This document shows, piece after piece, positions 1 through 32,000 of a stretch of DNA of 32,000 nt. The position numbers were made by a program, and so were the translations under genes. The stretch covers positions 1-32,000 of the forward strand of contig BAAFSQ010000056.1 in the NCBI GenBank assembly GCA_054661495.1. Reading direction: 5' to 3'. The number at the start of each line of letters is the position of its first letter. Positions within the stretch are counted from its first letter, which is position 1. Source of the stretch: Zygophlyctis sp. KS116. Taxonomy: Eukaryota; Fungi; Chytridiomycota. The notes under the pieces were generated by a model, which saw only the letters and a program-made list of their open reading frames with translations, did not search any database and was not told where the DNA came from.

Positions 1-116
1 ATTTTTTAGATTATGCAGAATATTATTGCTCAAGCAGTTGAGAACATGCATCGGAAAATATTGCAAAAGTCGTGTTTTAGGTACATAATTATGTGCATAT
101 TTTTGAAATTCAACAG

Positions 117-189
117 GGCCGTGTGGCCAAATGGTTAAGGCGTTGGACTTCTAATCCAAAGATTGCGAGTTCGATCCTCGCCTCGGTCT
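117..189 (+). tRNA. tRNA-Arg, anticodon TCT, no intron
   Basis: Cloverleaf read directly: acceptor GGCCGTG/CTCGGTC (one T-T mismatch), D arm TGGCCAAATGGTTAAGGC, anticodon stem TTGGA/TCCAA with loop CTTCTAA, T arm GCGAG-TTCGATC-CTCGC. Confidence 0.95.
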
Positions 190-190
190 A

Positions 191-195
191 TTTTT
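191..195 (+). terminator. RNA polymerase III terminator (T5) of the tRNA gene
   Basis: TTTTT starts 2 nt after the tRNA discriminator base. Confidence 0.7.
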
Positions 196-264
196 GCACA
201 TTTTATGTTTTGGCTCCTTGTAAAAGTAGGACTTGAGCCCTATTGTAATTTTATCCAATCAGAG

Positions 265-1720
265 ATGTTATGGGGAGGTAGATTTACTGGAGCAACAGAT
301 CCACTCATGGAAGCGTTTAATGCATCAATTTCTTTTGATCGCAAGTTGGCACAAGTTGATATTCAGGGATCAGTGGCCTATGTAGAATGTCTTGGAGAGT
401 CTGGATTGATTGATCAAGAAGAATGCAAACAATTGATCACTGGATTAGAGAAAATCGGAATAGAATGGGAAACTGACAAGTTTAAAATAATGGAAAAGGA
501 TGAAGATATCCATTCGGCAAACGAGCGACGGTTGGAAGAATTGATCGGTTCAGTCGCTGGTAAACTTCATACAGGTAGATCTAGAAATGATCAAGTCGCT
601 ACAGATATCAGATTATGGTTGAAAGAAGAAGTGACTGAAATATCTAAAATTCTCAAGGATTTGATAAGTACATGCGTTAAAAGAGCTGAAAGTGAAATTG
701 ATGTATTAATGCCAGGATATACACATTTACAAAAAGCACAGCCGATTAGATGGTCTCATTACTTGATGTCTTTTGCTTGGTTATGGAAATCAGATTTGGA
801 TAGACTCCAAGAATTAAAAAGACGGTGTGATTCATGTCCATTAGGATCTGGTGCACTTGCTGGAAATCCATTTGGAATTGATAGATTTAGTTTAGCAAAA
901 CGCTTAGAATTTTCAAGTGTTATTCCAAATAGTCTTGTAGGAGTGTCTGATCGTGATTTTATAGTTGAATTCCTTTCTTGGGCGTCTCTTACAATGACTC
1001 ATTTAAGTAGATGGGCAGAAGATTTGATTATATACTCAACAGGTGAATTTGGATTTATAAAGTTATCTGATGCATATTCTACTGGATCTTCTCTAATGCC
1101 TCAAAAAAAGAATCCAGACTCTCTGGAATTAATTCGTGTATTTTTTTTAATTTAAATTCAAGGGGAAAACAGGTAGAATATTTGGAAATTTATCTGGGTT
1201 TCTAATGACTTATAAAGGTCTTCCTTCTACGTATAATAAAGATCTTCAAGAAGATAAAGAACCACTTTTTGATTCTGTTGAAACAATTAAAGGTGTATTA
1301 CTAATTTCAACTGGAGTTATTTCTACTTTAAAGGTAATTTTCCAAGTTTTTATAATAGGTCAATCCTTCAAAGATGAAGGCCGCACTTACTTTTGATATG
1401 CTTGCAACTGATCTTGCAGAGTATCTAGTAAGAAAAGGAGTATGAACTTTTCAATATTTAATTATTAGATCCCTTTTAGAGAAACACATCATATTGCTGG
1501 AGCTGCTGTCGCACTTGCAGAGAAATTAGAAATTCAGTTGAATGAGTTAACTCTAGCTCAATTTAAAACTTTACATTCGGCATTTGATCAGGACGTATGT
1601 TCTATCTGGGATTTTGAAATAAGCGTTGAAAAGAGAAATTCTTATGGAGGAACATCAAAGGATCGAGTGCTTGAGCAAGTTGAAGAGTTGAGCAAACGAT
1701 TGGAAAATTCCGCGTTTTAA
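265..1720 (+). CDS. ARG4: Argininosuccinate lyase (4 exons)
   Basis: Motifs [51 protein letters not shown]. Introns 1138-1162, 1334-1358 and 1440-1468 restore LIRGKTGR, STLKVNP and RKGIPFRE. An in-frame ATG at 205 is possible but less likely. Confidence 0.95.
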
Positions 1721-3342
1721 TGAATGATGTTAAACTAACAACATTTTCTACCAATGCTGACTTTGCGTCAGAATTAGAAACTCATGCATTTACTTGTCTT
1801 TTAAAATCCTTGAGTGTCGACTTTATTAAACTTGCTATTTCCGATAGAAATGTATATTTATTTGTTTAAATTCTATAGGTGATGCTGTTGGTCCCCCGAC
1901 GAGAATCATTAGTTCTCGCTAAAGTAGATCTAAATACACTGCATGCTCATTTGTTTTACAGAAATTCCAATGATATTTTTCAGTTGATTTCATTTACAGG
2001 TCAAAAAGGTATTTCAGCACGGTTAACGGTAGCGTATATCAGTAAATCTAGAATTTATTTATTGGGTCAGATTATGATCCCTGTTGGTAAATTTATTTGG
2101 ACAATGGACAATGAATCTCTATGGAGATTTGAAATTCCAAAAGAATTAGGTAAGTTATTGCATTTTAAAGATAGAAAAGTGTGATTCAATTCAATTAATT
2201 TCAAATACTCCTACTCTATGTCATTTATCGTCTTGCGATCAGTCAATAGTTGCTACCATGATAAGAAGGCCTATACCAGAAGCTAAAGATAATGACATCA
2301 GATCAGATAAAAAAGAATCGTCGGTGCTAAAACAGATTTCTAGCTCAATGCCTACATTTTTTAACAAATCCAACGTGCCAATGGATGTTTTAGCGCCTGA
2401 TGCAAGGATAAATGATTCAGACTATAAATGCTATTCTCAAAGGATATCAGAGTCTAAATTTTATCTAGTGGCTCTAGAAACAAGGTCATTTTTAAATCAA
2501 GTTTTGTTAAGTTCTGATAAGTTGGCGAATATTATAACTGGAATGAGAAATTTCATATCAAAAATTAATTCGTGTATTTCTAGAATTCCAGTCAATCCAG
2601 AAATTTTGGACTTATTCAAGGAGGGTCTCTTGTCTCATGTTCTTTTAAAAATTCATCAAACGTAAATTTATTTTTTGAATAAGGATAGATGTTGGAAGTT
2701 GGCAATACAAGAAGAAGAAAAGAATGATGCGGTGTTTCAAATTAAATTATCATTAATCAATTTATCTGGATTTGCATTTGCAGATTTAGGTATTGATGGA
2801 GTCTTGGAAATGGAAAAAAGTCAGGAATGGAATGATTTGCTTCGCTGTACTGGATCAGATTTACTTTTTCTATCCCAATCTTTTTCTGTAAAGTTTATGG
2901 TAAAACTTATAACAAAATGTCATCAAGATATATCTGGTATTTTTTAAATTACTCAGAAATTTAGATACACTTGAACGTCTCAAACAATATTCCTCTTCAT
3001 CAAATGCAGATTTCTTACTCCCGTCTTTAATATTAATCATAATTCGATCTAATTCACCCAGAATCTGGATATTTTGCCATCTATTAATGAAATTTGGCGT
3101 TTTTGCTGAATTAGAAGGTCGTGATCAATACTGTGTAACCAATTTTGTATTTTTTATAACTTAACGATAAGGTGGCTGCATTTACATATATTAAGGACTC
3201 TATTCATCTTGAGAAATTGAATATAGCAACTACTACTGTTTCTGAATTTGATAAGCTAAATACTGCCTCGACAACTGCAAAAGATGAACTGCAAAATATT
3301 TCAAATACCTCAATAGCTATTACTAATAATGTTACACAATAA
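1720..3342 (+). CDS. VPS9-domain Rab5-type GEF with an N-terminus resembling VARP/ANKRD27/Vrl1 (6 exons)
   Basis: Spliced C-terminus reads NADFLLPSLILIIIRS...EGRDQYCVTNFVAAFTYI, matching the VPS9 ADxLLP and YxxTxFxAA motifs. Introns 1852-1878, 2150-2174, 2662-2688, 2937-2964 and 3147-3171. Alternative start ATG at 1882. Confidence 0.7.
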
Positions 3343-3374
3343 GTCTTTAGATAATAAATGTATTTATTTCGTTA

Positions 3375-4660
<1,286 letters not shown>

Positions 4661-4807
4661 CTATACTTTCTTTTATTTTACTGATACAATATTTTTCCAT
4701 CCGTCAAACTGGATCGCGAGTTTGGTACACACAGTCATAACCGGTCTGAACTGGAGCGGATGTAATTACCAAGCGATCAGAGACCCATCTTCTCTTAAAT
4801 TAAAAAA

Positions 4808-5937
4808 ATGATGGGAAATGCTGATGAAAGCTGCTCTGCTGCTGGCTCCAATAAAAGTTACGAAACGATGGCTACTGAATTGAATCAGGCTTTAGATAGC
4901 TATTATCAAAGTTGGAATCAAATTAGTGAGCAATGTCTCAAATATACTGAGGAAATAGCCGCTCTTAAGCAAAAGTACGAGACCGAATCTTTTGACTTGG
5001 ACCAGATTGCGTCTGATGAGCTCTGGGAAAACAGCTTTTTACCTCAAGTGAAAGCTTTGGAAGATGCCCAGTCTAAATTGGAAGAGAACAGAAAGGAACT
5101 TGAAGCTGAAAAAGTCAAGGTGTGTATGTCAGGAAATTTAAATTATAGGAATTCAGTAATATGGAGTTCTGGTGTAACAAAGATATTTCTAAAGCGATGG
5201 ATGACGCAGTTGCTAAAGCCAGAAGAATTGAAATAATCTGCAAAGATGGAATTTCGGACATTATCAGAAGAATTGAACCGGTCTAATATTTCAGTGATTT
5301 GGAAGCAAAGGGAATGACGTTTTGTCCTGAATCCAAAATCACTTTTATGGTTTCTGGTACGAGAAAGATGGTTGAGAGTCAATTTGGATTGCTATTTGCC
5401 TATGAGGATATGGATACGGACATATTGCGCTTGGATTTGCACATTGTGGAGAGAAATGTTTTGGATCGCAAACGAAAATATGAAGATTGCTCTATGGATG
5501 GACCATGGAACTTTGGACCTTGGGATAGAGCTGAAGTATTACGTTTCAAAGAAGGAGTCAATATCTGCGGTTGGGGTAATTGGAAAGGTGAATTATTTGT
5601 CTTGTTAACTGATTCAGGTGTTGCAGAGACTGTAAAGACCCGTAGTGTTGAATCTGTCCGCACCTTTTGCAGAAGCAGCGAGGGAATGCAGTTCAAACCC
5701 ACTCAGATACCGTATCAGCGCTCCGCTTATTCGGACTTGGCTGAAACTGTTAAACACTTGAGTCGTGGTTTGCGAATTATTGATCATGAATCTGGAAACG
5801 AAAATGGGCATCTGGGTGGCGTGTTAGATGGTTCTACTAGTGTCGCACCTCTTCGCTTGGCTTATTCAGATTTGGCTGAAGCTGCAAAACACTTGAGTCG
5901 TGGTTTGCAAAAGATTGATAATGAGTCTGGAAACTAA
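4808..5937 (+). CDS. Coiled-coil plus single Myb/SANT-like domain protein
   Basis: GPWDRAEVLRFKEGVNICGWGNWK|GVAETVKTRSVESVR fits a Myb/SANT helix pattern once the intron at 5588-5617 is removed. Other introns at 5120-5148 and probably 5281-5310 (weak donor). Confidence 0.6.
5725..5934 (+). repeat. 75-bp imperfect direct duplication (5725-5799 and 5860-5934) inside the Myb gene C-terminus
   Basis: AYSDLAETVKHLSRGLRIIDHESGN versus AYSDLAEAAKHLSRGLQKIDNESGN, also visible at DNA level. Confidence 0.9.
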
Positions 5938-6118
5938 ACATTTTTCGGACATGAAATCCTACTTAATGTTTTTAGCGGATAAAGTTTCTCTTGTTTATCT
6001 TTTCATATCGCTGAATAAATATGATGGGTATAATTTCGTGAGCAGAGTATTGAGCTCTTTAGCCAACTCAGCGACACCATAGATCATCAATCTCCTGAAC
6101 CTCACCAGGACGCAGGGA

Positions 6119-7473
6119 ATGATCAAAGACTTCATAATCGCTTACAAATCCAAACTATATTTTTACTTGGAAGAAGAGAGGACATCATCCCTTACATATG
6201 GCATGATCCAGGGTATCTGCCAACTTATGACCAATTTCAGTACAGAAAATGTTGAAATCGTTCGAGGGACAATATATACGTTGCATATACTAGTTCCAGA
6301 GCCTCGATTGTTTATAATTCTGAAAGTGATCAATTCCTCAACATCTGCTTCCGATGATCACTTGAAAGCATATTTGAAACGTGCATGGGATTGGTATCAT
6401 TTGTTTTATGGATCGTCAATTTCTAGAGAAAAATGCTTCTTATTCTTTTCAAGATATCTGTCAATTTCCGGAAATCAGTTATCATTATTTACCACTCTTC
6501 CTAGTAAGATTATTATTGTTTTATTTGAAGTGATTTCATTTATGCCACTGAAGGCTTTTGATTACTTATCTCTAAAAGATTTACATATGGAAATCATGGA
6601 TCAGTTTCCTATTCTGAGAAGATCATTAATACTATGGAAACATTTTCTTGCGTTTTCTACTTTGAAAAGTGAAAAGGATACATGGATTCTGTATGATTAT
6701 TTAAGTCATCCAGAAACAGGGAAAGTTGAGGATGGTTTGATAAGTCAAGTTAAAGATAAGGCTCAAGTAAGTTTTACAAGTTTATATTTTAGGCGATTAT
6801 ATCCACTAGGCGATTAGGATGGTGCTATGATACAGGAAAGCATCATAATACCATATTTGTTGGGTATTTAATTTCATTCCCTATAAAGTATGTATATACT
6901 AGTTCTGGTAAACAGATTCTTTTACTATATCAAGTAAGTTTTAAGTTTTTAAGAATTAGAACATGGATTGGCTTTTTACTTTTGTAATTGACTGTACTTA
7001 TCAAGATCAATTATCGCAATCTTTTCTAGACTCTCTAGCGCAACACTTGAACAAATTTCATGATTTGAATAGCGTGTTTCTAGAATCATTCAACTCAAAT
7101 TCCAAATATTTGTATCCTTTTAATACTAATTTCTAGAGATGGTATTTCAGACTTTAAATTCTTTTACTATAATGACAAGAGTTTAGCTTACAAAACCTCT
7201 TGCAAAGGATTTAAAGGAATTTCACCAAAGTTGGAAGCTGCGCTTGACTCAATTGTACAGGAAATAAATTCTGGGTATTTCAAATATTTTCTAAAAAATA
7301 GATGCAACTTTATTATACAAAGATCAGTTGATGATCTGTGGTTGATTGGAAAAAAATTTCTAGGTAGATCATTATATCTCATACTACCAAAAACCGACTC
7401 TCCCGAATCAGCGCAGGAAATATTTGATTCAATTTGTAAAAGAAGCTTTCCAGAACTTGACGGCTCTTTGTAA
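6119..7473 (+). CDS. CCZ1: Vacuolar fusion protein CCZ1 (longin domains; Mon1-Ccz1 Rab7 GEF subunit)
   Basis: Resembles CCZ1 along its length: GMIQGICQLMTNFS, YHLFYGS, ISFMPL...WILYDYL, FKFFYYN, DLWLIGKKFLGRSLYLIL. Introns 6504-6530, 6767-6792, 6934-6959, 7112-7136 and 7275-7301. Confidence 0.8.
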
Positions 7474-7517
7474 GCTTTTCATAGGTTCAGGATAGAAATT
7501 AGTTAAGTTGTACATTT

Positions 7518-9151
7518 ATGAATTCTTTTCTTAGCTCCCCATTTCTTTCTTTTCTATCTTCAGGATATTTTTATACACTGATCATTCAGGCGCTAGTAGT
7601 AAATCGGATCACTGCGATCGCCGTTCCTGTAATTCCAGGCCCATTGACGCCCCGATCTAGATTGTTTTTAAGAATTCCTCTCTTGATCGCTCTTACCATT
7701 ATTATTATCGGCCTTTGTAGATCCAATGATTGGGTGAATTTACTATTTTATTTTCTCACTGCATCTCATGTGGTTGATAAGTTGGTCTTGTGTTTGGAAA
7801 CTGGAGTTTCTACAATTATTAGCAATGATCATTCGCCAAATTTGGTTGAATGGGGTATTTCAGTATATTCTAAATTTCTAAAAAATAGATTTACTTTTAT
7901 CCATTGCGAAAAAGTGATTCTCATGAATTGGATCCTTTTCTGATCATTTGTCTAATTCATTCTTGCCAAGTTTGGTTAATGAATTTTATGGGAATTTTTG
8001 GAAAAGATAGGGAATATAGGTTACTTCCAACGACTTTCTTTGGGATTATAAACTTGATACATTTTACATATTGTCTATTGATGCAGGAAAATGGATATCC
8101 GGCATTGTTCATGATGGCTAGGATACCAGAGATCTTTGTCATTGGTCTAATTGCATTTGTTTATAGTTTACATAGAATATCTTTTCTACTTCATCATGGA
8201 AACATTCGATCTCTGCCTATCAGGTATAGAGACTGGCCTTTTTCTGATGATTTTCAAACAGTTTTGTTCAATATTGGAATAACTTGTTTAAGGACAACAC
8301 GATCTTTGGGGTTTTTAAATGAACTTGGTCCTATTAAGATACCATTGGGCGCTGGAATTTCACCTGAATATACGACTGTGATTAAAAAGCGTTTTGAAAG
8401 ACAAAATGGGTTCTTAAACAAGGAAGAATTTCTACCCACGCCAGTATCACCCTCTAGAATTTCGGAACGGTTGGTGCCTTGGATATTATCTCTGAGTTTT
8501 GCTTACACCTTTCTTCAATTTTTGCAGCTGTGAATATATAAATTCCTACTCAAGATCATTGGTAAAAAACAAGACTTTCAAACTTCTAATGATGGAAAAC
8601 AAGAGTTTGAAAGTGATGTAGATTCTGATTATGATCCCATGCAAATAGAAGGAGACTATGATGACACAAGCTCTGAATCTGAATCTGAAGGTTATGATTC
8701 GTCTTTAGAAGATGAAAATGCTCAGTTATGTGAAGAAATTGTAAGTTTAACAAGAGATTTGAATGAAAATATTCATTCGAGTAATTCATCTGCAGATTTA
8801 AGTGGCCTTGGTACAATAGGACAGATTTTCAAGCTTTTAAATCAGCCAAAGCAGTTAATTACTAGGAGTCAAGTCAAATCACTTAATCATGCTGGAATTT
8901 CCAATCAAATTATTCCTGATTCGTTTAGTCCGCTCAAAAGTTCTAGTGATTTATTTTCTTTAGGAGACTCAAACTTCTCTGCTCGTAAATGTGTTGTCTG
9001 TAAAAGTGATATTCGTTGCATTGTGCTAAGACCTTGTGGTTGTCTTTGTTTATGTGATGATTGTCGAATAGCTTTAGCCGCCAGAAAATTTAAAGATTGC
9101 CCATGCTGTAGGGCATCAGTTTCTGGTTATAGTAGAATATACGAGCCATAG
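7518..9151 (+). CDS. Multi-pass membrane RING (C3HC4_3-type) E3 ligase, Asi1/Asi3-like
   Basis: Several hydrophobic segments, N-terminal VVNRI motif, acidic linker, and C-terminal CVVC...LRPCGCLCLCDDCR...CPCCR. Intron 7863-7888; the junction at about 8496-8613 is unresolved. Confidence 0.75.
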
Positions 9152-9219
9152 TATGATGAATATTATCCTGGAAAATAAAGAATAGCTGTATTTACATCTA
9201 GGTCAGCGAGTAGGCGGCC

Positions 9220-10558
9220 ATGAATCGTTTTCTTTCTTCCGCAAACTGTTTAGCTTCTGTATCATCCAGAAAATTACACTTCAGCTCATTCTCAAAATGG
9301 ATGAAGCCGATGCAAGCCAATGCTGATGGATGGGATCAAGCGGTTTTAAATTCGGAGAAGTTGATCAGGATCAAAGATCGTCCAATCATTAATCCGAAAG
9401 AACTTTTAGGACAAGACTTCCAGCTGCTAATTGATAATATATCAAGATTACTGTCTTCTGGCCATCCAGTGCTAAATACGATTTCAAACTATTATTTTTC
9501 TAAAAAAGGAAAACATATCAGGCCATTAATGTATGGAAATGTTTGCTAATAACTAGTGTTCTTTTGATGTCTCAAGCAACTGCATCTAAATCAAATCAAA
9601 AAGTCATTAATATTGATCAAAAGCTTTCTCTTTTAGACTCTATTTCCTTTCTTTCTCCTCAACCTGCAAAGGGAAATCCGCTGATTTTGCCTCAACAGAA
9701 AAGGCTAGCAGAAATTATTGAAATGATTCATACAGCTTCTCTTTTGCACGATGATGTAATTGACGGAGCGAGTACTCGTAGATCGCAGCCATCGGCCAAT
9801 GAAGCATTTGGAAATAAGATGGCGATTCTAGCTGGTGACTTTTTACTAGCAAGAGCATCTGTAGCATTAGCAAGATTAAGAAATGTGGAAGTCTTGGAAA
9901 TAATGGCTACGGTTATATCAAACTTGGTTGAGGGTGAATTTATGCAACTCAAAAATGCAAAGTCTACAAGATCTATATTTAACTTTTGGAAATCAAAAGA
10001 CACTATCTGGAATGATATGTTTGATTATTATATGGAAAAGACATATCTGAAAACGGCAAGTTTGATTGCTAAAAGCTGTGAAGCTAGTGCGATTCTTGGC
10101 GGTTGTGATAGCAAAACAGTGGAATTGTCGTACTTATATGGCAAAAATCTGGGGTTGGCATTTCAGGTAACTCAATATTTGTTGAGGTTAAATAGGTCAT
10201 TGATGATGTATTGGATTTCGTCGTATCATCTGAAGAGTTAGGAAAACCAGCTAATGCTGATCTCAAACTCGGGTTAGCCACCGCACCTGTTATTTATGCT
10301 TCACTAGAATTTCCAGAATTGGTTGAACCTATAAAAAGAAATTTCTCAAATCCTGGGGATGTTGTTTTGGTATGATTACTTTTTTTTATATTGAAGGTAC
10401 GGGAATTAGTAATGAAAAGCAACGGAATTGAAAATGCACGAAATTTAGCCTCTCATTTATGTAAGGAAGCCGCCGAGTCTATTTCTCAGTTACCTCCTAG
10501 TTCCGCCCGAACAGCTTTAATTCAGCTCACTGAGGCGGTTTTGCTCAGGCGCAAATAA
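9220..10558 (+). CDS. COQ1: Polyprenyl (hexaprenyl/decaprenyl) diphosphate synthase
   Basis: GKHIRP, EMIHTASLLHDDVID, KTASL, GLAFQVIDDVLD, GKPANADL and a mitochondrial-targeting-like N-terminus. Introns 9531-9556, 10167-10195 and 10370-10396. Confidence 0.93.
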
Positions 10559-10595
10559 TTCTAAAATAAATGCATTACATATTAATTATTTACAA

Positions 10596-13500
10596 TCAAC
10601 CCAGCTGACTTTTATAAATGTACCCCATGAGCAAAGCGAGTCCAAAAAACGTTCCCGATAAGCAAAGAGTCAGCCATTCACGACCAGTGTTTGGAGGTTC
10701 ATTGTAGACATAAACAATGAACTCTGTGGAGAGGTTGCATGAGCTGCTGTCTAGTAACATGATTTGGAAATGATATAATTCTGAGCCCTTCATATAAGAC
10801 AAACTAAAAAAGGATCTTACCATCCATTTAATACTGTCGCCATTTACAGGATCAATTATAGCCGATAACAGATGAGACTTATTTGAACAGTCTGCGACTG
10901 CTATATTATTAGCATATTTAAAAATATTACATGAAATACAATAGTCGGTTCGGTTATTGACTTCTCTGATTGAATATTGAATACTCACAGGAGTATCTAT
11001 TCCGTTTGAAGATATGAAAAATTGAGGAATATAAGGCGTTAAGTAAGATGTTCTCATAGCCTAAGAGGTCAAATTTTAAAATATACTCTGTCAATGCAGT
11101 CAGAATTTGAAGATTCCATTGAAAGCCGCTGAGCATCACTGCAGCTGCAAGATTTACGATTTGATTTTGCTAAGCATGCTTTGTATGTTCCAGTGGATTT
11201 AGAAATTCCAAATATATCATTATGTCGGGGCTTTTCGGGATCAGCGTTATATACATTATTAGAAATGGGGACAGAGGCCCCAAGATGAGATGGAGGGCGA
11301 TAATTAAACTTCACTTAATAGAAAATTGCATACCGGGAGTTCTTCAACAAGATAGGTTGAAGCTTGAAAATCATATATATGTTCATTAAGAAATGCATGG
11401 GCAGTTAGATTTCGCTCGAAGTGGAGATAACGCGGTGAATTGCAAAGGTTTTGTAAGTAAATTGTCTGTGAAGCGTGTTCGCAGGATAAAGTGCTGAATG
11501 ATGGCTTTAAATTTAAGAGAAAAGTACCCTTGTTGGTTTAAAAGGTATCGACTTACAATAGCGCCATTATCAATGAGAGAAACGTTAACGTCAGATCTCA
11601 TCAATGTTGGATCCCAATACTGTGAAATCTGCTTGTTAAAATAATCCGAATTAGCAAATCTTAGTGTAACTTCCGGAATGATAGAGAAATTTTTTCGTTT
11701 CGTGAATCTGAATGAAGATTGATACTGTTCATTAAATCCATTTCCAACGAATTGGATCGGGGTTTCAACACTGCTGGTTGAAAATATAATGGGGCAATCG
11801 TCTAAATTAATTCTCCATTTCCGCTTCTATTTTCATTGGAAATAAAATTACCAAATTGCTTACAGAAGGATAAGCTCCAGATATGTGAAATGGCAATGTG
11901 AATACAATCCTCCAGGATCCAGGTAAATACGTTCCATTGATAAATGGAACAACAGGAGTAAGAATTAAATATCCATTTTCAAATAGATCAATTATACCCC
12001 ATCCGGCATCAGTTAACAGATATGCTTTTGATAAATCTGGCGCGTTAAAATTAAAATATCATACTATAGGATGGAAGTAAGCCAGGAGAAATATATCCAA
12101 AACTTCCTGATGAATTTGATAACATCGTCAAATTTTGACGAAAGGTAGTTGGATGTTCAGAAAAGGATCGGAAATCATATAATGACCAAGTTCCAACATG
12201 CGCGTCAGCCGTACTAATAGGAGGCAAAATTACCATCCCGGTAGCGTGAGTATAATTTGTGATTTTTGTGATCAAAATTGATCCCAAATGAAGAATAACT
12301 GTTTTTCCAACATCGCTTAAAAGCCAACCATTTTCCGTGAAATTAGAAACAATAAGTTCAACATAATTTGTAGGCTGAGTAGGGAGTCCCTTTTCAATTA
12401 TATCTCTTTTATTTGCGACTCCTAGAATTGTAAGATTTCCAGATGTCGCTGGACTTGCAGTATCTGTTTCCGGTACTAAAAGTGACTTGATGTTCCCATA
12501 CAAAACTTTTCCGTCCTCCGATACATGGCTTATAGAGAATTCTCCTCCATTTTCATGAATGATTTTGTATCCAGAAAGATCTTTCGTCACTAGATTACTC
12601 CCATTGACGTAAAATTGCATAGTATTCTCCCCTGTCCACATAGGAATCAATGTTAGCCCCGAAGATTCATCTAAATTAGCTTTTTCGAATTCAATTGCAA
12701 TTTTCCGTTTCAAAATAAAAGGCACGCCTTTAGAAGGCAAGAGAATCGATCCTGACGATTCAACAAATCCTGCATATGTGAGCGGAATTGAAAATGACCA
12801 AAATGAGCCCGTATTATCAGTCGAGATGGCAATATGCTCTGCTTGATGACTACTGATGCTCCTTATCTCTATCGTATTGGTAGATAACGTACTCCCATAA
12901 AAAATTCGATTAAAGTTTGTTCTGATCATATATGCATCATTAAAAATACCAGAATCAAACTCAACAACATATTCATCGGCTAAAAATAATCCGGATTGTA
13001 TTTCTATGAAAGAAAAGCCACCATCAGAAGAAATCCAAATCTCTTTTCAGTAAGGTGTTAATTACCTCTGAGCCATAAACAAATATATTATTTGTTTTGG
13101 ACTGAAAATCCATACCAGCTACCTTTAAATCAGACGAAAAATTAAATGTCAGCTTTGGAGATCCATTTCCTGCATCTAAAACGACAGATGCATGATCAAT
13201 TAAGCAAGAAGAGTTTCCAGAACATACTATTTGATCATTTCCAAAAAGTGGATTCCCCACCAGATAAACATGCCTCTGATTTATGACATCCCGAAAGGCA
13301 CTAAAGAAAACGCTATTACTTTCAATCCCAATTATATCGCTGACAGCGACACTATTCCAGTTGGGGTTTAAACTGGCACTTAAGTCACCAACTTCTCCGT
13401 AGAGCAGGTGAGATGATGTGTTATAGTAGATTATGTAAACTAAATGCTGGTAGCTATCTAAACAATCAGATTTTCCAAATATTCGCGTAAAATTCATAAA

Positions 13501-14874
13501 GCTGAAATCATTTGTCAATGGAAATATTTGCTTGAAAGCCGTTGAAGATGCAGTATTTGTTTCAAGTATGAATGAACTTGATATGAATAGACCCATTGTT
13601 GTTAAAGTGAATAGATGTGAATTTACAATTATTGAATCCATAATTTGAATGTTTGAACATTCTAATTGATTCAAATTGACACATAAACTGTTATTACTTA
13701 ATCTTACATTTTCAGAAGATCTAGAAAGATCATAGAGCGTAAAATTATCAAAATTTGAACTTGTAATGAGAGACAATGCTCCCATATAGCTGCTATTCCC
13801 ACTTTGAGAACTGACTCCAAATGTAGCTATCCCCTGTTTACGATTACAGTGATCAAATGAAAGTTTTAATTTAAGTGGGACATATTGCGACGTATTGATT
13901 AACATTCCAGAACTTTGCCCATCAGTCTAAAATAACCACAAAAACATCTACCTCATTGTTATCCATATCATATCCAAACTGTAAAGATTGAATCCATGGA
14001 AAAGTCAAGTCAATTGTTTTTGGCGCTATCGTACAAGATTGTATACTAGCCCCATTTCCCTCTATGACCCCAATCACTGGCCAAGAACTATTGAAATATT
14101 TGAAAGAAAGTTCTATTTTCCATCTATGAGATTCATACTATAATTATAAAGTGCATATTACCGTAAAATTAGATGATTGAAAATGAAAATGATGCGTTCC
14201 ATTCGATAATCCTAGTTTTGGAGCTCCGCCAATTGAAGAAAACATATCAGTTAGTAAAGTTTGAGATGTGGCGTCAGCAACATCTAATACCGATATCCAA
14301 AGAACAACATTGCCTCCACCATAAGGTTTTAGGTGTGTCGGAATAGTAGAACTTTCAGAATTCCAATCCATGGATATATTATATTCATAGCAATCTAAAC
14401 TTTATCTTAAATTTAGTTACGCTTCCTAGGTAAAACTATGAGATTAATTCCAACGATTGGAGCAGGGTATCCTAATCTTTAGTCAACAATCACTTACCTC
14501 CTTTTGTTACCCCATAAAAAATAGAACCATAGCTGCTAAATGGTTGATCATTGATTGATAATGATACATCATACTTTCCAGCTGATAACACTCTAGTTAC
14601 GCGAGAATTCCCTATAGTTTGAATGACTAGCGCTCCAATTTCAAACTTGAAATAGTAGGAAGAGGATGCATTCAGCGTCGGCAAGTATGAAGAGCTTGCA
14701 TCAAATATTATAGCTGGTTTTAAGTCTAAATGAATTACATTGTCCTTCGTAAAACGCATCATACTCACCAAAAACGTTAAGTCTCGGTAATGGATAATTT
14801 GTTCCATTCAATGTACCTAGGGAGGAAGCATGCCTAATTATCAAAACGCTCAGAATAAAAAAGGTAAACATCAT
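10596..14874 (-). CDS. CATSPERB: CatSper channel auxiliary subunit beta-like protein (large single-pass, signal-peptide protein, more than 10 tiny introns)
   Basis: Spliced product has LPFNYRPPSHLGASVPISNNVYNADPEKP...SKSTGTYKAC...CSCS...SDCIDR, then GSELYHF...CNLSTEFIVYV and a C-terminal TM helix. These match the CATSPERB C-terminal region as I recall it. Also YGSE|IWISSDGG and the signal-like MMFTFFILSVLII. The 5' exon structure is uncertain. Confidence 0.82.
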
Positions 14875-14959
14875 CCAGTATCGGTCGGTAAATTATTGAA
14901 AACTCCATCAGTTAGTTATTGGCACACTTGACCTACATTAAAAGCTTCCTGATTATTTG

Positions 14960-15265
14960 ATGGATGCATCACTAGTTTTCATTGATTCTCCAGAAAGAGG
15001 AACAGTTTGCATTATTTGTCATGTGCTTATTCAAGACAAAACACCTTCTAGTAAAGCTCGCCATTTAAGAACCAAGATGCATCAGAATTCAGTAAGATTA
15101 GCATTGGCACAGAGTTCAAAAGATTTATCAAAATTTGAGAATCAAGATGGCAAACAAGAGAAAAAGTCGGCAAGTGATTTAGCCAGCAATGGAGATTCTG
15201 AGAATTCTATGATTTTTTCACATTATATCAAAGACTTTGACTTTAGTAAGAGCCATGAGGAATAG
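14960..15265 (+). CDS. Small U1/matrin-type C2H2 zinc-finger protein
   Basis: CIICHVLIQDKTPSSKARHLRTKMH pattern (CxxC...HxxxxxH). Confidence 0.55.
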   Translation: MDASLVFIDSPERGTVCIICHVLIQDKTPSSKARHLRTKMHQNSVRLALAQSSKDLSKFENQDGKQEKKSASDLASNGDSENSMIFSHYIKDFDFSKSHEE

Positions 15266-16416
15266 GCTTTCCAAGTAACTCTGTCATGATTTTCATTTCA
15301 TCTGTAAACCTCTGATCTTCATTTCGAACATAAAAATTCTTTACAATAGATGCATTTTGGAAATAGATAGACCATCCACAAACAAATATTGAGAATAAAG
15401 GTCCAATTTTCCCTTTTTTTCCAAATACATCAAACCTTTTAATAACATTCAACCCACTCTTCTTCGCAGCCAATTCAGTTCTCTCTATTTCAAGACTAGT
15501 CTGACAGACTATAAATCTTGCATTTTTAGATTTTGATAATAATTTAACAGCAGCATCAAAGTAGACTTCTATTCCACCTCTCAACTCGAATGAGCACATA
15601 CTACGCCCTAAAATATTAAGACTATAAAATACCAGAAATATTTGAAAAAACTCCTTCTCTTGGTATAAAGTATGGCGGTGTTCCAGTTATTAAATCAAAA
15701 GTATTCAAATCCTCTTGTATCCTTTCAATTCTATCCAAAAATCTTAAATCCCCATGATAAAGATTTACGAAAGATTCAATCCCATTTAACTTTAATGATT
15801 TAGAAGCAAGATCAATATGCCTACTTTGAGCCTCAATTGCACAAACATGATTAAATTGATCAAACAATTTCCAAGTCACCATCATTAATACAGATCCCAA
15901 TCCTGTTCCTAGATCCATGTAACGTCTTACAGGCAATGATTCTTCTAGGATAGTCTGAATAGTGAATCCGGCAGTACAAACATCATCTGTAGTAAACTTG
16001 TGCCCATCTACAAATTGAAAGATACCCCAATATCCCGACAAAGAACAAAGCATTTCATTCTCTTTAGGAATCATTCTATCATCTAGAGACTCGAGATCCC
16101 ATTCACCATTTTTAAATGGAATTCCACCCATCGGACCTGATGGCTGCCAATTATGATTAAATTTGAAAAATCTAAAACAAGTCTTTTCTCTCTGCTTTGT
16201 CTTTAGAGATTTTGGACTTCCCTTCCCATCGCAAGTTCTGCAAGGAACCAATATCAACTCTTTTCGTCCAGTTTGAACTTTTCTTGTTCGAACAAGTTTA
16301 GATCCTTCTCCCTTGCATTTCCAGCATGTGTCTAGTCTATGGCATGAGTCTGTAGAGACTTTTAAGTAGTCCAGTTCAACCAATGGGCTGTCCAGTTCAA
16401 CGAATGGGCTGTCCAT
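15243..16416 (-). CDS. SAM-dependent amino-methyltransferase (TrmN6/YfiC-like) with N-terminal CxxCxGxG zinc-finger repeats
   Basis: DLGTGLGSV (motif I), IEAQ, DLITGTPPYF (motif IV), GHKFTTDD, plus CWKCKGEG and CRTCDGKG. Intron 15608-15632. Confidence 0.8.
16369..16415. repeat. 21-bp tandem repeat (about 2.2 copies) encoding DSP(F/L)VEL at the methyltransferase N-terminus
   Basis: GTCCAGTTCAACCAATGGGCT / GTCCAGTTCAACGAATGGGCT / GTCCA. Confidence 0.9.
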
Positions 16417-16476
16417 CTTTTGGTTGAAAGAAAACAAATAAACCCCTCTACACTGTTTGGCCATCAACGGCACAAG

Positions 16477-17712
16477 ATGCACAATAATATTCAACAACTC
16501 ATTCTTAATACCTTTAATACAATCGGTAAATCAGGAAAGCCGGCTAAAGATCAGTTTACAGTGCTGGCAGGATTAGTCGTCGGAGATCAAGTAGTTGCAT
16601 TGGGAACTGGACTAAGTTGTAGAAATCATTTACAATTAAGTGATCAAGGGGATATTGTTAATGATTGTCATGCGGAAGTATTATGTATTAGATCTTTTAG
16701 AGCATTCCTATATCATCAAATGTTTGCAGCAATCAAGTCGGAAAATAGCATTCTAGAGTGGAATCCATCTGCGGCTTATCCATTCAGACTTGTAAAAGGC
16801 TTAGAATTGGATCTTTATATATCTCAGGCTCCTTGTGGAGATGCATCAATGGATATTTTAGAAGATCGCCAGTCTGAACAAGAGATATTAGACAATAGAA
16901 ATAATGTATTAAATGCTCAAAATATGAATAATTCAGTCAATCAATTACTACCAAATGAAAATATTAGTGGAATAGTTCATAGAGGAAGAATGGATTATTC
17001 AATAAGGGGTGTTGCACGTACAAAACCAGGAAGAATAGATTCAATTCCTACTTTAAGTATGTCATGTAGTGATAAAATTCTATTATGGAGTATGATTGGT
17101 GTATCTGGGGCTTTATTATCTCTACTAATAGAACCGATTTATATTTCTTCAATAACTGTTGCTGATGGAGTTATAGAGGATTTGGAAGACTCATTTAGGT
17201 CTAGAAGAGTAAATATATTCACTAGTTATAATCACAAAAAGAGAAAAATCGATGATGACTTTGGAGAAAGATCACCATTTATAGAATATTTTAAATCTGG
17301 GATTCCTAAAATCTATTCATGTACGCAAGAATTCAAATTTAGTTGGTCACAATCTCAGTCTAGTCCATGTCTTTCATCTATAATTTGGAATCCAATTGAT
17401 GGATCACAGGTTCTTGATGTTCGAGGAATGAAATTAGGAACATCTAAAAAAAATTCTAAAAAAGTCTTTTCATTTGTTTGTAATCTGGAACTTTTTACTA
17501 GATTCTCTAAACTAATTGCACTTTTAAGTCAAGAGGAATATCTCGGAAAGTCAGACTTTAATTTACTCAATCTAAATCAAAAAGATTGTGAATCATATTT
17601 GGATTTTAAAATTCAAAATTCAAAATATCAAAAAGCAAAAGACATTGCAGTAAAGCAAGGAGTCAAAGGTTGGATACGTAAGAACCCTAAATGGACCGAC
17701 TTTAAGATCTGA
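16477..17712 (+). CDS. TAD1: tRNA-specific adenosine deaminase 1 (ADAT1/Tad1; A37 to I37)
   Basis: DCHAEV, SQAPCGDAS, RTKPGR, SMSCSDK; no dsRNA-binding domains seen. In-frame tiny introns cannot be excluded. Confidence 0.88.
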   Translation: MHNNIQQLILNTFNTIGKSGKPAKDQFTVLAGLVVGDQVVALGTGLSCRNHLQLSDQGDIVNDCHAEVLCIRSFRAFLYHQMFAAIKSENSILEWNPSAAYPFRLVKGLELDLYISQAPCGDASMDILEDRQSEQEILDNRNNVLNAQNMNNSVNQLLPNENISGIVHRGRMDYSIRGVARTKPGRIDSIPTLSMSCSDKILLWSMIGVSGALLSLLIEPIYISSITVADGVIEDLEDSFRSRRVNIFTSYNHKKRKIDDDFGERSPFIEYFKSGIPKIYSCTQEFKFSWSQSQSSPCLSSIIWNPIDGSQVLDVRGMKLGTSKKNSKKVFSFVCNLELFTRFSKLIALLSQEEYLGKSDFNLLNLNQKDCESYLDFKIQNSKYQKAKDIAVKQGVKGWIRKNPKWTDFKI

Positions 17713-17837
17713 AAGAGATTTGTGCGATTAATGTAGAAATTAAATAAATAGACTCATTGACCTTATTTAAGTTGCAGCAAGAGAACAATTGAATTTACAG
17801 CAAAGAATTTTTCCGAAAGTTTGTAAATCGTCTGAAA

Positions 17838-18904
17838 ATGGAACTTGTCCCCGATGAAAACCTCACTTATCTGCAAGGCCCCTCTTATATTCTAGTAATT
17901 TTAGCAACTGCATTACTATCGTATCTATTGTTATTACTCTTTTGGACTATAAACTCTTTAAAACATAGAAATGCTTTAAAAAGAAACTTGTTACACCGGA
18001 CATTAACAACGCTCTTCATTCTAAATCTGATAATTCACGCCTTTGGCCTAGGAGTCATTGTATGGATAGAAACTCAAGATACCGATGATGTTTATATTTG
18101 GGGCATGACTGCACTCGATGCATATGCTTTAATGAAACTATTTCTAATTACAAGTTTATTTATTGTTAAAGTATTAATATCTCGTGGATGGTGCATTACA
18201 AAAGAATCAGATTCATTAAATCAATTGGATCGACAATTACTATTTTTACAAACTTTGGGAATTGCTTTTGCTAACGTCCTTGCTACTAATTACATTAATA
18301 AAATAGCCGTGGTAATTTATTTAACTAATGCAAGATTTCTCTAGTTCTAATTTACTCTGTTATATTTCGTGTATTAATTATTTCTGTTGATCAGATTTGT
18401 AGATCTTTACGACTAGAGATTGAAGGATTACATAATTCAATGATTAGCCGTAATATACCGGTAAATTATTTTATCTAATTTAAAGACTGTTTTAATAGAT
18501 TCTATCAAATTCCGTAAAAAGACACTAACAAGATTCAAATGGTGCCTAATAACCTATTATATACTTTTGGTAGTCTCTAGATCCTTGACATTCTTTCTGT
18601 CTCCAATTTGGATTTTGGGCTCAGAAAGTCTTTTGTACATTTTCAGCATTGGAACCTTGGCAATTTTATTTTCTAAAAGATCATCTCCAATCATCAAAGT
18701 CTCATCTATTCAAGGTCAGATACAATTCTCTGTTCAAGATGAAAATATAGAAACGCTTGGAGAATTATTAACAGCATCTGTAAATTTCCAATTGGTTTTT
18801 AATTTTAGGATGCAAATCGACTCTTATCCATGTCCGATAAAAAATATTATGTAGTTCAAGACACTAATCATGATCTTGGTCTAGCAACTCTAAATTTCTT
18901 GTAA
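17838..18904 (+). CDS. Multi-pass membrane protein, possibly GPR180/TMEM145 (GOST) family
   Basis: About 7 hydrophobic segments and LISRGWCIT, resembling the GW(T/C)I(T) motif. Several tiny introns; the last is 18780-18808. Confidence 0.5.
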
Positions 18905-19003
18905 ATTTCATATGGTGTCATATCAAAATATTTTTTTTCTAATGCAATCATGTATGTACATGGTTATAGTTTGCTGAGAGTAAGACAAGAATACGCGCTT
19001 TTC

Positions 19004-20698
19004 ATGAAATCCACCGTATTAGAAGAGAATCTGGACGATAATTACGAACCGACAACCTTGGAAATACATGAATATGCTAGATTTCTAGGAATGGATCCAG
19101 ACGAAGATAAAGACTTGCTATGGATAGCCAAAGAGTCTCTTAAAGCTCCACTGCCAGAGAACTGGAAGCCTTGTCAGACTGACGAAGGAGACATTTATTA
19201 CTTTAATTTTAAAAGTGGAGAGAGTTTGTGGGATCATCCTTGTGATAATCACTACAGAGAACTCTTTAAAAGAGAAAAGACTAAAAACACTAAAAATGAA
19301 ACAATCCAAGAGTCTAAAGGAGTCACTAAAATCTCAAATTCTCCTCTTGCTCCAATAATCTCAAATAGGAATATTTCAAATGATTCTCAAAGGAAAACTG
19401 GAGAATCTCTTCCTGCTATTACTAGTCTTCAACTAAAGGATTTGAATCAAGAAGACAAGAAACTTGCAGGACTCCTTAAATTGAAATCAAATGCTAGTAT
19501 TTCTGCACTTTCTCCAATTAAAGTTGGACAAGGAGAGGAGATGAATCAAGGAAATTTAGGAAGAGAGTTGGAAGAGGTTAAGCTGGAAAATTCACTAGAA
19601 ATTCAAAAAATTAAAGATAAACATTTAGAGGCTAAAAGGGAATTAGAGCTGTTGCAGGAAAAGGAATTAAAGAGTCTCGAGAAAGATTTAGAAATGCGAA
19701 AACTAGAGATTAAAGAGAAATTAGGAAAAGAATATCTTGATTATGATTTAGAAAAGGAGAAAAATAAGCTGTTGGATAGTCAAGAATGTGAATTAAAGAG
19801 ATTTGAAAGGGATTTGAAAGAAAAATTAGAGACTGAAAGAAAGAAACTGCTTTTAGAGTTTGAAAGAGAATTAGAGGAAAAACTGGAATTTGAAAAAAGA
19901 GAATTAAAAGAAAGATTTGAGACAGAGAAGGAACTAGTATTAAAAGAAAAATTGGAGTCTGAAAGAAAAGACTATGAACTAGTATTAAAAGAAAAATTTG
20001 AAACAGAAAGAAAAGACTATGAACGAGAATTAAAAGAAAAATTGGAGTCAGAAAAAAAGAAACTACTTTTAGATTATGAAAATGCAGTTCAGCATGAATC
20101 ACATAAACTAAAAGAGGCTGAAATTCATGTCAGAAATACAATCAATGAATCTCCAAAGACCTCAATAACCGACACTTTAGAGTTTAAAAATCAACAATTT
20201 CCACAAACCAATAATTTTGGTAAATGTAGATTTTTAATTTAACTAGACCAACTTCTTTACAATTGTAATCAGATTTTAGACAATCAGACAATACCATTTA
20301 CAGATTTAACTGAATTGTCACAAAAGAAAAGTGATGATGATGATTTTATAGCGCAACTAAAAATGAAATTATCTAATTATACTAGTTACGCTTCTAAATC
20401 TTTGGGTAACAATACTTCAAAGTCTCCTAAAGATGCTGAAACTCAACAAGTTGAAAACAAAAATCACGCAACCAAGATATCCCTAATTGAAAGCAACGAT
20501 TCGGCTATTTTAGACTATCTAAAGAAAGTAAAGGAAAGAAACTTTTTAGATGCATCGACCTTATCTCGGTATGTGCAGTCGATTAACTTTAGTCATGTCT
20601 TACCCGATCAAATCAGGAAAAAGACTGCTTACATTTCCTCAAGATCAAAATGGATGGCTGAAATTCAACACCAAGAAGAATATTTAAGAAAGTTTTAA
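19004..20698 (+). CDS. CEP164: Centrosomal/basal-body distal appendage protein CEP164-like (WW domain plus coiled coil)
   Basis: VLEE..DDNYEPT..EIHEYARFLGMDP..DKDLLWIAKESLKAPLPENWKPC...IYYFNF..GESLWDHPCD is the characteristic CEP164 N-terminus. Intron 20220-20246. Confidence 0.88.
19931..20062 (+). repeat. 45-bp tandem repeat (about 3 copies, with degenerate copies upstream) in the CEP164 coiled coil
   Basis: GAACTAGTATTAAAAGAAAAATTGGAGTCTGAAAGAAAAGACTAT-like units encoding ELVLKEKLESERKDY. Confidence 0.85.
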
Positions 20699-23600
20699 TC
20701 CTTTTGATCTAAATGCTGTAAAACTTGTAACAGTCGATTTTGAGAATTTCCTACAGAAGAAGAGGTTGAATCAGTTGTTTTTGGGCTTGAACAAAACTCA
20801 TTCCAAAAGCGATCTTCTGCATCTAATAAAGTATCATCAGAAATGTAAGAAGCAGAGACTAAGAGATTTTCTCCTTGTGCATTAGGCAGAGGCCGCTGAT
20901 TAGCAGATGATAAAGAAGTCTTTGGTTTCATGTCCCTAAAGTCCCACATTCAGTTTGGGAGCGGAGATGGCAAAATGATCTAAACGCCTAAACAGAAAGT
21001 CAAGATTCAATTATATAGAATTACTTAAAATTGTAATCGTAGCTGGGAATTCTAAATGAAATTGATATTTGGAATCTACAATCAATGGTTTCCCAGTCAG
21101 ATTTTTTAATATGTAAAAACTTGACTTCTAAATATTATAGAAAATCAGTTACCAAGCACTTTTTTTTGAATGGAAAGTAAGAGTCTCGATATAGGATTCC
21201 TATAGAACCAGATCCATCTTTGGCAGTAATACATTGAGAGAATTTCTTTATGCGTGTATTATCTTCATCATACACGATATCTAAAATTAAGATGTTACAA
21301 TTACCTAAAACTTCAAAAATAACGTCTATGCAATTAAATGAATTAATCTCTGAAAAATATCCCATTTTTCTGGGAGAATACAAGGTTTGAATGTTTTGAT
21401 CACAGGGAAAATCTAAAAAGGAATTGGTTCTGGCTGAAATATTTGTAATCCCCAACCTTTTTCCATCAGAGTTTACTTTATAAATCTAAAGTTAAATCGT
21501 TCAATTTACTTTAAATCGGTTTCCTTCATGTACTTGATCAAGGAAATCATCTCCTGGATTCCATACTGTTAAATTTGCATACGATAATTGATTAATATCT
21601 AGATTAAATGGAGGATAATCAGTCACTTTAAGTAATAAAAGTCTTGAAACTTTTCTTTTAGGGACAATTTCCTAATTTATTAATAGCAAATATTTACCTC
21701 TATTTCTTCACAGAGTTCTTTCTGAATTGTTTGTATGAAATCAGGAGAATATTTTTCATCATATCCTTTGGTTTTTATATCGGCCAACTTTTGAAACTCA
21801 TTTTGGTATTTTCTCGTCCAAATATCTTGAGCTTGCTCGTTTTCTTCAATGATAAGAAATCGTTTCTGGCCGTCTGACAATATTTCAAAATAGCGAATCG
21901 GATAAATACGATGAATTAAAATGTCTATACAGGGAATTTGACCTCCATCATTAACAATTTTTGATAGTCCAATTGTAAAACACGGAGAAGGTTGAAATCC
22001 TATTAGTTAAACAACATGAATTAGTACCTAGGCGGGTATGCCATCTCGCTCTTCTAGTTCCATTACAAGAAACAGATAACTGAGTTTGATCAGAAACGTC
22101 CAAAGGTGAGCAAGCTTCCAATTGTCCGACGACCTACTTATTACAATATATGAAGTTTACCGATGCCCCACATATATGAAGCTTCTGTCCCTGGAAAATT
22201 CTTTTTAATTTCACAAATTCTTGGAGCGGTTGATCAAGCTTCGCTTTTATTCTGTACCATCCATCAGACAAATATACAGATAAATCAAAAATTAACTTTT
22301 ATAAAAAATGTACCTTTATCAATAAGCTGCACGTAGAGAACCAAATGTCTGCTGGGAACATCATCTTTCTCTAAAATACATTTGAGCGCCGATCTTTTTG
22401 GAATATTTACTTCAGTGTCATAACTTAGGATTAAAAAGTTCAATTCACTAACCGATAACGCAGTTGGCCTAATATGTGCTGTGAACTCCAATAAAGTTCC
22501 AAAAATCTCGGGAAAAATCTTACTGTACACGCTGTTTTGAAAATAATATAATGATAATGATTCTTGACCCAATTAATTGTTGCTAAAGATTCCAAAGCAC
22601 CAAACTTAATCAATTCTTCACGATAAAGTTCCATTGTCCACTGAGTATTTTCATCTTTTTCAAAGCAGAAATCGAAATTATGCGTTAAAATTTTAAAAAC
22701 AGAATCAGGCCTTTAATTAGTCAACTTTGAGATGTACATAGAATTAGTATCAGGCATGTTTCTATTTAAATTTCCTAATGAACCAATATAAATCCTTTCG
22801 GGATTAGTTTTGAGTTCCACTAATTCATTTAATTTGGCGGGTTTTGTAACAATATTCGAGGGCTTTTTGATGGAGAGTAGAGATCTCCCAACATCCGATC
22901 GTTTAGTTGGTCTTGATGGAGTTTTAAATCTTTGTGTGGAAGGCAATGCAAATTTTTGTTTAGATGAAAGTAGTGATGGTGTTTTGAATGCTCTCTTTTT
23001 ATCGGCGCCATGCGGTTTTGAGATGTTATTTAAATAACTGTCGTTTGATTTCATTCCAATTGGATCTTTTCGACTATTATCTGGATTAACTGGAGTATTT
23101 TCGATTTTACTTGGCTTTCTTTCACTAAATAAATTATGCCTTGTTAAAAACCTTTCAGATATCAATTCATGGGATCTTTTTCGCGCTGTTTCAGATATGG
23201 CCGGTAAGGGGGTGCCTCTAGCGCTATTAAATCCCAAAGTCGGCTTTCCGGATGTTATTTGGTCACTGCTATATATTATATGACTGAAATTATCACCTGG
23301 ATTCAAAAAGAAATGACTGCGCCTTTATTCTGGCCGACTCTGATATTTCTGGGAGTGGAGTGCCTCTTGCACTGCTAAATCCAGACGAAAAAGTCACAGT
23401 AGGTTTTTTAGTTTCCGCTGCTGTGAATGCTTCATTGCTGATTGTTAATCTACTTAAATATTACTTTTCGCATGAAAGGATGGATTTTGCCCTTTCTCGG
23501 GCCACATCCGATATTTCTCGCAATTTCCCACCGCTAGCGCTCATGAAACCAATCTTTGAGCTTTTAACGTTTCCCGAATTTATATTTGGAGTAAATTTTG

Positions 23601-24774
23601 CATTTCTGGAAGTAATTATATCAATTCAAATCTTACTCTACTAAAACGCTTGATCTACTAGATTCCTCCTGTTTGTCTTTATCCAATTGTGATATTTTCC
23701 CTTCACTATTATAATCAATGTTGGATTCAAAAAGCTCTGATAATGGTTTTGGTTTCTCTTTATCAACAGATCCACCGCAAACCCCCACAAAAGCTGGATC
23801 TTCATTGGTGATTTCCTTATCATTATCATACTTTCTTATGAACTGACTCATTTGATCAACCTGATGCAGTACTGATTGACTAAATTCATTTTTTGAAGAA
23901 AAAAAATCTTGTGAATCTAGTGGAATATTGACATTTTCGTCCGATTCTAAAACATTTTGGTTTGAATTATGAATTTGAGACATCATTTCACCAAATGTGA
24001 TTTCTCTTTGGCTATTTTTACTATTATATTCAGAATTTCCATCTTCAATCGGCTAAAAATTAATTACAAATATGTTACTTCTATATCTTGCTCTCCCCTT
24101 TCTGATACAGAGTTCGCACTCTCTTCAATTTCATCTACAATATCTTTAAGATCGTCCTCTATTTTTTTTGGATGGCGCTCATCATTTGCTTGAATTATTG
24201 TAGATCCAGGTCCAGTTCCCTTAGAACAATCATCCTTGCTAACCGTCGTTCTTCTCTCAACTGTTGGCTGCATAGTCTTTAAGAATCTAGACATTGACAA
24301 TCTAGGAGTAGAATATGAAGATAAATCTATCCTTTTACATGGAGATGTAGATACTAAATGGTCTAGACTGTCCAATGCAACATCGCGCGATCTAATAAAT
24401 GATTTCTGGGTCGGCGTATCATTAGAACTAACAATATCAGAGTCGACAATTCTTCTTGTTTTAGGAGTATTATTCGATCTTTGATCAATGTCTGGAAAGT
24501 CTTCGCTTAAAAGCATCGAGACTTCACAGGCATCAATCTCAAAGGATTCATTAGGATTCCTCTGTATTTTACTCTGATGTATGAATGATGGTGGAGTTTC
24601 AAAACTAAAGTCTGTTTTCCTTAACTCGTTGGCAATTTGATGTGGCGATTTAATATCGTCAAGCATTGGAGTTTCCAACAATTTATTCCATTGCACGATT
24701 GAAGTTTTTCTAATTGTGGACGCTGATGGGTCAGAACGAATATTGGCCAGTCGTGCAGGTGTATAATGGCTCAT
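20695..24774 (-). CDS. BRCA2: BRCA2/Brh2 homologue (3 BRC repeats, helical domain, OB folds; many tiny introns)
   Basis: WVKNHYHYIIFK, YDTEVNIPKRSALKCILEKDD, LSDGWY, GQKLHICG, GTRRARWHTRLGF. BRC-like GFMSASGG, GFSSARG and GFNSARG. Confidence 0.9.
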
Positions 24775-24825
24775 AAACTAAAAGAATTATTATATGCTCC
24801 TACACCATCTCCAATTGTTTCTATA

Positions 24826-25773
24826 TTAAGATAAGTCATTTATCCAATCAATAATGCTTGGTAAATAATCAAAGATCAAGAAATGTCCTCCATCTTCTAC
24901 TTGAACCAGCGGACAATTTATCTGCGAGGCTAAATATCTGCCCATACCAATAGTTGTAGCATTATCTTCCTTTCCGTGCCAAATCTGAATTTTGACTTTT
25001 AAATCCGATATAGGAAATCCCCAATTTTTACCCCATAGTGAATATTCATTAGCGATCGACTCAAATTGTCCACGCGAAATGAGCTCATACTCGCTCTTTA
25101 AAAAGAGTAAATGAATTTCTGATTTTGAAATTACCAACTGATCACAAGTAGGAAAACTATATATCGAATCAGTGGAATCTGTAAATACTTGATCCAAGGT
25201 CCTATTTCCATCCCTACGTGTTAGAAAACGAACCAAGTATGGGACAGCATAAACAGAGAACCATGCACACTTATTAGCAAAAGACATTCCTTGATAGCTA
25301 GATGGTTTATGTGGAGAAATAGATGATACAATAGCTAATTTATGAATCAGATGAGGACAATGATATGCCACAGCTAAAGCCCAAGGACCTCCAGCAGAAT
25401 AAGCAACTATTGATACATTTGATTTTACAACATTCAGAATGAATTCTTCAACATCTGATGCCCAGTCTATAAAATTCATTCTCTTTGATGATGATAGTCC
25501 AAATCCTGGCCTTTCCACAACAATCCATCTCAATCCTCTGATCTTATTGATTGCTGGCGGTATAAAGAGACGGCTCCCTGGGATTCCATGAAAGAATAAG
25601 ACTGGAACAGTTTCATCAATGCTATCGTCAGGATGAATGGTTTCTGAATATCCAATAGTGCATCCATCTTTAAGTGTATATGTCGATCCCTGTGTACAAG
25701 GGAATTCTATCGACTCTAGTTCCTCAAGTATTTTGTCTTTGGCCAATGACTCTTTGGAGCCATAGCTCCCCAT
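24826..25773 (-). CDS. Alpha/beta hydrolase (apparently intronless)
   Basis: FFHGIPGSR, ERPGFGLS, AYSAGG nucleophile elbow, IWHGKED, GGHF. Start taken at ATG 25773 (MGSYGS). Confidence 0.88.
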   Translation of the reverse strand: MGSYGSKESLAKDKILEELESIEFPCTQGSTYTLKDGCTIGYSETIHPDDSIDETVPVLFFHGIPGSRLFIPPAINKIRGLRWIVVERPGFGLSSSKRMNFIDWASDVEEFILNVVKSNVSIVAYSAGGPWALAVAYHCPHLIHKLAIVSSISPHKPSSYQGMSFANKCAWFSVYAVPYLVRFLTRRDGNRTLDQVFTDSTDSIYSFPTCDQLVISKSEIHLLFLKSEYELISRGQFESIANEYSLWGKNWGFPISDLKVKIQIWHGKEDNATTIGMGRYLASQINCPLVQVEDGGHFLIFDYLPSIIDWINDLS

Positions 25774-25821
25774 AAATCCTAAAACTAAAAATTTAATGAA
25801 CAAGTTTCGGACAAATTATTT

Positions 25822-27157
25822 CTATTGATGCATAATCTCCTTTAATAGCGACTGTGAAGACTCTGTTAGGCCAAGAGGCTCAAGTTTAGAAATTATTTCC
25901 TGGTTTTTCTTGTGGCCATCTGTTAAATTACGAATCGCAAAAATTGAGCATTCTTTTACAAATGGATATTCATCTTGGATGTTGCAATGATCTAAAAGGA
26001 TGCCCATTCCTCCCAAATCAGCAACTAAATCCTGATTTTTTCTACAACGATAGCTTAAGTTTCCAATTATTTTAATGCAATCACTCTTTATAAGTACAAA
26101 AGGACCGTTTGGTGTAGAAAACGACTTTGTTGGTGGAGTTTTGACTTTAATTAGGAATTCTATTTTTTACAGATAAAAAAATTACCTAAAATTGCCGGAA
26201 TAATCAAACTCCCAATTCTAATGTTTTCCTCTAAATCAAGTGTAACTATTGTTAAAACTTCAACAATATTTGGTAAAATCAAGGGGCAGTCAGTAATGCT
26301 TTTGATCCCATTAGATTTTTCCATGAATAAGCAAACAATCCAATCAACTGTGCGTCTCAAAGTTGTCCACTTTATATCGCGAGAAGATGATAATCCAATA
26401 ATCAAATAAAATAGACTGGGATCTAGTCTTTGCACTTTATTTACCATATATGGGAGGTTATCACATTTTAAAATATTTTCCAATTGCGCCATTCTACATT
26501 ATTATCATTAGATTAATTACAAAACATTATCTAGATCATATTGAGAAGAGTCGGCTACGGTCTTTTCATAAAATATTTTGAGGTATTCCGAGTCTGAATC
26601 AATAAGAGTGTAAAGAGCTTCAGAGTTATTAATTGTACAATTTAAAAACCAAATACTCTATGTGCTGAAAAGCGTTTCGTCTTCAAAGAGTAATGATGCA
26701 CTGTATAATCAATCAAAAAAATCCTACGTCATTATGAATGAACATTGTAAAATTTGCGGCCATACTTGTTCAACTACTCTTAAATTGTTAGTCATCATAT
26801 TAGATAATGACTGCAGTGCCATATTTATAGCTGTCTTCCTCAAGTTGATATCAGAGCTTGACTCATCTAATATCCGCTCAATGGCCATTATGCCAACTTT
26901 TGGTAATATGTTTCTAAATGTAAAAAATAAAAAAAATACATTGCTGAATTCTGATAATGCATTCCCTTACTACAAATGTTTCTTGCACATTGAAAGTAAT
27001 GTTTAATCTTTAATAATTTTTCATCAGTCCTAAAATGATCAATCAGCACAAAGTGTTTTTCCCACTCATCCCAGAAAGAATAAGGTTCATATTGAAAATC
27101 ATCTCTTAAAATAGTTGAAGCCAAAGTTGACGGATCATCAAATCTGATCTCTAGCAT
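25822..27157 (-). CDS. Ataxin-10 / Ctr86-like armadillo protein
   Basis: C-terminal IIGNLSY...NQDLVADLGG..ILLDHCNIQDEYPFVKECSIFAIRNL...NQEII is the ataxin-10 domain. Multiple tiny introns. Confidence 0.8.
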
Positions 27158-27165
27158 AATAATTT

Positions 27166-28571
27166 TCAATTGTTCGCCTTTAATCCTTCTACCCTAGAGT
27201 CAACCCTTGAGTAAAATTCTTGGGCATGACGATTCATTCTAGCCTGAACAGAAGGAGGATTCGCAAACCTAGGATCGGAATGATGAACAGGGAAGCAAGG
27301 ATCTCCAAATTCTAGCTTTCGACTTTGCGCATAATCATTTTCGGTCTCTGGATCTTCACCATCTGGAAATTCCAACGAATCATAACTATCTACGATATAA
27401 GACGCATGAGATAAATTTAAGTTAGAGTGCAGTAGTCTCGAAGATTCACTTAATTCATCATGTGAATCACGAGGGAAATCATTCCAAATATCTTCACGAT
27501 ATGATTTAGTTGAAAAAAGTGTCCCCTTAAACACATGATAAGCATCCTGAATGATATCTTTCACTCCCAAGACATCTTTAATTGCCCAATTCAATAATAA
27601 TCTTGAAGATAGCCTGGAATCATCATAGTCTGTCCAAGGAAAAGCAAAAGCGTGATAAATTGCAAAAAATGGCATTTCAAGAGTAATTAGCAAATCCTGT
27701 ATTGCCAAGGCCATATTGTTTGTAGAATAAGATTCATTACCTCTAATAAATCCCAATTTGACTAAGAAGGCTACAGCCATTCCCTGCCAAAATGTCAAGA
27801 AAATAATCATTTTAACACAGATAAACTTTGGAAGTGGTCTATATTTAGAATTTTTCTATGAAATCTGCCATACCTATATGGTTCTAAATCTTTCTTGCAA
27901 GTAACGTAAAATAAAACCAAAGCATACATACAAATGCATATACTTAAATTATAAAATAAAGAAATCCACAGATAAGAGCTATCCCATGCAATATACCTAA
28001 ATTGTTAAACTGAATGAATTTACCCTTCAGAATAGCTATCTGTAAGTTTCAAAAGCATGATTAAAATCCCTAAAACAGGCTTAACAATCACAAATTGAAT
28101 TATACTGGCACGAACTGATAAAAATGTTGCAGGATCACCCATCTAATTTGTTAAAATCAATATCTTACAGCCAATGGTTTTAAAAAATAATTAAATGGCC
28201 ATAAATGATGTATACGAATCCTATTTTTCAAAAGCCGTAAGAGAGCCCTTTCTCCATTCAAATAATTAACCAACAACACAAAAAAAGAATACACAACAAA
28301 TGCTTCATAGATATCACGAACTGTGTCAATATAGTCCGATGCATTCTTGAAAAATAGAGAAATGAGTGTAGTTATCGTATAAATCGGAACCCTTACCGTC
28401 ATGATGTCAAACTTACATTAATAGAATCCTTATACTAGTTCTCTGCAGATCTGGGCGACGATAATTGTATAAATGCAGCATAATAGTATGTATCGATATG
28501 AGTACTGCCAAAAGTGCGCTTAATACGGAAACATAGGAAAAGGCTATGCCAAGTTTATTGATTCCTTCCAT
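27166..28571 (-). CDS. TMEM184 / organic solute transporter alpha family (Hfl1-like)
   Basis: HLYNYRRPDLQR..IRILLMVPIY, RDIYEAFVVYSFF, QFVIVKP, PKFICVKMIIFLTFWQG, QDLLITLEM. Confidence 0.92.
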
Positions 28572-28731
28572 GGTCAGTCAACCATAAGCCTACACATGCT
28601 TGTTTATCTGCTTCTTTTCGTCTTGGGTGCTGATGGTGCTGCTGATGGTGGGAACCTGAGTGAGGCTTATGACGCCATGAATCCAAATGCCAAGCCATTC
28701 AGCACATCAGCATTTACAAGGGTCAGACATT

Positions 28732-29908
28732 ATGAAATTCTTGACTCTGGTGTGTTTGATTCCCCATCTTTTGGCGTATGGTGGCAAATTACGAAAGGCG
28801 CTTCCGAAAACTGTTCCGTTAAAACATGATTATGAGGCTCAGATCTTTGATTCGATTGATGACATTAGAACCGAATATCAATGGGATGATAAAGTTTCCA
28901 TGGATGCTGATGTTAAGGATGGTTCTGATGAAATGGATTTTCAGACACCAAAATTAAAAATAACGGTTCCAATGTATGAAGACAATAGCCGTAAATTTAA
29001 AATTGGTGCATTCCCGAAACAAGAGATTACGTATCAGATGGGCACAAGAGTTCTTACAGATGATGTGGCAATCTATATTATATACTATGGGGGCTGGTCT
29101 CAACAACAAAAAGATATTTTGAATGAATTTACGGCATCGTTAGGGGACTCATGTGCGTTTATATAAATTTAAAGATTAGCTTGGTGGAACATTATGCGAA
29201 AATATTACTCTCAAAAGGATATTAACTCTGAAAAAGTTTATGTACGAGGAAATATGTCAGTTAAAGGAATTGTGGATGATGAATACTCTCTAGGGTATAA
29301 ATTGGAAGGTGATGCACTTTCGGATATTGTTAGAAATCAAGTGAATAAAGGGGCACTTCCTCAAGATTCTAAAGGAGTTTATATGATCTTAACCTCTGAT
29401 GATGTTAAAGAAGTTTACAGGTATGGAGACGGAGAAATGTGTGTAGACTATTGTGGTTATCATCTAACTGGAGAATTTACCGATGGATCAATCTTTTACT
29501 TTGCAATGGTAGGAGTTTTAGCGAAATCTTTAACAATATAGGCTGGTAGACCATCAAAATGCTTATCTGGCTGTGCAGGCTCAAATATTCGTACTTCTCC
29601 AAACAATGATCCTGCAACTGATGCAATGGCCTCAACAATTGCTCATGAGCTTGCTGAAGCTGTATCTGATCCAGATGATGAACTGGTAGAGACTAGAGCT
29701 TGGAATGCCGCAGATGGAATGGAAAATGGTAATTTTACGTAATTTACCTAAAGGTGATATGTGCTCCTACAAGTTTGGACCTACTATGCAAAATATAAAT
29801 TCTGATGGTCGCAGATCCATGTACAATTACATTAGTGGTGCAGGACAAAAATTTCTCGTTCAGCAAAATTGGGATCCTGAACTGCAAAAGTGCGTATCAA
29901 GCGCTTAA
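28732..29908 (+). CDS. Phi-1/EXORDIUM-like secreted protein, copy 1
   Basis: Signal peptide, then IYIIYYGGW, WWNI, YCGYH, SPNNDP..DAM...AHELAEAVSDP, ENGDMC, FLVQQNWD. Introns 29153-29179, 29509-29541 and 29729-29753. Confidence 0.85.
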
Positions 29909-30863
29909 ATTACTAGATTTGGCATTATATTATTAATTTAATCAAGTAATGACAATCCGTTCTATCTGAGAATTTAAGCCACCTTTTCAAGTAAATCACA
30001 TGGAGTAAATCCGATCCGGAACCTGACATCGAAAAGCCATGCGCTTGTCGTTTGAATGATCATGCCCACCTCGGGCTTAAATTTGCTTTAATAATGAAAT
30101 TCTTGACTCTTGTATGTTTGATTCCCCATATTTTGGCTTATGGTAACAAATTACGAAAGGCGCTTCCGAAAACTGTTCCGTTAAAACATGATGTTGAATC
30201 CCTAGATTTCCAATCCTATTGGGATGAATATGTTGCGGAAAAAAGCCAGGATTTCCATAATTCCGGTCCGGTGAAAGCAGATTTTAAGAACGGCGTGTTT
30301 GATGAAACATTCATGATGGAAAACGTGCCTAAAGACAATGCTGGCAAGACTAGAAATTCTGAACCAAAAACGTTTCTAGACCAAGAAGATGTTGTTGGTC
30401 CTGCTGTCCCACCATCAATGCAAACTGCTGAAGGATCGCTGCAATTGATAAAATCAAAGAATTTCCATGATCAAATGCGCAATAGATTGTCTAATGATGC
30501 CCTTTTGAGTATTGATGCAGGTAAACTTTTCTACATATTGACTTTAGACGACTACTCAGAAGAATTCGCTGATATCCCAACTTTAAAAGTTACTGTCCCA
30601 CTTTCTAGTTATGGATTTAGATATGGTGCATTCCCGAAACAAGAGATTACGTATCAGATGGGCACAAGAGTTCTTACAGATGATGTGGCAATCTATATTA
30701 TATACTATGGGGGCTGGTCTCAACAACAAAAAGATATTTTGAATGAATTTACGGCATCGTTAGGGGACTCATGTGCGTTTATATAAATTTAAAGATTAGC
30801 TTGGTGGAACATTATGCGAAAATATTACTCTCAAAAGGATATTAACTCTGAAAAAGTTTATGT
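29004..30863 (+). repeat. 240-bp identical direct repeat (29004-29243 and 30624-30863) between Phi-1 copies 1 and 2
   Basis: Base-for-base identity at offset 1620, including a 27-nt intron. Confidence 0.9.
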
Positions 30864-31528
30864 TAAGGGGAAGCTAAGGCTCATCAAATCTGTTGATGAT
30901 CCTTATTCTTTAGGTAGAGACTTGAATAATGATGCTTTACCTCGTCTGATTAATTCAAAGGTTCAGAATGGAATGCTACCCAAAGATTCTTCTGGGATAT
31001 ATATAGTTTTGACGTCTGATGATGTTCAAGAAGAGTTTAAAATGGGTAAGGCACGAATGTGTCGTGATTATTGTGGTTATCATCTAACTGGAAAATTCAC
31101 TGATGGATCCATCTTTTACTACGCATTGGTGAGAAACTTGGAAAAAATTACTAATTACATAGGCTGGTAGACCTACTAAATGTCTTCTTAGTTGTGGAGG
31201 TCCAAATGGCCGATCATCTCCCAATGGTGATCCTGCTACTGATGCAATGGTCTCTGCCATTGCTCATGAGTTGGCTGAAGCTGTATCAGATCCTGAAGTT
31301 AAAGGGGTCAAAACCAGGGCATGGAATGATGCAAAGTATATGGAAAATGGTATTTATAATTTTTTCATTTTAAAAGGTGACATGTGTGCATACAAGTATG
31401 GTCAGCTCCAAAGAGTATCTACTGGAGGAAGAAATTCATTCTACAATTACGTCAGTGCTGCGGGGACAAAGTTTTTAGTGCAGCAAAATTGGGATCCTGA
31501 ATTGCAAAAGTGCGTATCTTCTGCTTAA
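30094..31528 (+). CDS. Phi-1/EXORDIUM-like secreted protein, copy 2 (longer pro-region)
   Basis: Same motifs and intron positions as copy 1, plus a probable stop-free intron at 30521-30547. Confidence 0.85.
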
Positions 31529-31589
31529 ATATATGTAATACTTGAGAATCCAACGAAATTTTAATGATTTTCATTTAAGCAGCTTTGAA

Positions 31590-32000
31590 ATGAAACTTTT
31601 GGTAATCACGTTTTTGGGTTTCTGTTCGTCTTGGCCGATACATGAGATCGTATCTCCCAATTCGAAACTGATTGAAGATTGGACTAATGTCAAGCTACGG
31701 ATAGCTGCTCCGAAAACTCACCAGAGTCAAATACCCGCTTTTACTAGCAATCATTTGAAATACCATTTAGGAAATCCGGTGCTTACGGATCCTGTAGATA
31801 TATTCTGTAATTTATTTGTACTAAGGCAAGATATTTTCTATGGAGACTGGCAGAAATATAATAAGGATGTGCATGTGCTGGAGAATCTAGCAGAACATAT
31901 AGGAAATACCTCATGGTATGGGATCATGAAAGACTATTATTATCAGGAGTCTGTAGACTCTGAAAAGGTGTTTGTAAGTGGGGTGGTGAACTTTGTTAAA
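31590..32000 (+). CDS. Phi-1/EXORDIUM-like secreted protein, copy 3 (truncated by window end; absent from the ORF track)
   Basis: MKLLVITFLGFCSS signal, LKYHLGNPVLTDPVDIFYIFYGDW after removing intron 31807-31830, and GNTSWYGIMKDYY. Confidence 0.8.
   Translation, partial: MKLLVITFLGFCSSWPIHEIVSPNSKLIEDWTNVKLRIAAPKTHQSQIPAFTSNHLKYHLGNPVLTDPVDIFCNLFVLRQDIFYGDWQKYNKDVHVLENLAEHIGNTSWYGIMKDYYYQESVDSEKVFVSGVVNFVK

Follow-up and report, generated by a model that had tools for sequence, protein, structure and literature searches.

A CATSPERB orthologue and candidate CatSper partner genes in an uncultured freshwater chytrid-like fungus

INTRODUCTION

CatSper, a calcium channel, is familiar chiefly from the tails of animal sperm. 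A gene on the minus strand of a fungal contig, within the window (the whole 32,000-nucleotide stretch of DNA that was analysed), raises the question of whether a zoosporic fungus carries an intact gene for the auxiliary beta subunit of this channel (CATSPERB), and whether the other subunits accompany it. An initial annotation had read the locus as a CatSper-beta homologue spliced from eight or so fragments and rare among fungi, and had proposed that the organism retains a fuller CatSper complex that acts in zoospore beating or chemotaxis.

Reports exist of CatSper channels with their beta, gamma, and delta/epsilon subunits in Allomyces, and these genes have been catalogued for flagellated fungi more widely (10.1101/230292; PMC5362262; PMC13358043); a 2026 paper tabulates CATSPERB among the orthogroups that are specific to fungi with flagella (PMC13358043). 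The beta, gamma, and epsilon genes are gained or lost jointly across lineages, and in mouse sperm the subunit proteins depend strictly on one another for expression (Chung et al., eLife 2017, PMC5362262).

RESULTS

Gene model and protein architecture

We modelled the gene by maximising coding length, using GT-AG introns only. The resulting model comprises 12 exons, 11 introns of 19–28 nt (about 280 nt of intron in total), and ~1333 codons, with zero frameshifts and zero internal stops over about 4 kb (Table 1). The gene limits given in the initial annotation are exact: the start codon, at 14874, is the first ATG past an in-frame stop, and the TGA stop codon is located at 10598–10596. The fragments do splice into one long protein, as had been proposed, but there are 12 of them rather than eight or so. 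A fewest-introns model was dropped, as it forced implausible introns of 60–130 nt with poor donors. Two exon ends have two options each: exon 1 is followed either by a 25-nt intron (14738–14714) or by one of 43 nt whose donor, GTGAGT, lies at 14768, and exon 5 ends either at 13946, before a 19-nt intron, or at 13952, where a GTAGAT donor opens a 25-nt intron. Because most introns are only about 24–28 nt long, the genes of this host are easily missed by gene callers. Database searches, family scans, and folding were performed per exon or per ORF piece, and the joined coding sequence was used in scripts to place the exons and to obtain length, hydropathy, and the effects of SNPs.

Table 1. Features of the CATSPERB-like gene, in positions of the window
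Feature	Coordinates	Strand	Evidence
CATSPERB-like gene, ATG to TGA	10596–14874	-	script gene model, Pfam and PDB matches, colinear blastp
Exon 1	14739–14874	-	start codon; signal-like hydrophobic segment, residues 1–19, about 14874–14818
Exon 2, first N-terminal domain region	14498–14713	-	weak blastp to residues 9–104 of the Chytridiales sp. homologue
Exon 3, possible 51-nt micro-exon	14421–14471	-	gene model; the alternative is one 103-nt intron, 14497–14395
Exon 4	14162–14394	-	weak CATSPERB_1st; blastp to Gonapodya and Polyrhizophydium homologues
Exon 5	13946–14137	-	gene model; blastp to homologues
Exon 6, 287 aa, presumed early beta-propeller	13066–13926	-	colinear blastp to fungal homologues, E down to 5e-22
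Exon 7, 325 aa, last propeller blades and beta-specific head domain	12065–13040	-	Pfam head, AF2, Foldseek, VIA
Exon 8	11852–12036	-	gene model; blastp aligns it directly after the head region of homologues
Exon 9, variable linker or Ig-like region	11557–11826	-	gene model alone; least certain part
Exon 10	11334–11528	-	blastp: directly upstream of the conserved C-terminal motif of homologues
Exon 11, best-conserved CATSPERB_C core (NYRPPS / YNADP / Cys cluster)	11087–11308	-	PF15149; mouse CATSPERB match
Exon 12, remaining CATSPERB_C (stem), membrane helix, 5-residue tail, TGA	10596–11060	-	PF15149, phmmer, hydropathy

The encoded protein is a membrane glycoprotein of type-I topology: a signal-like N-terminus precedes a large ectodomain, which leads to a single C-terminal helix and a very short tail. 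In particular, only two hydrophobic 19-residue windows are present in the ~1333-residue protein, at residues 1–19 and 1309–1327, in agreement with the signal peptide and single transmembrane segment annotated initially; both the signal-like N-terminus and the membrane helix (about 10673–10617, in exon 12) were called by hydropathy alone. The protein contains 29 N-x-S/T N-glycosylation sequons, and 5 residues follow the C-terminal membrane helix. The ectodomain is ordered as propeller blades and a beta-specific head domain, followed by the conserved CATSPERB_C stem. Specifically, residues 1–125 of exon 7 fold as propeller blades in an AF2 model of exon 7 alone.

Identity as CATSPERB

Homology to CATSPERB is supported by sequence profile, PDB sequence search, predicted fold, and full-length colinearity with fungal homologues. 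In the C-terminal part, PF15149 (CATSPERB_C, cut-off 27) scores 96.4 bits (E 2.4e-27) on an 81-residue piece covering exon 11 and 30.4 bits on exon 12, and a six-frame search of the genome with this profile matched this locus only. Searching all PDB sequences with phmmer returned mouse CATSPERB chains only (E 2.7e-18 for exon 11, 0.011 for exon 12): exon 11 aligns over 76 residues to mouse CATSPERB 848–923, and exon 12 aligns to mouse CATSPERB 999–1059, its membrane helix included. The motifs on which the initial annotation had relied are present on the minus strand, with NYRPPS...YNADP.KP and the Cys cluster ending in SDC in the stop-free piece 11314–11072 and GSELYHF...CNL..EF.VYV in the piece 11060–10599.

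Upstream of the stem, the match to PF22830 (CATSPERB_head), at about 12365–12165 in exon 7, is borderline, with 27.0 bits on the ORF piece (cut-off 27) and 26.7 bits on the exact exon. A phmmer search of PDB with a 292-residue ORF piece comprising most of exon 7 gave zero matches, so the predicted fold was needed to tie this exon to CATSPERB; an ESM Atlas feature search with the same piece returned noise only (scores ≤0.81, viral/bacterial clusters). The AF2 model of exon 7 has a pLDDT of 81.3. Its top Foldseek matches are 9ubw_E and 7eeb_E (E 6e-12, prob 1.00), no other CatSper subunit is among its structural matches, and VIA superimposes it on residues 430–707 of 7eeb_E, a mouse CatSpermasome chain, with Z 17.8 over 248 residues (next match Z 10.1).

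The N-terminal third of the protein gave no family-level (Pfam) match: CATSPERB_1st on exon 4 reaches 15.4 bits, under the cut-off (about 14272–14168), and exon 6 has zero Pfam family matches. Exon 9 is matched neither by a Pfam family nor, in common with micro-exon 3, by any homologue in blastp. As to the paralogues, CATSPERD-E_C scores 19.2 bits on the stem/membrane-helix region, below its cut-off of 27.4, and on sequence criteria the protein appears nearer to beta than to gamma, delta, or epsilon.

In per-exon blastp, the order of the exons matches that of full-length homologues from fungi between the N-terminus and the membrane helix. Specifically, successive exon pieces cover Polyrhizophydium stewartii P0124 at 116–193, 205–262, 265–569, 568–897, 924–981, and 1109–1182. 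Relatives of exon 11 number 154 among 1.84 billion representatives, and the best match anywhere is 69%, to a 125-residue metagenomic fragment. CATSPERB homologues are known in at least 10 zoosporic fungi (Allomyces, Rozella, Chytriomyces, Gonapodya, and others), some of them already named CATSPERB, and turned up also in the malawimonad Gefionella and in Diphylleia. With so many zoosporic fungi represented in databases and the orthogroup already tabulated (PMC13358043), the rarity in fungi put forward in the initial annotation was overstated. Together, the results confirm that the gene is a real, intact CATSPERB orthologue gene.

CatSper partners in the same genome

The search for partners covered the 12.7 Mb freshwater assembly (1175 contigs) and revealed four auxiliary subunits above Pfam cut-offs: CATSPERG (contig C1; CATSPERG_Ig-like, PF22851, 39.9 bits, and CATSPERG_C, PF22846, 78.7 bits), a delta/epsilon-type subunit (contig C15; CATSPERD-E_C, PF22850, 53.2 bits), CatSper-tau (contig C193; CTSRT, PF15729, 29.7 bits), and TMEM249, or theta (contig C627; PF15158, 44.9 bits). 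Profiles for the gamma (PF15064), delta (PF15020), and epsilon (PF22844) propellers had zero matches in the genome, which we read as divergence rather than absence because the gamma and delta/epsilon genes show their C-terminal domains; with the propeller profiles unmatched, the C15 gene is placed only as delta/epsilon-type.

Four single-repeat Ion_trans genes are candidate pore genes (contigs C2, C8, C21, and C217). The C2 gene matches CatSper2 only in PDB. The other three are assigned by phmmer ranks against PDB only, the best CatSper chain being CatSper1 (80.7 bits) for C8, CatSper3 for C21, and CatSper1/4 for C217 (a gene split into short exon pieces), with bacterial NaChBac-type channels and Cav/Nav repeats scoring equal to or higher than the CatSper chains. 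Metagenomic relatives closest to the C8 gene carry the automatic name CatSper1. Two further loci were set aside: the weakest Ion_trans locus (contig C229, L010), for which a PDB match is absent, and a locus on contig C1018 (L007), which is Hv1-like and not CatSper. The genome also contains an Hv1-like proton channel gene.

The presence of CATSPERG, a delta/epsilon-type subunit, CatSper-tau, TMEM249, and four pore candidates makes a CatSpermasome-like complex in this fungus plausible and supports the proposal of a fuller complex. These genes also bear on the alternative that the CATSPERB orthologue has been retained uncoupled from a CatSper pore, its orphan ectodomain being repurposed, e.g. for adhesion or sensing at the surface of the zoospore or thallus. 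That alternative would accommodate the PDB results for the four pore candidates, of which only one is CatSper-specific and three are ambiguous, but we regard it as unlikely, given that gamma, delta/epsilon-type, tau, and TMEM249 genes and exactly four single-repeat Ion_trans candidates are kept in the genome, that beta, gamma, and epsilon genes come and go together and subunit expression is interdependent in mouse sperm (PMC5362262), and that the stem and membrane helix, which contact the pore in mouse, are the best-conserved parts here.

Variation and transcripts

Between lakes, the gene shows 13 SNPs (3 intronic, 5 synonymous, and 5 non-synonymous), a sample too small for an assessment of purifying selection. 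The one RNA run that contains part of the locus, a lake metatranscriptome, gave two small contigs on the gene; both are unspliced, with zero splice joints, and could be carried-over DNA, so the splice model gains no RNA support.

A decaying or unexpressed pseudogene, made to look intact by the maximum-coding fit, would be consistent with a model built to maximise coding length, with the lack of homologue support for exon 9 and the micro-exon, and with the lack of splice joints in the two short RNA contigs. We nevertheless consider such a pseudogene very improbable: the reading frame stays free of stops and frameshifts over about 4 kb using GT-AG introns of 19–28 nt only, exon order follows that of full-length homologues from signal peptide through membrane helix, the conserved cysteines and motifs are retained, the introns, about 280 nt in all, hold 3 of the 13 SNPs, and synonymous changes make up half of the coding SNPs.

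Host and locus context

The host is taken as a fungus nearest to chytrids because the neighbouring ARG4 gene is 67–68% identical to those of Spizellomyces, Borealophlyctis, and Batrachochytrium and because the best full-length CATSPERB matches are chytrid proteins. The CEP164 gene mentioned in the initial annotation is indeed present 4 kb away (18950–20242, plus strand) and matches the human CEP164 N-terminal domain with E 9.7e-33, in keeping with a flagellated host. The host genome is extremely compact, with tiny introns.

A contaminant animal or protist gene binned into the fungal assembly, conceivable in a metagenome- or single-cell-type freshwater assembly of 1175 contigs, is highly improbable, since the flanking genes on the 32 kb contig are fungal-type housekeeping genes with the same 33–37% GC and the same tiny introns, the closest full-length relatives are chytrid proteins (58–59% core identity, vs 47–50% for animals), and a 10,973-base contig from an independent study spans the whole of the 4.5 kb stretch compared, with 7 differences.

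DISCUSSION

Our results indicate that the gene very probably encodes an orthologue of CATSPERB, the auxiliary beta subunit of CatSper, a flagellar Ca2+ channel, and that its host is an uncultured, chytrid-like zoosporic fungus from fresh water. The structure paper on the mouse CatSpermasome reportedly describes the beta membrane helix as packing against the CatSper4 voltage-sensor domain. By analogy, the beta membrane helix in this fungus would pack against the voltage sensor of a single pore subunit, and the beta ectodomain would form an extracellular canopy with gamma and the delta/epsilon-type subunit, a canopy that would be required for the assembly and stability of a heterotetrameric pore. 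The complex would be located in the zoospore flagellar membrane, where pH, voltage, or chemical cues may trigger Ca2+ entry through it, and Ca2+ entry may alter the flagellar waveform and cause turning or chemotaxis. The gene may thus have a role in zoospore steering, through beating or chemotaxis.

A broader reading, which we put forward tentatively and consider rather doubtful, is that a widespread lake chytrid has kept a CatSpermasome close to complete, with four pore genes and the beta, gamma, delta/epsilon-type, tau, and theta subunits, together with an Hv1-like gene. Taken with the CATSPERB homologues of Gefionella and Diphylleia, this would mean that a full sperm-type Ca2+/pH steering module is older than animals, possibly older than the opisthokont-apusomonad ancestor, and that fungal zoospores in lakes are steered by it to this day. 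If true, the ancient module would include subunits described in mammals only recently.

The novelty of the gene is low, homologues from many zoosporic fungi being already public, and it leaves the existing picture of CatSper in flagellated fungi unchanged; it is an ordinary but solid find. It adds a well-supported CATSPERB and a near-complete partner set from a freshwater chytrid, and its practical value lies in annotating this genome and in comparing Ca2+ control of flagellar steering outside animals.

Compared with mouse CATSPERB (chain E, PDB 7EEB, 9UBW), the protein has the same C-terminal stem domain with NYRPPS/YNADP/Cys-cluster motifs and the same GSELxHF stem strand followed by a single membrane helix and a short tail, and its predicted propeller-plus-head fold fits the mouse chain. 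It differs in length (~1333 residues vs 1065–1109), in the lack of sequence similarity detected by phmmer outside the C-terminal domain, in the weak Pfam match (15 bits) of its N-terminal domains, in its introns of 19–28 nt, and in its host, a fungus with a zoospore and not a sperm cell. With CATSPERG, CATSPERD, and CATSPERE it shares an overall plan in which a signal peptide and an ectodomain containing a propeller are followed by a stem and a single membrane helix, and with CATSPERD and CATSPERE the weak stem/membrane-helix cross-match to CATSPERD-E_C; unlike these paralogues, it matches none of the gamma, delta, or epsilon PDB chains, and gamma and delta/epsilon signatures sit at separate loci of the same genome.

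Also among the nearest known systems are the homologues of zoosporic fungi, comprising Chytridiales sp. JEL0842 KAJ3417295, Polyrhizophydium stewartii KAJ3418666, Chytriomyces hyalinus KAJ3235481, Allomyces macrogynus AMAG_07910, Rozella allomycis O9G_003556, and XP_052968924 (RefSeq, named CATSPERB-family). None of the sequenced species is a close match, with identities of 55–59% in the core and 27–33% across exons 6 and 7, but the protein is colinear with these homologues over its full length and similar to them in size (1135–1379 aa).

Gene model and family assignment of the CATSPERB-like gene

The CATSPERB-like gene appears as a string of stop-free pieces whose frame shifts from piece to piece, and contains all of the motifs quoted in the initial annotation. 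Dynamic programming, with coding length maximised, introns restricted to GT-AG, and long introns penalised, yields a model of 12 exons (exon 1 being the 5′-most), 11 introns of 19–28 nt with donors that are mostly GTAA or GTAT, and 1333 codons, opening at the ATG that first follows an in-frame stop and closing with a TGA at 10598–10596. The proposal that "eight or so" fragments splice into one long protein holds as to the single protein, but the modelled number of exons is 12. Three details have alternatives: intron 1 is 25 nt, or 43 nt with a GTGAGT donor; intron 5 is 19 or 25 nt; and the 51-nt exon 3 could lie inside a single 103-nt intron. The downstream frame is the same under all of them. 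Searches, family scans, and folding used separate exons; the joined coding sequence was used solely for coordinates, length, hydropathy, and SNP effects.

Exons 11 and 12 match the Pfam family CATSPERB_C (PF15149) at 96.4 bits (E 2.4e-27) and 30.4 bits, respectively, while the paralogue profile CATSPERD-E_C scores no more than 19.2 bits on the gene, which is the sole PF15149 locus in the genome. On the ORF piece that includes exon 7, CATSPERB_head scores 27.0 bits, equal to its cut-off (26.7 bits on the exact exon), and exon 4 has a sub-threshold match to CATSPERB_1st. In a phmmer search of all PDB sequences, the sole matches of exon 11 are the mouse CATSPERB chains 9ubw_E and 7eeb_E (2.7e-18); exon 12 matches the same chains, aligned across the stem strand and membrane helix. 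Because the ORF piece spanning most of exon 7 had no phmmer match in the PDB, exon 7 was aligned with the corresponding ranges of 26 homologues and folded with AlphaFold (pLDDT 81.3). The predicted structure has 9ubw_E and 7eeb_E as its top Foldseek matches (E 6e-12 and 2e-11; next match, 6e-4) and superimposes by VIA-align on 7eeb_E residues 430–707 (Z 17.8, 248 residues; next entry, 10.1), identifying exon 7, as modelled, as the propeller end plus the beta-specific head. The CATSPERB homology claimed initially is thus borne out by profile, sequence, and fold, including the HMM and mouse CatSpermasome comparisons that had been suggested.

The predicted protein has just two hydrophobic 19-residue windows by hydropathy, residues 1–19 and 1309–1327, in agreement with the signal-peptide, single-TM protein described at the outset. 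With 29 N-x-S/T sequons, 20 cysteines, and a tail of 5 residues beyond the membrane helix, its predicted layout is that of a secreted-type, single-pass type-I glycoprotein.

Relatives and orthology

A phmmer search of 1.84 billion cluster representatives with exon 11 recovered 154 proteins at E ≤ 0.001, many of them 1100–1400 residues long with the motif ~200 residues before the C-terminus. Fungal relatives occur in chytrids (Chytridiales sp. JEL0842, Polyrhizophydium stewartii, Chytriomyces hyalinus, Podochytrium, and Gorgonomyces), in Gonapodya, in blastoclads (three species of Allomyces, Blastocladiella, and Sorochytrium), and in Rozella allomycis; relatives outside fungi occur in the ichthyosporean Chromosphaera, the malawimonad Gefionella, Diphylleia, and animals (e.g. 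Owenia). Two NCBI fungal entries (one RefSeq) are named [quoted passage not shown], and the UniRef names of the Allomyces and Rozella proteins derive from the CATSPERB C-terminal domain. In exon-by-exon blastp, exons are colinear with homologues from near the signal peptide through the membrane helix, exon 9 being the sole exon without a match; this order shows that the predicted gene model is valid as a whole and that orthology, at the level of sequence, is full-length.

Full-length CATSPERB-like proteins of ~1290–1384 aa are present in Gefionella okellyi (P0185), Diphylleia rotans (a CRuMs flagellate; P0137), and Chromosphaera perkinsii (P0164), the first two as transcriptome-derived sequences. 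Taken at face value, this distribution would be broader than the "Apusozoa + animals + fungi" origin of a 2021 review.

Source organism, neighbourhood, and variation

The genome assembly comprises 1175 contigs (12.7 Mb). The stretch is present in many metagenomes (freshwater, lake, river, and estuary) from a dozen studies, indicating that the source organism is uncultured but widespread and aquatic. The adjacent ARG4 is 67–68% identical to proteins of chytrids and other early-diverging fungi, with chytrids among its best named matches; together with the chytrid top CATSPERB matches, this supports a zoosporic fungus, probably a chytrid without a close sequenced relative.

As initially noted, a gene for CEP164, which belongs to the distal appendages of the basal body, lies ~4 kb from CATSPERB. 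The remaining neighbours are unremarkable genes of housekeeping or secreted type. Packing is very tight on both sides of CATSPERB: 37 nt separate the end of a convergent polyprenyl-synthase-like gene from the CATSPERB stop (window 10558–10596), and a divergent upstream gene starts ~85 nt from the CATSPERB ATG (window 14874–14960).

A contig from an independent study spans the entire 4.5 kb stretch that was compared, with 7 differences, and 13 sites vary across lake samples (3 in predicted introns, 5 synonymous, and 5 non-synonymous). Two short contigs from one lake metatranscriptome lie on the gene; since they contain no splice joints, transcription is only hinted at.

Features in the window and candidate CatSper-related loci elsewhere in the genome
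Feature	Location	Strand	Evidence
Argininosuccinate lyase	window 163-1155	+	Lyase_1, E 1e-93
DAHP synthase	window 3917-4633	-	
CATSPERB-like gene	window 14874-10596	-	
NYRPPS...YNADP.KP and cysteine cluster	within window 11314-11072	-	
GSELYHF...CNL..EF.VYV	within window 11060-10599	-	
ADAT1-type adenosine deaminase	window 16420-17712	+	A_deamin, E 7e-59
CEP164 N-terminal (WW-containing) domain	window 18950-20242	+	human 7nwj, 7o06, E 9.7e-33
PHI-1/EXORDIUM-like protein	window 30052-30786	+	
CATSPERG_Ig-like and CATSPERG_C	C1:40467-41437	+	above Pfam cut-offs
CATSPERD-E_C (delta/epsilon-type subunit)	C15:17903-18409	+	above Pfam cut-off
CTSRT (CatSper-tau)	C193:9150-9509	+	above Pfam cut-off
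TMEM249 (CatSper-theta)	C627:3081-3251	-	above Pfam cut-off
Ion_trans locus L005	C2		PDB matches, CatSper2 only
Ion_trans locus L003	C8		best CatSper chain CatSper1 (80.7 bits), equal to bacterial single-repeat channels
Ion_trans locus L004	C21		best CatSper chain in PDB, CatSper3
Ion_trans locus L006	C217		CatSper1 and CatSper4 about equally (PDB)
Ion_trans locus L007	C1018:139-735	+	Hv1-like (PDB)

Other CatSper components in the same genome

Six-frame Pfam searches with curated cut-offs, following the suggestion to look for further auxiliary subunits, recovered gamma, delta/epsilon-type, tau, and theta loci. None of the gamma, delta, and epsilon propeller profiles has a match in the genome, which we read as divergence. 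Epsilon is as anciently distributed as beta and gamma, with delta arising later (Chung et al. 2017; PMC5362262), so the gene on C15 is more likely epsilon than delta.

The Ion_trans profile matches 8 places on 7 contigs in a six-frame genome search. Comparison with the PDB covered L003, L004, L005, L006, L007, and L010, on six of the seven contigs, the seventh being C221 (L008); L010 (C229) had no PDB match. Metagenomic relatives of L003, 56–57% identical, are auto-named CatSper1. Four of the loci (L003–L006) are single-repeat genes whose best CatSper partners pair off one to one, and by sequence they would fit a CatSper1–4 set. Of these four, only the C2 candidate is CatSper-specific in the PDB.

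L007 lies on a 1.3 kb contig and consists solely of a voltage-sensor ORF; in the PDB, its single-domain matches are to Hv1 (3wkv, 1.6e-8; 5oqk, 4e-6). In human sperm, the proton channel Hv1 drives alkalinisation upstream of CatSper.

Comparison with known CatSper systems

In the mouse CatSpermasome, the 7EEB paper reportedly has the beta membrane helix pairing with a single pore subunit at its voltage sensor. By analogy, the membrane helix of this CATSPERB would rest against a pore subunit's voltage sensor, the ectodomain would join a canopy with gamma and the delta/epsilon-type subunit, the canopy would stabilise the heterotetramer in the flagellar membrane, and Ca2+ entry would alter the flagellar waveform of the zoospore. 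Past domain architecture and gene co-occurrence, we infer this mechanism from the mouse complex. The CATSPERB observation is confirmed, and its interpretation is supported as to CATSPERB homology and a fuller CatSpermasome-like complex, which may control zoospore flagellar beating or chemotaxis.

CatSper components are indeed on record in Allomyces: a passage of 10.1101/230292 cites Cai and Clapham 2012 for the genes, and sexual stages express CATSPERB, G, and D homologues (10.1101/230292). Reviews trace the complex to an ancestor shared by apusozoans, animals, and fungi (PMC7935092), and CATSPER1–4, B, D/E, G, T, EFCB9, and TMEM249 have been tabulated as flagellated-fungi-specific orthogroups, with the CATSPER orthogroups not kept in all flagellated fungi (PMC13358043, 2026). 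Since CatSper subunits are already reported in flagellated fungi, the gene is not a new kind of thing; the identification is correct, and what is new is one more bearer of CATSPERB among them, an uncultured chytrid.
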